Shown: positions 1 through 64,000 of the stretch, piece by piece
How positions within the stretch are numbered: the stretch's first letter is position 1
Layout of the letters: each line of letters starts with the position of its first letter
From: Polaromonas sp.
Lineage (GTDB): Bacteria; Pseudomonadota; Gammaproteobacteria; Burkholderiales; Burkholderiaceae_C
Reading direction: 5' to 3'
Assembly (NCBI GenBank): GCA_043777795.1
Contig: JAYWHJ010000090.1
Span: forward strand, 2,687 to 66,686
DNA length: 64,000 nucleotides
Translations under genes and position numbers: made by a program
Notes under the pieces: generated by a model
The model's input: only the letters and a program-made list of their open reading frames with translations
Databases searched by the model: none
Told to the model about the DNA's origin: nothing

Positions 1-1
1 C

Positions 2-322
2 GTGAGCCAAATTTACCAGGACGTAGAGTCGCGCAGCAGCCTGTACAGCGGGGACGCGCTGGGCCATGCAAAGCGCAGTGTGTTGTTCCAGCGCCAGGGC
101 CGCTTTGCTGAGCTTGTGACCACACCCCTAACGCCCACTAACGCGCCGCGTGTGTTGTCCTTGGCGGCTGACTTGATCCACTTTTCACCTGAGCCTCGGG
201 TGATTGAAGCGCTGATCGAGTCGGCTACTATGCTGCGCATGGACGACGTGGCTATCTTTCACCTAGCGCGGTACAAAGAGGTGTACCCCAAAGACTATGC
301 GGCTTGGTCGGCGCTGAAGTGA
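2..322 (+). CDS. 3' end of a gene cut by the window edge; C-terminal domain resembling PglL/O-antigen-ligase-type membrane proteins
   Basis: ORF open at position 2, stop at 320-322. The tail LIHFSPEPRVIEALIESA...LARYKEVYPKDYAAW is recalled as the domain that follows Wzy_C in PglL-like proteins (memory only). Confidence 0.3.
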   Translation: MSQIYQDVESRSSLYSGDALGHAKRSVLFQRQGRFAELVTTPLTPTNAPRVLSLAADLIHFSPEPRVIEALIESATMLRMDDVAIFHLARYKEVYPKDYAAWSALK

Positions 323-616
323 CGCTGGCCTGAGCACTCTTGCCGTTTCTCTTCATGAAGGAGACTGGCTTTCCCATCGGGTCTTATCGAGTTTGGTACG
401 AGAGCAGGCCAACGGTGTACCCAACTGCGCGGCTGTCCCTCGGCGGGGCTTAGGGCCCCAGCCTCCTACTTGATGCCGCGCGGCTGCGCACACCAAGCGC
501 CAGAGCGAGCGCAAAGCAGAGCAAGCGCAGAGCGCACACCGATAGACACATGATTCCTGTGGGCACACGTCCAACAACGAATAGCCCACTCATTGACACG
601 GCTTTACGTCATGCTA

Positions 617-632
617 AATCAAACGATTGATT
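617..632. promoter_or_regulatory. Candidate TetR operator, palindrome AATCAA-N4-TTGATT
   Basis: Perfect 6-4-6 inverted repeat 13 nt upstream of the TetR ATG at 645, at the head of the efflux operon. Confidence 0.4.
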
Positions 633-644
633 AAATTAGCCATA

Positions 645-1307
645 ATGCGGCCCATGCGTGCCCCCAGAATAGACGGCGAAGAATCGCGCCAGCGGCTGCT
701 GCACTGCGCGGTGCAGTGCTTCGCTGAGCACGGCTACACCAAAACCTCTACCCGCAGCATTGCCACTTTGGCTGGGGTGAACATTGCTGCGATCAGCTAC
801 TACTTTGGCGACAAGGCGGGGCTGTACCGAGCGGCTTACACCGAGCCCATGGGCACGCCGAAGGACGATATTGTCCTGTTTGCAGGGGAGGATTTGTCTT
901 TAGACGATGCCTTGCAGGGGCTCTACAGTGGCTTTATTGAACCTTTGAAACAAAACGTGCATGTGCAGCAATGCATACGCCTGCATATGCGCGAGATGGT
1001 GGAGCCTACCGGCCTATGGGAAGAAGAAATTACCCACGGCATCAAGCCCTACTATGAGGCATTGGTCAAACTTTTGTGCCGTCACTACGCTGTCAAAAAA
1101 GGCGACGACGATATTAAACGGTTGGCCATCTCCATCGTAGCGCTGGGCGTGCACATGTATGTGGGCCGCGATCTGAATTTGCAATTGCACCCGCGCTTGG
1201 TGACTGGTGCCAAGGCGCTGGACACCATGCGCCAGCGCTTGGTGATGTATGCGCGCGCCATGATCGACGCAGAAGGCGCACGCCGCCTGGCCACCGACAC
1301 CCTCTGA
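645..1307 (+). CDS. TetR/AcrR family transcriptional regulator
   Basis: N-terminal HTH signature SRQRLLHCAVQCFAEHGYTKTSTRSIATLAGVNIAAISYYFGDKAGLY. The track ORF starts at TTG 627; the first in-frame ATG is 645. Confidence 0.8.
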   Translation: MRPMRAPRIDGEESRQRLLHCAVQCFAEHGYTKTSTRSIATLAGVNIAAISYYFGDKAGLYRAAYTEPMGTPKDDIVLFAGEDLSLDDALQGLYSGFIEPLKQNVHVQQCIRLHMREMVEPTGLWEEEITHGIKPYYEALVKLLCRHYAVKKGDDDIKRLAISIVALGVHMYVGRDLNLQLHPRLVTGAKALDTMRQRLVMYARAMIDAEGARRLATDTL

Positions 1308-1408
1308 GAAGCACAGCCATGCTTTTTTCACCCCATTTTCAATTGAACTCTTTGATGTCTTCTTTTGCACTTCTTTCCAAACACGTTTCGGTGCATCGTT
1401 TGCAGCCA

Positions 1409-2926
1409 ATGCCGCCTAAGAGGCTGGGCGGCAGAACGATATCAGCACAAACCGTCCAGCCACCGCAGCCCACACGCCGTTTTGCGGTATGGCTCAGCAG
1501 CGCGATGGCGGCCATGACACTGGCAGGCTGCGCCAGCACCATCACCCTACCCAGCGCGCAAACCACCCAAGCCGACAGCCAGGTTGCCGCGCCCGCCGCC
1601 TGGCAAGCCGCACTGCCGCACGGGGGCAGCACCGCCACTATGGCCAGCTGGTGGACGCAATGGGGCGATGCGGCACTGGTGGAGCTGATGGATGCCGCGC
1701 AAAAAGAAAGCGCCAGTTTGAGCAGCGCACGCAACCGCATCGCGCAGGCGCGCGCTGCCCTGACCGGTGCGCAGTCGGCACTGCTGCCCGGCCTGACCGC
1801 CAACGCGCAAGCCAGCCGCAGCGTGCAGACCCCCGGCGCGCCGCAGGCTAGCGCCTTGAGTGCGGGTGTGCAGGCCAGCTGGGAGATCGACATATTTGGT
1901 GGCAACCGCGCGGCCAGCAGCGCACAGCAGGCGCGGCTAGACGGCGCAGAACTGGGCTGGCACGAGGCCCGCGTGGCCGTCGCCGCAGAGACCGCCGCCA
2001 CCTACTACAGCCTGCGCTACTGCGAGAGCAACACCGTGCTGGCACAAAACGACGCCACCTCGCGTGCCGAGACCGCGCGCCTGGCCGAGCTGACGGCCAA
2101 GGCAGGCTTTAACGCCCCAGCCAACGCAGCCCTGGCCCGCGCCAGCGCAGCAGACGGTGCCAACACCGCGCGCGCCGCGCTAGCGCAGTGCGACCTGTTG
2201 GTAAAAAGCCTGGTGGCGCTGAGCGGCATAGACGAACCTGCGCTACGTAATAAATTAAAGGAAAATCAGGTTCTAGCCCAACAAATAAATGCGGGAGCAG
2301 CTCTGTTTAACATAGCAAACTTGCCTGCCAGTGTATTGCAGCAGCGCCCCGACATCGTGGCGGCGCAACGCTCCGTCGCCGCTGCCAGCCTGGACGCGCG
2401 CGCACTCGATGCCAAGCGCTACCCTATGCTTTCGCTCAGCGGCAACATCGGGGTAGCCGCTGTACGCCAAACAGGCTTTACCAACGACGGGATCACTTGG
2501 TCACTCGGGCCCATCGCGCTGACTGTGCCGCTGCTCGACGGTGGCCGCGCCGCTGCCAACACGCAAGCCGCTGTTGCCGCTTATGACGACGCGGTCATAG
2601 CCCTGCGTGCCAAAGCCCGCAACGCTGTGCGTGAGGTCGAAGAAGCCTTGGTCAACTTGGACAGTGCAGCGCAGCGCAACACTAATGCGCAGCTGGCCGC
2701 AGCTGGCTACAAGGCTGCGCTCGATGCCGCCCAAGCACGTTATAGAGCGGGCCTGGGCAGCCTGGTCGAGCTGGAAGACGCGCGCCGCACCTCGGTGTTT
2801 GCACAGCAAAGCTTACTGGGCCTGGAGCGTGACCGCATTGCCGCGTGGATCAGCCTGTACCGCGCAGCGGGCGGCGGCTGGACCGTGCAAAGCCCCACGC
2901 GCGCCAGCGCGCCAACTGCCGGGTAA
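1409..2926 (+). CDS. RND efflux outer-membrane lipoprotein (NodT/OprM family)
   Basis: Lipobox MAAMTLAGCAS and two OEP repeats (LLPGLTANAQASRS..., QQRPDIVAAQRSVAAA...). Operon position before the MFP and RND genes. Start uncertain (ORF open from 1319). Confidence 0.8.
   Translation: MPPKRLGGRTISAQTVQPPQPTRRFAVWLSSAMAAMTLAGCASTITLPSAQTTQADSQVAAPAAWQAALPHGGSTATMASWWTQWGDAALVELMDAAQKESASLSSARNRIAQARAALTGAQSALLPGLTANAQASRSVQTPGAPQASALSAGVQASWEIDIFGGNRAASSAQQARLDGAELGWHEARVAVAAETAATYYSLRYCESNTVLAQNDATSRAETARLAELTAKAGFNAPANAALARASAADGANTARAALAQCDLLVKSLVALSGIDEPALRNKLKENQVLAQQINAGAALFNIANLPASVLQQRPDIVAAQRSVAAASLDARALDAKRYPMLSLSGNIGVAAVRQTGFTNDGITWSLGPIALTVPLLDGGRAAANTQAAVAAYDDAVIALRAKARNAVREVEEALVNLDSAAQRNTNAQLAAAGYKAALDAAQARYRAGLGSLVELEDARRTSVFAQQSLLGLERDRIAAWISLYRAAGGGWTVQSPTRASAPTAG
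2269..2316 (+). repeat. Family-A repeat copy inside the OMF gene
   Basis: GGTTCTAGCCCAACAAATAAATGCGGGAGCAGCTCTGTTTAACATAGC; read in-frame as VLAQQINAGAALFNIA. Confidence 0.65.
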
Positions 2927-2995
2927 GGCCACCCCGCCAGCCGTCCCCTAGCCAAGCCAGAAACCTGCTGCATCCCGCCGTTTTCCAATTTGCCA

Positions 2996-4231
2996 ATGAA
3001 TCTCAAATATCCGGATTTTTGTATGACTCACCTCCATCGATTCAAACCGAACGCTACATATATAGTAGCTACTTGCGCTTTATTAATATGCGCTATAGGC
3101 CTGTTTGCTTCCAATACCTGGGCGCAGGATGATAAAAAGGTAGCCAATCCCAATGCCGCCGCCAGCGCCCCCAAAGCCGCCCTCACCGTCAGCGCCGTCA
3201 GCCCCAGCAATGGCGCGATGGGTGTGCAGTTGGCAGCCAACGGCAATGTGGCCGCTTGGCAGGAGGCCAGCATTGGCGCTGAGGTTAACGGCCTCAAACT
3301 GATGGACGTGCGGGTGAACGTAGGCGACGTGGTGAAAAAAGGCCAAGTGCTGGCCACCTTCAGCGCAGAGTCTGGCCGCGCCGAGGTGCTCCAAATGCAA
3401 GCCTCGCTCGCCGAGTCGCAGGCCACCGCCGCCGAGGCCACGGCCAACGCTGCACGCGCCCGCACCTTGCAAGACACCGGTGCCATGAGCGCCCAGCAAA
3501 TTAACCAGTACACCACGGCCGAGACAACCGCCAAAGCGCGCGTAGAAGCCGCGCGCGCCATGCTGTCTGCCGCCCAAGTGCGCCTGAAAAATGGCCAGCT
3601 CACGGCTCCCGACAATGGCGTGATATCCGCGCGCAGCGCCACCCTAGGCGCAGTGGCGGGCGCAGGTACAGAGCTGTTTCGCATGATCCGCCAAGGCCGC
3701 CTGGAGTGGCGCGCGGAGGTGACCAGCACCGAGGTGGCCCGCATCACACCCGGCATGGCGGTGCTGGTCACCGCAGCCAGCGGCACCCAGGTGCAAGGCA
3801 AAGTGCGCATCGTCGCGCCCACGGTAGACCCTGTCACGCGCAACGCGCTGGTGTATGTAGACCTGCCGCAAAACCCCGGTGTCAAAGCCGGTATGTTTGC
3901 CAAAGGCGAGTTTGCACTGGGCTCAGTGCAGGCGCTTACCTTGCCGCAGCAGGCCCTGGTGCTGCGTGACGGCTTTACCTACGCCATGCGGATCGAAGCG
4001 AACAACAAGGTCAGCCAGGTCAAGCTGCAAACCGGCCGCCGCATTGGTGATGCGGTAGAGATTACCCAAGGCGCCAAACCCGGCGAGCGCTTTGTGGCCG
4101 GTGGTGCGGCGTTTTTGGCTGATGGCGATACGGTCAAGGTGGTGCTGGCCGCAGAACCAGCAAAACCCATCAGTGCAGTGCCCAATCAATCATCAGCCCA
4201 ATCAAATATTGCGCGAGCAGCCGCTAAATAA
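2996..4231 (+). CDS. RND efflux periplasmic adaptor (membrane fusion protein)
   Basis: HlyD/MFP architecture (biotinyl-lipoyl-like VNVGDVVKKGQVLATF, coiled coil, beta-barrel LTLPQQALV). Start could be 2996 or 3023. Confidence 0.85.
   Translation: MNLKYPDFCMTHLHRFKPNATYIVATCALLICAIGLFASNTWAQDDKKVANPNAAASAPKAALTVSAVSPSNGAMGVQLAANGNVAAWQEASIGAEVNGLKLMDVRVNVGDVVKKGQVLATFSAESGRAEVLQMQASLAESQATAAEATANAARARTLQDTGAMSAQQINQYTTAETTAKARVEAARAMLSAAQVRLKNGQLTAPDNGVISARSATLGAVAGAGTELFRMIRQGRLEWRAEVTSTEVARITPGMAVLVTAASGTQVQGKVRIVAPTVDPVTRNALVYVDLPQNPGVKAGMFAKGEFALGSVQALTLPQQALVLRDGFTYAMRIEANNKVSQVKLQTGRRIGDAVEITQGAKPGERFVAGGAAFLADGDTVKVVLAAEPAKPISAVPNQSSAQSNIARAAAK
3053..3103 (-). repeat. Family-A repeat copy inside the MFP gene 5' end
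   Basis: GCTACATATATAGTAGCTACTTGCGCTTTATTAATATGCGCTATAGGCCTG; encodes the signal-peptide core ATYIVATCALLICAIGL. Confidence 0.55.
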
Positions 4232-4238
4232 ATAGCGC
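4191..4238 (+). repeat. Family-A repeat copy at the MFP gene 3' end
   Basis: CATCAGCCCAATCAAATATTGCGCGAGCAGCCGCTAAATAAATAGCGC; supplies the last codons (SSAQSNIARAAAK) and the stop. Confidence 0.6.
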
Positions 4239-4255
4239 TTAGCTGGAGAAAATTT

Positions 4256-7200
4256 ATGAACGTATCCGCCTGGTGCATTCGCAACCCGATTGCCGCCATC
4301 ATGTTTTTTGTGATGCTGTGCTTTGCCGGCATGTTGGGCTACCAAAACATGAAGGTGCAAAACTTTCCTGATTTGGACGTGCCCAACATCATCATCACCG
4401 CCAGCCTGCCCGGCGGCTCGCCTGCACAGCTAGAGACCGAGGTGGCGCGCAAAATTGAAAACGCCATTGCTTCCCTGGAAGGACTGAAAAACATCTACAC
4501 CAAAGTGCAGGACGGCGTGGTGACCATCACCGCCGAGTTTCGCATTGAAAAGCTCACCCAAGAGGCGCTGGACGAAACCCGCTCTGCCGTGCAGCAAGTG
4601 CGTGCCGACCTGCCCGCCGACCTGCGTGACCCGATCGTGAGCAAGGTCAACATCTCTGGCGGCGCGGTGCTGGCCTATACCGTGCGCATCCCCTCGATGG
4701 ACGACGAGGCTCTGAGCTGGTTTGTAGACGACACGCTGACACGCCGCTTGTTGGCGGTCAAGGGCGTAGGCGCGGTGGCGCGCGTGGGCGGCGTGAACCG
4801 CGAGGTGCGCATTGCGCTGGACAGTGGCAAGATGCAAGCGCTGGGTTTGAGTGCAGCGGCGGTGTCGCGCCAGCTGCGCGAAGTGCAAATGGAAACCGCC
4901 GGGGGCCGCACCAACCTGGGCACTAGCGAGCAACCTGTGCGCACCCTAGCCACCGTCAAGTCTGCGGCGGAAATTGCGGCCATTGAGCTGTCTTTGGATG
5001 GCGGACGCAAAGTACGTTTAGACCAAATCGCACAGGTGCAGGACACCATTGCCGAGCAGCGCTCCACCGCCCTGCTCAACGGTGTGCCAGTAGTAGGCTT
5101 TGAGGTGTCGCGCAGCAAGGGTGCCAGCGAGGTGGACGCGGGCCGTGGCGTGCGCGCCGCGCTGGCCGAGATCAAGCTGGCCCACCCCGACATGCAGCTC
5201 ACAGAGGCCTTTGACTTTGTGACCCCGGTGGAAGAAGAGTACAAAGCCTCGCTCACCTTGCTCATTGAGGGCGCGCTGCTGGCGGTGCTCGTGGTGTGGC
5301 TGTTTTTGCGCGATATCCGCGCTACCTTTGTGTCGGCCGTAGCGCTGCCTTTGTCGGTAATTCCTGCCTTTATTGGCATGAACTATTTGGGCTTTTCGAT
5401 CAACGTAGTGACCTTGCTGGCGCTGTCCTTGGTGATCGGCATTTTGGTGGACGATGCGATTGTGGAGGTCGAGAACATTGTGCGCCACCTGCACATGGGC
5501 AAGTCGCCCTACCAAGCAGCAATGGAGGCGGCCGATGAGATAGGCGTGGCGGTGATTGCCATTACCTTTACCTTGATAGCGGTGTTTCTTCCCACGGCTT
5601 TCATGAGCGGTATTGTGGGCAAATTTTTTAAACAGTTTGGCTGGACAGCGGCGCTGGCTGTGTTCGCATCTCTGGTGGTGGCGCGCATGCTCACACCGAT
5701 GATGGCCGCGTATATTTTGAAGCCGATTGCCGGCGGCCATGTGGAAAAAGATGGCGCGCTGATGCGCTGGTACATGCGCGCCAGCCGCTGGTGTTTAAAG
5801 CACCGCATCATCACCGTGGTGGCGGCCTTGGCGTTTTTCGCGGGCTCGATCACACTGATACCTCTGCTACCCAAGGGTTTTATTCCACCCGACGACAACT
5901 CGCAAACCCAGGTTAACCTGGAGTTGCCGCCTGGCACCAAACTGGCGGAGACCAAAGTCGCTGCGGAGGCAGCGCGTGTGCTGATCAGCAAGGTAGAGCA
6001 TGTGAAATCGGTCTATACCACCATCGGCGGCGGCTCTGCGGGCGCCGACCCGTTTGCGCCGGGCGGCGCGGCCGAGACGCGCAAAGCCACGTTGACTATC
6101 CTGCTGGCCGAACGCGGCGAGCGGCCACGCAAACAAGGCATTGAAAACAATATCCGCAAAGCGCTGGAAGACCTGCCCGGTGCGCGCAGCAAAGTGGGCT
6201 TGGGCGGCTCGGGTGAAAAGTACATTTTGGCCTTACAGGGTGAAGACCCCCTCGCTTTGGCCGCTGCGGCTGCTGCGGTGGAGCGCGACCTGCGTACCAT
6301 TCCCGGCCTGGGCTCGGTAGCCTCCAGTGCCTCGCTGGTGCGCCCAGAGCTCACCGTGCGCCCTGACTTTGCCCGTATGGCCGACAGGGGCGTGACCAGC
6401 TCGTCCATTGGCGAGACCTTGCGTATTGCTACCGTGGGTGACTACGATGCCTCGCTGCCCAAGCTCAACCTGGCCCAGCGCCAGGTGCCGATTGTGGTGC
6501 GCCTGTCAGACGATGCACGCAACGACATTGGCGCGCTGGAGCGGTTGATGGTGCCCGGTACGCGCGGGCCCGTGATGCTCAGCCAAGTGGCCACGATTGA
6601 GATGTCGGGCGGCCCGGCGGTGATTGACCGCTTCAACCGCTCCCGCAACGTACAGTTTGAAGTAGAGCTCTCCGGCCTGCCGCTAGGCGATGTGACGGCG
6701 GCAGTAGACAAGTTGCCCGCCATCCAAAACCTGCCCGCAGGCGTCAAGCAGGTCACCATTGGCGATGCAGAAGTGATGGGCGAACTGTTCGCCAGCTTTG
6801 GCCTGGCCATGCTCACTGCCGTGCTGTGCATTTACATCGTACTGGTGCTGTTGTTCAAAGACTTTTTGCACCCGATGACGATTTTGGCAGCGCTGCCTTT
6901 GTCGCTGGGTGGCGCTTTTGTAGCGTTGCTGCTGGCTGACAAGAGCTTTTCCATGCCCTCGCTGATCGGCTTGATCATGTTGATGGGCATTGCCACCAAG
7001 AACTCGATTTTGCTGGTGGAGTACGCCATCGAGGCGCGGCGGGGCAAGCCCGCGACTGACACTCAACCGGCCGTGCCGCCCATGGGCCGCACTGAGGCGC
7101 TGCTAGACGCCTGCCACAAGCGCGTGAGGCCAATTGTGATGACCACCATCGCGATGGGTGCCGGAATGATGCCCATTGCCATGAGCTGGGGCGCGTCTGA

Positions 7201-7420
7201 CGGCAGTTTTCGTTCACCCATGGGCGTGGCGGTGATCGGCGGCTTGATCACCTCTACCTTGCTCAGCCTGCTGGTGATTCCGTCGGTTTACACCTTTGTG
7301 GACGATTTTGAGGCGCTGTGCAGCAAGGTTTGGCGCAAGGCACTGCGGCGTGATTCTTCAGACCGCGCGGTGGCGCACAGCGCGGCCGCGCCGCAGCATG
7401 CGGTACTAGAAAAAGACTAG
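4256..7420 (+). CDS. RND efflux permease, AcrB/HAE1-like
   Basis: 1054 aa, 12-TM AcrB layout, motifs LALSLVIGILVDDAIVEVENI and IGLIMLMGIATKNSILLVEY. A GGAG sequence precedes the ATG. Confidence 0.9.
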   Translation: MNVSAWCIRNPIAAIMFFVMLCFAGMLGYQNMKVQNFPDLDVPNIIITASLPGGSPAQLETEVARKIENAIASLEGLKNIYTKVQDGVVTITAEFRIEKLTQEALDETRSAVQQVRADLPADLRDPIVSKVNISGGAVLAYTVRIPSMDDEALSWFVDDTLTRRLLAVKGVGAVARVGGVNREVRIALDSGKMQALGLSAAAVSRQLREVQMETAGGRTNLGTSEQPVRTLATVKSAAEIAAIELSLDGGRKVRLDQIAQVQDTIAEQRSTALLNGVPVVGFEVSRSKGASEVDAGRGVRAALAEIKLAHPDMQLTEAFDFVTPVEEEYKASLTLLIEGALLAVLVVWLFLRDIRATFVSAVALPLSVIPAFIGMNYLGFSINVVTLLALSLVIGILVDDAIVEVENIVRHLHMGKSPYQAAMEAADEIGVAVIAITFTLIAVFLPTAFMSGIVGKFFKQFGWTAALAVFASLVVARMLTPMMAAYILKPIAGGHVEKDGALMRWYMRASRWCLKHRIITVVAALAFFAGSITLIPLLPKGFIPPDDNSQTQVNLELPPGTKLAETKVAAEAARVLISKVEHVKSVYTTIGGGSAGADPFAPGGAAETRKATLTILLAERGERPRKQGIENNIRKALEDLPGARSKVGLGGSGEKYILALQGEDPLALAAAAAAVERDLRTIPGLGSVASSASLVRPELTVRPDFARMADRGVTSSSIGETLRIATVGDYDASLPKLNLAQRQVPIVVRLSDDARNDIGALERLMVPGTRGPVMLSQVATIEMSGGPAVIDRFNRSRNVQFEVELSGLPLGDVTAAVDKLPAIQNLPAGVKQVTIGDAEVMGELFASFGLAMLTAVLCIYIVLVLLFKDFLHPMTILAALPLSLGGAFVALLLADKSFSMPSLIGLIMLMGIATKNSILLVEYAIEARRGKPATDTQPAVPPMGRTEALLDACHKRVRPIVMTTIAMGAGMMPIAMSWGASDGSFRSPMGVAVIGGLITSTLLSLLVIPSVYTFVDDFEALCSKVWRKALRRDSSDRAVAHSAAAPQHAVLEKD

Positions 7421-7458
7421 GCGCACAAATTGCCCCGCCAACGCGTTACCATTAGGGC

Positions 7459-7851
7459 ATGGCCCAGTACCACATCAGCGTTCAAGTTCAACCCGAGTTT
7501 TTGGCAGACCAGTCTGCGCCCGAGCAGGGCGTGTACACCTTTGCCTATACGGTCACCATCACCAACACCGGCAAGGTAGCGGCGCAGGTCATCTCGCGCA
7601 CCTGGAGCATTAACGATGCCGAAGGCCGTAACGACAAGATCAAGGGCTTGGGTGTCGTGGGCGAGCAGCCCCTGCTCAAGCCCGGTGAGAGCTTCCAGTA
7701 CACCAGCGGTTGCCGCCTGCGCACGCCCACCGGCACCATGCACGGCAGCTATTTTTGCGTCGCCGAAGACGGTGAAAAATTCGACGCTGACATCCCCATG
7801 TTTGTGCTGGACGCGTTGAGCGCGCTGGGCGGCAAGCCCACCATGCATTAG
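7459..7851 (+). CDS. apaG: ApaG (DUF525) protein
   Basis: 130 aa with YTVTITNTG...QVISRTWSINDAEGR...GVVGEQPLLKPGESFQYTSG, typical of ApaG. Confidence 0.85.
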   Translation: MAQYHISVQVQPEFLADQSAPEQGVYTFAYTVTITNTGKVAAQVISRTWSINDAEGRNDKIKGLGVVGEQPLLKPGESFQYTSGCRLRTPTGTMHGSYFCVAEDGEKFDADIPMFVLDALSALGGKPTMH

Positions 7852-7908
7852 CCGCTGGCCCAGCTGCATCCGCTGCCCGCTCGCCGGATTTTTCTCTATC
7901 GCAACACC

Positions 7909-8898
7909 ATGGGTGAATTTGACCTCATTGCGCACTATTTTCAGCGCCCTCAGCCGCAAGGCGGTCAGGTCGCGCTGGGCATAGGCGACGATTGCGCGCT
8001 GCTGGTGCCGCGTGCGGGCACGCAACTGGCCGTCAGCTCGGACATGCTGGTCGAAGGGCGGCATTTTTTGTCTACCGTCTCGCCCGAGGCGCTGGGCCAC
8101 AAGGCGCTGGCGGTCAATTTAAGCGACTTGGCTGCGTGCGGTGCCAAGCCCCTGGCTTTCACCCTGGCTCTCTCGCTGCCGAGGGTAGACGAGGCCTGGC
8201 TGGCGGGCTTCTCCAAAGGTCTGTTTGCACTGGCCGACACACACGGTTGCGCGCTGGTGGGCGGCGACACCACGCAGGGGCCGCTGAACATTTGTATCAC
8301 CGTGTTTGGCGAAGTGCCAGTAGTAGCCGGTAAAAGCCGAGCCCTGCTGCGCAGCGGCGCGCAGCCGGGCGACGACATTTACGTGAGCGGCAGCGTAGGC
8401 GATGCCCGGCTAGCGCTGGAGGTGTTTCGCGGCAATGTGCAGGTGAGCGAAGCGCTGTTTGCCCAAGCCCGCCAGCGCATGGAACGCCCCACGCCGCGCG
8501 TGGCCTTGGGCACGGCGCTGCGCGGCGTAGCTACAGCGGCGATAGACGTGAGCGACGGCCTGCTGGGCGACCTGGGGCATATCCTTAAAGCGTCTGGTTG
8601 CGGCGCCGACATTGCTATTTATAACGTAGCTGAAACCGCTCTATTCCATTGCGCCAAGCCCAGTTTTAGTATTGATTTTTGCAACGCAATGACGCTGGCC
8701 GGTGGCGACGACTACGAGCTGGTGTTTACCGCACCCACGTCGGCGCGCGATGCGGTGGCGCAAGCAGCTACCCGCAGTGCCACACCCGTCACTCGCATTG
8801 GGCAAATTACCGCCGCGCCAGCGCTAGTACTGCGCGATGCGGGCGGGGCGGTGGTGCGGAACACCTTTTCCTCGTTTGACCATTTCAAGACGGCTTGA
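7909..8898 (+). CDS. thiL: Thiamine-monophosphate kinase
   Basis: MGEFDLIAHYF...GIGDDCALL...SSDMLVEGRHF...GGDDYELVFT, AIR-synthase-like ThiL motifs. Confidence 0.9.
   Translation: MGEFDLIAHYFQRPQPQGGQVALGIGDDCALLVPRAGTQLAVSSDMLVEGRHFLSTVSPEALGHKALAVNLSDLAACGAKPLAFTLALSLPRVDEAWLAGFSKGLFALADTHGCALVGGDTTQGPLNICITVFGEVPVVAGKSRALLRSGAQPGDDIYVSGSVGDARLALEVFRGNVQVSEALFAQARQRMERPTPRVALGTALRGVATAAIDVSDGLLGDLGHILKASGCGADIAIYNVAETALFHCAKPSFSIDFCNAMTLAGGDDYELVFTAPTSARDAVAQAATRSATPVTRIGQITAAPALVLRDAGGAVVRNTFSSFDHFKTA
8614..8663 (-). repeat. Family-A repeat copy (degenerate) inside thiL
   Basis: GCTATTTATAACGTAGCTGAAACCGCTCTATTCCATTGCGCCAAGCCCAG; an AT-rich patch in a GC-rich gene. Confidence 0.4.
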
Positions 8899-9367
8899 GG
8901 TCTGCGCGCGCCTGCGCATCGGCGGCGATGGCGGGTGTGTGTCCCTCAGCTAATGACTCAGCCAAATTCAGCGCCCGTTGCGCCTGCCTGTGTGCCTGGA
9001 TCTGGCCCCCATAACCCCAGTCGGTGGCAGGCAGCTCCCGCACAATGACGTAGCTCGCCTCGTGCAGGAGGGTGGCTCCCACGCTGAGCTGGCGGTGCAA
9101 CTCGGCGTGGGCTTGCTGGATGAATTGGCGCTTTTCGTCCGCCGTGTTGGTGCCGGCTGTCACGCTGATCTCCAAACACGCCATGGGCTGCTCGGCGGCG
9201 CGCCCGCCCACCAGATAGCGGGCTGCGGGCAAGTCGTCGATCATGACGACGGTGACCTCGGGCCGCTTGTGCAGCACCTGGGCGGTAATGCGGGTGAGCG
9301 CAGCGCCCAAAGCGGCATAGCGCTCTGGGTTTTGCAGTGGGGATATTTGCAGACGCAGTGTGGGCAT
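8885..9367 (-). CDS. Tautomerase (4-OT-like) family protein
   Basis: N-terminal MPTLRLQI (Pro1 after Met), about 160 aa two-half layout. Family call is from memory. Confidence 0.5.
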   Translation of the reverse strand: MPTLRLQISPLQNPERYAALGAALTRITAQVLHKRPEVTVVMIDDLPAARYLVGGRAAEQPMACLEISVTAGTNTADEKRQFIQQAHAELHRQLSVGATLLHEASYVIVRELPATDWGYGGQIQAHRQAQRALNLAESLAEGHTPAIAADAQARADLKPS

Positions 9368-9372
9368 GGCAT

Positions 9373-9609
9373 TCAGGCCTTTGCTTGGACGGTGTGTGCG
9401 TTACCCAAATCCTTCGCCACGCGCACGCTGGCAAGACTAAACAAGCTGCGTAGGGCCTGGCCCACGCTGGCCCAATACGCCTCCACGGTGGCGCGGCGGG
9501 CATGCAAGGCCTCGCTGCGCGCCATTTGCGATAATCGCAAATACTCGGCATGGGTTACATGCGTACTGAATGCACTAGGTGCTGTGCTGACAGATTGACT
9601 GGTTCGCAT
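9373..9609 (-). CDS. Small hypothetical protein (78 aa)
   Basis: ATG 9609 is preceded by AAGGAG 7 nt upstream. The longer track ORF (to 9726) has no such signal. Confidence 0.5.
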   Translation of the reverse strand: MRTSQSVSTAPSAFSTHVTHAEYLRLSQMARSEALHARRATVEAYWASVGQALRSLFSLASVRVAKDLGNAHTVQAKA

Positions 9610-9775
9610 AATCCACTCCTTAAATATTCCTGGCGAATTGCCTTGGGATAGATCTACTGTAGGGAAATTCTGGTTTGCTGGAAACCACCTATACTGCATA
9701 TTGGCTTTGCATTTATTGCAAAACAAAGCATGGGAATTCTCCTCGCGTTCTCTTCATACCCAATTTACGCAGGCC

Positions 9776-10705
9776 ATGGATTTAACCGACGTGACCATTT
9801 TCTCGCGCGTGGCAGAGCTGGGCTCTCTGTCCGCAGTGGCGCGCGAGCGTGATGTACCTGTCAGCTTGGTGTCACGCGCCATCACCCGGCTGGAGGGCGC
9901 GCACAAGGTACGTTTGCTGCACCGCTCTACCCACAGCCTGTCGTTGACCGAGGCCGGGCAAGCGCTGTTGGAGCATGGCAAAAAGATGCTGCAAAACCTG
10001 GCCGATCTAGAGGCAGAGTTTTCATCCGGTCAAGCCGAAATCAGCGGCACGGTGCACCTGGGTGTGAGCCCGGCCATGGCACACTATGTCATCGTGCCCA
10101 GCATGCATGCGCTGGCCCAGCAGCACCCCTTGCTGCGCGTAGAGTTGCATGTGGACGACCGCCCGGTAGACATGGCACGCCACGGGCTGGACTTGGCCAT
10201 TCGCACCGGCCCATTGGGCTCTGATAATTTAGTTGCGCGGGTGATTGGCCAACATGGACGAGGCCTGTATGCCACCCCCGCTTATCTCCAAGCCCACGGC
10301 ACACCCCGCAGCGTAGCCGACCTGGATGCGCATCGCATTGTCACCAGCAGCACCGTGCCCAGTCTGAACCGCTGGCCGTTTATCGTGGACGGCCAGCCCA
10401 TGGTGGTCCAGCCGCGTGGCCACTACCGAGCCAGCTCCACCAGCACCATGATGGCCATTGCCCTGCAAAGCCTGGCCATGGTGCGCGGCAACACGGCGAT
10501 TTGCGAGCCCTTGGTGCGCAGCGGTCAGTTGCAATCGGTGTTGAGCGCTCTGGTGGACTCATCTGTGGTGCCCATCAACGCGGTAATGCTGCAAGAGCGC
10601 CACCGCAGCCCCAAGGTGCGCGCGTGCATTGACTTTTTTGCACAGTGGCTGCAAGGCAATGGCATGGAGATTGCGCCGAAGAAGAAGGCACAATCCAAGC
10701 TATGA
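9776..10705 (+). CDS. LysR family transcriptional regulator
   Basis: MDLTDVTIFSRVAELGSLSAVARERDVPVSLVSRAITRLE HTH plus LysR substrate domain. The stop overlaps the pgpA ATG (ATGA). Confidence 0.85.
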   Translation: MDLTDVTIFSRVAELGSLSAVARERDVPVSLVSRAITRLEGAHKVRLLHRSTHSLSLTEAGQALLEHGKKMLQNLADLEAEFSSGQAEISGTVHLGVSPAMAHYVIVPSMHALAQQHPLLRVELHVDDRPVDMARHGLDLAIRTGPLGSDNLVARVIGQHGRGLYATPAYLQAHGTPRSVADLDAHRIVTSSTVPSLNRWPFIVDGQPMVVQPRGHYRASSTSTMMAIALQSLAMVRGNTAICEPLVRSGQLQSVLSALVDSSVVPINAVMLQERHRSPKVRACIDFFAQWLQGNGMEIAPKKKAQSKL

Positions 10706-11250
10706 ATTTGCCAGAGCCTATTGCGCAGCCCGCCACCTCCCCGTCCGTTCGCCCCAGCATGCTGCGCCCCACCGCGCGTTTTATGCTCTCGCACCCCGCG
10801 CACCTCATCGCACTAGGCGGCGGCTCGGGCCTGTCGCGCTTTGCACCGGGCACCGCTGGCACCCTATGGGCTTGGGCGGCGTTTGTGGTGATGCAAATGT
10901 ATCTAAGCCCCACACAGATCGGCTGGGTGATCGCCGCGTCTTTGCCTATAGGTTGGTGGGCTTGCACTGTAACGGCCAAGCACATGCGCGTGATGGACCC
11001 AGGCAATATTGTGTGGGACGAGGTGGCTGCGTTTTGGATTATTTTGTGGATGATTGCACCCGCTGGCCTGTGGGCGCAGCTCATCGCGTTTGCCTTGTTC
11101 AGGTTTTTTGACGCGGTAAAACCTGGTCCGGTGGCTTGGGCAGACGGCCTGTTCAAGGGCTTTAACGCCAAAGCCGGTTTTGGCATCATGTTTGACGATC
11201 TGGTAGCCGCCGCCCTCACGCTGCTGGTCATTGCGCTGTGGAGGTTTTAA
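10702..11250 (+). CDS. pgpA: Phosphatidylglycerophosphatase A
   Basis: GGGSGLSRFAPGTAGTLWA...FRFFDAVKPGPV...GFGIMFDDLVAA motifs. Confidence 0.85.
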   Translation: MNLPEPIAQPATSPSVRPSMLRPTARFMLSHPAHLIALGGGSGLSRFAPGTAGTLWAWAAFVVMQMYLSPTQIGWVIAASLPIGWWACTVTAKHMRVMDPGNIVWDEVAAFWIILWMIAPAGLWAQLIAFALFRFFDAVKPGPVAWADGLFKGFNAKAGFGIMFDDLVAAALTLLVIALWRF

Positions 11251-11787
11251 ATGCCAAGTGTCGATAATGCACCTAATACGCTACTAAATAGTGAGCTGCT
11301 CCCGCAATATTCTATTGGGCTACTGGCTCAAAAGCTTAAGAAAGACGGCTACATGCTGGCTACGGCAGAAAGCTGCACTGGCGGCCTGATATCTGCCGCC
11401 TGCACCTCGCTGGCAGGCTCGTCCGACTGGTTCGAGCGCGGCTTCGTCACCTACTCCAACGATGCCAAGCACGAGCAACTGGGCGTAGATGCAGCGCTGA
11501 TTGCCGAGCACGGCGCAGTGAGCGAGCCGGTCGCCCGTGCCATGGCGTTTGGCGCCATCCGCCACTCCAAAGCACAGGTCAGCATCGCGGTCACTGGCGT
11601 GGCGGGGCCTGCGGGCGGCAGCGCTACCAAGCCGGTGGGCACGGTATGGTTTGGCTTCTCAGTCAACGGCGCGCTGCACAGCGAAGTGCAATGCTTTGCA
11701 GGGGACCGCGCCAGCGTGCGCGAAAAAACCGTGCGCCATGCGCTGCAGCGGGTGCTCGCGCTGTTGGAGGCGGATCCGCATGTTTAG
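11251..11787 (+). CDS. CinA-family nicotinamide-nucleotide amidohydrolase (PncC-like)
   Basis: ATAESCTGGLISAACTSLAGSSDWFERGFVTYSNDAKHEQLGV. The ATG directly follows the pgpA TAA. Confidence 0.85.
   Translation: MPSVDNAPNTLLNSELLPQYSIGLLAQKLKKDGYMLATAESCTGGLISAACTSLAGSSDWFERGFVTYSNDAKHEQLGVDAALIAEHGAVSEPVARAMAFGAIRHSKAQVSIAVTGVAGPAGGSATKPVGTVWFGFSVNGALHSEVQCFAGDRASVREKTVRHALQRVLALLEADPHV
11280..11329 (-). repeat. Family-A repeat copy inside the cinA 5' end
   Basis: GCTACTAAATAGTGAGCTGCTCCCGCAATATTCTATTGGGCTACTGGCTC. Confidence 0.7.
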
Positions 11788-11960
11788 GGTCTATATGAAA
11801 CCCCGTTGGTAGGGGAATTTGGTTTTAAGGCATTGGCAAGCGGGATGGGCCACTAGGTGGCTGTAAGCCTAGCTGCTCGGATTGGACGGCTGCGCGGCTA
11901 AGTGCACCGTCGGCCTGATCTCGTACCAAAGCAAAAAAAACCAAGCGAGCCAGACAAGGT

Positions 11961-12689
11961 CTATCCATTCTTTTTGTCCAACCAAAACCACAACGCCACT
12001 GCCAGCATCCACGTTGTCAAAACGCTCACCGCAATCGCCACCGGTACTTTGATAGCGATACCCAAGGCAGGCAAAAGCATAGCAAACAGCAACAAAGCCG
12101 ACACCATGCCCAAAGCAACCAACCAACGCGGCATAGTGCGCCGCGACCAAGCGCCCGTCATAGCAATGCCTACAGACAAAGCCATGAACAGGCTCACGCC
12201 CAATAACTCACCAATACCGCCGCCCCACACCGTGACGGCCTGAAACACCAACTCTATCGCGCTGCGCTGTGCCTCGGTGCCCTTGGCATGTTGCTGCGCA
12301 AACTCTGGCATCACGGTCAACCAGCGCAAAATGCCTACGCTGCGCGCCAGCACTGAGATGGCAGCAAAAGCTACGACCATCAATGCGCCCACCGAGGCCA
12401 AACTACCGTAAATACGCCGCGCTATCAGCACCATCGCGGGCAGCAGCAACACCGAATACAACAAATACACGCCGTAGCCGAAGGCCACAGCTTGCGGTGC
12501 GCGTGAAATCGCCGCCAGTTGGTCAGCAGCAGGATTGCGCAATGAAGCGGGCCAGCCGATTGCAGGCCCGAGAATGACCATGGGTGCAAAGGACAACACG
12601 CTGATGAGAATTAAGAACAACGAAACCGCCAAGGCATGGTTGCGTGTGAACGCGCTGTTTGCGGATGGGTTAGAAGCTAAGGTGGACAT
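11961..12689 (-). CDS. Multi-TM membrane protein (DUF4386-like)
   Basis: 242 aa, about 6 hydrophobic helices; family assignment from memory. Confidence 0.5.
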   Translation of the reverse strand: MSTLASNPSANSAFTRNHALAVSLFLILISVLSFAPMVILGPAIGWPASLRNPAADQLAAISRAPQAVAFGYGVYLLYSVLLLPAMVLIARRIYGSLASVGALMVVAFAAISVLARSVGILRWLTVMPEFAQQHAKGTEAQRSAIELVFQAVTVWGGGIGELLGVSLFMALSVGIAMTGAWSRRTMPRWLVALGMVSALLLFAMLLPALGIAIKVPVAIAVSVLTTWMLAVALWFWLDKKNG

Positions 12690-12748
12690 AGGAGGCTTTC
12701 AAGATTTAGTAAACAGGTTCTTTCTGCGTATCTGCCGTATTGCAAGCG

Positions 12749-13768
12749 CTAAGACTGCTCCAACACAGGCGAGGTTTCTTTGCTTGCACTTTGGATAGTG
12801 TTATGGGGTGCGTGCAGCTGGCGTAAAGCATGCTGTACCGCTTCGTCAATGGGGGTATGCGGCACGGTGCCCAACAGGCGCGCCAATTTGCTACCGTCCA
12901 AGGCATGCGGCGTTAACCACAAGTAACGCATCTCGGCGATCTCGCGCCACGCCGGCACCGCCCAGGCCAGCGCGCGGATCAATGGCCAGGGCATAGCCTG
13001 CACCTTCATAGCTTGCTCTGGCGGTAGCCAGCCAAGCTGCAACAAAGCCTTGCGCATCAACCGCTCCCAGTCCTCTCGGCGCAACTGGTAGCCTGCAAAA
13101 TGCAAAACTTCAAATACCGGGAGCTGGGCACGCTGCTGCGCAACTTGCACAAAGGTCTGGGCGAGGTCAGGCACATAGGCCCACGCAGTGCCAACGCCCA
13201 TCGGCCCGGCGTAGCCCATCCGGCCACGTGGCGCACCTTTGGCGACCAGTAGGTCAAACCAACTGCCGGTGCCACAGCCAAAAAAATCTCCCGCTCGGAT
13301 GACAATACTGCGCAGCCCTTGCGCCTTGGCCGCTTGCTCTAATAGGTGCTCCATGTCCACCCGAATACCACCTTTGACACTGCTAGGTTGCTGTGGCGTG
13401 GTTTCTTGCAAGAGCGCAGGCATACCCGCGCCAAAGTTGTACACATTGCCTGGAAGCATCAGCGTTGCTTTGTACTGCAGGCTCAGGTCGATCGCTGATT
13501 GCAGCAGGGGCAGCGCCTCGCTAGTCCAGCGGGTGTAGGTGGGGTTCAGGGCATGCACCACCACATCGACCTGGCCCAGCTGGCTGAACGCGGTTGGGTT
13601 GGCCATGTCCGCAGGCAACCACTGCACATTGGGTGGGTGCGGTTTTTCAGGTGGCTTGGCCTGCGCCCGCGTTTGCGTTATGACGCGCCAGCCTGCCGCA
13701 GCAAAGGCGGTGACCAACGCCGCGCCTAAGCGCCCGCGAGAACCCAAAACTAAAACAGTGTTTGCCAT
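12749..13768 (-). CDS. NAD-dependent epimerase/dehydratase (extended SDR) family protein
   Basis: N-terminal Rossmann VLVLGSRGRLGAALV, 339 aa. Confidence 0.6.
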   Translation of the reverse strand: MANTVLVLGSRGRLGAALVTAFAAAGWRVITQTRAQAKPPEKPHPPNVQWLPADMANPTAFSQLGQVDVVVHALNPTYTRWTSEALPLLQSAIDLSLQYKATLMLPGNVYNFGAGMPALLQETTPQQPSSVKGGIRVDMEHLLEQAAKAQGLRSIVIRAGDFFGCGTGSWFDLLVAKGAPRGRMGYAGPMGVGTAWAYVPDLAQTFVQVAQQRAQLPVFEVLHFAGYQLRREDWERLMRKALLQLGWLPPEQAMKVQAMPWPLIRALAWAVPAWREIAEMRYLWLTPHALDGSKLARLLGTVPHTPIDEAVQHALRQLHAPHNTIQSASKETSPVLEQS

Positions 13769-13892
13769 GCCGTACTCCGTAGATGCAATAGTTGCCTATT
13801 GTGTGAAGCTTTGGCTCACTACACAATTGCCTAACTGCACATACCAGAGTATCAAAAATGAATACCAGCGCAACTGCCGATAAGCTACTGAG

Positions 13893-14777
13893 TTAAAGCG
13901 CTTTAGGTATCGCCTTGGCCAGAAAGTCGTACACCGCACGTATGCGTTGGCTGGTGCGAATTTCGCGGTGCACCGTCAGCCATATGGGTAGAGGCGGTAT
14001 TTTCATCATCGGCAGCAAGGGCACCACCTGGTTGTCGGTGCGCGACATGAAGTCGGCCACAAAACCTATGCCCAAACCTGCTTGCACCGCGCGCCAGTAG
14101 GTCATGGAGTCGTCCGTACGAAAGGCAAAAAGTTCTTTGCTGACAGGGTATCCAAAGGCAGCAAAGCCCCGGATGATCTGATCGTTTTGATCGTCACCGA
14201 TCAACTCGTGGTTGAGCAAGTCTTCGAGCTGCTTGGGAATGCCGCGCCGCCTTAAATAGTCGTTGTGAGCACAGGCGCATACGGTGACTTCACCAATGCG
14301 TTTGGCAACCAAGCTGCTCTGGTCAGGCCGCGCCATCCGCAGCGCAATGTCAGCCTCGCGTCGCAGCAAATTGCTCACGGTGTCGCTGGCCAGAACTTCC
14401 ACCTGAATGTCAGGCAAAACCAAACGCATTTGGGCCAAAACACTTGGTAGCACAACGCAAGCCACCGTCTGGCTGGCGGTGATGCGCACCGTCCCGCTCA
14501 CATTCTTGGTCTCTGCAGAGGCGCTGCGCAGCAACTGGTTAGCCCCCGCCTCCATGGCGCGCGCCGAGTCTGCCAAGCGCTCCGCCATGTGGGTGGGCAG
14601 CAAGCCTCTACCGGTGCGCTCAAACAAAACCACATCCAGTTGCGACTCCAGTTCTGAAATATGGCGACCGATCGTTGGCTGGCTCACGTGGATAGCCCGC
14701 GCCGCAGCCAACAGGCTGCCGTGATCGAGGGCTGCCAAAAAAGAGCGAACCAAAGTCCAATCAAACTGGTTATTCAT
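13893..14777 (-). CDS. LysR family transcriptional regulator
   Basis: WTLVRSFLAALDHGSLLAAARAIHVSQPTIGRHISELE HTH. Confidence 0.85.
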   Translation of the reverse strand: MNNQFDWTLVRSFLAALDHGSLLAAARAIHVSQPTIGRHISELESQLDVVLFERTGRGLLPTHMAERLADSARAMEAGANQLLRSASAETKNVSGTVRITASQTVACVVLPSVLAQMRLVLPDIQVEVLASDTVSNLLRREADIALRMARPDQSSLVAKRIGEVTVCACAHNDYLRRRGIPKQLEDLLNHELIGDDQNDQIIRGFAAFGYPVSKELFAFRTDDSMTYWRAVQAGLGIGFVADFMSRTDNQVVPLLPMMKIPPLPIWLTVHREIRTSQRIRAVYDFLAKAIPKAL

Positions 14778-14792
14778 TTATGTAATTCTGAT

Positions 14793-14809
14793 ATTAGTAG
14801 ATAACTAAT
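14793..14809. promoter_or_regulatory. Candidate LysR box ATTAG-N7-CTAAT in a divergent promoter
   Basis: Perfect 5-7-5 palindrome between the LysR start (14777) and the divergent membrane-protein gene (14867). Confidence 0.35.
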
Positions 14810-14866
14810 TGTGTAAACCCGACTTCGTTTTGATAATACAGCACATCGACACACAAGGAAAGCCAA

Positions 14867-15721
14867 ATGATGCGCTCAGACAGCCCCGCCATGTATCTGC
14901 ACTCAAGCATGCCAACCAATCTACCCGCTCGTATGCGACAAGTAGCGGCACCTCTGTATTGGATCGGTTTGGCATTGTTGTTACTGTCGATTTCCACCCT
15001 GGCTTTGACACTGCTAGACGGTCGTCAACTTCAGGGCGTGAGTGTGTGGCTAAAGCCCTTCAAATTCCAACTCTCGACCGGCGTCTACCTGTTGACTCTA
15101 GCGCTCTGCATGGTCTGGTTACCCCCAGCGGCGTTGCACACCAAGACGGCGCGCTATGTCGTGTGGGCCGCCGTGGTGGCGGGCTTATTTGAGGTGGGTT
15201 ACATCACCTGGCAAGGCAGCCAAGGTCAGGCATCGCACTTCAATACCGCCACGCCATTTCTGGCCACCATGTACACCCTGATGGGCGTGGGCGCAGTGGT
15301 GCTGGCCAGCGCATCGCTGGCGCTGGGCGTGTTGATCAGCCGCAGCGCTTACGATCTGCAACCCGCTTTGAAGCTGGCCGTGGTGCTGGGTTTAGTGCTG
15401 ACATTTTTGATCGGTACAGGCTTTGGTGGCTATTTAAGCGCGCAGCACGCGGGCCATTGGGTTGGCGGCGCGCTGTCTGACAGCGGTGGCTTGCCGCTTT
15501 TCAAATGGTCGCGTAGCGGCGGCGATTTGCGTGTGGCGCACTTCTTTGGCATCCACGCCATGCACTTTATTCCCGCGTTTGCACTGGTGCTGGACTGGAC
15601 TCGCGTACCCCAAAAGACCGCAGTCCGGGCCGTATGGGTATTTGCTCTGATCTTTACCGCTTTTTGCATCTGGACTTTTGCGCAGGCTCGTAATGGGATG
15701 CCATTTTTAGCCGGAGTGTAA
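14867..15721 (+). CDS. Hypothetical integral membrane protein
   Basis: 284 aa, about 7 hydrophobic segments; AAGGAAA lies upstream of the ATG. Confidence 0.6.
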   Translation: MMRSDSPAMYLHSSMPTNLPARMRQVAAPLYWIGLALLLLSISTLALTLLDGRQLQGVSVWLKPFKFQLSTGVYLLTLALCMVWLPPAALHTKTARYVVWAAVVAGLFEVGYITWQGSQGQASHFNTATPFLATMYTLMGVGAVVLASASLALGVLISRSAYDLQPALKLAVVLGLVLTFLIGTGFGGYLSAQHAGHWVGGALSDSGGLPLFKWSRSGGDLRVAHFFGIHAMHFIPAFALVLDWTRVPQKTAVRAVWVFALIFTAFCIWTFAQARNGMPFLAGV

Positions 15722-15750
15722 ATTGATTTTTCACCCCCTTTTCCTCCACC

Positions 15751-16959
15751 ATGAAAGAAAACCTTATGCAACGCCGTAACTTTATTCGCGTCATCGGCGG
15801 CAGCACGATTGCTGCCGCCACTGTCACAACCGCTGCTCTCAGTGGCTGCGCTTCTGCCGGCGCCTACCCGGACGCAGCTGTGGAGGCCTGGCAAGGCCCA
15901 GGCAACGAGGCCGACCCACGCCGGCGCGCGTTGGCCTACGCCATCACTGCGCCCAACCCCCATAACCTGCAGCCCTGGCTGGTAGACCTGCGGGAACCCA
16001 ATGCGATCATTTTGAGAACCGATCCGCAACGCGTGCTGGCCGAGACTGATCCATTTGGGCGGCAAATTCTGATTGGCCATGGCGCATTTTTAGAGTTGCT
16101 GGTAATGGCTTTATCCAAAGAGGGCTTTGCTACGCAAGTCACTTTGTGGCCAGAAGGTGATCTGCCAGCCGATCTCAAAGTTTGGGATGCTCGACCCGTG
16201 GCGCGTATTGCGCTGAGCAAGAGCGCATCTACGGTAATGCAAGACAGCTTGTTTAACCAAGTTTTGAAGCGCCATACACCCAAGAGTGACTACGACGCGG
16301 CTCGCACTGTGAGCACGGCCACACTGCAAACACTGTTGGACAGTAGCAAGGTGGTCGGTATCGAAGTAGGCGGCACGGTGGACGCTGCCAAGTTGTCTGC
16401 TATGCGCGAAATGTGCTTTCAGTCGGCGCAGGTAGAGTTGTTAACACCTCGCACCTCAATGGAAAGCCTCAAACTTCTGCGTATCGGCCCGGATGAGATT
16501 CTCAAATACCGGGATGGTATTTCACTCAATAGCGGGTTTGTCCGATTTGCCAACGCCATGGGCCTGGTGGATAGAAACGCGCCGATGACTGAAGGCACCA
16601 CGGCCTACAAAAACGCCTTTAGCCGCTTCGAAGGTCACAGCCGCACCGCCATGGGTTTTGTGTGGCTGACCAGTTCGGGCAACACCCGCAGCCAGCAAAT
16701 TGAAGCAGGGCGCGCCTACGTGCGCTTGCAACTCAAAGCTACAGAGCTGGGTGTGGGCCTGCACCCCATGAGCCAAGCCTTGCAGGAGTTTGCTGAGATG
16801 AAACCGCACTACGAGAAAGTGCACCAATTGATTTTGGGCAGAAGTGCGCCGCGCAGTACGGGCGACGCAACGGTGCAAATGTTTTGTCGCATAGGCTATA
16901 CCGCTAGCCCAGCACCCGCCACACCCAGGCGCCCGCTGGAACGCTTTGTGCAAACCTAA
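15751..16959 (+). CDS. Tat-signal nitroreductase-like (Acg family) FMN oxidoreductase
   Basis: MQRRNFIRVIGG twin-arginine signal; LAYAITAPNPHNLQPWLVDL nitroreductase-like core. Confidence 0.6.
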   Translation: MKENLMQRRNFIRVIGGSTIAAATVTTAALSGCASAGAYPDAAVEAWQGPGNEADPRRRALAYAITAPNPHNLQPWLVDLREPNAIILRTDPQRVLAETDPFGRQILIGHGAFLELLVMALSKEGFATQVTLWPEGDLPADLKVWDARPVARIALSKSASTVMQDSLFNQVLKRHTPKSDYDAARTVSTATLQTLLDSSKVVGIEVGGTVDAAKLSAMREMCFQSAQVELLTPRTSMESLKLLRIGPDEILKYRDGISLNSGFVRFANAMGLVDRNAPMTEGTTAYKNAFSRFEGHSRTAMGFVWLTSSGNTRSQQIEAGRAYVRLQLKATELGVGLHPMSQALQEFAEMKPHYEKVHQLILGRSAPRSTGDATVQMFCRIGYTASPAPATPRRPLERFVQT

Positions 16960-17063
16960 GAGCGGCAGCGGCTTGGCCCACCCCGCATGATTCTCCAGAG
17001 TGACTCCCGCAGTGCCGATCATGCTGTACTCTACAGGTTTGAACAATTGCGGAGCACACTGCC

Positions 17064-17960
17064 ATGGCTTGGTTTGATGGATTTACGGCGCAAAAATTTG
17101 CGGTTAACGGCATAGAGATTTTTGCCCGCTTCGGCGGCGACCGCAGCAAACCCGCGCTGCTGCTCTTGCACGGCTTTCCGCAAAGCCATGTGATGTGGCA
17201 GCGGGTGGCGCAGTTGCTGGCCAAAGACTTCTTTTTAGTCATGCCCGATTTGCGCGGCTACGGCGACTCGTCCAAGCCCTTGGCCACGCCAGAGAACGCG
17301 CAGGCCAGCAAGCGGGTGATGGCGCAGGATATGGTCGATGTCATGACCTCATTGGGTGCAGAGCAGTTTTACCTGTGCGGCCATGACCGAGGCGGCCGGG
17401 TGGCGCACCGTTTGGCACTGGACTATCCTGCAAAGGTCAAAAAGCTCTGCGTGATCGACATCGCCCCCACGCTGGATATGTACAACGTGACCGACATGGC
17501 CTTTGCCCGCGCTTACTACCACTGGTTCCACCTGATCCAGCCCACCCCATTGCCTGAGCGGATGATCCACAGCGATTGGAAGAACTACCTGCACGCCAAG
17601 CTGGGCGGATGGGGCGGCGCGGGTGTAGGGTATATCGAGTCTGAGGCACTGGCCGAATATGAGCGCTGCTTTGCCCAAATGGCCACCACCCACGCCATGT
17701 GCGAGGACTACCGGGCTAGCGCAGGCATTGACCTGGCCCATGACCGCGCCAGTCGCGCCGAGAGCCAAAAGATCGCCTGCGACACCTTGGTGCTGTGGGG
17801 CGAGCGCGGGGTGGTGCAGCGCATGTTCCAGCCGCTGGCGCTGTGGCAAGCGCAGTGCAGCGCTACCGTGACTGGCCAGCCAGTGCCTGCGGGCCACTTT
17901 ATACCGGAAGAGTTGGTGCAAACCACCGCCGATCAGCTGTCGCTTTTCTTCAAAACTTGA
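17064..17960 (+). CDS. Alpha/beta hydrolase, haloacetate-dehalogenase-like
   Basis: LLLLHGFPQSHVMWQRVA...PDLRGYGDSSKP...LCGHDRGGRVAHRLALD. Confidence 0.7.
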   Translation: MAWFDGFTAQKFAVNGIEIFARFGGDRSKPALLLLHGFPQSHVMWQRVAQLLAKDFFLVMPDLRGYGDSSKPLATPENAQASKRVMAQDMVDVMTSLGAEQFYLCGHDRGGRVAHRLALDYPAKVKKLCVIDIAPTLDMYNVTDMAFARAYYHWFHLIQPTPLPERMIHSDWKNYLHAKLGGWGGAGVGYIESEALAEYERCFAQMATTHAMCEDYRASAGIDLAHDRASRAESQKIACDTLVLWGERGVVQRMFQPLALWQAQCSATVTGQPVPAGHFIPEELVQTTADQLSLFFKT

Positions 17961-18048
17961 GGAAAAAAACGCCACACTTTGGGCTCTATCGGGCACTTTC
18001 TACACGTTTGCTTAGGCCGAAAACCGGTTTTACAGTTAGCATGCGGGC

Positions 18049-19695
18049 ATGATTGCAGACAAAATTGCCAAGGCGAATGCCTATTTTCCCGTCCGCTACA
18101 CGGCCTTTGGACTGTGTATTTTTGGTGCCCTGCTCAGCCTGTTCAGCATCGTGGTCTTTGGTGTCGGCTGGTTATGGGGCTTGGTATTTATAGGGCTTAG
18201 CGGGCTGGGAGTAAGGGACCTGCGCCAGAGCAGGCATGCCATTTTGCGCAACTACCCCGTGATTGGTCATGTGCGCTTTTTGCTGGAATACATTCGCCCT
18301 GAAATGCGGCAGTACTTTCTGGAGAGCGACAACGATGCTGCGCCCTTCTCGCGCTCGCAACGCTCGCTGGTTTATGCGCGCGCTAAGGGAGAGCCCGATA
18401 AAAGGCCGTTTGGCACCCAGCTGGATGTAGGCGCTGAGGGCTACGAGTGGATCAATCATTCCATCGCGCCCACCAAGCTGGCCACGCACGACTTTCGCAT
18501 CCCCGTAGGCTTGGTCGCAAATGGCTGCAGCCAGCCGTACCAGATGAGTGTGTTCAACATCTCGGCAATGAGTTTTGGCGCGCTGAGCGCTAACGCTATT
18601 TTGGCCCTCAATCAGGGTGCCAAGCGCGGCGGCTTTGCGCACGACACGGGCGAGGGATCGATCAGCGCTCATCACCGCTTGCATGGTGGCGATTTGGTGT
18701 GGGAGGTAGGCTCAGGCTACTTTGGGTGCAGGAACGAGGACGGCACGTTCAACGCCGACAAGTTCTCCACCAATGCCAAAGATCCGCAGGTCAAAATGAT
18801 TGAGCTCAAGCTCAGCCAAGGCGCCAAGCCAGGCCATGGCGGCGTTCTGCCAGGCCCCAAGGTCACCGCCGAAATTGCGGCTGCGCGCGGCGTGCCAGTG
18901 GGGGTGGACTGTGTGTCACCCGCCGCGCACAGTGCCTTTAGTACACCCACAGAGATGATGCACTTCATCGCCAGGCTGCGCGAACTCTCCGGCGGCAAGC
19001 CGATTGGTTTTAAGTTGTGCATTGGCCACCCGTGGGAGTGGTTCGCCATCGTCAAGGCCATGCTGGCCACGGGCATTACGCCGGACTTTATTGTGGTGGA
19101 CGGAGCGGAAGGCGGCACCGGCGCTGCGCCGCTGGAGTTTACCGACCACGTAGGCGCTCCACTGCAAGAAGGGCTGCTTTTGGTGCACAACACCCTGCAA
19201 GGGGTGAACCTGCGTAGTCGAATACGCTTGGGCTGTGCAGGCAAGGTAGTCAGCGCCTTTGACATTACCCGCATGATGGCATTGGGAGCAGACTGGTGTA
19301 ACTCCGCCCGTGGCTTTATGTTTGCGCTGGGTTGCATTCAGGCTCAGGCCTGCCATACCGGCAACTGCCCCACGGGAGTGACCACCCAAGACCCGCACCG
19401 CCAAAAGGCGCTGCATGTGCCCAGCAAGGCGGACAGGGTGTACAACTTTCACCAACAAACCCTGCACGCGTTGCAAGAGATAGTGCAGGCTGCGGGCCTG
19501 ACGCACCCCGGCGCCATTACTGCCCACCATATTGTTCGTCGTTTGGACGATAACCAAGTGCGTTTACTGGCTAATCTAGTGCCGCAAATGCCAGCGGGCG
19601 GCTTGCTGGAGGGCGTGCTGAGCGAGCAGCACAATGTGTTCAAGCAGTACTGGCCGCGCGCGCAAGCCGACAGCTTTTCGGCGGCGTCAGTCTAA
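18049..19695 (+). CDS. FMN-binding glutamate synthase family protein (GltB domain-2-like)
   Basis: RNYPVIGHVRFLLEYIRPEMRQYF, ISAMSFGALS and GAEGGTGAAP motifs after N-terminal TM helices. Confidence 0.8.
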   Translation: MIADKIAKANAYFPVRYTAFGLCIFGALLSLFSIVVFGVGWLWGLVFIGLSGLGVRDLRQSRHAILRNYPVIGHVRFLLEYIRPEMRQYFLESDNDAAPFSRSQRSLVYARAKGEPDKRPFGTQLDVGAEGYEWINHSIAPTKLATHDFRIPVGLVANGCSQPYQMSVFNISAMSFGALSANAILALNQGAKRGGFAHDTGEGSISAHHRLHGGDLVWEVGSGYFGCRNEDGTFNADKFSTNAKDPQVKMIELKLSQGAKPGHGGVLPGPKVTAEIAAARGVPVGVDCVSPAAHSAFSTPTEMMHFIARLRELSGGKPIGFKLCIGHPWEWFAIVKAMLATGITPDFIVVDGAEGGTGAAPLEFTDHVGAPLQEGLLLVHNTLQGVNLRSRIRLGCAGKVVSAFDITRMMALGADWCNSARGFMFALGCIQAQACHTGNCPTGVTTQDPHRQKALHVPSKADRVYNFHQQTLHALQEIVQAAGLTHPGAITAHHIVRRLDDNQVRLLANLVPQMPAGGLLEGVLSEQHNVFKQYWPRAQADSFSAASV

Positions 19696-19698
19696 CTT

Positions 19699-20739
19699 TT
19701 ATTGCAAACCCGCTGGCGCAGTTACTAGCGAGTCATTGGCGGGCAGGTTTGAGTCCGTATCGGAGTCTGCATCGATCCTGCCCCCAGATGCCGCCCCCTC
19801 GTAGGTGTATTTGGACCTTCTGGTGGAGGTGGTAATAGCGCGGCACAAGTACAGGGCATACAAGTCGCGCAGGAGTTGTTCCTCGCCGTCCTGCCACACG
19901 CTGGTGAGGAATTCGTAGGTGCAAGGTTTGTCGCCCAACCATTGCAGCAGCCGATTGTGGCGAGGGTAGAGCATGCCAGCGCGTACGCGCGGCAGGCGAC
20001 GCAGATAAATCGGCATGCGCTGGTAACGCGCTGGTAATACAAACTGCTTGCAATGCATGGCAAAGATCCATTCGACCTCTTCGATCATCCACACTGAGAA
20101 ACCCTCCTGTGGGCTGTGGGCTGTGGCTGGGCGACGCTGCCAAGCCACATCGTCCAGATCCATGGGACGCAGACCATCACGCATGGCGATACGGCGTAGG
20201 GGCACATCCACGACCGCATCAAGGACTCCGCCTCTAATGAGGTGAAAGGTGTGCCCATCGTCCAGCTCACGCCGACGGTCAATCAGGTGGTAGGCCAAAG
20301 CATACGCCGTACGAAGCGGCCTTAACAAGGCTTCGAAACTTTGGCAGGCTCGCTGCACACTGCCCTCATCCTGCAACACGACATGCACCACATTGCTGGG
20401 CAGCACCTGGGCAAGCTCGTTTGTGCAAGTACCGCTGATACCGTAGGGCACGGCCAGCTCTGACGGCCGCACACCGATCAGGTTGGGGTGCTGCGGATCC
20501 GAATGAAAGTGGAGAATATTGGCAGCATCCCACCGGGCTTGCTCCGTATTGAGCAGCAAAGCGTTCGCTTCGCGAAAATCAGTGATGCGCCACACCGGGC
20601 GGTTGAAAAAATTGACATCATCTTCCATCCCGGCTGTGGGCATGGGCTGCGCCAAATTTTTGTCCAAAATGCTCTGTAGACTTGCCCTTTGCTCACTAGA
20701 AAACCCAATCAAACCCAAATTCAATTGCGGATGCTGCAT
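19699..20739 (-). CDS. Uncharacterised protein, paralogue 1 (346 aa)
   Basis: GGGAG lies 8 nt upstream of the ATG. No motif I recognise. Homologous along its whole length to the next gene (MQHPQLNLGLIGF..., DDGHTFHLIRGGVLDAVVDV..., PIYLRRLPRVR...). Confidence 0.7.
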   Translation of the reverse strand: MQHPQLNLGLIGFSSEQRASLQSILDKNLAQPMPTAGMEDDVNFFNRPVWRITDFREANALLLNTEQARWDAANILHFHSDPQHPNLIGVRPSELAVPYGISGTCTNELAQVLPSNVVHVVLQDEGSVQRACQSFEALLRPLRTAYALAYHLIDRRRELDDGHTFHLIRGGVLDAVVDVPLRRIAMRDGLRPMDLDDVAWQRRPATAHSPQEGFSVWMIEEVEWIFAMHCKQFVLPARYQRMPIYLRRLPRVRAGMLYPRHNRLLQWLGDKPCTYEFLTSVWQDGEEQLLRDLYALYLCRAITTSTRRSKYTYEGAASGGRIDADSDTDSNLPANDSLVTAPAGLQ

Positions 20740-20882
20740 GCAGAACTCCCGTTCACCGGAGAAACTATGGATAAATACTTTAGGGACTCTGTAGCATTTT
20801 TACCCACCGCGAGATTTTGCACTTTTACAAACAGGATGAATAGTAGCTATTTAGACTAGTTGGCGAAAAGTGTCCTAGATAT

Positions 20883-20906
20883 TACTTTTACTTTTACTTT
20901 TACTTT
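20883..20906. repeat. Hexanucleotide microsatellite (TACTTT)x4
   Basis: Perfect four-unit tandem repeat in the 184-bp spacer between the two paralogues. Confidence 0.9.
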
Positions 20907-20923
20907 TGCAGCAGCCGGCGCGA

Positions 20924-21967
20924 CTAGTACAGACCGGAGCGCATTGTTTTTAGCTCGAAGGGCAATTTGCTATGCGCTTGCGCCTCAGCCTCTGAAAATC
21001 CAAGTTGATCTGCCCATCCTGGGAGCGAGCTTGGGGGCTCAGCAATGTCTTTCGGCGGTGTGGTGGTGATAGCGCGGCAAGCCAAAAGCAAAGACAAATC
21101 GCGCTGCAATAGGTCTGACTGCACTGGAAAAGCCTGTGCCAATTGTGGGTAAGTACGTGGCTGTTGGCCCAGAAATTCCAGCAAATCCATTTGTCTGGGG
21201 TAGATCATCCAGGGGCGCACCTTGGGCGGCTGGCGCAAATAGATGGGCAAGCTTAAGAATCGCTTGGGCAGGCTGACCGAGATGCTGTGCTGCGCATACG
21301 TCCAAGCCAACTCATCCATGGACCATTGGGTAAAACCTGGCGGCAGAGTGTTAGCTGACAAGGGGCGTGACAACCAGTAAGCCTCTTCCAAAGCCTCCGG
21401 TTGTTGTGAATTCCGCATCATCACGCGGCGCCCAGCGACATCGACCACAGCCTCCAGCAAACCGCGGCGCACCAAATGGAAAGTGTGGCGGTCGTCGATC
21501 TCGGTCTGGCGCGTTTGGAGCAGCTGCGCCATCGCAAACAAGCTGCGTACACCATGTAAAGCGCCTTCAAATTTTTCCAGCGCGATTTTCAAGCTCATGG
21601 CGTTGCCAAGGTCGATGCGAGGCGCATCGAGCGCCATCCAGGCTTGCTGGGATTGGCCCATATTGCCCACCAAGGCATAGGGTATGCGTAGCTCGGAAGG
21701 GCGCACACCGACCACATCGGAGTACTTTGAGTCTGCTGGGAAGCGCACTATCTGCTGGGCGTCCAAACTGGCGTGTTGGGTGCTGAGCAGCAGCGCATTG
21801 GCTTCTTGGTGGTGCGTAATTTGCCAAGGAATTGGGCTGCGAAAACTGCTCTTTTTCGGCACTCCCTCGCTGGCAAAATTGGCTTGCAACGCCAAAAACT
21901 GCTCGACCAACGCACGCTGTTCGGCGGTAAAGCCGACCAATCCTAGGTTCAAACGGGGATGTTGCAT
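20924..21967 (-). CDS. Uncharacterised protein, paralogue 2 (347 aa)
   Basis: Start set at MQHPRLNLGLVGF by homology with paralogue 1 (the track ORF extends to 22021). Confidence 0.65.
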   Translation of the reverse strand: MQHPRLNLGLVGFTAEQRALVEQFLALQANFASEGVPKKSSFRSPIPWQITHHQEANALLLSTQHASLDAQQIVRFPADSKYSDVVGVRPSELRIPYALVGNMGQSQQAWMALDAPRIDLGNAMSLKIALEKFEGALHGVRSLFAMAQLLQTRQTEIDDRHTFHLVRRGLLEAVVDVAGRRVMMRNSQQPEALEEAYWLSRPLSANTLPPGFTQWSMDELAWTYAQHSISVSLPKRFLSLPIYLRQPPKVRPWMIYPRQMDLLEFLGQQPRTYPQLAQAFPVQSDLLQRDLSLLLACRAITTTPPKDIAEPPSSLPGWADQLGFSEAEAQAHSKLPFELKTMRSGLY

Positions 21968-22107
21968 GTCAAAAGATACTTCTGTCGGGGAAGACACATG
22001 ACGGGGTGATAGCCGCGGCAAGTGTCTATTTTAATGCAAAGGTTCGCAGGAATAGACGCTGACTCCTTACTGGCTGTCACATCGGTTAACCTACACGCAA
22101 GCACGCC

Positions 22108-23460
22108 CTATTTGTGACTGATGCGGGCAGCGAGCGCCACCAAAAATAGCACCGGAACGCCCAGCAGCGAAGTACCGATAAAGAATGCAGAATATCCATA
22201 AGCGTCCACAAACTCGCCCGAAAACCCGGCAATGAACTTGGGCAGGAGCAGCATCATGGAGCTGAACAGAGCGTACTGCGTGGCTGAGTAATTGATATTG
22301 GTCAGACTGGACAGGTAGGCAATAAAGGCGGCCGAGGCAATGCCGCTGGACAGGTTGTCCGCCGAGATCACCCAGACCAGCGCATTCACATCGTGCCCGC
22401 GAGTGCCCAGCCAGGCAAACAGAAGGTTGCTCACCGCCGAGAGCACGGCACCCAGCATCAGCACCCGCATCACGCCCCAGCGCATCGACATCACACCGCC
22501 AATGAACGCACCCAGCAAAGTCATGATCACACCAAACACTTTGGTCACCGCCGCCACCTCGTCTTTGGTGTAGCCCATGTCCACATAAAACGGATTGGCC
22601 ATGATGCCCATCACCACGTCGCTGATGCGGTAGATAGCAATCAGCGCCAGGATGAGTGCGGCCTGCCATTGGTAGCGTTGGATGAAGTCGGCAAAAGGTT
22701 CCACCAACGCGCTTTGAAGCCACTCTCGTATGTTTTTAGCAGCTGGTAACTCTTTGCGCGCAGGCTCAGCCGAGAGCAGCACCGTGATGGTGCCCACCAA
22801 CATGGACGCCGCCATCCAGAGGTAGGCGGTTTGCCAAGCGGCATGCTGGTAGGTGGCCGCGTTGGAGGTTTCAGCCCGGGCGGCGATCCACAACACGCCC
22901 GCGCCCGCCCAGATCATGGCCATGCGGTAGCCGGTTTGGTAGGCGGCTGCCAGGGCGGCTTGGCGCTGGGCATCGGCGCTCTCAATCCGGAAGGCATCCA
23001 AGGCAATGTCTTGTGTCGCAGAGGCCACAGCCACGACCAGGGCACACCACACTACGGGCATGAGCGCTACTTTGGGATCATTCAAAGCCATACCCACAAT
23101 GCCCGCCATAATGGCGGCCTGCGAGAAGAGCAACCAGCTGCGCCTGCGCCCCATCAGGCGGGTGAGAATGGGAATCGGCATACGGTCCACCAGCGGAGCC
23201 CAGCACCATTTGAACCCGTAGGCCAGACCGACCCAGCTCAGATATCCGATCGTAGCGCGGTTAATGCCTGCCTCACGCAGCCAAAAGCTTAGTGTGCCCA
23301 GCACCAGCAGCAGGGGCAGCCCAGCAGAAAAGCCCAAGGTGAGCATGCGCAACGTGGTTGGTTCTGCATACACCTTGAAGGTTTGCAGCCACGTCATTTG
23401 GGCAGGCGTCGCTACCTCAGCGGTGGCGGAACTGGTGCGAGAGTGGGTGGCTTGCGTCAT
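22108..23460 (-). CDS. ampG: AmpG-family muropeptide MFS permease
   Basis: MFS with LGFSAGLPLLLV..., WVGLAYGFKWCWAPLVD. ATG 23460 overlaps the waaF stop (ATGA). Confidence 0.75.
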   Translation of the reverse strand: MTQATHSRTSSATAEVATPAQMTWLQTFKVYAEPTTLRMLTLGFSAGLPLLLVLGTLSFWLREAGINRATIGYLSWVGLAYGFKWCWAPLVDRMPIPILTRLMGRRRSWLLFSQAAIMAGIVGMALNDPKVALMPVVWCALVVAVASATQDIALDAFRIESADAQRQAALAAAYQTGYRMAMIWAGAGVLWIAARAETSNAATYQHAAWQTAYLWMAASMLVGTITVLLSAEPARKELPAAKNIREWLQSALVEPFADFIQRYQWQAALILALIAIYRISDVVMGIMANPFYVDMGYTKDEVAAVTKVFGVIMTLLGAFIGGVMSMRWGVMRVLMLGAVLSAVSNLLFAWLGTRGHDVNALVWVISADNLSSGIASAAFIAYLSSLTNINYSATQYALFSSMMLLLPKFIAGFSGEFVDAYGYSAFFIGTSLLGVPVLFLVALAARISHK

Positions 23461-24518
23461 GCCTGCATCATAGCGAGGCGCACTCGGACCAAGACCTGCT
23501 GAGGCGTGATGTCTTGCAGGCAGCGGGTGTGGCCGAGCGGGCACTCGCGTTCAAAGCAGGGTGCACAGTCTAGCGGTGGCTGATAAGAGGCATCGCTTTT
23601 GAGCCACAGTACCTGTGCGGCACTGCTGAGCGGCGGGGTGTGCAGCGGGCTACTGGAGCCGAAGATGGCGACTTGAGGTGCGTCCATGGCAGCGGCTACA
23701 TGCATTAAACCGGAATCGTTGGTTACTATAATTTTGCTAGCTGCCTGCGCATGAATTGCTTGCGTAAGCGAGGTTTTACCCGCTAAATTAGTGGTGTGCT
23801 GCGAGGCCAGGGCCATAATCTCATCGCACAATGTGGCGTCTTTGCCAGAGCCAAATAGCAGCACCGGTACATCCAGCTGCTGGGCCAGCGCAGCAAAGTG
23901 CGCGGCGGGCCAGCGCTTGGCGCTGCCGTACTCTGCGCCGGGCACGAAAATGGCGTATTGGCCGCGCTGCAAGCCAAGAGCATTGAGCGTTGCTTGGACA
24001 TCTGCCTCGCTCACCTTGAGCCGAGGGCGGTCTTGGTCAAAATCTGCTTCGCCACTCAGCGCAGAGTAAAACGCCACCATCGGCGGGCGCTTGTCTTTGC
24101 TGGGATTTTTGAGGCGATGGGTCAGCAGCCCCACCCGCGCTTCGCCCAAATAGCCTACGCGCTTGGGCACGCCTGCCAGTAGCGGCAACAAGGCGCTTTT
24201 GAGCGAGTTGGGCAGCACATAGGCGGTGTCAAAGCGACCTTCAATCTGCTTGGCTATGCTGCGCCGGCTTTTGAGTTGCAAGCCGCCGTGGGCAAAGGGG
24301 AACTCAATCACCTCAGCGACTTGGGGCATGCAGCGGTACACCGGGGCTACCCAGGGCAGTGCGCCGACGGTGACACGTTCGCCGCGCGCATGCAGGCGGC
24401 GCAAAAGCGGCTCGGTCATTACCGCGTCGCCGATCCACTGGGGGGCGATGACTAGACTATTGCTCACTGCATTGGAAAGGGATGAGGCTTGCAATGGGGT
24501 CCGATCCCCAATCAGCAA
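23457..24518 (-). CDS. waaF: ADP-heptose:LPS heptosyltransferase II
   Basis: VIAPQWIGDAVMTEPLLRRL..., VTNDSGLMHVAAA GT9 motifs. Confidence 0.75.
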   Translation of the reverse strand: MLIGDRTPLQASSLSNAVSNSLVIAPQWIGDAVMTEPLLRRLHARGERVTVGALPWVAPVYRCMPQVAEVIEFPFAHGGLQLKSRRSIAKQIEGRFDTAYVLPNSLKSALLPLLAGVPKRVGYLGEARVGLLTHRLKNPSKDKRPPMVAFYSALSGEADFDQDRPRLKVSEADVQATLNALGLQRGQYAIFVPGAEYGSAKRWPAAHFAALAQQLDVPVLLFGSGKDATLCDEIMALASQHTTNLAGKTSLTQAIHAQAASKIIVTNDSGLMHVAAAMDAPQVAIFGSSSPLHTPPLSSAAQVLWLKSDASYQPPLDCAPCFERECPLGHTRCLQDITPQQVLVRVRLAMMQA

Positions 24519-24585
24519 GACGACCGTGCTGGGACGAGAGGTGCATAAACGAAATTGGGCTCTGGTCCGTTTTCAAACTGGGGTT

Positions 24586-24786
24586 TCAGTGCCCGCCTAC
24601 CTGCTCGCCCGCTTTGAGCTTGTATTGCGTGCCGCAGTAAGGGCACTTGACCTGCTCGTTGTGGCCCAGATCGAGAAACACGCGGGGATGCGAGTTCCAA
24701 AGGTCCATACCCGCCAGCTTGTTGGGGCAAAACACACCGCCTTGGGGGTTCAAGTCGGAGGCTTTGAGTTCGATAGCTTTGCTCAT
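24586..24786 (-). CDS. Zinc-finger (zf-CHCC) domain protein
   Basis: 66 aa ending VKCPYCGTQYKLK. Confidence 0.7.
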   Translation of the reverse strand: MSKAIELKASDLNPQGGVFCPNKLAGMDLWNSHPRVFLDLGHNEQVKCPYCGTQYKLKAGEQVGGH

Positions 24787-24792
24787 GGATGC

Positions 24793-25737
24793 TTAAACCT
24801 TTGACAGCCAGCTGGCGTATTTGGGGTTACGGCCGTTGACGATGTCAAAGAACGCAGCTTGGATTTTCTCTGTAATCGGGCCGCGCGAGCCGCCGCCGAT
24901 CTCAATACGATCTAGCTCACGGATCGGGGTCACTTCGGCTGCGGTACCGCTAAAAAAGGCTTCGTCAGCGATGTAGATTTCATCACGGGTGATGGCTTTC
25001 TCTTTCAGCTCAATCCCCAGATCCTTGCAAATCGCAAAAATCGTGTTGCGGGTAATACCGTTCAACGCTCCAGCGCTCGAGTCTGGCGTGTAAACCACGC
25101 CCTTGCGCACCACAAACACGTTCTCTCCAGCGCCTTCAGACACAAATCCTTGCGGGTCCAGCAACAGGGCTTCGTCGTAGCCTTCGTCGGTGGCTTCCAT
25201 ATTGGCCAAAATCGAGTTGGTGTAGTTGCTCACGGCCTTGGCGTGGATCATGGTGATGTTGACATGGTGGCGGGTGAAGCTGGAGGTTTTGACGCGGATG
25301 CCGCGCTTCAAACCTTCGTCGCCCAAATACGCACCCCAAGGCCAGGCCGCCACCATCAGGTGGATGTCGTTGCCCTTGGGCGATACACCCAGCTTTTTGT
25401 CGCCGATCCAAGTCAGCGGGCGGATGTAACAGCTAGGCAGCTTGTTGACACGCACCACATCGAGCTGCGCTTGCATGACTTCTTCTTTGGAGAAAGGAAT
25501 TTTCATGCGCAAAATCTTGGCGCTGTTAAACAGGCGTTCGGTGTGCTCTTCCAGACGGAAAATACCAGTGCTGCCGTCGGCCAAGTGGTAGGCGCGCACG
25601 CCCTCAAACGCGCCGCAGCCGTAGTGCAGGGTGTGGGTCAGCACGTGGATCTTGGCATCGCGCCATTCGACCATCTGGCCATCCATCCAAATTTTGCCAT
25701 CGCGGTCAGACATGCTGGTGGGTGCTGCGGTTGCCAT
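24793..25737 (-). CDS. ilvE: Branched-chain amino acid aminotransferase
   Basis: DRDGKIWMDGQMVEWRDAKIHVLTHTLHYG... Start chosen at ATG 25737 (GAAGGA upstream); ORF open to 25770. Confidence 0.85.
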   Translation of the reverse strand: MATAAPTSMSDRDGKIWMDGQMVEWRDAKIHVLTHTLHYGCGAFEGVRAYHLADGSTGIFRLEEHTERLFNSAKILRMKIPFSKEEVMQAQLDVVRVNKLPSCYIRPLTWIGDKKLGVSPKGNDIHLMVAAWPWGAYLGDEGLKRGIRVKTSSFTRHHVNITMIHAKAVSNYTNSILANMEATDEGYDEALLLDPQGFVSEGAGENVFVVRKGVVYTPDSSAGALNGITRNTIFAICKDLGIELKEKAITRDEIYIADEAFFSGTAAEVTPIRELDRIEIGGGSRGPITEKIQAAFFDIVNGRNPKYASWLSKV

Positions 25738-25781
25738 GTTTGCGGTTCCTTCGGGGGTGATTGGGTTCAAAACCCTAGATT

Positions 25782-26219
25782 TTACGCGGCGCGGGACGTA
25801 TCGGGCGCAGCATCGGGTGCATCCCCGGACTGCTCAGGCCGCCACAGCGCAAACTCGGTGAGCTTGCCACCGACAAAGGTGCCCGTGACATGCGAGCCAC
25901 CGGTGTCTGTCCAGCGGTAAACCTCTGGCTGGGTATCTTTTTCGGTTTGCAGCGCGCCCAGGCTTTTGGTCATGGCGGTCACATGCATTAAATTGACACC
26001 GGATTTGAGCTTGGCATTGAGCATCACCGCACTGGCCACATAACCCACTGGCGCGTCGGCTGCGCGCCGCAGCACCGCCATCATGCGGGTAAAGTGCATC
26101 AGCATCCAAAACACAATGCCGCCCACTACCAAGGCCACGCCAGCCCAGCCAAATTTGGTGTACGACACGGCGATCAATAGGGCACCTACGGCCCAGAGAA
26201 AAGGAGTTTGCAATTTCAT
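25782..26219 (-). CDS. Hypothetical membrane protein
   Basis: 145 aa with two N-terminal TM helices; immediately upstream of ilvE. Confidence 0.55.
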   Translation of the reverse strand: MKLQTPFLWAVGALLIAVSYTKFGWAGVALVVGGIVFWMLMHFTRMMAVLRRAADAPVGYVASAVMLNAKLKSGVNLMHVTAMTKSLGALQTEKDTQPEVYRWTDTGGSHVTGTFVGGKLTEFALWRPEQSGDAPDAAPDTSRAA

Positions 26220-26306
26220 AGGGCGTATTGTCGCAGCACGGCATTCAGTGCGGGTTGCGCGAACTACCTAGCCGGCTGTGTGCGCAGTGATGCACCTGTT
26301 GTTTTA

Positions 26307-26355
26307 GGCCTTTGGCGCAAAGAAGCATTGCGCTAATAGCTATTTTTTTAGTAGC
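26307..26355 (+). repeat. Family-A repeat copy, intergenic
   Basis: GGCCTTTGGCGCAAAGAAGCATTGCGCTAATAGCTATTTTTTTAGTAGC. Confidence 0.55.
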
Positions 26356-26433
26356 AATTTTTGTCCATGCAATCAAAGCCGAGACAATCTCTGGCAACCC
26401 CAGCTTGCCCAACTGCGGGTAGACTCAAGCGCC

Positions 26434-27621
26434 ATGCATACTTCTCAAGACATTTCCCGCCGCGCGCTACTGCACGCGCTGGCTGCCAGCGCACTGTCGG
26501 CGTCTGGGTTTGCCTACGCACAATCGCCAAGCAGCAAAGGCGGCCCACGCCTGCGTTTGATCGGGCACAGCACCTTGCCTCACAAACTGCAGTTCCAAGG
26601 CACCACGGTGGGCGGTTTGAGCGGGCTGGACTATGACAAAGAGCGCGGCGTGTACTACGCTATCAGCGATGACCGCTCCGACATCAACCCGGCGCGCTTC
26701 TACACCCTCAAGCTGCCGATCACCGGTGACAACGTGGGCGCGCCAGAGCTGCTCAAAGTCACCACATTGCAAGCCCCCAACGGCAAACCCTACCCTAGCC
26801 GCCGCAACGTGACACAGGACAGCGCCGAGGTGCCCGACCCGGAGAGCATTCGCCTGCGCGCGGCCACCAACACGCTGTACTGGACCAGCGAAGGCGACGC
26901 ACGCCATGGCTACCCACCGTTTATCCGCGAGATGCGCCTGGACGGCAGCTACGCCAGCCAGGTGCCGGTGCCCACGATGTTTGCCTTTGACAAGACCGGC
27001 AAAAGCGGCGTGCGCGACAACAAAGGCTTTGAGTCCTTGAGCTTTACGCCCAGTGGCGACACGCTGTGGGTAGCCACAGAAGCCGCGCTGGTGCAAGACG
27101 GCCCGATACCCGCAGTGGGTGTGCCTGGTGGGCCGATTCGCATGACCCAGTTTGCCACGCACAGCGCGCAGCCGTTTCGCCAGATTGCCTATCTCCCCGA
27201 CGCGATTCCTTTCGCACCCAGCTTGGGTGGTATATCGCCGCCTGCAGGCCTCACGCACGGTGCCATGGCTGACAACGGCGTGAGCGAGATTTGGATGGCG
27301 TCGGAGACCGGCATGCTGGTGCTGGAGCGCGCCTGGGCCTATGGCGTGGGCAACTCGCTGCGCCTGTACTGGATAGACACCAGCGAGGCTGACGACGTGC
27401 TCGACATGCCTGCGCTGCTAGGGGCCAAATTCAAGCCTGCAGACAAAGTGCTGTTGCTGGACTTTGCCAACGCCGGTTTGCTGCGCTTGGACAATACCGA
27501 GGGCATGACGCGAGGGCCTACGCTGGCCAATGGCAACCCGACTTTAGTGTTCGTCAGCGATGATAATTTCAACAGCACGCAAATCACCCAGTTTGTGGCG
27601 TTTGAGTGGCTGGCGGGGTAA
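26434..27621 (+). CDS. Secreted phytase-like esterase family protein
   Basis: Tat-like signal SRRALLHALAASALSASGFAYA; GGLSGLDYDKERGVYYAISDDRS motif. Confidence 0.6.
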   Translation: MHTSQDISRRALLHALAASALSASGFAYAQSPSSKGGPRLRLIGHSTLPHKLQFQGTTVGGLSGLDYDKERGVYYAISDDRSDINPARFYTLKLPITGDNVGAPELLKVTTLQAPNGKPYPSRRNVTQDSAEVPDPESIRLRAATNTLYWTSEGDARHGYPPFIREMRLDGSYASQVPVPTMFAFDKTGKSGVRDNKGFESLSFTPSGDTLWVATEAALVQDGPIPAVGVPGGPIRMTQFATHSAQPFRQIAYLPDAIPFAPSLGGISPPAGLTHGAMADNGVSEIWMASETGMLVLERAWAYGVGNSLRLYWIDTSEADDVLDMPALLGAKFKPADKVLLLDFANAGLLRLDNTEGMTRGPTLANGNPTLVFVSDDNFNSTQITQFVAFEWLAG

Positions 27622-27661
27622 TTTTGGCTCACACCTTGGGCACAGGGAAGAAGGACACGAT

Positions 27662-28474
27662 ATGAACGACAAAATAGCATTCATCGGCGGCGGCAATATG
27701 GCCAGCGCCATCATCGGCGGACTGATCCGCCAGGGCATGCGGCCCATGCAGATCATGGTGGTGGAGCCCTACCCTGAGCCGCACGCCAAGTTGAAAGCTG
27801 ATTTTGGTATTGAAGCCTTTAGCAACCCCAACGCGATGCTCACGCAAGCCGAAATCGTGGTGTGGGCAGTCAAGCCGCAAACCTTCAAAGAAGCGGCGCT
27901 GCAAACGCGCTTTCACACCAAAGAGGCGCTTCACTTTAGCGTAGCCGCTGGTATCCGATCCGACACCATCGCCCACTGGTTGGGTGCTGAGCGTGTGGTG
28001 CGCAGCATGCCCAACACACCCGCTTTAATTGGCAAAGGAATCACCGCCCTGTATGCGCGCCCTGCGGTGACGGCAGATGACCGCGCTGCTGTGGAGCGGG
28101 TGATCAGCAGCACAGGTGAGCACCTGTGGCTGGACCATGAAGCGCAGCTGGACGCGGTCACCGCCCTGTCGGGCTCTGGCCCGGCGTATGTGTTTTTCTT
28201 TATTGAAACCATGACCAAAGCGGGTATTGATATGGGCCTGTCCCCTGCGCAAGCCGCGCAGTTGGCCAAAGCCACCTTCGCGGGGGCGTCCGAGCTGGCA
28301 AAGGCCTCCGCCGAGCCACCCGAAGTACTGCGCCAGCGCGTGACATCCAAAGGCGGCACCACCCATGCGGCCATCACGTCCATGCAGCAAGACAACCTGG
28401 ACACCATGTTCATGCGCGCCATGCACGCAGCGCGGCGCCGGGCTAAGGAGCTGGGTGACGAGTTTGGCGGGTGA
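27662..28474 (+). CDS. proC: Pyrroline-5-carboxylate reductase
   Basis: IAFIGGGNMASAIIGGL..., SGSGPAYVFFFIE..., VTSKGGTT. Confidence 0.9.
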   Translation: MNDKIAFIGGGNMASAIIGGLIRQGMRPMQIMVVEPYPEPHAKLKADFGIEAFSNPNAMLTQAEIVVWAVKPQTFKEAALQTRFHTKEALHFSVAAGIRSDTIAHWLGAERVVRSMPNTPALIGKGITALYARPAVTADDRAAVERVISSTGEHLWLDHEAQLDAVTALSGSGPAYVFFFIETMTKAGIDMGLSPAQAAQLAKATFAGASELAKASAEPPEVLRQRVTSKGGTTHAAITSMQQDNLDTMFMRAMHAARRRAKELGDEFGG

Positions 28475-28490
28475 TTGCGCGAACTAAGAA

Positions 28491-28539
28491 GCTATATATT
28501 TTATAGCTGCCCTCACAATAATCTATTGACCTACAGGCC
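28491..28539 (-). repeat. Family-A repeat copy, intergenic (proC/GST convergent gap)
   Basis: GCTATATATTTTATAGCTGCCCTCACAATAATCTATTGACCTACAGGCC. Confidence 0.65.
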
Positions 28540-28559
28540 AATTAGCATCTTAAAAGTGA

Positions 28560-29174
28560 TCAAGCGGGCTTGGTGTCGATGAAGCTCTGGCGCAGAGCCA
28601 GCTTGTCGTCCAATTTGGCTAGGTTAGGATAATCCGCACGCCAGCTGATTTGCGGAAAGCGAAAATCCAAATAGCCGAGCACGCAGCCTACCGCAATGTC
28701 GGCCAAGCTGAAATGCACGCCTGCGCAATAGGCTTTGTCGCCCAACCCTTGGCTAATGGCTTTCAAGCTGGTGGTGATTTTGCCCATTTGGCGGTCGATC
28801 CAAGCTTGGCTGCGCTGCTCGGTCGTGCGGCCAGCCCAGGTGGCTTCCAGACGCGCCAAAATGGCGGCGTCCAGCACGCCGTCGGCCAATGCTTCCCAGG
28901 TCTTTACCTCGGCGCGCTCGCGGCCCATCGAAGGGATCAGCTTGCCCACGGGGGACAGCGTGTCGATGTACTCCACAATTACGCGCGAATCAAACAACGC
29001 CTCGCCGCCTTCCATCACCAAGCAAGGCACTTTGCCCAACGGGTTGGACTCGCTGATAGCGCTGGTGGCCGACCAGACGTCTTCTGCAACAAACTGAAAG
29101 TCAAGCTTCTTCTCAGACATGACGATGCGCACTTTACGTGCATAGGGGCTGGTAACTGCGCCGATGAGTTTCAT
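28560..29174 (-). CDS. Glutathione S-transferase family protein
   Basis: MKLIGAVTSPYARKVRI..., NPLGKVPCLV thioredoxin-like N-domain. Confidence 0.8.
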   Translation of the reverse strand: MKLIGAVTSPYARKVRIVMSEKKLDFQFVAEDVWSATSAISESNPLGKVPCLVMEGGEALFDSRVIVEYIDTLSPVGKLIPSMGRERAEVKTWEALADGVLDAAILARLEATWAGRTTEQRSQAWIDRQMGKITTSLKAISQGLGDKAYCAGVHFSLADIAVGCVLGYLDFRFPQISWRADYPNLAKLDDKLALRQSFIDTKPA

Positions 29175-29473
29175 GGGAATATGGCTTCGAGTAAATTATG
29201 CGTTGTGCTTGTTTCATTCTAGGGCATTCGCTGTGAAACTATGTGCAATAAGACGAACCTTAGTGCAGCACATTTAATTACATATTTACAAGTTAAAGCC
29301 TTTGTTAAGTTCTGACGCCATCATTTTTCGACCGATGCCCTCGTAATCATCGCGCAACTGTACCCGCGCAATGAGAAAATACCCACCACAACGCAGCAGC
29401 ATGTCTCATCCACGCTGGTTGCCAGACCACTAACCCGTACTTTCACCTTCATTTAAATTGCCCACTCCTTTTT

Positions 29474-30157
29474 ATGTCACGCCCCACATTTCGCATCGCC
29501 CCTTCCATCCTTGCGGCAGACTTTGCCCGTTTGGGTGACGAGGTCAAAGACGTCATTGCCGCCGGCGCGGACTGGATTCATTTTGACGTCATGGATAACC
29601 ACTACGTGCCCAACCTCACCTTCGGCCCGATGATCTGCCAGGCTATCAAGCCGCATGCAAAAACCGCCGATGGCACGGCAGTGACGATGGACGTGCACCT
29701 GATGGTGCAGCCAGTGGACGCACTGGCCGAAGCCTTTGCCAAGGCCGGTGCCGACATCATCAGCTTTCACCCCGATGCCAGCGGCCATGTGCACCGCAGC
29801 ATTCAGGCCATTCGCGGTGCCGGCTGCCAGCCAGGCCTGGTGTTTAACCCCGCCGAGCCGCTGGACGTGCTGGACTGGGTGATCGACGATATCGACCTGA
29901 TCATGGTGATGAGTGTGAACCCCGGCTTTGGCGGGCAGTCCTTTATCGATAGCGCTTTGCGCAAAATTGAAGCGATCCGCAAACGCATTGATGCCAGTGG
30001 CAAAGATATTCGCCTGGAGGTAGACGGCGGCATCAAGGCTGACAATATCCGCCGCGTGGCCGACGCCGGAGCCGACACCTTTGTGGCCGGCAGCGCGATC
30101 TTTGGCAAGCCGGACTACAAGGCCGTGGTGGACAGCATGCGCGCGGCTTTGCGTTAA
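29474..30157 (+). CDS. rpe: Ribulose-phosphate 3-epimerase
   Basis: [17 protein letters not shown]...[16 protein letters not shown]...[12 protein letters not shown]. Confidence 0.92.
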
Positions 30158-30223
30158 TTTTTGTTTGAATGTCTGTGCGCTGCGATGTGACAGCGCCTCG
30201 CGGTGCCAGAGCTACCTGCGGCG

Positions 30224-31012
30224 CTACTGCCCAAACGCGCCGTGCCGCCCAGCCCCGGCGCTAAAGTGCGCGGCGCCGGCAGTGCCCTCGCTGCTGTGCA
30301 AAGTGGCCAAACCCTTGGCAAACTCTTGCGCCATCGCGCCGTCGTGCTCCAGACCCCATTGCGCCATGGCGCTGGCACGGTCTGAGCGCAGGCAGGTTTG
30401 CGGGAAAGCGGCTATCTCACGGGCCAGTGCCTGCGCAGCCGCCAGCGCTTGGCCCGTTGGCACCACCCGGTTGGTCAGGCCAATGGCCAGCGCCTCGGGC
30501 GCGGCCACCGCCCGGCCCGTCAAGATCAAATCCATCGCCTGCGCATGGCCGATCAGGCGCGGCAGGCGCACGGTGCCGCCGTCGACCAAAGGCACGCCCC
30601 AGCGGCGGCAAAACACCCCAAACTGCGCATCCTCCTCCATCACCCGCATGTCGCACCACAGCGCCAGCTCCATCCCGCCCGCTACCGCGTAGCCCGACAC
30701 GGCGGCGATGACGGGTTTGCTTAAGTGCAAACGGGTAGGCCCCATTGGCCCCACGGCCTGCATGTTGGTGTGCAGGGGGTTGGCGCGCGACGCGGGGCCT
30801 ATGCCGTCGGCCAAGGCTTTCAAGTCTGCGCCAGCGCAAAACGTGCCGCCGCTGCCAGCCAGCACCGCCACGTCGGCATGCGGATCGGCATCAAACGCCA
30901 CAAAGGCGCTGTACAGCGCGGTGGCCGTCGGGCCATCTACCGCGTTGCGCGCATGGGGGCGGTCGATCACCACGGTGGTGACGCGGTCTTGGGTGTGGAT
31001 GTGAATGCTCAT
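30224..31012 (-). CDS. Enoyl-CoA hydratase/isomerase (crotonase) family protein
   Basis: VVIDRPHARNAV...FCAGADLK...AAVSGYAVAGGMELALWCD. Start at ATG 31012 (ORF open to 31039). Confidence 0.8.
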   Translation of the reverse strand: MSIHIHTQDRVTTVVIDRPHARNAVDGPTATALYSAFVAFDADPHADVAVLAGSGGTFCAGADLKALADGIGPASRANPLHTNMQAVGPMGPTRLHLSKPVIAAVSGYAVAGGMELALWCDMRVMEEDAQFGVFCRRWGVPLVDGGTVRLPRLIGHAQAMDLILTGRAVAAPEALAIGLTNRVVPTGQALAAAQALAREIAAFPQTCLRSDRASAMAQWGLEHDGAMAQEFAKGLATLHSSEGTAGAAHFSAGAGRHGAFGQ

Positions 31013-31079
31013 GCTGGCTACCTGGGAGTGGGTGAGCATTTATCATACGCATTTCACCCACGCTGCACACCGCCTCTGT

Positions 31080-31775
31080 ATGACACACAAATTTCACGCC
31101 GCCATGGTCGATCTGGACGGCACCATGATCGACACCCTGGGCGATTTTGAGGTGGCACTTAATTTGATGCTGGCCGATTTTGGCCACGCTGCGGTGGACA
31201 GAGGCTTTATTGAACGCACGGTAGGCAAAGGCAGCGAGCATTTGATACAAAGCACCTTGAATTTTGTATCCAAACGGCCTCTAGCTCATAAAAATACCGC
31301 GGGAGCAGCTATTCATAACATAGTATTTGACGATGCATTCACCAGCTACCAAAAGCATTATCTGGCCGTTAACGGTCAAGCCAGCCAAGTGTATGCCGGC
31401 GTGGTACAGGGCTTGCAGCTCTTGCAAAGCGCGGGCCTTAAGCTGGCCTGCTTGACCAACAAACCCACCGCCTTTGCGCTGCCCCTGCTCAAAGCCAAAG
31501 GGCTGGACGGCTACTTCGGCCATGTGTTTGGCGGCGATGCATTTGCGCTAAAAAAACCTGACCCAATGCCCTTGCTCAAAACCTGCGAAGCACTGGGCAC
31601 ACTGCCCTCGCGCACGCTGATGGTGGGCGACAGCCACAACGATGCGCAGGCCGCGCATGCGGCCGGCTGCCCGGTAGTACTAGTGACTTACGGCTACAAC
31701 CATGGGCAGCCCATCCGCAGTGTGCCAGCGCACGGTTATGTGGACAGTTTGGCCGACCTAGCCCGCATGCTTTAA
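31080..31775 (+). CDS. gph: Phosphoglycolate phosphatase (HAD)
   Basis: AAMVDLDGTMIDT...LTNKP...MVGDSHNDAQAA; conserved position between rpe and trpE. Confidence 0.8.
   Translation: MTHKFHAAMVDLDGTMIDTLGDFEVALNLMLADFGHAAVDRGFIERTVGKGSEHLIQSTLNFVSKRPLAHKNTAGAAIHNIVFDDAFTSYQKHYLAVNGQASQVYAGVVQGLQLLQSAGLKLACLTNKPTAFALPLLKAKGLDGYFGHVFGGDAFALKKPDPMPLLKTCEALGTLPSRTLMVGDSHNDAQAAHAAGCPVVLVTYGYNHGQPIRSVPAHGYVDSLADLARML
31276..31324 (+). repeat. Family-A repeat copy inside gph
   Basis: GGCCTCTAGCTCATAAAAATACCGCGGGAGCAGCTATTCATAACATAGT; read as PLAHKNTAGAAIHNIV. Confidence 0.65.
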
Positions 31776-32356
31776 GACTTGCCCAGCATCGCGTCCTTGA
31801 GCTTCCAGTCAGCCGGATTGGCTCCCAGCCAAATGCGCGCCAAGGCGTTGAAAAAATCAGCTTCTTTAAAAGGCTCTCCATAAGGTTTGCCTTTGATGGT
31901 GATGACCGTGCCCGTGCCTGCAATCAAATCGATGGTGAATACATCGCCAGTTTTCAGGTTTTTGACATCGCTGAACAATTGGCCCATTCTCACAATAGCG
32001 GGGATCAGCTTGGAGAACTCGGATCTGGGCATATTGTCTTCAATGCCGCGAGAAAATAGCTTGCCCAGCTCATTGGCATCGATGTCGCGCAGCATCGTGA
32101 TAGAGATACGCTTGTTGCCTGGCGCGCTCAGCACCTCTTCGGGGGTGCCCGCTTTTTTACCCAGGTACAAGCCTGCGGCATAGACCTTAAAGACCGCTTT
32201 GTAGCGGGTACCTGCTCCATTGAGCACCAACTTGCTGCCACTCAGGTCAATGGCTTCGTCAAACTTGACGCCGTTGACCTCAGCCGCGTTGGCTGCCGAT
32301 GCGAGCAGCATCGCCGTGCCAAAGACGATGGTCATAATTTTTGCATGAATGGACAT
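31772..32356 (-). CDS. Chalcone-isomerase-like periplasmic protein
   Basis: Signal peptide, then LVLNGAGTRYKAVFKVYAAGLYL. Confidence 0.6.
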   Translation of the reverse strand: MSIHAKIMTIVFGTAMLLASAANAAEVNGVKFDEAIDLSGSKLVLNGAGTRYKAVFKVYAAGLYLGKKAGTPEEVLSAPGNKRISITMLRDIDANELGKLFSRGIEDNMPRSEFSKLIPAIVRMGQLFSDVKNLKTGDVFTIDLIAGTGTVITIKGKPYGEPFKEADFFNALARIWLGANPADWKLKDAMLGKS

Positions 32357-32545
32357 ACGATGGTCTCCGTAAAAATAATGGAAATGACGCTCACCAAGCC
32401 CACTGCGGCTGGGCCTGCAAGCAAGTTGCTAATTGTGTGAACCCATACAACACAGCACAACAGGGTTAACGCGAAATTGCAGACCGAAACACTCCAAGCC
32501 ATGACGCTTAGAGGAGACTTACTAATTTTTTGCTACACTTGGCCC

Positions 32546-32647
32546 ATGTTTTCAGTTTGCTTCACCGCTTTTTCAGCGCACAGTGCCACATGCCGCACTG
32601 GTCTCGTCCGGGGCCAGGGAGCTTGGCTGTGGCGTAAGCCAGCCTGA
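32546..32647 (+). promoter_or_regulatory. Candidate trp leader peptide (33 codons, ...GAWLWRKPA)
   Basis: Small ORF about 120 nt upstream of trpE with two Trp codons separated by one codon near its end. No clear SD and no clean U-tract terminator. Confidence 0.2.
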
Positions 32648-32766
32648 TCGATCCCCCTGCGGCCCTGCCGCACTTTGCTGTTGCGCTTTGATAGCCAGCC
32701 AACACGCCAACACCCCCCAATGAACACCGTGGCCCACGGGCCACCAGCGAGCCAAAGGACGCACCC

Positions 32767-34265
<1,499 letters not shown>

Positions 34266-34269
<4 letters not shown>

Positions 34270-34736
34270 ATACGAATACCAAAGCTGGGGATTTTTTGAA
34301 CGCAGAGGGCGTGAAGGTTGCGCAAAGTGCGCTGAAGGAATACCAAAAAGACAGTGAAGATTTTGAGAATGATTTTTCGCATGAAATTATTGGCGCGGCC
34401 GTAGAAGTTCAGCGAGTGTTAGGTGCAGGACTGCTGCAAAGTGCTTATGCTGCGGCCTTTGCAGTGGAGTTGAACGAGCGTGAGCTGGCGTTCGAGCGCG
34501 AAGTGCCTGTAGAGGCTTGGTACAAAGATAAACCATTGGGCGTCGCCTATCGCGCAGACTTCATCGTTGAAGGCAAAGTGATTGTTGAACTCAAAGCACT
34601 GGAAGCAGTAACAGAGTTGCACCGCGCCCAGCTGCTTTCGTACCTCAGGGTATCGGGTTTGAAACTGGGCTTACTCATTAACTTCCATACCTTCCCAGTA
34701 GTCAAAGGCATCCACCGATTGGTCAATAAGCTATGA
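34266..34736 (+). CDS. GxxExxY family protein (PD-(D/E)XK nuclease-like fold)
   Basis: EIIGAAVEVQRVLGAGLLQSAYAAAFAVEL...DFIVEGKVIVELKA...HRAQLLSYLRVSGLKLGLLINF. The ATG overlaps the trpE stop. The first 30 or so residues are encoded by the left inverted repeat. Confidence 0.75.
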
Positions 34737-34824
34737 AAACTACAAATCCAAACTTTGGCTGTTTTTTGTCTTCTTCTGCGCGCTTTGCGAAACCCTCGCG
34801 CCCTCTGCATTCAAAAAATCCCCG
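34287..34824 (+). mobile_element. Inverted-repeat-bounded cassette carrying the GxxExxY ORF
   Basis: 34287-34337 (GGGGATTTTTTGAACGCAGAGGGCGTGAAGGTTGCGCAAAGTGCGCTGAAG) matches the reverse complement of 34774-34824 at 45/51 positions (manual count). Weaker complementarity continues about 30 bp inward. Confidence 0.6.
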
Positions 34825-34842
34825 TATTAAGGTCTGAGCATC

Positions 34843-35430
34843 ATGAAACTCTTAATGATCGACAACTACGACAGCTTCACCTTCAATATCGTCCAGTACT
34901 TTGGCGAGCTGGGTGCCGATGTCACTACCTTGCGTAACGACGAAGTGAGCGTTGAAGAACTAGACCAGCAATTCAAAGCAGGTAAGTTTGAAAGACTTTG
35001 CATCTCCCCCGGCCCGTGTTCGCCAAATGAAGCTGGCATCTCTGTCGCCGCCATCAAGCATTTTGCGGGCAAGCTACCCATCTTGGGCGTATGCCTGGGA
35101 CACCAGGCTATTGGCGCAGCGTTTGGCGGGCGGATTGTCCGCGCGCAAGAGCTCATGCACGGCAAGACCAGCGTGATTACCACCACGCAAGAAGGCGTCT
35201 TCAAAGACCTGCCTGTGCAGTTTACGGTTAACCGCTACCACTCATTGGCGATTGAGCCTGGTAGCTGCCCTAAAGAGCTTTCAGTGACTGCCAAGACCGA
35301 CGACGGAGAAATCATGGGTGTGCGGCACATGGGCTTTGCGCATGCGGTGCGCATTGAGGGAGTGCAGTTTCATCCGGAAAGCATCTTGACAGAGCATGGT
35401 CACGCGATGCTTGGGAATTTTTTGAGTTAA
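34843..35430 (+). CDS. trpG: Anthranilate synthase component II (glutamine amidotransferase)
   Basis: [16 protein letters not shown]...GVCLGHQAI...GVQFHPES. Confidence 0.92.
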
Positions 35431-35441
35431 GGTTTTAGGGA

Positions 35442-35663
35442 GGGGACGTTTTGAACGCACAGGGCGCGAAGGTTACGCGAAGGGCGCAAACGGAATACCA
35501 AAAAGAAAAAAAGAAAAAATGAAAAAATGAAAAGTATGAGAACAACAGTTTTCATAGTGTCGAATGCGCAGGCCTGCAAAGGCATTCAATTTTCTTGTTT
35601 TCATTTGTATTTTTGTTTTGGCTTTTTTCTGTCGTCTTCTGCGCTCTATGCGTTCAAAAAAAT
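35442..35663. mobile_element. Gene-less (MITE-like) derivative of the GxxExxY cassette ends
   Basis: The left end 35442-35505 closely matches 34287-34350. The right end 35620-35663 is a shortened inverted copy. The A/T-rich interior is itself an imperfect palindrome with a central GAATGC...GCATTC stem. Confidence 0.55.
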
Positions 35664-35693
35664 GGTATCTAATAACCTACGAACACTACAAAA

Positions 35694-36359
35694 ATGGACC
35701 TAGGCATTCAAAACATCTGGCTATTCATCCTCGCCGGCTGGGCACTGAACCTTACCCCCGGCCCGGATGTGTTTTACATGGTTACGCATTCGCTCAAGAG
35801 TGGTTGGCGTGCGGGCGCCGTGGCAGCAGCGGGCATCACCGCCGGTTGCTTTGTGCATGTGGCTGCGGCTACGCTAGGTCTGAGCGCGGTGATCACCGCT
35901 TCTGCCACGGCATTTGCCGTGCTCAAGTGGGTGGGGGCCGCGTATTTGGTGTATGTCGGCTGGCAAATGCTCAACTCCAAAGCCAATCCACGCGCTATGG
36001 ATAGCGTAGCTGCTCCCGCAGTTTTTAAATGCGCCAGTGGCCAAATAGACTATATAAAAGTCTTCAAGCAAGGTTTTCTGACCAATGTGCTCAACCCCAA
36101 AGTAGCTTTGTTCTTCTTGGCCTTTCTGCCGCAGTTCATCAGTCCTGCCGCAGCACAGCCGTGGCTGGCTTTTTTAACGCTGGGGGTACTGTTCAACGTG
36201 AACGCTATCCCGGTGAATTTGGGCTATGTGACCTTTGCTGCATGGGCGGGCCAGCGCCTCAACGTGGTGCAGCGCAGCCTGCATTGGCTTGAACGTGCGG
36301 CAGGCGCTTTGTTCATTGGTTTTGGGGTTAAATTAGCGCTCAGCGAAACCTCACTCTGA
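35694..36359 (+). CDS. LysE/RhtB family amino-acid exporter
   Basis: FILAGWALNLTPGPDVFYMV...FLTNVLNPKVALFFLAFLPQF. Confidence 0.8.
   Translation: MDLGIQNIWLFILAGWALNLTPGPDVFYMVTHSLKSGWRAGAVAAAGITAGCFVHVAAATLGLSAVITASATAFAVLKWVGAAYLVYVGWQMLNSKANPRAMDSVAAPAVFKCASGQIDYIKVFKQGFLTNVLNPKVALFFLAFLPQFISPAAAQPWLAFLTLGVLFNVNAIPVNLGYVTFAAWAGQRLNVVQRSLHWLERAAGALFIGFGVKLALSETSL
35994..36042 (-). repeat. Family-A repeat copy inside the LysE-family gene
   Basis: GCTATGGATAGCGTAGCTGCTCCCGCAGTTTTTAAATGCGCCAGTGGCC. Confidence 0.6.
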
Positions 36360-36375
36360 AGCCAGAAAGTACACC

Positions 36376-37479
36376 ATGCAAATCATTGACCTGCGCAGCG
36401 ACACTGTCACCCAGCCCACGCCCGCCATGCGCGCGGCCATGATGGCTGCCCCGCTGGGCGACGATGTGTTTGGTGACGACCCGACAGTCAATGCGCTGCA
36501 AGACAAAATTGCCTCCATGCTGGGCTTTGAGGCGGCGCTGTTTGTGCCTACGGGTACGCAGAGCAATCTGTGCGGTATTTTGGCGCACTGCCAGCGAGGG
36601 GACGAATACATTGTGGGCCAGATGGCGCACACCTACCGCTGGGAGGGCGGCGGCGCTGCGGTGCTGGGCAGCGTGCAGCCCCAGCCGCTGGCCCATGCAG
36701 CCGACGGCTCGCTGCCGCTGGCGGATATTGAGGCCGCTATCAAACCCGATGACGCGCACTTTGCCAAGTCGCGCTTGCTGGCGCTGGAGAACACCATTGG
36801 CGGCAAGCTGCTGCCATTTGAGTATGTGCAGGCGGCGACGCAGTTGGCCAAAAGCAAAGGTCTGGCTACGCATTTGGATGGCGCCCGGCTGTTCAATGCT
36901 GCGGTGGCTCAGGCGGCGTTAGTGCATCCCGTTCACTCCGACCCCTTCGACCCAGCTCAGGAAATGCCAAGCTCAGTCCGAACGGATTTGGCTCTCGCAC
37001 AGGCCCGCCGCATCGCCCAATGCTTCGACTCGGTCAGCGTCTGCTTCAGCAAGGGCTTGGGTGCGCCCGTGGGCTCGGCGCTGTGCGGCAGCAAAGCCTT
37101 CATTGCCAAAGCCCACCGCATCCGCAAAATGACGGGCGGTGGCATGCGGCAAGCGGGTTTTTTGGCGGCGGCGGCGCTGTATGCGCTAGACCACCATGTA
37201 GCACGCTTGGCGGACGACCATGCCTTGGCCAAGCGCTTGGGCGCAGCATTTGAAAAGATCGAAGGTGCCACGGTAGACCCGGTGCACAGCAACATCGTGT
37301 TTGTTGATTTGAACGGCCCCGCCAAAGCCAAAGCCGCAGGCTTGCTGGAGCACCTCAAGCAGCACGGCATCCTGGCCACCGGCCTGTACCGCCTGCGCTT
37401 TGTCACGCATTTGGATGTGCAAGCTGCGGGCGTGGAACGCGCGGTGGATGTTATCCACCGCTACTTTGCTACAGCTTAA
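36376..37479 (+). CDS. ltaE: Low-specificity L-threonine aldolase
   Basis: IDLRSDTVTQPTPAMR...GDDVFGDDPTVN...DSVSVCFSKGLGAPVGS. Confidence 0.85.
   Translation: MQIIDLRSDTVTQPTPAMRAAMMAAPLGDDVFGDDPTVNALQDKIASMLGFEAALFVPTGTQSNLCGILAHCQRGDEYIVGQMAHTYRWEGGGAAVLGSVQPQPLAHAADGSLPLADIEAAIKPDDAHFAKSRLLALENTIGGKLLPFEYVQAATQLAKSKGLATHLDGARLFNAAVAQAALVHPVHSDPFDPAQEMPSSVRTDLALAQARRIAQCFDSVSVCFSKGLGAPVGSALCGSKAFIAKAHRIRKMTGGGMRQAGFLAAAALYALDHHVARLADDHALAKRLGAAFEKIEGATVDPVHSNIVFVDLNGPAKAKAAGLLEHLKQHGILATGLYRLRFVTHLDVQAAGVERAVDVIHRYFATA
36929..36985. repeat. 57-nt in-frame repeat-like insert inside ltaE (CCGTTC...GAACGG ends)
   Basis: CCGTTCACTCCGACCCCTTCGACCCAGCTCAGGAAATGCCAAGCTCAGTCCGAACGG. It has an internal direct repeat CCNAGCTCAG x2 and encodes PVHSDPFDPAQEMPSSVRT just before the conserved DSVSVCFSKGLG block. 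Confidence 0.4.
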
Positions 37480-37513
37480 AGTCGCTGCCTAAGCGGTCAG
37501 GTCAGCGACCGGG

Positions 37514-38728
37514 TTAGCGGCCCAGTTCTTTGAGATAGGCGGTGCGAGCAGCCACGGCAGTATCTGTAAAGTCGGAGAACAAACCGTCGATACCGGCGCG
37601 GTAAAACTGCAGGTACTCGTTCTTCGGGTCGCCTGCGTAGTTCGCCGCTAGCCGCCCGTTCTCATTGCGCATGGTCCAGGTGTGCACTTGCAAACCAATC
37701 TTGTGTGCATCGGCAATCAGACTGCTGGCAGCTTGGGCGCTGGCGTCCGCATAGTTGACCACACCGTCCTTGTTGACATCTTGCATTTTTCCTGCGGCAT
37801 CGAACACGCCTTTGACGGGCACGATAAACGGCTTCCAGGGTGCGACGCCATCGGCGTAGGTTTTGATTTCGGCCAAACCTGCGGGGGTCACCATCGAGCC
37901 GAACAGCTCGGTTTTGCCAGCGCGGGTCCAGTCATAGGGGCGGTCAAATGGGGCGGCGAAGGTCACTGCGCCGGTTTTGAAGTCGTAGTCATCGCCATCG
38001 ACCAGCTGGAAGATGCGCACATTGGTTTTGGTACGCAGGTATTTGAGGTTGGACACTTCAAACGACTGGATGATGACGGGCGAGGTTTTTTGGGTGTAGC
38101 CGTACTCTGCAAGAATAGCCAGCAAGCGGTCTTCCAGCTTGAGGTTGGCGTCCACATGGTAGGTGGGGTGCTTGGTCTCCGGGTACACACCAACCACACG
38201 GCCTACTTTGGCACCTTCGGTCTTGGCGACGTCCAGTACTTCACGCAAGGTGGGAATACGGTATTTGCCGTTGAACGATTGGTCGCGGCTGGCAGTGGCT
38301 TGTTTGGCATAGAGGGTTTTGATTTGCGCCAAGGTAAAGTCGGTGGCAAACCAACCGGTCTCGGCTACGCCGTCTACCATGCGGGTGGTTTTAAGGCCAG
38401 CAAACTCGGGGCGGCTTTCTACATCGGTAGTGGACGTAATATTAGGTTCGTGCCGCGCAATCAGCTCGCCATCTTTGGTGGTCACCAAATCGGGTTCAAT
38501 AAAATCAGCGCCCATCTGGATCGCCATTTTGTAGCCCTCAATCGTGTGCTCAGGCAAATACCCTGCGACCCCTCGATGGCCTGCGACCAAGGGCTGTGCG
38601 CCATTGAGGGTGGAGAATGGCTGTTGGCTATCGCCGCCACACGCCGCCAACAAGGCAGCTGTGCTGATGCATGCGAGCGCCAGCGTCACGCGCCGCGTAG
38701 CGAAATGAATGTGTCCAGAGTGTTTCAT
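37514..38728 (-). CDS. Glycerophosphodiester phosphodiesterase (lipoprotein)
   Basis: Lipobox LLAACGG; VAGHRGVAGYLPEHT...GADFIEPDLV GDPD motifs. Confidence 0.8.
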   Translation of the reverse strand: MKHSGHIHFATRRVTLALACISTAALLAACGGDSQQPFSTLNGAQPLVAGHRGVAGYLPEHTIEGYKMAIQMGADFIEPDLVTTKDGELIARHEPNITSTTDVESRPEFAGLKTTRMVDGVAETGWFATDFTLAQIKTLYAKQATASRDQSFNGKYRIPTLREVLDVAKTEGAKVGRVVGVYPETKHPTYHVDANLKLEDRLLAILAEYGYTQKTSPVIIQSFEVSNLKYLRTKTNVRIFQLVDGDDYDFKTGAVTFAAPFDRPYDWTRAGKTELFGSMVTPAGLAEIKTYADGVAPWKPFIVPVKGVFDAAGKMQDVNKDGVVNYADASAQAASSLIADAHKIGLQVHTWTMRNENGRLAANYAGDPKNEYLQFYRAGIDGLFSDFTDTAVAARTAYLKELGR

Positions 38729-38844
38729 AAAAAGATACCAAAGTTAAAACAGCCTCAGCATAGTTACACCGTATGACATTTGTATGTCAGACGCTAGGTT
38801 TGCAGGCCATTCAGGTTGTTGCAACCAATACAAATGGTAGTAAA

Positions 38845-39843
38845 TTAGGCAATATTTTTGCGCTTATCCCGCTCATGGCGAAACTTTGACAACGCTGCAT
38901 ACACCGCCACCCGCGCCCGGTTAATGCCGCCCAGCGGCGCGTGCTCGGGCAGGGCGTGGCCAGGCGAGAACGACAACACCTCGGCTAACTCGTCACGCTC
39001 TTTGCTACCTGCAAACTGCTGTTTGTCAAAGCGCAAAGAAGCTACCTTGATAAATGGCGACTCTGCCTCGCTCCACTCTTTGCCTGCGTTTTCTATGGGC
39101 ATGTTGCCTTTGCGCATTTGCACGCAAAAGTCAAAGCTGGCGGGGTGGCCAGTCAGGTGCGCTTGCATGGCATCGCTCAGATAGTTCTCGCCCATCTGTG
39201 CAGGGGCTTGGCTGCGGTGGGCAGATTTTGGTAGGAGCGTGTATTTGACTGTGGCGTTGTCGCCCCATGCGTAGGGCGTGGTGCTCCAGTAACGCAGGTC
39301 GAGCGGCGAGCTGGGCGTGGTACGGCCCGCTTTGAGGGCCTTGAGCGCGGCGCCATGGCCGGTAAGCACCAGCTTGAGTACCAGCAGCAACGGCGAGCGC
39401 TCGATCGAGTAGTACACCGCGTCCCTGAACAGCTTGATGGTGCCCAAGGGCATAGTGGGGTAATTCATCAGCACAAAGTCCTGACCGATGGGCGCCTCGG
39501 CGGGCGCGTCGTTCACTTTGCCGCCCATGGTAGGGGCCATCAGCTTGATGGCGATGCCGCGAAAGTCGGGTACCGCATCAGACTGCGGCGTGCCGCTGGC
39601 GTTAGACACGCGCACCCAACAGGCGTGACTGACGGCTTTGCTGAATACGCCCACTTTGAGTTCTGGCGGCAGGTTGGGCTCGACGCTAAGTTTGCCGCGC
39701 AACAGCCCCAGCGCCTTGGGGTGCGCGTCGCGCCTGGTCGCGCCCTTGGCATAGTCGCGCTCCATTTTGCGGCGCAAAATGTCGGTCATCTCGGCGATCA
39801 GCGCTGCCTCGTTGGCTTCTAGTGTTTCTAGCTGGTGCAGCAT
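38845..39843 (-). CDS. Catalase-related (mini-catalase) haem protein
   Basis: RRDAHPKALGLLRG...VRVSNASGTPQSDAVPDFRGIAIKL. Start 39843 has GAGAGG upstream; the track ORF over-extends to 39972. Confidence 0.6.
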   Translation of the reverse strand: MLHQLETLEANEAALIAEMTDILRRKMERDYAKGATRRDAHPKALGLLRGKLSVEPNLPPELKVGVFSKAVSHACWVRVSNASGTPQSDAVPDFRGIAIKLMAPTMGGKVNDAPAEAPIGQDFVLMNYPTMPLGTIKLFRDAVYYSIERSPLLLVLKLVLTGHGAALKALKAGRTTPSSPLDLRYWSTTPYAWGDNATVKYTLLPKSAHRSQAPAQMGENYLSDAMQAHLTGHPASFDFCVQMRKGNMPIENAGKEWSEAESPFIKVASLRFDKQQFAGSKERDELAEVLSFSPGHALPEHAPLGGINRARVAVYAALSKFRHERDKRKNIA

Positions 39844-39985
39844 ACAGGCCTCTCTGTCAGAGTCTCTATGGTAGCGGGGAGACGGGTTTTCATAAAGCGG
39901 GCTTCGAAGGTCGTTGGGGCTACCCGTTTGGCGTATGCCACAGGCAGGCTGGCGGCAAAACCGCATACCCAAGACGATTCAGCAT

Positions 39986-40034
39986 GCTACATATACAAGA
40001 GCTACTCCCGCATTATTCTATTGCGTTACAGCCC
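39986..40034 (-). repeat. Family-A repeat copy, intergenic
   Basis: GCTACATATACAAGAGCTACTCCCGCATTATTCTATTGCGTTACAGCCC. Confidence 0.7.
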
Positions 40035-40136
40035 TATCGAGGTCTCAAATAGGCCTCCCAAGCCTGTCACAGTGCGGTTTCCGGCCGATTTTCAGTACGC
40101 CTGCGATAGTGCTAGCGCTGGACAGCTCGAATCCGA

Positions 40137-41627
40137 CTACTGAAACGCCACCTCCGCAAAGCTGCGCAGTTTTCTGCTATGCAGCTTCTCAGTGCCCTCG
40201 GCTCGCAAAATCTCCAGCGCCCGCATCCCGATGCGCAGATGCTGGTCGACCCGGTCGCGGTAAAACTGGTTGGCCATTCCGGGCAGCTTGATCTCGCCGT
40301 GCAGCGGTTTGTCTGATACACACAGCAGGGTGCCGTAGGGTACGCGAAAACGAAACCCGTTGGCGGCGATAGTGGCGCTCTCCATGTCCAGTGCAATCGC
40401 GCGGCTTTGGTTAAATCGGCGGCTCAGGTACTGTGTGCCAAGCAGCTCCCAGTTGCGGTTATCGGTACTGGCCACGGTGCCTGTGCGCATGATTTTTTTC
40501 AGATCGCTGCTGGGCAGTTGCGTAACCTCGGCCACGGCTTGCTGCATGGCCATTTGCACTTCGGCCAAGGCGGGGATGGGCACCCACAGGGGCAGGTCGT
40601 CGTCCAGCACATGGTCGTCGCGCACATAGGCATGGGCCAACACGTAGTCGCCCAGCGCCTGGCTGTTGCGCAGGCCCGCGCAGTGGCCCAGCATCAGCCA
40701 CACATGTGGGCGCAGCACGGCAATGTGGTCGGTGATGTTCTTGGCGTTGGCCGGGCCCACACCAATGTTGACCATCGTCACACCGCTGTGGTCGGCGCGC
40801 ACCAAATGGTAGGCGGGCATTTGCGGCAGGCGCGGCGGCTCCTTGCCCAGCGCATCCAACGGCTCGGCGACCAATCCCACACGGCGCGTGACCACGTTGC
40901 CCGGCTCTACAAAGGCCATGTATTCGCTGGCCGGGTTTAGCATAGCCTCGCGGCCTAGTTTGACGAATTCGTCAATGTAAAACTGGTAGTTGGTAAACAG
41001 CACGTAGTTTTGAAAATGCTCGGTAGACGTGCCGGTGTAATGGCGCAGGCGGTGCAGCGAATAGTCGGTGCGTGGTGCCGTAAACAAGCCAAGCGGTTGC
41101 GGCTGGCCCGCGCCTGTCTCGTGCGTGCCGTTGGCGATGTCGTCGTTCATGGCGCTCAGGTCGGGCAGGTCAAACACATCGCGCATCAGTGCGCGGCGTT
41201 CGGGATCCATGCTGCCTTCCAGGTGGTCATGCTCGGCAAAGGAGAAGTGCACAGGTATGGGGTGGGTGCTGGTACCTACCTCCAGGGTGCCGCCGTGGTT
41301 GGCCAACAGCAGGTTAAACTGCTTTTGCAAATAGCTTGCGTACAAGTCGGGCCGCGTAATGGTGGTTTCATACACCCCAGGGCCCTGCACAAAGCCGTAA
41401 CTGCGGCGTTTGTCAGCCGTAGCTGCCCGCGCCACACTGTGGGTGCGTAGCCGTACAAAGGGGTAGCAGGCGCGCACCTTGCTAGCTTGCAGCTGGCCTG
41501 CGACAAAAGCTTGCAGGCTAGAGCGAAGATGCCCAATGCTGTTGTCATAAATGCGCTGAACCTGCGCCAAGGCAAGGGCCGCGTCGCTGAATTGAGCGGG
41601 AGCGATAAAAGTAGGTTGTGATTGCAT
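40137..41627 (-). CDS. amn: AMP nucleosidase
   Basis: 496 aa; N-terminal AMN domain plus PNP/UDP phosphorylase domain (MLGHCAGLR..., ALDMESATIAA). Confidence 0.85.
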   Translation of the reverse strand: MQSQPTFIAPAQFSDAALALAQVQRIYDNSIGHLRSSLQAFVAGQLQASKVRACYPFVRLRTHSVARAATADKRRSYGFVQGPGVYETTITRPDLYASYLQKQFNLLLANHGGTLEVGTSTHPIPVHFSFAEHDHLEGSMDPERRALMRDVFDLPDLSAMNDDIANGTHETGAGQPQPLGLFTAPRTDYSLHRLRHYTGTSTEHFQNYVLFTNYQFYIDEFVKLGREAMLNPASEYMAFVEPGNVVTRRVGLVAEPLDALGKEPPRLPQMPAYHLVRADHSGVTMVNIGVGPANAKNITDHIAVLRPHVWLMLGHCAGLRNSQALGDYVLAHAYVRDDHVLDDDLPLWVPIPALAEVQMAMQQAVAEVTQLPSSDLKKIMRTGTVASTDNRNWELLGTQYLSRRFNQSRAIALDMESATIAANGFRFRVPYGTLLCVSDKPLHGEIKLPGMANQFYRDRVDQHLRIGMRALEILRAEGTEKLHSRKLRSFAEVAFQ

Positions 41628-42147
41628 GGGAAATCATAACCATACTTGACGGGTGTTTTGTGTCCTCAGGTTTTTGAAGATTTCTACACACTGTCATCGC
41701 TCCAAGCGGTTTGAACAGCCCGTGCAAGACATGCTTTTTCCGAACACCTGACGGTCTACACACTTACACCATCCTGGCAACTGCCAATGGGGACTACTTT
41801 CAAACCCTAGGTTCGGTGTATGGCAAAGCGAGCAGGCCATAACCAAATTTTCAGTATTGGCGAGGGCTTTTTCGGTGGTATGACGCTATATTTACAGGAA
41901 CATTTATCGCATAAATTTATTGCACTTCGGCTTGCTTTTGCTCTAAAAGTGGCTCACCAAAAGTGTCAAACCGGGACGGGCTGTGCATCCGACAACTTCA
42001 CAAACCGAACCCCGCGTGCTAACAGCTCGGGCAGCGCGACCGCAAAACCTTCAAACATCGCACCAGCGGGCCAGTAACCACCCTCTTGCGTGCGGGCGAT
42101 GCATCACGCGGTGGGCTGTTCTCGCTAAGTTGACTGTTTGCCGCCGC

Positions 42148-42190
42148 ATAAAAAAAGCCAGCTACCCAACAGGGTTAACCGGCTTTTCTT
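42148..42190 (-). terminator. Probable intrinsic terminator after the FAH gene
   Basis: Imperfect stem AAGCCGG...CTGGCTT followed by T7 on the minus strand. A second 7-bp stem (42195-42212) lies just upstream. Confidence 0.45.
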
Positions 42191-42239
42191 GAGGGGCAGC
42201 GCCGTGGCGCTGCAATAGGTCTGCAAAGCTTTGGATGGG

Positions 42240-43094
42240 CTAGGCTTTTTTGTAGGCTACCACTTTCTGGCGCTGCTCGCCCAGGCCTTCGATACCCAAG
42301 GTCATCACATCGCCCTTTTTCAGGAACTCGGGCGCGGGCTTGATACCCATGCCTACGCCCGGGGGCGTGCCGGTGATGATCACGTCGCCGGGCATCAGGG
42401 TCATGAACTGGCTGACATAGCTGACGATCTTGGCGGCGCCGAAAATCATGGTTTTGGTGTTGCCGGTTTGCATGCGCTTGCCGTTCACGTCCAGCCACAT
42501 GGCCAGCTTTTGCGGGTTGGGGATCTCGTCGGTGGTGACCAGCCAAGGACCCAGCGGGCCGAAGGTGTCGCAGCCTTTGCCCTTATCCCACTGCGGGCCG
42601 CGCTCTAGCTGGTATTCACGCTCGCTCACGTCGTTGGACAGGGCGTAGCCTGCTACGTAACTGAGCGCGTCTTTCTGGCTGACATACGATGCCTTGGTGC
42701 CGATGACGATGGCCAGTTCGACTTCCCAGTCGCCTTTGACGGAGTTTTTAGGCAACATCACGTCGTCGTTGGGCCCCTGGATGCAGCTGATGGCTTTCAT
42801 GAACACGATGGGTTCTTTAGGAATCGCCATGCCCGCTTCTTTGGCGTGGTCAGAGTAGTTCAGGCCGATGGCGATGAACTTGCCAATGCCAGCGACTGGA
42901 CAGCCCATGCGGGGCTTGCCACGTACAGCGGGCAATTTATCGGTTTTCACCTTGGCGATTTTTTTGAGCACAGCGTCACTCAGTTGTGCTGCGCCGATGT
43001 CGGGCACCACCGCGCTGAGGTCACGCAGCACACCTTGCGCGTCGATGATGCCGGGCTTTTCTTTGCCGGGGTTGCCGTAACGAACGAGTTTCAT
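42240..43094 (-). CDS. Fumarylacetoacetate hydrolase (FAH) family protein
   Basis: MKLVRYGNPGKEKPGIID...GLNYSDHAKE...GDVIITGTPPGVG; AGGAGA upstream of ATG 43094. Confidence 0.8.
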   Translation of the reverse strand: MKLVRYGNPGKEKPGIIDAQGVLRDLSAVVPDIGAAQLSDAVLKKIAKVKTDKLPAVRGKPRMGCPVAGIGKFIAIGLNYSDHAKEAGMAIPKEPIVFMKAISCIQGPNDDVMLPKNSVKGDWEVELAIVIGTKASYVSQKDALSYVAGYALSNDVSEREYQLERGPQWDKGKGCDTFGPLGPWLVTTDEIPNPQKLAMWLDVNGKRMQTGNTKTMIFGAAKIVSYVSQFMTLMPGDVIITGTPPGVGMGIKPAPEFLKKGDVMTLGIEGLGEQRQKVVAYKKA

Positions 43095-43128
43095 ATATCT
43101 CCTGCTTAGTGAAAGATGATGGGAAAAG

Positions 43129-43872
43129 TTAGTAAGTTGCGCGACCGCCTGACAAGTCAAACACCGCGCCGGTCGAGAACGAGCACTCTTCGGTGCACAG
43201 CCAGGCCACCATGGCGGCAATCTCTTGCACTTCGCCAAAGCGGGCCATCGGTATTTTAGACAGCATGAAGTCGATGTGCGCTTGCGTCATTTGGTCAAAC
43301 ATCGCCGTTTTTATGGCGGCAGGCGTGACGCAGTTAACGCGCATACCTGTGGTGGCCAGCTCTTTGCCCAGCGATTTGGTCAGCGCAATCACGGCGGCCT
43401 TGCTGGCGCTGTAGGCGCTCGCGTTGGGATTGCCTTCTTTGCCTGCCACCGAGGCGATGTTGACAATGCGGCCGTAATTGCGCTTGCGCATCAAGGCAGA
43501 TACTTCGCGGCAGCAGTAGAACAGGCCGTGCACGTTGATGTCGAATACGCTTTTCCAGTCATCTACCGGGTAGTCGGCCAGCGGTACGTTTGGGCCTGTA
43601 ATGCCTGCGCTATTGACCAGAATGTCCACGGGGGCATGCTGCTCAGTGGTGGTGGCGGCGCGGGCTACGTCGGCGTGATCGGCCACGTTCACCCGCACGG
43701 TGTGCACGCTACTGCCGAGCAGGTCTTTGGCTTTTTGCAGCGCCGCGTCGTCCCGGTCCCACAGCGTGAGCCGTGCGCCCGAGGCCAGCATGCGCTGGGC
43801 AATGGCCAGGCCAATGCCCGATGCGCCGCCGGTGATGATGGCGTGGCGTTTTTGCAGATCTAGTTGGTTCAT
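43129..43872 (-). CDS. SDR family oxidoreductase
   Basis: AIITGGASGIGLA...YSASKAAV; the ATG overlaps the upstream SDR stop (ATGA). Confidence 0.8.
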   Translation of the reverse strand: MNQLDLQKRHAIITGGASGIGLAIAQRMLASGARLTLWDRDDAALQKAKDLLGSSVHTVRVNVADHADVARAATTTEQHAPVDILVNSAGITGPNVPLADYPVDDWKSVFDINVHGLFYCCREVSALMRKRNYGRIVNIASVAGKEGNPNASAYSASKAAVIALTKSLGKELATTGMRVNCVTPAAIKTAMFDQMTQAHIDFMLSKIPMARFGEVQEIAAMVAWLCTEECSFSTGAVFDLSGGRATY

Positions 43873-44603
43873 ATGGTCATGCCTCCGTCAACAGAAAATA
43901 CCTGGCCGGTGGCAAACACCGATTCATCGCTGGCCAGGTAGACCACGATGGGCGCAATCTCGGGTGCTTGCGCCAAGCGGCCCATGGGCTGGCGGGCGAT
44001 AAAGTTTTTACGTGCTTCAATAGGGTCGGCGTAGCTGTTGATACGGTCACCCAGCGAGGGCGTGTCGACCGTGCCCGGCGCAATCGCATTGCAGCGAATG
44101 CCTTGGGCCACATAGTCGGCTGCGACGGATTTGGTCAGCCCCACCACGGCTGCTTTGCTGGCACCGTAGGCAAAGCGATTGGGCAAACCTTTGAGGCTGC
44201 CGCACACGCTGGCCATGTTGATAATGCTGCCGCCGCCATGGGCCAGCATCTTGGGCAGGGCGGCTTGGATCATCCAAAACTGGGCCCGCACATTCAGGTT
44301 AAAGGCAAAGTTCCACTCGTCGTCCGTGGCTTGCAAAATAGACCCGTTATGCACAAAGCCAGCGCAGTTAAACAGCACATTCAAGGGCGGGGCCTCGTTG
44401 ACTACCGCGGTAATCGCCGCTTTGTCCAACACATCCAGCACTTGGGTGCGAATATTGGCGATGCCCTGGTAGCTTTGCAGGAGCTGGGGATTCACATCGG
44501 TGGCAATCACCTGCGCGCCTTCGCGCGCCATGGCCAGGGCACAGGCCTTGCCTATGCCTTGCCCGGCGGCGGTGATGAGGGCGGTTTTACCTTGTAGTCT
44601 CAT
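43869..44603 (-). CDS. SDR family oxidoreductase
   Basis: GKTALITAAGQGIGKA...YGASKAAVVGLTKS; start 44603 or 44633. Confidence 0.75.
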   Translation of the reverse strand: MRLQGKTALITAAGQGIGKACALAMAREGAQVIATDVNPQLLQSYQGIANIRTQVLDVLDKAAITAVVNEAPPLNVLFNCAGFVHNGSILQATDDEWNFAFNLNVRAQFWMIQAALPKMLAHGGGSIINMASVCGSLKGLPNRFAYGASKAAVVGLTKSVAADYVAQGIRCNAIAPGTVDTPSLGDRINSYADPIEARKNFIARQPMGRLAQAPEIAPIVVYLASDESVFATGQVFSVDGGMTI

Positions 44604-44705
44604 AGGGTACAACGTGTATTTGCGGTAATGCATATCATAATACCATTAGAAATAGGCGCTACGTGATGGTGATGCGAGCGCGACTTGAACAAGGTATTGC
44701 CTCCT

Positions 44706-46232
44706 ATGAATTCATTTATCCAACTCCATCCCGCTGACGACGTGGTGATAGCCCGCTCGCAAATTGTGGGCGGCTCGCAGTTCAATGGCATCACCACGCG
44801 TGGCTTGATTCCCGCCGGGCACAAAGTGGCTGTGCATGCCATCGCTGCGGGCAGCCCGGTGCGCCGCTACAACCAGATCATTGGTTTTGCGACCAAGCCG
44901 ATTGCCGCTGGCGAGCATGTGCACACGCAGAACCTGGGCATGGGCGACAACAAGGGCGACTTTGCGCGCGACTATGCTTTTGGTGCAGATGTGAAGCCCG
45001 CCGCTGCTCTGCGCGAGGCCAGCTTTATGGGCATCAAGCGTGCCGATGGCCGTGTGGCCACGCGCAACTACATTGGTATCTTGAGCAGCGTCAATTGCTC
45101 GGCCACCGCCGCACGCGCCATTGCTGACCATTTCAACCGTCAAACCAACCCGTCAGCCTTGGCAGGCTTTGACAATATAGACGGCATCGTGGCCCTTACG
45201 CACGGCACGGGTTGTGGCATGGACACCGATGGAACGGGCATGCAGATTTTGCAGCGCACGCTGGCGGGCTACGCCACGCATGCCAACTTTGCTGGCATCT
45301 TGGTGGTGGGGCTAGGCTGCGAGTCGAACCAAATCAACGCCTGGCTGGCCAACAGCAGTCTGCGTGAGGGCGACACGCTTAAAGTCTTTAGCATCCAGGA
45401 CACGGGCGGCACGCGAAAGACGGTGGACAAAGGCATTGCGCTGATCAAAGCCATGTTGCCCAACGCCAATGCCGTCAAACGCGAGCCGTGCAGCGCAACG
45501 CACATCACCATTGGCTTGCAATGCGGCGGCAGTGATGGCTACAGCGGCATCAGCGCCAACCCGGCACTCGGCGTGGCCGTGGATTTGCTGGTGGCGCATG
45601 GCGGCACGGCCATCCTGTCGGAGACTCCCGAGATATACGGCGCCGAACACCTGCTAACCCGCCGCGCGGTGCGCCGCGAAGTGGGTGAAAAACTCATTGA
45701 ACGCATCAAGTGGTGGGAGCATTACACCGCCATCAATGAGGGCGAGATGAATAACAACCCTTCGCCCGGCAACAAGGCGGGGGGCTTGACGACGATTTTG
45801 GAAAAATCATTGGGCGCAGTGGCCAAAGGCGGCACCAGCAACTTGCAGGCCGTGGTGGAATACGCCGAGACGGTAAGGGACAAAGGCTTCATTTACATGG
45901 ACACGCCCGGCTACGACCCGGTCAGCGCCACAGGCCAAGTGGCAGGCGGTGCCAACATGATTTGCTTTACAACAGGGCGCGGCAGCGCCTACGGCTGCGC
46001 GCCCTCGCCATCTCTGAAGCTGGCTACCAACACCGCGCTGTGGCAGCGCCAGGAAGAAGACATGGACATCAACTGCGGCGAGATCATCGACGGCGCGGCC
46101 ACCGTGCAAGAGATGGGGCAACGCATTTTTGACCTGGTGCTGGCCACCGCATCGGGCGCGCAGAGCAAGAGCGAACAACACGGCTACGGGCAAAACGAGT
46201 TTGTGCCCTGGCAAGTGGGCGCTGTGATGTGA
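44706..46232 (+). CDS. UxaA-family sugar-acid dehydratase (altronate/galactarate dehydratase-like)
   Basis: SAF N-domain (IQLHPADDVVIA) plus GD_AH C-domain (LTHGTGCG, GLQCGGSDGYSGI, FTTGRGS). Confidence 0.75.
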   Translation: MNSFIQLHPADDVVIARSQIVGGSQFNGITTRGLIPAGHKVAVHAIAAGSPVRRYNQIIGFATKPIAAGEHVHTQNLGMGDNKGDFARDYAFGADVKPAAALREASFMGIKRADGRVATRNYIGILSSVNCSATAARAIADHFNRQTNPSALAGFDNIDGIVALTHGTGCGMDTDGTGMQILQRTLAGYATHANFAGILVVGLGCESNQINAWLANSSLREGDTLKVFSIQDTGGTRKTVDKGIALIKAMLPNANAVKREPCSATHITIGLQCGGSDGYSGISANPALGVAVDLLVAHGGTAILSETPEIYGAEHLLTRRAVRREVGEKLIERIKWWEHYTAINEGEMNNNPSPGNKAGGLTTILEKSLGAVAKGGTSNLQAVVEYAETVRDKGFIYMDTPGYDPVSATGQVAGGANMICFTTGRGSAYGCAPSPSLKLATNTALWQRQEEDMDINCGEIIDGAATVQEMGQRIFDLVLATASGAQSKSEQHGYGQNEFVPWQVGAVM

Positions 46233-46246
46233 TAGCAGGAGAAAAT

Positions 46247-47335
46247 ATGTCAACAAAAATTTCAGCACCCTCATTACGGGCGCAAGCAGCTAGTATATTT
46301 ATAGCGGCTGGCAGCACACCCGAAGAAGCCCAAGCCGTTGCCAATAATCTGGTGATGGCGAACCTGAGTGGCCACGACTCGCATGGCGTGGGCATGATCG
46401 CCCGCTACATCGACGCGGTACTGGAAGGCGGCTTGCATCCCAACACCGGCGTGAAAGTGCAGCTCGACATCGGCACCCTGCTCAGCCTGGATGGTCAGCG
46501 CGGTTACGGCCAGGTAGTGGGCGAGCAGGCCATGCAGCTGGGCATTGCGCGCGCCAAACAGCACGGCAGTTGCATCATGACCTTGGCCAACGCGCACCAC
46601 CTGGGCCGCATTGGGCATTGGGCCGAGATGGCGGTGGCGCAAGGCTTGGTGTCGATGCACTTTGTCAACGTGCTGTCCCGCCCCGTGGTGGCTGCGTATG
46701 GCGGCACCGATGGGCGCTTTGGTACCAACCCATGCTGTATTGGTGTGCCGCTTAAAAGCCAGTCACCTTTCATTTTAGATTTTGCTACCAGCCGTGTTGC
46801 GCAGGGCAAGATGCGCGTGGCGCACAACGAGGGGCGACGCGTGGAGCCAGGCTTTTTGATCGACGCGCAAGGCAAACCGACAACCGACCCCGGCGTGGTG
46901 GTAGTACCGCAGCCCAACGCACAAGGCGTGATCGACCCGGCCAATACGCTGCTGGGCGCTTTACTGGCGTTTGGAGAGCATAAAGGCTCCGGCCTGGCGG
47001 TGGCCTGCGAGCTGCTGGGCGGCGCACTGACTGGGGGGGGCACCTGGCACCGCCCAGCTGACGCCAGGCGCGCCGTGCTCAACGGCATGCTGACGGTGCT
47101 GATTGACCCTGCCAAGCTGGGCACGCAAGCCGCGTTTGAAACCGAGGCCACTGCCTTTGTCGATTGGCTCAAAGCCAGCCCGCCACAAACGGGTGTGGAT
47201 GAGGTGCAAATAGGCGGCGAGCCCGAGCGCGCCTACCGCATTGCGCGCGAACGTGATGGCATCCGTATTGATGCAACGACGTGGCAGGAGATTGTGGACG
47301 CAGGACGCAAGGTCGGCGTACAGATTGAGAGCTAA
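46247..47335 (+). CDS. Ldh2-family (malate/L-lactate dehydrogenase 2) oxidoreductase
   Basis: MANLSGHDSHGVGMIARY..., FGEHKGSGLAV; AGGAGA upstream of the ATG. Confidence 0.7.
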   Translation: MSTKISAPSLRAQAASIFIAAGSTPEEAQAVANNLVMANLSGHDSHGVGMIARYIDAVLEGGLHPNTGVKVQLDIGTLLSLDGQRGYGQVVGEQAMQLGIARAKQHGSCIMTLANAHHLGRIGHWAEMAVAQGLVSMHFVNVLSRPVVAAYGGTDGRFGTNPCCIGVPLKSQSPFILDFATSRVAQGKMRVAHNEGRRVEPGFLIDAQGKPTTDPGVVVVPQPNAQGVIDPANTLLGALLAFGEHKGSGLAVACELLGGALTGGGTWHRPADARRAVLNGMLTVLIDPAKLGTQAAFETEATAFVDWLKASPPQTGVDEVQIGGEPERAYRIARERDGIRIDATTWQEIVDAGRKVGVQIES

Positions 47336-47337
47336 AT

Positions 47338-47387
47338 CTTGCTTCAGCGCAATGAAATATTGCGGGAGCAGCTTCTAAAATTGTAGC
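47338..47387 (+). repeat. Family-A repeat copy, intergenic (Ldh2/slmA convergent gap)
   Basis: CTTGCTTCAGCGCAATGAAATATTGCGGGAGCAGCTTCTAAAATTGTAGC. Confidence 0.75.
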
Positions 47388-47394
47388 AATTTGG

Positions 47395-48045
47395 CTACAG
47401 CAATACAGCCAAACTGACCTCCAGATGCTCGGTAGGTAGGCGCTTAAAGCCCGAGCGGGCAAAGCGCTGCAAGCGGCCAATGCAAAACGCCGTGAGCACA
47501 GAAGCCCGGGCCTGCGCGTCGACGCTTGGTGTGGCTGAGCCCGCTGTGTCAGCGGCTTCGCGCAATGACTGTTTAAAGCCTGACTCCAGCTTGTCAAACA
47601 ACTGGTTCATGCGCTGCTGCAGACGCTCGTTTTCAAATACCAATGCGTCGCCCACCATCACGCGGGTCATGCCCGGGTTCTTCTCGCCAAACTGCAACAG
47701 CATGCTGATGGTTTTGGCGAGGCGCGCGGCAGGTTGCGTCTCACGCTCGTTAATTTGGTTGACCAGGCCAAAGACGGTCTGCTCGACAAACTCGATCAGG
47801 CCCTCGAACATTTGCGCCTTGCTTGCAAAGTGCCGGTACAGCGCCGCCTCCGACACGTCCAGCTTGGCGGCCAGGGCGGCGGTGGTCACGCGCTCGGCAC
47901 CCGGTTGCTCCAGCATGGTGGCCAAGGCCTGCAAAATTTGCACCCGCCGCTCGCCTGGCTTGGGGCGTTTGCGGGTGGAGGCCTCTGCGCCCTCCACAGG
48001 GGTGGTGGCTGCGAATTCGGGAGAGCTGGTCGTTACTTCGGGCAT
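47395..48045 (-). CDS. slmA: TetR-family nucleoid occlusion factor SlmA-like
   Basis: KRPKPGERRVQILQALATMLEQPGAERVTTAALAAKLDVSEAALYRHFASKAQMFEGLIEF closely matches my recollection of SlmA. Confidence 0.65.
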   Translation of the reverse strand: MPEVTTSSPEFAATTPVEGAEASTRKRPKPGERRVQILQALATMLEQPGAERVTTAALAAKLDVSEAALYRHFASKAQMFEGLIEFVEQTVFGLVNQINERETQPAARLAKTISMLLQFGEKNPGMTRVMVGDALVFENERLQQRMNQLFDKLESGFKQSLREAADTAGSATPSVDAQARASVLTAFCIGRLQRFARSGFKRLPTEHLEVSLAVLL

Positions 48046-48143
48046 GGTTTTACGGCTGTTTGCAATGATTCTCTCACAGTGCCAAGTCAGCGAGCCCGCT
48101 TACTGCGCCCGAATACCTCGGGTAAACGTGGGTGCGTCTTAGG

Positions 48144-49640
48144 CTAAGGGGCGGTTGGATAAGGCAACGCGGCGGCCAGCAGCACACTCACGCATAGACC
48201 TCGGCCCGGCAGGGGGCCCGCCGCGTCTCGCCCCGGCTCGCCCTGCCCTAAAGTGCCATCGCCGAGCTGCAATTGGGTGCCATGCAAGCGCGCAATCTCG
48301 TCCGCGATGGCCAAGCCCAAACCGGTGCCCTCGCCTTTGGTGCCTTGCACACGGTAAAAGCGCTCCAGCACGCGGCTACGCTCGTCTGGCGCAATACCGG
48401 GGCCGTCGTCGCACACTTGCAGCGCGATACCGGCTTGCGTGCGCTGGCAACGCAGCGTCACGCAGCCTCCTGCAGGCGTATAACGGATCGCGTTGTCGCA
48501 CAGATTGGTGAGTAGCTCGCGCAGCAGCCATTCATGGCCCGGCACCACCAGCGCGCCATGGCTGGCGTCGATGTCCAGGCCCAAGTCAATGCCCTTGGCG
48601 GTCGCATCATCCAGTTGCTGCTCCAGTACTACGGCGCACAAGGCTTGCAGGTCTACGCTTTGCATCGGCTGGGCGGCGGCGGACTGGGCGTCAGCCCGCG
48701 ACAGAGCGAGCAGTTGGTTCGCCAATTGCGAAGTGCGGCGCGTAGCGTGGCGCAGGCGGTTAATTTCTGATGCTCCTAATTGAATAGCTGCTCCCGCAAT
48801 ATTTTGTTGGCCTACAGGCACTTTACCTGTATAAACCTGAGCTTGAGGAGCATTGACGGCCTGCGCCCAGGCCTCTACCTGCGCTTGCAGACCCGCCAAG
48901 GGGGTACGCAGTTGGTGCGCGGCATCCGCCACAAAGCGGCGTTGCGATTCGGCCTGCGCGTTGACCAATGCGAACAGGCGATTGAGCGATTCCACCAGCG
49001 GACGGACCTCGTCGGGCGAGCGGCTGGCATCCAGCGCGCTCAGGTCGCGCGGCGACCGGTTTTCCAGCGCTTCTTTCAGTTCGATCAAGGGCCGTAAAGC
49101 ACGCTGCACCGCCCAGTTCACGGCCAGTGCTGCGGCGATGATGAGCAGCAAATTAGGCAGTAGCACTTTGAGCAGCAGCGAGCGCACCCAGTTTTGCCGA
49201 GCGTCTGAGCCATCAGCCAGCATCACCACCAGCTCACCTGCCGGGGTGCGCGCGCGTTGTGCCACGATGCGGTAAGTCACCCCCTCAAAAAATTGGCTAT
49301 GAAACTCAGAGTCGTTGGTAGAAGGAGTCGGGGTGGCCAACCAGGCCGGCCCGAGCAACATGCGGCCATCCAGCGTGCTCACACCCCAGGCGGACAGGCT
49401 TTGGCGGGTACGCATAAAGTCTTCTATGGCGGGGGCCAGCAGTATCACTGGTGGGCCTAGCGGTGCCCGGCCTTCGGCCACCACCGAGCCTACGACCAGC
49501 GGCACTAAGCGCTGCAACTGCTCGTCTTGCAGCAAAGCCGCGCTGCCTGCAGTTTGGTAGTCAAACCAAGCGCTGACGCAGGCCAATACGGCCAAGGGCA
49601 GCAGCAGCAAAACCAGCAAACGGCGGCGCAGGCCCGCCAT
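48144..49640 (-). CDS. Sensor histidine kinase (TCS 1)
   Basis: TM-periplasmic-TM, HAMP, H-box AAHQLRTPLAGL, N/G boxes (DNAIRYTP, DDGPGI, GTGLGLAI). Start uncertain (49640/49697/49739). Confidence 0.8.
   Translation of the reverse strand: MAGLRRRLLVLLLLPLAVLACVSAWFDYQTAGSAALLQDEQLQRLVPLVVGSVVAEGRAPLGPPVILLAPAIEDFMRTRQSLSAWGVSTLDGRMLLGPAWLATPTPSTNDSEFHSQFFEGVTYRIVAQRARTPAGELVVMLADGSDARQNWVRSLLLKVLLPNLLLIIAAALAVNWAVQRALRPLIELKEALENRSPRDLSALDASRSPDEVRPLVESLNRLFALVNAQAESQRRFVADAAHQLRTPLAGLQAQVEAWAQAVNAPQAQVYTGKVPVGQQNIAGAAIQLGASEINRLRHATRRTSQLANQLLALSRADAQSAAAQPMQSVDLQALCAVVLEQQLDDATAKGIDLGLDIDASHGALVVPGHEWLLRELLTNLCDNAIRYTPAGGCVTLRCQRTQAGIALQVCDDGPGIAPDERSRVLERFYRVQGTKGEGTGLGLAIADEIARLHGTQLQLGDGTLGQGEPGRDAAGPLPGRGLCVSVLLAAALPYPTAP
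48772..48820 (-). repeat. Family-A repeat copy inside the TCS-1 kinase gene
   Basis: GCTCCTAATTGAATAGCTGCTCCCGCAATATTTTGTTGGCCTACAGGCA; read as PVGQQNIAGAAIQLGA. Confidence 0.8.
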
Positions 49641-49683
49641 GACACCCGTGGGCGACGAAGGGCTGAACCGACCCCGGCCGGCT

Positions 49684-50375
<692 letters not shown>

Positions 50376-50379
<4 letters not shown>

Positions 50380-50482
50380 AGATTTGTAAGTTGGGGTCAG
50401 ATCAAAATTCAGGAAAGTAACGTCATCGGAGACTATTGAGCATACCGAAATTTTGCTCTGACCCCAAGTTGCAAATCTATGC
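50376..50482. repeat. 107-bp palindromic element (34-bp arms, 38-nt loop)
   Basis: GCATAGATTTGTAAGTTGGGGTCAGATCAAAATT (50376-50409) matches the reverse complement of 50449-50482 at 31/34 positions (manual). The left arm contains the response-regulator start codon. Confidence 0.8.
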
Positions 50483-50512
50483 GTAGATTTCGCTTGCGGA
50501 ATCTGGCGCGGC

Positions 50513-51752
<1,240 letters not shown>

Positions 51753-51940
51753 CGTGGTGCGCGCTTAGAGCCGGCTGGTTGCTGCTTCGATCTGCTCACG
51801 GCGCCTGAGTCTATGTGGAACGCGAGATCAGCATGCATTGCAAAATGCCTAAAAGTCAGATATCAAACCTACCTGAAAATGGTGTAAATTTAGATCGAAC
51901 TCTGCAATTTTTCGCAGATGATTGATATCTACAGAAAACC

Positions 51941-52738
51941 ATGCCCTCCCGCGCATCCTTGTTGCTTGCACTTGTTGTTGGGTCGACCTGCAACTTCGCG
52001 TCCGCCCAAGACGTATTAGGACAGGCGCGGCTAAGAGTGTATCTACTTAGTACCTATACAGTGATAGCTGAGAAAGCCTGTGTAGAGAAGTACTCAGACC
52101 TTAAGGTGCCTCTAGCCCTTGCTAGAAGTGAATTTCAGCAGAAGTTGACTGTTGACGTTGAACTTGGAAAAGAGTTTGGCAAAGCACTCGTTGCAAAGCG
52201 TGGTGAAGACATTGGAAAACTGGCTGAGCGGCTTGCATGGCAGGATCTCGAGAAATTTGTGGCTACGCCACACCAGGGTTTTCGGCAGCTTTGTGATGAC
52301 TTGGTTCGTGAGACAAAAAGTCGTGCCTATTGGTCGATTAATGACTATCTCCGGGAGGATTTCGAGACGCACATGATGGCGGTGGGAAATCGGCAAGCGC
52401 TGCCATGCAGCTTCATTCCCTTAAGGCTAAAAGGTATTGCAAGTCGTTTCATTAATCGAGGACACCAAACTACCGAACCAGACCTAGTTCTTGACCAACT
52501 TTTTTATCTTGAGGTGCTTGATCTGTCCGAAAAAGTATCTAACTGCCTTGCTGGGCAGGCGCGAGCGACAGAGTATCGGGTTGTTCCTGGCGTAGAGTTG
52601 CAGACGATCAGCGGGATTGTTAACTCGCTGCAAAGCGCGCTGATGCCGTATCGGGAAAGCAGCACTGAGAAAACCGAGGTCATGCGGGTCGCCAAGGAAC
52701 GTGCAACTGAGTTTTTGCGTGAGCAAGAAGGAAAATGA
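51941..52738 (+). CDS. Orphan secreted protein (265 aa), low GC
   Basis: Signal peptide LLLALVVGSTCNFASAQD. Composition is roughly 50% GC in sampled 60-nt stretches, against clearly higher flanks. No recognisable motif. Confidence 0.6.
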   Translation: MPSRASLLLALVVGSTCNFASAQDVLGQARLRVYLLSTYTVIAEKACVEKYSDLKVPLALARSEFQQKLTVDVELGKEFGKALVAKRGEDIGKLAERLAWQDLEKFVATPHQGFRQLCDDLVRETKSRAYWSINDYLREDFETHMMAVGNRQALPCSFIPLRLKGIASRFINRGHQTTEPDLVLDQLFYLEVLDLSEKVSNCLAGQARATEYRVVPGVELQTISGIVNSLQSALMPYRESSTEKTEVMRVAKERATEFLREQEGK

Positions 52739-52740
52739 GG

Positions 52741-52786
52741 TTGTAGACCAATAGAATATTGCGGGAATTGCTACGCAATGCATAGC
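52741..52786 (+). repeat. Family-A repeat copy just after the orphan gene stop
   Basis: TTGTAGACCAATAGAATATTGCGGGAATTGCTACGCAATGCATAGC. Confidence 0.7.
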
Positions 52787-52884
52787 CTATGGTTTTCGTT
52801 GATACATTCGCCAGCGAGCCCTACAGACTCCGATTCGCCAATATGCTCGGCTCCGTCACACGCTGGCATCTGATGCGTAGTTAC

Positions 52885-53031
52885 CAAGCCAGCAAGCGGT
52901 GATGGAGTGTGGTTGTGATGCAAAAACTGAAGAGAGGCGCGGGGATCAACTCTATATGACTACTCAGCCAGTCGCGTGTTCTCGTAAGTTTTTGACAGCG
53001 CAACTTCCTCCATCGCCGCAGCGTGACCAAG
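52885..53031 (+). repeat. Family-B repeat, right inverted arm
   Basis: See the left arm; it ends 15 bp from the srkA stop codon. Confidence 0.85.
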
Positions 53032-53045
53032 CTGGAGAAACATCT

Positions 53046-54128
53046 TCAACCAACCAAAGGCTCCTCTCGCATAGCCTCAATCTGCTCCTGCAAAAGCTGC
53101 ACCTGCTCATGCCAGTACGCACTGGTTCCAAAATGCGGAAACGCAATCGGAAACGCCGGGTCGTCCCAGCGGCGGGCGAGCCAGGCGCTGTAGTGGATGA
53201 GGCGCAGGGTGCGCAGGGGCTCGATCAGCGCCAACTCGCGGCGGTCGAACGGGCGGAACTGCTCGTAGCCGTCCAGCAGGGCGTTGAGCTGCTGCGTGCG
53301 CTGGCGGCGATCGCCCGAGAGCAGCATCCACAGGTCTTGCACCGCCGGGCCCATGCGGGCATCGTCCAGGTCTACAAAGTGCGGGCCAGCGGCTTGCGTG
53401 GTGCTACCCTCGGGCGTCCACAATATGTTGCCGGGATGGCAGTCACCATGCAAGCGGATGTGTTGGATACCGTCTGCATCTCTGTCTGTCTCCGAATTTG
53501 CACTAGATGCCCCACCTGCCAGAGCAGAATGTGCGCAAGCAGCTACTAATTCAATAGCTTCTACATAAGCCTCTTGCCACGCACCACCCACTTCCGGTGC
53601 CACCATCTGATGCTGGACCAGCCAATCATGCGGCTCGGCGCCAAAGGTGTGCACGTTCAGCGCTGGGCGTACAACAAAAGGTTTGGCAGCGCCCACAGTG
53701 TGGATGCGCGCCAGAAAGCGGCCAATCCACTCCAGCGTGTCCAGCTCGTCCAGCTCTGGCCTGCGCCCGCCTTTGCGCGGGCTGATGCTGTAGCGAAAAC
53801 CGTGCGCGTGGTGCAGGGTTTGACCATACAAAGCAATCGGCGCGGCCAGTGGAATCTCTGCAGCGGCCAGCTCGGCGGCAAAGGCGTGCTCTTCCAGTAT
53901 CTGTGCATCGCTCCAGCGCTCGGGGCGGTAAAACTTGGCGACCACGGCATCGCCCAAGCTGTTGTCCACAGCGTCGCCACTGTGCTCTTCCACATGCGCC
54001 AGGTACACCCGGTTTTCGTAGCTGGACAGTGTCATCAAACGGCCATCGCAGCGCACGCCAGCGGCTTCTAGGGCATCAAGTACCACCTCGGGTGTCAGGG
54101 CTTCAAAGGCATGGGGGGTCAAGGGCAT
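53046..54128 (-). CDS. srkA: Stress-response Ser/Thr kinase SrkA (YihE/RdoA family)
   Basis: LTPEVVLDALEAAGVRCDGRLMTLSSYENRVY...RLHGDCHPGNILW...FVDLDDARMGPAVQDLWML. Confidence 0.75.
   Translation of the reverse strand: MPLTPHAFEALTPEVVLDALEAAGVRCDGRLMTLSSYENRVYLAHVEEHSGDAVDNSLGDAVVAKFYRPERWSDAQILEEHAFAAELAAAEIPLAAPIALYGQTLHHAHGFRYSISPRKGGRRPELDELDTLEWIGRFLARIHTVGAAKPFVVRPALNVHTFGAEPHDWLVQHQMVAPEVGGAWQEAYVEAIELVAACAHSALAGGASSANSETDRDADGIQHIRLHGDCHPGNILWTPEGSTTQAAGPHFVDLDDARMGPAVQDLWMLLSGDRRQRTQQLNALLDGYEQFRPFDRRELALIEPLRTLRLIHYSAWLARRWDDPAFPIAFPHFGTSAYWHEQVQLLQEQIEAMREEPLVG
53515..53558 (+). repeat. Family-A repeat copy (degenerate) inside srkA
   Basis: CCTGCCAGAGCAGAATGTGCGCAAGCAGCTACTAATTCAATAGC. 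Confidence 0.4.
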
Positions 54129-54156
54129 GAGGCAGGGGCTATTTGTAAGTGTTATT

Positions 54157-54205
54157 GGCCTGTAGCGCAATAGAATATTGCGGGAGCAGCTATGAATTAT
54201 GCAGC
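54157..54205 (+). repeat. Family-A repeat copy, best match to the consensus
   Basis: GGCCTGTAGCGCAATAGAATATTGCGGGAGCAGCTATGAATTATGCAGC; overlaps the stop and last codons of the DUF2855 gene. Confidence 0.85.
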
Positions 54206-55281
54206 GACACCATATGCCCCACGCGCGCGTCACCCATGCCTGCCAGCACCTGGGTGTAGGCTTTTTCGGCTGCGGGCACGCCGTGGTGGTACTCTACGGT
54301 CAGCCATGGTTTGGCGGGGTTGGTGACGCTGGTGCAAAAGGCCTGCCAAGCACCGACGGTGTTGCGGCCAAAGGCTTCGGGGCCCCAGTCGGCGTAGCGT
54401 TTTTTGATTTGTGCAGGTGCAAAAAATAGCGTGGGTTTGGGGCCGGGCAAGTCCCTGCCGCCGCCCAAGTGCGCCACATGCGTGCCGCCTATCGAGCAGC
54501 TGTAGGCCAGCTTGCCAAAGCGGGTGTGGATAGCGCGGCGCAAATCGGCGTTGCCTGCAAAGTCTACGTACACGCAGGCAGCGTCTTGCGCCACTTCGCT
54601 TAGCTGCTCGTAGCTGAGCACGCGGTGGTAGCAGCCCAGGCTTTCGCAAAACGCACGGTTGCGCTCTGATGTGAGGCCCACCACCTCGATGCCAGAGCGC
54701 TGGTGCAGCTGGTGCGCCGTGCCGTAGGCGGTTTTGCTCGACGCGCTGGACAAGAGTAAGGTGTTTGCGCCAAAAAAAGCGTTGTCGGCCAAAAAGTCAT
54801 CGATCAAAAACGAGGTGATGAACAGCGGCCGCAGCAAAGCCTGGATGTCTTCGGTGTCTGCCGTGTAGAACGGGTCTGTAGCGCAGCGCATGTAGCTGTT
54901 GTACACCGGGTGCAGGTCGGCGCGGTGCGCTGCAGTGTCAGAAAAGCCTTTGTCGCTGAGCTTGCCTGGCGAGAGCACCGCGTGGGTGGCAAAGGGCCAG
55001 TAGCCATACAAGCGCTCACCCACTGCCACGCCGGGGTGGCTGCTTTGCACCACGCTGGCAAAGCCCCACACGGGTATGTTGCCCCAGCCTTCCTCCGCTG
55101 TGGGAAAAAACTGCCAGTATTTCATGGCATCCCCAAAGGCGGCATAGGTGATGTTGTTGGAGGTGAAGGAGAATTTTTCTATCCGCACACGCACTTGGCC
55201 GTCCGCCAACGGGGCGTCGGGGGTGGTGCTGATTTGGGTGGTGTGCAGTGCGTCTTTACGCACCAGTAAGCGGGTGTCCAT
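54190..55281 (-). CDS. DUF2855 family protein
   Basis: VRVRIEKFSFTSNNITYAAFGDAMKYWQFFP...GWGNIPVWGFA recalled as DUF2855. Confidence 0.65.
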   Translation of the reverse strand: MDTRLLVRKDALHTTQISTTPDAPLADGQVRVRIEKFSFTSNNITYAAFGDAMKYWQFFPTAEEGWGNIPVWGFASVVQSSHPGVAVGERLYGYWPFATHAVLSPGKLSDKGFSDTAAHRADLHPVYNSYMRCATDPFYTADTEDIQALLRPLFITSFLIDDFLADNAFFGANTLLLSSASSKTAYGTAHQLHQRSGIEVVGLTSERNRAFCESLGCYHRVLSYEQLSEVAQDAACVYVDFAGNADLRRAIHTRFGKLAYSCSIGGTHVAHLGGGRDLPGPKPTLFFAPAQIKKRYADWGPEAFGRNTVGAWQAFCTSVTNPAKPWLTVEYHHGVPAAEKAYTQVLAGMGDARVGHMVSLHNS

Positions 55282-55473
55282 AGCGTGTCTCCAGATAAAT
55301 CACCGCTATATAGAGCGGAAAACGAGGGTGCCTACAGTATAGAGAACTGTGCCTAATGAACTCCAAATGGGGGACTTTCCTAGTGGTTAACGACAACTAG
55401 CCTGTAATACTAGCGCATCGCATCACCGCTTGCGCTAGGCCGGCACCGATGCACAGATTTGCGGAAAACAACC

Positions 55474-57075
55474 ATGTTCGACTACATCATCATCGGCGCA
55501 GGCGCAGCGGGCAGCGTATTGGCCGGGCGTTTAAGTGAAGACTCCAGCGTGAAGGTGTGCCTGCTAGAGGCCGGCGGTGCAGATAACTCCGTCTTGATCC
55601 ACTGCCCCGCAGGCCTGGCCCTGATGGCGCAAACCAAACAAGCCAGTTGGGCTTTTGAGACCGTGCCGCAAGCCGGACTGAACGGCCGCAAGGGCTACCA
55701 GCCGCGCGGCAAAGTGCTGGGCGGCAGCAGCTCAATCAACGCCATGTGCTATATCCGTGGCCACCGCAACGACTATGACCACTGGGCCGCGGAAGGCAAC
55801 GCAGGCTGGGCCTGGGACGATGTATTGCCCTATTTCAAACGCTCAGAGACCAACGAGCGCCCAGCGCATGGCGAGTTTGCCCAGCACCACGGCAGCCAAG
55901 GCCCGCTCAATGTGATGGACCTGCGCAGCCCCGCCCGCTTTGGCCCGATGTTTATCGAGGCGGGTGTCCAAGCAGGTTACCCGCGCAACGACGACTTTAA
56001 CGGTGCCCAGCAAGAAGGCGTGGGCATGTACCAGGTCACGCACAAAAACGGCGAGCGCTGGAGCGCGGCCAAGGGCTACCTCACACCCCATTTGTCGCGC
56101 AGCAACTTGCAGGTGATTACCGGCGCGCACACTACTAAAATTTTGTTTGATGGCAAGCGCGCAGTGGGCGTGGCCTATCGCCAAAATGGCCAAACACTGG
56201 AGGTGCGCGCTAGCCGCGAAGTGCTGCTGTGCGCAGGCTCCTTGCAATCGCCCCAAATCCTGATGAACTCGGGCATTGGCCCGGCCGCGCATTTGCAGCA
56301 GCACGGCATCCCGGTGCTACACGCAAGCAGCGGTGTGGGCCAAAATCTGCATGACCATGTGGACGTGGTGCAGGTGGTGAACGCACCGCAGATTACCGAC
56401 TTGTTTGGCGTGTCGCCCATAGGGATGTGGCACGCGCTGCGCGGCATTATGCAGTGGCGCAAAGAGCGCAGCGGCATGCTCACCACCAACTTTGCCGAAG
56501 CCGGCGGCTTTATCAAAAGCCAGCCCAGTGAGGTGCAGCCCGACTTGCAATTGCATTTTGTCATCGGCAAGCTGGTAGACCATGGCCGCAAGCCCACCTT
56601 TGGCCACGGCTATTCTTGCCACGTGTGCCTGCTGCAGCCCAAGAGCCGGGGCAGCCTGACATTAGCCAGCAGCGACCCGATGGCCGCGCCGCTGATTGAC
56701 CCGAACTTTTTAGCCCACAGCGACGACATGGCCCGCATGGTGCGCGGCTTCAAACTGATGCGCAGCATTTTGCAAGCCCCCGCGCTGGCTAGCCTGAGTG
56801 GTCGCGAGTTGGACACCACCGCCAGCGCCACCACCGACGCGCAAATTGAGGCCGTCATTCGCGCCAAAGCCGACACCATCTACCACCCCGTAGGTTCCGT
56901 GCGCATGGGCCTGACCGACCACGATCCGGTGGACGCGCAGCTGCGCGTGAAGGGCGTGCAAGGCCTGCGGGTAGTGGACGCCTCCATCATGCCGCGCGTG
57001 GTCAGCGGCAATACCAATGCGCCGACTATCATGATTGCCGAGAAGGCGGTGGACATGATTCGCGCTGCGCGCTAA
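55474..57075 (+). CDS. GMC family oxidoreductase (choline-dehydrogenase-like)
   Basis: [22 protein letters not shown]..., [13 protein letters not shown]..., HPVGSVRMG. Confidence 0.85.
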
Positions 57076-57146
57076 ACGGGTTGGAGTGCGCTGGCCTGCA
57101 GCATGGTCGCTGCGCAGCGCGGGTTTGATGGGTTCAGTTCTGCCAT

Positions 57147-57190
57147 GGTCACGTTGCGTCGACGCAGAAATTTGCGCTGCAAAACTTCCT
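57147..57190 (-). repeat. Family-B core repeat copy upstream of TCS 2
   Basis: GGTCACGTTGCGTCGACGCAGAAATTTGCGCTGCAAAACTTCCT aligns with 51604-51646 and with the reverse complement of 59807-59854. Confidence 0.65.
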
Positions 57191-57379
57191 AAGCTAATGC
57201 CACCCAACCGCCGCCGCGCCTACGCTTCAAACCATGCTACCGCTTCCCGCCAACTACCCCATCAACAGCCAACCAAGAAACTGCCTCTCCCCGCAGCCAA
57301 TTTCGCCCCTCCCGCAGATTTCCCCGACACAAAGCCCCATACGGCCTAAAATCACTCCAACACCTAGAGGAGCAGAGTG

Positions 57380-58054
57380 ATGCGTATATTGATTGCGGAA
57401 GATGACCAAGTGCTGGCGGACGGCTTGCTGCGCACACTGCGCAGCTCGGGTGCGGCGGTAGACCATGTGACCGACGGGGCGCTGGCCGAGGCGGCGCTGC
57501 TGACCAATACTGAGCTGGATCTGCTGATTTTGGATCTGGGCTTGCCCAAGATGCATGGCCTGGAAGTACTCAAACGCTTGCGCAGTCGGGGCTCTACTCT
57601 GCCCGTGCTGATCCTTACCGCCGCCGACAGCGTGGACGAGCGCGTCAAAGGCCTGGACTTTGGTGCCGATGACTACATGGCCAAGCCTTTTAGCCTGCAA
57701 GAGCTCGAAGCCCGCGTGCGCGCCCTCACCCGGCGCAGCTCGGGCAGCGCCAGCACCCTCATCAAGCATGGCCCCCTGCACTACGACCAATCGGGCCGGG
57801 TGGCCACGATAGACGGCAAGATGGTCGATCTGTCTGCCAGAGAGCTGGGCTTGCTCGAAGTGCTGCTGGTGCGCTCGGGCCGCTTGGTCAGCAAAGACCA
57901 ATTGGTAGAACGCCTGTGCGAGTGGGGCGAAGAGGTGAGTAACAACGCTATCGAGGTGTACATCCACCGCCTGCGCAAAAAGATTGAGAAAGGCCCAATC
58001 CGCATTGCTACGGTGCGCGGCTTGGGCTATTGTTTAGAGAAAATCCCTGGTTAG
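57380..58054 (+). CDS. OmpR-family response regulator (TCS 2)
   Basis: MRILIAEDDQVLADGL...LLILDLGLPKMHG...winged helix IEVYIHRLRKKI; GGAGCA upstream. Confidence 0.9.
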   Translation: MRILIAEDDQVLADGLLRTLRSSGAAVDHVTDGALAEAALLTNTELDLLILDLGLPKMHGLEVLKRLRSRGSTLPVLILTAADSVDERVKGLDFGADDYMAKPFSLQELEARVRALTRRSSGSASTLIKHGPLHYDQSGRVATIDGKMVDLSARELGLLEVLLVRSGRLVSKDQLVERLCEWGEEVSNNAIEVYIHRLRKKIEKGPIRIATVRGLGYCLEKIPG

Positions 58055-58059
58055 ACTAA

Positions 58060-58092
58060 TGGCCCCCACGCTTGCCACTGCGTGTGCTGCGC
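58060..58092 (+). repeat. 33-bp direct repeat, copy 1
   Basis: TGGCCCCCACGCTTGCCACTGCGTGTGCTGCGC recurs at 58219-58251 with 3 mismatches. Confidence 0.85.
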
Positions 58093-58218
58093 TGGACGAG
58101 TCAACGCCAGAGGCGAAGACTCTTCGGGCTGTCCAAGCCTGCGCAGGCAGGCTTGGAGCCGCAGCCCTCAGCCCCTCGGGGGTGCTCCTTGCTTGGGGCG
58201 GCCCGGCGCTGCGTCGGC

Positions 58219-58251
58219 TGGCCCCCACGCTTGCCGCTGTGTGTGTTGCGC
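58219..58251 (+). repeat. 33-bp direct repeat, copy 2
   Basis: TGGCCCCCACGCTTGCCGCTGTGTGTGTTGCGC, 159 bp downstream of copy 1 and 8 nt before the kinase ATG. Confidence 0.85.
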
Positions 58252-58258
58252 GTAATTT

Positions 58259-59770
58259 ATGAAGCTCTTTCAGCGCGAGCAGCGCAGTTTGTTTGGCGAA
58301 ATTCTGGATTGGATGCTGACGCCGCTGCTGCTGCTCTGGCCGATCAGTTTGGTGCTGACTTGGCTGGTGGCGCAGGGCATTGCCACCAAACCGTTTGACC
58401 GGGCGCTGGCGTTTAACGCGCAGGCGCTGGCGCAGTTGGTGAGCGTGCAAAACGAGCGCGCACAGTTCAACTTGCCAGCGCCAGCGCGTGAGATTTTGCG
58501 GGCTGACGACTCGGACTTGGTGTACTACCAAGTGCTTGGTCTGAGAGGTGAGTACCTGAGTGGTGAAAAAGACATGCCGCTACCGGCCGATGACGACAAA
58601 GTAGAGCTGGGCAAGGTCAAGCTGCGTGACGACGAGATGCGCGGGCTGGACGTGCGGATTGCCTATGTGTATGTCGATGCCTCGGCCAATGCAGCCATCG
58701 CCGGCTCTGGCACCAAACCCCCAGCCATGCTTAGCGCAAGTGCCAAACCGGTACTGGTGCAAGTAGCCGAGACACTGGAAAAACGCTCCACGCTAGCCAC
58801 CGAGATTGTCAAAGGCGTGATGTTGCCGCAATTTGTGATTTTTCCATTGGCGGTATTTCTGGTCTGGCTGGCCCTGGTGCGCGGCATCAAACCCTTAAGC
58901 GAGCTGGAAGACCGTATCCGCGCCCGCAAGCCAGATGATTTAAGCCCGATCGACGACAAAACCGTGCCCTTTGAGGTGGTGCCACTGGTATCGTCGGTCA
59001 ACGATTTACTGGCCCGGCAAAAGCAATCCCTTGCCGCGCAAAAACGTTTTTTGGCGGATGCCGCGCACCAGCTGAAAACCCCGCTGGCGGGCTTGCGCAT
59101 GCAGGCCGAACTGGCCTTGCGCGAGGGCACGCAAGAGGCTGACTTGAAGCAATCGCTCAAGCTGGTGAGCCGCTCCAGCATCCGCGCCACCCACACTGTG
59201 AACCAACTTTTGGCCTTGGCCCGCGCCGAGGCTAGCGGCCAAAGCGTGCCCAAGCAGGCCTGTGATTTGGCGGCCTTGACGGTGGAGGTGGTGCAAGACT
59301 GCTTGCCCCGCGCAATGGAAAAGCGCATTGACCTGGGTTACGAGGGCGTGCAACCGGGTACGCAGGATGCCGATGGCAAACTCCATGCGGCGACGGTACT
59401 GGGTAACCCCACGCTAATCAAAGAGATGGTGCGCAATTTGATCGACAACGCGCTGAACTATATGGGTACCCACGAGGCGCAGCCCGGCGTGGTGACAGCG
59501 CGGGTGCTGGCCGATCCGTTTGGCGGTGTGGTGGTGTTGCAAGTAGAGGACAACGGCCCGGGCATTGCGCCATCTGAGCGCGAGCTGGTGTTGCAGCCCT
59601 TTTACCGCACGCTGGGTCAGGAGGCAGACGGTTCAGGTTTAGGCCTGGCCATCGTGGCCGAGATTGCGCAGCAGCACCAAGCTACCCTGTCGATGGAAGA
59701 CACTACCGCGCGCGCTGTGCCGCCGGGGGTGCGGTTTACTTTGCGGTTTTCTAAGCTGGTCGCGGTGTGA
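58259..59770 (+). CDS. Sensor histidine kinase (TCS 2, TctE-like N-terminal sensor)
   Basis: H-box AAHQLKTPLAGL, N/G boxes DNALNY, DNGPGI, GSGLGLAI. Confidence 0.85.
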   Translation: MKLFQREQRSLFGEILDWMLTPLLLLWPISLVLTWLVAQGIATKPFDRALAFNAQALAQLVSVQNERAQFNLPAPAREILRADDSDLVYYQVLGLRGEYLSGEKDMPLPADDDKVELGKVKLRDDEMRGLDVRIAYVYVDASANAAIAGSGTKPPAMLSASAKPVLVQVAETLEKRSTLATEIVKGVMLPQFVIFPLAVFLVWLALVRGIKPLSELEDRIRARKPDDLSPIDDKTVPFEVVPLVSSVNDLLARQKQSLAAQKRFLADAAHQLKTPLAGLRMQAELALREGTQEADLKQSLKLVSRSSIRATHTVNQLLALARAEASGQSVPKQACDLAALTVEVVQDCLPRAMEKRIDLGYEGVQPGTQDADGKLHAATVLGNPTLIKEMVRNLIDNALNYMGTHEAQPGVVTARVLADPFGGVVVLQVEDNGPGIAPSERELVLQPFYRTLGQEADGSGLGLAIVAEIAQQHQATLSMEDTTARAVPPGVRFTLRFSKLVAV

Positions 59771-59806
59771 AGATGTCGCTGTGAGGTGGTTGGCTGGCAT
59801 CAGCTC

Positions 59807-59854
59807 AGGAAGTCGTGCTGCAAAAATTTCTCCTCCGCCGCAAAGTGATCAAGG
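59807..59854 (+). repeat. Family-B core repeat copy downstream of TCS 2
   Basis: The reverse complement aligns with 57147-57190 (shared GATCAC/GGTCAC, TTGCG, AGAAATTT, GCAGCA, ACTTCCT blocks). Confidence 0.6.
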
Positions 59855-59875
59855 TAGCGCAGCACTTTCATGCGT

Positions 59876-61177
59876 TCAAAACCCGTAGCACTTGAACGCC
59901 ATCGCAGGCGACTCACCGCTGATCAGCTCGGCCATGGCTTTGCCTGAGCCTGCACCATGCGTCCAGCCCAGCGTGCCGTGGCCAGTATTGACCCACAGTT
60001 TACCCACCGACGTGCGGCCAATGTAGGGGATGTTGGTCGGGGTGGCTGGTCGCAGGCCGCACCAGAGCTGGGGCTGACCGCCCTGCGCAGCGTTGCGCGT
60101 GTCCGCAACGCCAGGCAGCACCAGCTCGATGCGGTCCAGCAGCATTTGGCAGCGGGTTTGGGCTAAGCGTGAACTGAGCGACAGGTCGTAGCCGCCCACC
60201 TCGATAGTGCCGGCCACACGCAGTTGGTTGCCCAGGCGCGAGATGGCAATTTTTTTATCGTCGTCGATCATCGACACCTGCGGCGCTGCCTCAGGCTTGA
60301 GCAATGGCAGCGTGGCGCTATAGCCTTTGCCAGGATAGACAGGGATGTCCACGCCCACCGTGCGCAAGAGCGGCGCTGAGTAACTACCGCAAGCTACGAC
60401 CACAGCGTCTGCATGCAGTGTCTGCTGTACGCCTGTATCGCGTGCCCGCACCACTACGCTGTCGATGGTGTTGCCCTGTTTGCGCAGCCGCTCCACATCA
60501 TGGCCCCACAGCATCTGCGCGCCGCGCTGCATGCACAGGCCCGCGAGCTTTTGGGTAAACACTCGGGCATCGCCCGACTCATCGCTGGCGGTATAGGTGC
60601 CGCCCGCTATGCGGTGGCCAAAGGTTTTTAAGGCGGGCTCGATTTTGATTAAATCATCACGGCTTACAACGCGGCGGTCCACGCCATACTTTTGCATCAA
60701 AGCGGCTTCGCCTGCGGCGGCGTCGAACTCCTTGCTATCGGTAAAGTAGTGGGCAATGCCTTTTTCTAGCCGTTGGTACTCTATGCCAGTGCTGCGCACC
60801 ACGTCTTTGAGGGCGGTGTGGCTGTAGCGGCCCAAGGCCACCAGCTGCTGCACATTGCGCTCAAATGCTGCGTCATTGCATTGCGCCAAAAACTGCAAAC
60901 CCCAGCGGTACTGCTGCCAGCCCTTGCCTAGCGGCCACTGCGGGCGAAACAGCAAGGGGGCTTCGGCCGAAAACATCCATTTCAGCGCCTTGAGTGGTGC
61001 GCCTTTGCTGGCCCAAGGCTCGCAATAGCTCACCGATATCTGGGCGGCATTGGCAAAGCTGGTCTCCTGCGCGGCATCGGTTTGCCGGTCCACCAGCACC
61101 ACTTCGTGGCCGCGCTCGAGCAAATGCCACGCCGTGCTGGTGCCAATAATGCCTGCGCCTAAAACGATCACTTTCAT
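59876..61177 (-). CDS. dadA: D-amino acid dehydrogenase
   Basis: MKVIVLGAGIIGTSTAWHL..., 433 aa DAO family. Confidence 0.85.
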   Translation of the reverse strand: MKVIVLGAGIIGTSTAWHLLERGHEVVLVDRQTDAAQETSFANAAQISVSYCEPWASKGAPLKALKWMFSAEAPLLFRPQWPLGKGWQQYRWGLQFLAQCNDAAFERNVQQLVALGRYSHTALKDVVRSTGIEYQRLEKGIAHYFTDSKEFDAAAGEAALMQKYGVDRRVVSRDDLIKIEPALKTFGHRIAGGTYTASDESGDARVFTQKLAGLCMQRGAQMLWGHDVERLRKQGNTIDSVVVRARDTGVQQTLHADAVVVACGSYSAPLLRTVGVDIPVYPGKGYSATLPLLKPEAAPQVSMIDDDKKIAISRLGNQLRVAGTIEVGGYDLSLSSRLAQTRCQMLLDRIELVLPGVADTRNAAQGGQPQLWCGLRPATPTNIPYIGRTSVGKLWVNTGHGTLGWTHGAGSGKAMAELISGESPAMAFKCYGF

Positions 61178-61284
61178 AGTCAGCGAGTGTGCGGTATGTA
61201 GCCAAAAATGAAAAGATAAATTAAACTCTTAGTAAAAACATCAGTTTAACTAATACTTGAATCGCCTGGAAAGAGACAGACACC

Positions 61285-62208
61285 ATGAGCACTTTTGACC
61301 CGGATGCGCTGGAATGCTTGGCCGCCATCGTTGAGGAGGGCGGGTTTGAGCGGGCCGCCCAGCGTCTGTCCATCACCCAGTCAGCCGTCTCACAGCGCCT
61401 GCGGGCCTTGGAGTCGCAAGTGGGCACAGTGCTGATTGTGCGCAGCCGCCCTTTGAAAGCTACGGCCGCGGGGCAACTGCTGCTCAAGCATACCAAGCAA
61501 ATGCGCCTGATCCGCGCCGACCTGGAGCGCGACTTGCGCGACCTGGCACCCAGCTCGATCGGCGGCGCCCGCGAGGAGGAGCGGGTCTCCATTGCCATCA
61601 ACGCCGACAGCATTGCCACTTGGGCGCTGGACGCGGTGGGCGCGCTGGTGCGCCAAGGCTTGCCTCTGGAGATCATCACCGACGATCAGGACTTTACCCA
61701 CGAGTGGCTGCGCGAAGGCCAGGTGCTGGGCTGCGTCACTACTCTCAAGCAAGCTTTGCGCGGCTGCAAAGTGGCGTCCCTGGGCGCTATGAAGTATGTA
61801 GCGGTTTGCGCGCCCGACGCCTTGGTCTGTGACAAATACGATATGAAAAACGGACTGACAGCGCACAATTTCCGCAGCATCCCCTTCATTGCGTTCAACC
61901 GCAAGGACGATATGCAAACCGAGTTTGTCGCCAAAGCCTTTGGCCTCAAGCGCGTGATGCTGAGCCAAATGTTTGTGCCCAGCTCCGAGGCGCAGGTGCG
62001 CGCTGTGCTGTCGGGTTGGGGCGTGAGCGTGGTGCCTGCGCTATTGGTGCAGCCCTTGATAGAAGCTGGCCGCTTGGTGAATGTAGCGCCCGCGCACAGC
62101 TTGGCAGTGCAGCTGTATTGGCACTGCTGGAACTTGGAGTCGGATGTGCTGGACAGCTTGTCAGCAGCATTGATGCATGCGGCGACGGTGCAATTGCAGG
62201 TGGGGTGA
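61285..62208 (+). CDS. LysR-family regulator, ArgP/LysG subfamily
   Basis: LECLAAIVEEGGFERAAQRLSITQSAVSQRLRALE..., divergent from dadA. Confidence 0.75.
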   Translation: MSTFDPDALECLAAIVEEGGFERAAQRLSITQSAVSQRLRALESQVGTVLIVRSRPLKATAAGQLLLKHTKQMRLIRADLERDLRDLAPSSIGGAREEERVSIAINADSIATWALDAVGALVRQGLPLEIITDDQDFTHEWLREGQVLGCVTTLKQALRGCKVASLGAMKYVAVCAPDALVCDKYDMKNGLTAHNFRSIPFIAFNRKDDMQTEFVAKAFGLKRVMLSQMFVPSSEAQVRAVLSGWGVSVVPALLVQPLIEAGRLVNVAPAHSLAVQLYWHCWNLESDVLDSLSAALMHAATVQLQVG

Positions 62209-62227
62209 ATCCCTCACCAGTCAGGAC

Positions 62228-62270
62228 AAAAAAGCTGCTAGAACCTTGGTGCAGGCGCTAGCAGCTTTTG
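62228..62270. terminator. Bidirectional intrinsic terminator
   Basis: Perfect 12-bp stem AAAAGCTGCTAG/CTAGCAGCTTTT with a 16-nt loop and T-runs on both strands, between convergent genes. Confidence 0.75.
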
Positions 62271-62285
62271 GTAAACGTGCCAACG

Positions 62286-62741
62286 TTACTTGGGCATCAT
62301 CACGGTGTCGATCGCATGGATCACGCCGTTGCTGGCGGCTACATCGGTGGCGATGACTTTAGAGCCGTCCACCATCACGCCGCCTTCGGTTTTCACTGTC
62401 AGCTCTTTGCCGTTTACCGTTTTAACCTTGCCAGCTTTCACATCAGCAGCCATCACTTTGCCGGACACCACGTGGTAGGTCAGTACTTTGCTGAGAGCGG
62501 CTTTGTCTTTGAGCAAACCATCCAAGGTGGCTTTGGGGATTTTGGCAAAGGCTTCGTCGGTTGGGGCAAACACCGTGAATGGGCCGGGGCCTTTGAGCGT
62601 GTCTACCAAACCGGCAGCTTTGACAGCAGCTACCAGTGTGTTGAAATTACCGGCTTTGACTGCGACGTCCACAATGTCTTGCGCCATGGCGCTCACTGAC
62701 ATACCGAGGCCTATTGCGATAGCGATGAGAGATTTTTTCAT
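62286..62741 (-). CDS. Fasciclin (FAS1) domain protein, single domain
   Basis: Signal peptide, then [13 protein letters not shown]...[10 protein letters not shown]...[13 protein letters not shown]. Confidence 0.85.
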
Positions 62742-62749
62742 GGTTTTTC

Positions 62750-62795
62750 CTGATTAAAAAGACTAAAAATACAGGGCTTGGCGGTGGCCAAGCCC
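62750..62795 (-). terminator. Intrinsic terminator after the two-domain fasciclin gene
   Basis: 9-bp stem GGGCTTGGC/GCCAAGCCC with a 4-nt loop, followed on the minus strand by a T-rich run. Confidence 0.65.
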
Positions 62796-62827
62796 GCGGC
62801 AACCGGGCTTGCGGGTAGCATGCCCCG

Positions 62828-63784
62828 TTATGGTTTGGGCAGGATGACCTTGTCGATCACATGCACTACGCCGTTCGTAGCGGCAATGTCGGTGGCGGTA
62901 ATCTTGGCTTTGCGACCGCGCTGGTCTGTGATCGTCAGGGTGGCGTCCACCGTGAAGGTCTCAGTTTGCAGCGTGGTGATCGGCGCGCCTACGGGTACTT
63001 GTGCCTTGAGCACTTTGCCCGACACCACGTGGTACGTCAGTATTTTGGTGAGCAGGGCTTTGTTGATTGGGTCAAGCAACTGCGCCTTGGTCAGACCCAG
63101 CTCGGTCAGCGCGGCGGTAAACGCTGCGTTGGTGGGTGCGAACACGGTGAATGGGCCGGTACCACTCAATGTGGGCGCCAAGCCAGCGGCTACAACAGCC
63201 TCAACCAGAACGCTGAAGTCGGGGTTGCCTTGCGCAACCTGCACCACGTTCTTGTTGGTGGGCAAAATGACCTTGTCGATCAAGTGCACCACACCATTGG
63301 TAGCCACGATGTCGGTCGCCGTGATGTTGGCCTTGCGGGCACGCTGGTCCGTAATCGCCAAGCTGGGGTCGACGGTGAACGACTCGCCTTGCAGTGTGGT
63401 GATCGGCGCGCCGACGGGAACTTGTGCCTTGAGTACTTTGCCAGACACCACGTGGTAGGTCAGTATTTGGGTAAGTAGTGGTTTGTTGGCAGGTGCCAGC
63501 AACTCTGCCTTGGTCAGACCCAGCTCGGTCAGTGCGGCCGCGAAGGCGGCATTGGTGGGGGCAAATACGGTGAATGGGCCACTGCCGCTCAAGGTAGGTG
63601 CCAAGCCAGCGGCGACCACTGCTTCGACCAAAATGCTCAAGTCCGCTGTGCCTTGCGCCAGTTCGACCACATTTTTGGTGGGCACTGGTGCTGGCGCCGG
63701 CGCTGGGTCATCACTGCCACCGCAGGCGGCTAAAGTGAGCGCCGCGCTGGCGGCCAGAACATACTTCAAAAATTGACGTTTCAT
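62828..63784 (-). CDS. Fasciclin lipoprotein with two FAS1 domains
   Basis: Lipobox LTLAACGG and two near-identical FAS1 units. Start at the second ATG (GGAG spacing). Confidence 0.85.
   Translation of the reverse strand: MKRQFLKYVLAASAALTLAACGGSDDPAPAPAPVPTKNVVELAQGTADLSILVEAVVAAGLAPTLSGSGPFTVFAPTNAAFAAALTELGLTKAELLAPANKPLLTQILTYHVVSGKVLKAQVPVGAPITTLQGESFTVDPSLAITDQRARKANITATDIVATNGVVHLIDKVILPTNKNVVQVAQGNPDFSVLVEAVVAAGLAPTLSGTGPFTVFAPTNAAFTAALTELGLTKAQLLDPINKALLTKILTYHVVSGKVLKAQVPVGAPITTLQTETFTVDATLTITDQRGRKAKITATDIAATNGVVHVIDKVILPKP
62837..63673 (-). repeat. Internal tandem duplication of a FAS1-coding unit (414 and 423 nt)
   Basis: Units 63251-63673 and 62837-63250 encode domains differing at 22 of 138 aligned residues (manual count). 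Confidence 0.85.
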
Positions 63785-64000
63785 ATTCATTGCTCCTGAT
63801 GGTTGAAAATGGGTGGCAGCTGGAGGGCTGCCGCGTGCCTGACAATTCGATGGCATGTGAAATATATACTAATAGTTCTGAATAAATACCGTTTAGTAAT
63901 TAAAAAACCAATAAGTTACACAATGATTCATTTGAATGATTTATGACTTCTGCGTAAAATGGCGTAAACAGTAAGGCACTCCGCTCATGGCTCTACACCA

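Follow-up and report, generated by a model that had tools for sequence, protein, structure and literature searches.

A GxxExxY Nuclease-Fold Gene Framed by the Arms of a Dispersed Hairpin Repeat Between trpE and trpG in Polaromonas sp.

Introduction

REP sequences and the REP-associated tyrosine transposases make up the REPIN-RAYT system (Bertels and Rainey, 2011, PMC3116915; PMC3337134). The cassette described here, a GxxExxY gene between trpE and trpG of Polaromonas sp., resembles this system in several ways. There is a population of short, extragenic repeats that can form hairpins, and the gene is framed by inverted copies of these repeats while the repeat population is dispersed and extragenic. 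In the loci that were fetched, the GxxExxY gene was found only at trpE-trpG, a long-term fixed place, and it is under purifying selection. REPIN-RAYT systems lack a target-site duplication, and none was found flanking the elements here. There are also differences. The protein possesses a PD-(D/E)XK domain of 120 residues and not an HUH/Y1 (IS200-like) transposase, and PF13366 is the sole family matched. The arms are arrays of 9-11-nt direct units and not short palindromic REPs. Cassette types have been exchanged between close hosts, and inheritance is not strictly vertical. In addition, translation of the GxxExxY gene runs through its own repeat.

Bacterial MITEs with an autonomous partner include Correia/NEMIS, ERIC, and Nezha (review, PMC10969869). 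The repeats found here share with them a small size, the lack of coding sequence, an A/T-rich centre, terminal inverted repeats of ~50 nt, and many copies. They are intergenic and co-transcribed, and a longer ORF-bearing version with matching ends exists. Unlike the partner of MITEs, this ORF-bearing version has no recognisable transposase (DDE, serine, tyrosine, or HUH) and occupies one fixed site in every relative sampled, and no target-site duplication was seen here.

The cassette can also be compared with free-standing homing endonuclease genes (intronless homing). As in these, a small nuclease gene lies between conserved, normally adjacent genes, relies on host transcription, and has a phylogeny that is incongruent with that of the flanking genes. 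Homing endonuclease genes are sporadically present, whereas no empty or decayed site was found here in 11 lineages. The very strong purifying selection and the long framing inverted repeats, which also exist gene-free, are further differences. Ralph and McClelland are said to have described, in 1993, intervening sequences of 23S rRNA with ORFs for four-helix-bundle 'S23p' proteins. These also have a small ORF in the long stem of flanking inverted repeats, within a highly transcribed host unit. However, the protein family here is different, the context is mRNA and not rRNA, and no strand bias points to RNA pairing.

Another intergenic repeat of the beta-proteobacteria, BRE, has been reported from Polaromonas sp. 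JS666, in as many as 29 copies, and from other Comamonadaceae as well (Hot et al., 2011, PMC3110155). BRE was rejected as the identity of the arms. Its sequence, TTTGCCGCGGGCCGCCCAAGGCAAAAAAGCCCCC..., is unrelated to them, and BRE is tandem with ~69% G+C (PMC3110155 supplement). The arm-unit strings GCGAAGG and GCAGAGG and their complements are absent from the listed BRE copies (PMC3110155).

The GxxExxY/PF13366 family contains 15,629 clusters at 50% identity. Its function was given as unknown in a 2012 survey (PMC3424549), and no paper assigning GxxExxY a function was found in the literature after that survey. The architecture of the cassette points to an undescribed nuclease-plus-repeat partnership like REPIN/RAYT. 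No nuclease-plus-hairpin pairing was found in the searched literature, nor anything relevant on the motifs. The repeat family may or may not be the same as a MITE of Polaromonas JS666 that Mattes reportedly described in 2008. The explanation preferred here is that the ORF and its arms are one nuclease-plus-hairpin unit, with the nuclease acting on the arms and driving their spread. As a whole statement this is given a probability of about 0.5. The structural part, that this is an ORF-plus-arms unit of a dispersed hairpin-repeat family, is very likely. The enzymatic part is held tentatively, at somewhat less than even odds.

The trpE-trpG Locus

The window, the whole 64-kb stretch of DNA that was analysed, contains one GxxExxY ORF (34266-34736, plus strand), which Pfam and NCBIfam profiles identify as a GxxExxY/PDDEXK_3 nuclease-fold ORF of 156 aa. 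It is preceded on the plus strand by trpE (32767-34269), encoding anthranilate synthase component I (PF00425 and PF04715; TIGR00564, 542.7 bits versus a cut-off of 517.7), and followed by trpG (34843-35430, plus strand), encoding component II (PF00117; TIGR00566, 233.5 bits). A second, ORF-less element separates trpG from a LysE-family exporter gene (35694-36359, plus strand; PF01810).

The first-pass annotation had the ATG of the ORF overlapping the trpE stop codon. This is correct, as ATG (34266-34268) and TGA (34267-34269) overlap as ATGA at 34266-34269. The AAGG ribosome-binding site of trpG lies just past the end motif of the repeat family, 6 nt beyond the 51-nt arm. No terminator-like sites were found in 34100-35800, and the one promoter-like match there is no more than is expected by chance. 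Since the cassette has no promoter- or terminator-like signal of its own and begins with an ATGA, its expression is most likely through read-through from trpE and translational coupling. The genes called in the cassette neighbourhoods that were fetched contain no Pfam transposase family, in agreement with the earlier statement that no transposase is present.

The GxxExxY Protein

Assignment of the 156 codons to the GxxExxY family, made at first from the letters, was confirmed with two profiles. PF13366 (PDDEXK_3) matches residues 36-151 with an E of 4e-37 and 127.6 bits versus a cut-off of 22, over profile positions 2-116 of 117. TIGR04256 (GxxExxY) scores 132.9 bits versus a cut-off of 35. 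No further Pfam family was found in the ORF, PF13366 being the only one at E <= 0.001. Residues 1-35 are an extension derived from the left arm, and residues 36-156 form the domain. The window protein departs from the signature G-x-x-E-x-x-Y, reading G55-L-L-Q58-S-A-Y61, while at least 90% of 146 aligned homologs have E at position 58. The identical protein sequence is present on 5 contigs, so Q58 is not a read error. Family membership by profile holds despite Q58. The window copy may perhaps be catalytically weakened by this residue in place of the motif glutamate.

In the homolog alignment, D98, E108, and K110 are each either invariant or conserved in at least 90% of the sequences. An AlphaFold2 model from 146 sequences has a mean pLDDT of 83.5, with the domain blocks at 86 or more and mostly above 93, and the predicted core is alpha-beta-beta-beta-alpha-beta. 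The best fold matches in the PDB are Cas4 SSO0001, LHK-exonuclease, lambda exonuclease, and the AddAB nuclease, although all are weak (E 9e-3, TM 0.41-0.47). With this modelled core and the D...(D/E)xK residues, the protein has the features of the PD-(D/E)XK superfamily, and catalysis is predicted. A sequence search of the PDB and a search of PHROGs gave no match for the protein, and PADLOC gave a weak Cas4 match and nothing else. The nuclease domain is under strong purifying selection, with a dN/dS of 0.01-0.02 that is tighter than that of trpE or trpG.

The Inverted-Repeat Arms

The ORF is bracketed by two arms of 51 nt that are complementary at 45/51 positions. The left arm is located at 34287-34337 on the plus strand (arm-profile nhmmer match 34288-34337, E 5e-13) and the right arm at 34773-34823 on the minus strand, where it was placed by the inverted-repeat comparison and the arm profile. 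The 45/51 match had already been noted; the right arm had been set one base too far, at 34774-34824. Each arm is made up of ~four 9-11-nt units of the type GCAGAGG / GCGNGAAGG in direct reading, so that the earlier remark on reiterated sub-motifs was borne out. A weaker inward symmetry had also been reported, and interrupted pairing does continue ~25-30 nt further in within the minimum-free-energy fold. The z-score of the cassette fold is -5.9. The conserved end motif of the family, CCCCGTATT, extends from the right arm to 34828. A chance inverted repeat is excluded by a shuffle control: the best ungapped inverted-repeat score is 36, versus a mean of 9 and a maximum of 13 for 100 shuffles of the same 596 bases.

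The left repeat had been described as the N-terminus of the protein. It does encode residues 8-24 of a 35-residue extension ahead of the domain (codons 1-35, 34266-34370, plus strand). Compared with three close relatives, dS is 0.32-0.36 in codons 1-35 versus 1.8 in the domain, and dN/dS is 0.15-0.45 versus 0.01-0.016. The pLDDT is below 50 for residues 1-29. The arm-encoded N-terminus is conserved as nucleic acid and not as peptide.

The Second Element

The element between trpG and the LysE-family gene (35442-35661) is an imperfect palindrome of 220 bp without an ORF. Its left arm (35442-35506) shares 85% identity with the first across 65 nt, and its right arm (35617-35661) is one unit shorter than the left. 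An A/T-rich inner palindrome is present at 35506-35533 / 35590-35617. The element folds into a single long hairpin (z -5.6), and it is one of the ORF-less copies of the cassette's repeat family. Over the 64 kb, the arm profile gave three arm matches, and the shortened right arm was seen by BLAST alone. The window thus holds two elements of the arm family, the cassette and this one. The second element is absent from the same gap in the relatives L015 (25-bp gap), L013, L002, L259, and L258. A 22-nt match between the end of the ORF (34725-34746) and the sequence to the right of the element (35671-35692) has an E of 0.14 and was taken as chance.

The heptamer TTAAGGT had been pointed out just outside the elements. 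It is present at 34827-34833 and 35427-35433, but it is not a target-site feature. The first occurrence shares bases with the conserved element end CCCCGTATT and with the trpG ribosome-binding site AAGG, and the second includes the trpG stop codon TAA. A close variant, TTAAGGC, is found at the equivalent place in L015, which has no second element. With ordinary explanations for both occurrences and the variant in an element-free relative, the heptamer is not a scar.

The Dispersed Hairpin-Repeat Family

A genome scan with an arm pattern, which is able to detect one arm type only (the GAACGCAGAGG type), found at least 117 stretches, mostly in Polaromonas and other Comamonadaceae MAGs. Among the matches listed, there are 34 plus/minus arm pairs, which are 32 ORF-less elements and the cassettes of the window and L107. 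The ORF-less elements are palindromic, ~120-290 bp long, and located in short intergenic gaps, with A/T-rich variable loops. The arm profile recognises 184 arms, cassette arms counted in, in the 668 kb of matches listed. It had been proposed to check whether the repeats and GxxExxY genes always occur together. They do not, as a GxxExxY ORF is present in 3/117 arm-bearing loci among the matches listed, all three of them trpE-linked. A metagenome scan with a second arm type identified 61 arms in hairpins that lack an ORF, plus 2 loci where a GxxExxY is nested. The metagenome matches hold no other recurrent cargo gene between the arms, and the read-through ORFs there come either from translation of the hairpin or from a neighbouring gene. 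A search of 2.9 million viral contigs gave a single relative and a single arm match.

Near-identical arms are present at many unrelated loci, and the cassette arms belong to a dispersed multi-copy family that is not local to trpE-trpG. The first-pass annotation had named uniqueness of the repeats to this locus as a point against a mobile cassette; arms were found at more than 100 other loci. These loci, the shuffle control, and arms that frame unrelated GxxExxY genes refute the idea of a locus-specific or chance inverted repeat around an anciently fixed gene, outside any repeat family, for which the synteny fixed in all lineages sampled would speak. Close relatives differ in whether a given intergenic site holds an ORF-less copy. 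In the aldolase-trpD gap, there is an element in L013, a variant in L003, and a 19-nt end remnant in L002. Orthologous ORF-less copies are also kept across Polaromonas species, for example in L027/L053/L094 and L095/L130. No direct repeats were found flanking the elements, where T-run/A-run ends mask short duplications and the empty/filled pairs compared are only ~84% identical. Comparison of L015, L002, L003, and L013, which are too diverged for exact boundaries, gave no clean isogenic empty/filled pair.

The same gene-in-arms architecture was found across phyla. Inverted arrays of the same 9-11-nt units also bracket three distant GxxExxY genes that were chosen purely on protein similarity, with arms of 46 nt (93%) in L135, 21 nt (95%) in L136, and 48 nt (79%) in L260. 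The ATG is at or within the left arm in L135 and L136.

That distant cassettes have their start codon at the left arm or inside it could also fit an element that works as RNA. The arms would form a stem in the trp transcript that loops out the GxxExxY ORF and acts in RNase III processing, mRNA stability, or translational control. Copies without an ORF would have similar roles as RNA hairpins, and the nuclease would not be involved in the spread. Parallels are the ORF-bearing intervening sequences of 23S rRNA and fold-back inhibition in IS10. The elements are located in transcribed intergenic gaps, often 10-30 nt ahead of the next start codon, and their predicted stems are stable (z -5.9 and -5.6). 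The cassette has no terminator and no promoter of its own, and complementarity is maintained despite sequence change. However, the elements are found in all gene-orientation combinations, convergent and divergent pairs included, and there is no sense-strand G:U bias, with 45 wobble-compatible mismatches in sense versus 57 in antisense (19 co-directional contexts, p 0.28). No Rfam family was matched, the window reaching at most 28 bits versus a gathering score of 211 and 19 related loci giving no matches. An RNA role, which is judged unlikely, would explain neither the multiplication to many loci nor the tracking of nuclease type by arm type.

Turnover at the trpE-trpG Junction

The lineages sampled reach from Polaromonas to Variovorax, and in 11/11 of them an intact ORF fills the trpE-trpG site, with no empty or decayed site found. 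The cassette had been read as an insertion between normally adjacent genes, and with this occupancy the insertion is not recent. Fixed synteny without repeat conservation had been named as a sign of an ancient arrangement; the synteny is fixed, and it is accompanied by conserved, co-varying repeats.

Simple vertical inheritance of the cassette was overturned after three more lineages joined the comparison. In hosts with TrpE 89-92% identical, the cassettes are just 68-76% identical, one of them 47%, and each type has its own arm sequence. Within a locus, the complementarity of the arms is 88-97% across ten trpE-linked loci with at least 5 arm types. Arm sequence shifts from lineage to lineage, yet the pair of arms at any one locus stays complementary. 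Spearman's rho is 0.71 for arms and nuclease, 0.36 for arms and TrpE, and 0.22 for nuclease and TrpE, the pairs being non-independent and the p-values nominal. A change of arm type goes along with a change of nuclease type and does not depend on the trp genes on either side. Genomes with a type B or C trpE-linked cassette still hold ORF-less copies of the GAACGCAGAGG type in large numbers (L259 with L090; L257 with L045; L109), so a pairing of one nuclease with one arm type is not established. The trpE-trpG junction is a long-held site where cassette types replaced one another, and not a fresh insertion. For operon biology, this is a nuclease cassette, most likely kept by translational coupling, in an essential biosynthetic operon, with its type turned over in related hosts.

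The co-variation of arms and nuclease is expected of ends that travel with their gene and less of a target that was there before. It therefore counts against a nested insertion, in which the hairpins multiply otherwise and a free-standing homing-type GxxExxY gene inserts into the loop, so that the arms are a target and not ends. PD-(D/E)XK homing endonucleases do exist, such as I-Ssp6803I. The ORF always occupies the place of the variable loop of the ORF-less copies, these far outnumber the ORF-bearing copies, and the cassette phylogeny is incongruent with that of the flanking genes, all of which a homing gene could account for. Nevertheless, the left arm serves as coding sequence of the ORF, with the ATG at its outer edge, in distant lineages, and no hairpin was seen with a half-inserted or decayed ORF. 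Homing into the loop appears very unlikely.

A domesticated host system without present mobility would be consistent with the 11/11 occupied sites and with a dN/dS (0.01-0.02) tighter than that of trpE or trpG. The hairpins would have an architectural or regulatory role, as REP-like sequences, and a host nuclease, GxxExxY, would maintain or process them. Differences in cassette type would come from homologous recombination between strains, with trpE and trpG as homology arms, and the left junction GGAATGAATAC is indeed shared by arm types A, B, C, E, and G. Retention of orthologous ORF-less copies across Polaromonas species and the near absence of the cassette from viral contigs are in line with this as well. 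What it does not fit are the varying presence of ORF-less copies among close relatives, the many near-identical arms at unrelated loci, and the same architecture across phyla. Domestication, which is considered quite unlikely as a separate explanation, overlaps with the nuclease-plus-hairpin unit, as RAYTs are regarded as domesticated too.

The Proposed Nuclease-Plus-Hairpin Unit

In the preferred nuclease-plus-hairpin explanation, a GxxExxY (PD-(D/E)XK) gene sits in the loop of a long repeat that can form a hairpin and also exists in many short ORF-less copies. The nuclease could recognise the arrays of 9-11-nt units, or their hairpin or cruciform in DNA. Single-stranded DNA is a likely substrate because the fold is like that of Cas4 and lambda exonuclease. 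Cleavage would promote copying, replacement, or movement of the cassette and its ORF-less derivatives. The tie between nuclease and repeats would then resemble that between the RAYT transposase and REPINs, or between MITEs and their autonomous element. The 11/11 occupancy without a decayed copy is a point against this explanation, being unlike a freely moving selfish element.

The first-pass annotation had suggested a small selfish or mobile cassette. A repeat family like mobile DNA, with presence and absence of ORF-less copies, supports that reading; a recent insertion at this site does not stand. It had also guessed that the GxxExxY protein itself could be the mobilising activity. This fits the co-variation of arms and nuclease.

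Inverted arrays of 9-11-nt units, abundant as ORF-less hairpins in several phyla, would give the orphan GxxExxY/PF13366 family a nucleic-acid partner and a function that can be tested. If the nuclease mobilises or maintains the repeats, this would be a second, mechanistically independent long-term partnership of repeat and enzyme of the REPIN-RAYT type, possibly with a new transposition or gene-conversion chemistry. A wider statement, that GxxExxY proteins are the dedicated nucleases of cross-phylum hairpin repeats with inverted arrays of 9-nt C-R-C-R-R-A-G-G-type units, is possible but leans toward unlikely. If it holds, these proteins would copy or move the repeats by a PD-(D/E)XK mechanism unlike any known transposase family.

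The elements also matter for annotation, where they give rise to spurious short ORFs and lead to genes being called with odd N-terminal extensions. If the wider statement on GxxExxY proteins holds, the many 'HRGTEDTE' and 'LCVLCG' pseudo-peptides in genome annotations would be translations of hairpin elements. Arm-like N-termini with a 3-residue period are present in 17/111 single-domain representatives of the family.

The cassette between trpE and trpG

The GxxExxY ORF is located on the plus strand at 34266-34736 and encodes a protein of 156 aa. Residues 36-151 match PF13366 (PDDEXK_3, E 4e-37), and the protein scores 132.9 bits against TIGR04256, for which the cut-off is 35. It is the only GxxExxY ORF in the window. 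Upstream is trpE (32767-34269), whose TGA stop is overlapped by the cassette ATG as ATGA, and downstream is trpG (34843-35430). Two inverted-repeat arms of 51 nt each, complementary at 45 of 51 positions, are found at 34287-34337 and 34773-34823. The best inverted-repeat score around the ORF is 36, against a mean of 9 and a maximum of 13 in 100 shuffles. The first-pass annotation had described an ORF framed by inverted repeats, and this is confirmed; its left arm was correctly placed, and its right arm needed a shift of one base. The left arm is coding and forms part of a 35-residue extension N-terminal to the domain. No terminator-like sites and no matching Rfam families were found in the cassette region, and its one promoter-like match is not above chance expectation.

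A structure model was built with a 146-sequence alignment and has a mean pLDDT of 83.5, with domain blocks at 86 or higher (mostly above 93) and residues 1-29 disordered. The predicted fold is a PD-(D/E)XK core. The closest PDB folds, all of them weak matches, are Cas4 SSO0001, LHK-exonuclease, lambda exonuclease, and the AddAB nuclease domain; the match to a Cas4 profile is also weak. D98, E108, and K110 are conserved. Codon 58 (34437-34439) is CAA in the window and encodes Q, whereas at least 90% of the 146 homologs have the motif glutamate, E58, at this position. Because the identical protein is present on five contigs, Q58 is a real variant. It may weaken catalysis.

History of the trpE-linked copy

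An intact GxxExxY ORF was found between trpE and trpG in 11 of 11 sampled lineages, and an empty site was found in none of them. These were the window and the fetched loci L015, L013, L002, L259, L257, L258, L109, L012/L113, L107, L010 (Variovorax), and L011. Selection was compared among the loci that share the window's cassette type (window, L015, L013, and L002). The nuclease domain has a dN/dS of 0.010-0.016 with dS saturated, and the flanking genes have values of 0.04-0.09 (trpE) and 0.04-0.07 (trpG). Codons 1-35 show a dS of 0.32-0.36, far below that of the domain, and a dN/dS of 0.15-0.45, above that of the domain. Since dS is low and dN/dS is raised, what is conserved in the left arm is the nucleic acid sequence, not the peptide. 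The first-pass annotation had read the cassette as selfish or mobile. That reading is supported in part, with evidence now reaching far beyond this locus, but the window's copy is at a site with no empty counterpart in any sampled relative, and it is under strong selection.

In hosts with TrpE 89-92% identical, the cassettes are 95-98% (type A), 74-76% (L259), and 68-70% (L257) identical. L258 has a TrpE identity of 82% and a cassette identity of only 47%, with arms of CACAGAGG units and a different junction (TGATG). The arms are under selection as nucleic acid with their complementarity maintained. Arm sequence is specific to each cassette type, and complementarity within a locus is still 88-97%. 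Spearman correlations are 0.71 for arm and nuclease similarity, 0.36 for arm and TrpE, and 0.22 for nuclease and TrpE, with p-values that are nominal because the pairs are non-independent. Arm similarity follows the nuclease and much less TrpE, and nuclease and TrpE are barely related. Therefore, the nuclease-fold gene and its arms are one evolutionary unit, exchanged or replaced at a fixed site. The left junction GGAATGAATAC is common to five cassette types, which suggests replacement through recombination within the site. Repeated de novo insertion would fit less well, with L258 perhaps excepted.

A dispersed family of hairpin repeats

Between trpG and a LysE-family gene, a second, ORF-less element occupies 35442-35661, with arms homologous to those of the cassette. 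Its left arm is 85% identical to the cassette left arm over 65 nt and its right arm is one unit short. The centre is A/T-rich and itself palindromic, and the entire element folds as one long hairpin. The 64-kb window contains only three arm-profile matches, to which BLAST added the shortened right arm. This element is missing at the equivalent gap in L015 (25 bp), L013, L002, L259, and L258.

A scan for the arm pattern TTTTGAAYGCANAGRRCGYRARGR, run on a single genome from each species, identified at least 117 stretches. Among the matches listed, the majority belong to Polaromonas MAGs and other Comamonadaceae (Ramlibacter, Brachymonas, and other bins). Of the 34 plus/minus arm pairs in these listed matches, two belong to the arm-framed cassettes found in the window and in L107, and the remaining 32 form ORF-less elements measuring about 120-290 bp. 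The consensus of an arm reads (AATRC)GGGGATTTTTTGAACGCAGAGGGCGCGAAGGTTTCGCAGAGRGCGCAGAAG; A-rich units come next, and then a variable A/T-rich loop. An arm-profile search found 184 arms within 668 kb of loci among the matches listed. A GxxExxY ORF is present in 3 of 117 loci among the matches listed, and all three are the trpE-linked copy.

The arms are members of a multiplying, polymorphic hairpin-repeat family. Close relatives differ in their ORF-less copies, beside which a fully domesticated system with its mobility lost appears unlikely, even with the trpE-trpG site filled in every sampled lineage. For example, the gap between the aldolase gene and trpD holds an element in L013 and L014, a diverged variant in L003, and only a 19-nt right-end remnant in L002. 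The aldolase-like gene of L002 ends across this remnant (6970-6995, TTCAAAAAATCCCCGTCTT), which lies in its C-terminal codons; a vanished element has left behind sequence that now codes.

ORF-less elements occupy short intergenic gaps in all combinations of gene orientation, and many stop 10-30 nt upstream of the following start codon. The main rival explanation, an RNA-level stem for processing or translation control, is unlikely. A strand test gives it no support, with 45 wobble-compatible arm mismatches in sense and 57 in antisense (19 co-directional contexts), and an RNA stem leaves the multiplication unexplained.

One ORF-less sub-family in Polaromonas (L038 6802-7047, L078 3437-3671, L096 2464-2706, and L111 1520-1803) shares a conserved core, ...AATGTCAGC...ATGGTCAT...TGCTAT.AAA..., at the internal position where other elements have their variable A/T-rich loop. 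This core could be cargo, either a small RNA or a promoter. Polaromonas GFS_3817 (L109 6264-6380) has two arm types in tandem immediately 3' of trpG, the GAACGCAGAGG type and then the TTCCGGCCGCGAAGG type; the latter also frames this genome's own trpE-linked cassette.

Arms at other GxxExxY genes and in other phyla

The GxxExxY family comprises 15,629 clusters at 50% identity. An N-terminal extension of at least 12 residues is present in 67 of 111 single-domain representatives, and 17 of these 67 extensions contain 3-residue-periodic peptides such as HHRGTEGTEDTE, HRRGAEDAEG, and NRQDAKDAK. As a control, the same regular expression matched the domain part in 4 of 111. Three distant members, about 41-42% identical and selected by protein similarity only, are framed alike in DNA. 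L135 has 46-nt arms that are 93% complementary, with four CACGAAGGA units and the ATG within the left arm. L136 has TTCACCACAGAGCCACGGAGG paired with its complement, and L260 has 48-nt arms that are 79% complementary. The association of arms with GxxExxY genes is general. Many other representatives (P0121-P0145 and others) have 240-295 residues and two tandem GxxExxY domains, and may be fused or duplicated forms.

A metagenome scan with a second arm type (TTCACCACAGAGGNCACAGAGG) found at least 141 arms. Among the matches listed, ORF-less hairpins of up to 350 nt hold 61 of the 141, two independent loci have a nested GxxExxY gene, and no other recurrent cargo was found inside the arms. Nested genes could also be read as GxxExxY genes homing into hairpins already present, which is doubtful beside the ORF and arms behaving as one unit.

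Hairpins of the same unit type are also present in Terriglobia, Pyrinomonadaceae, Treponema, and human-gut contigs, and arrays of the same unit without an obvious partner arm occur in Phycisphaerales, cyanobacteria, and Bacteroidota. Short hairpins of the same 9-nt unit (GAACGCAAAG..., CACAGAGGA...) were found at L086 335-430, L126 116-190, L019 6785-6910, L073 3400-3520, L166 2191-2270, L170, and L157, in Pyrinomonadaceae, Treponema, Terriglobia, a Pseudomonadota MAG, and gut metagenomes (L157 is a human-gut contig). No GxxExxY gene is near these in the fetched DNA, and none of the seven short hairpins scanned (L073 outside the scan) matched Rfam. In viral contigs, the gene and the arm are both nearly absent.

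Possible mechanism and related systems

The arms, as DNA, are a possible target of the nuclease, whose action on them would drive copying or replacement. A single-stranded-DNA hairpin or an extruded cruciform would be a plausible substrate. The closest systems are REPIN-RAYT, where nuclease and arms can be likened to a RAYT with its REPINs, and the pair of a MITE and its autonomous element, to which the nuclease cassette and its ORF-less copies can be likened. However, the cassette lacks the defining enzyme feature of both, as neither an HUH domain nor any other transposase domain is present. The nuclease-hairpin pairing is best filed as a new form akin to these pairs; the MITEs mentioned for the JS666 genome lie outside this comparison. 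The function of GxxExxY/PF13366 was listed as "unknown" in a 2012 superfamily survey (PMC3424549). No later statement of function was found in the part of the literature searched, where other mentions are passing, and the unit motifs turned up in no relevant paper there. The BRE repeat, reported in Polaromonas, was rejected as the identity of the arms, as its sequence is different.

Other features of the loci

In the window, trpG is followed by genes for a LysE-family protein and a threonine-aldolase-like protein, and next by a GDPD gene on the opposite strand. The stretch 36376-38728 was compared with L002, L010, L258, and L257. Relatives continue with trpD and trpC, which are not adjacent in the window; in L257 this place is taken by an N6/N4 methyltransferase together with an EcoO109I-like restriction enzyme. 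Spurious short ORFs are called inside ORF-less elements or over the cassette right arm by gene callers and in mechanical ORF lists (L013 6995-7243, L008 and L009 4450-4545, and window 35527-35703). Translation through the arms gives peptides such as LCVLCALCG, SVSSVSSVV, and HHRGHRG. A sucA RNA motif (RF01070, 83 bits) is present in the Comamonadaceae locus L036 at 2613-2695 and has no relation to the cassette.
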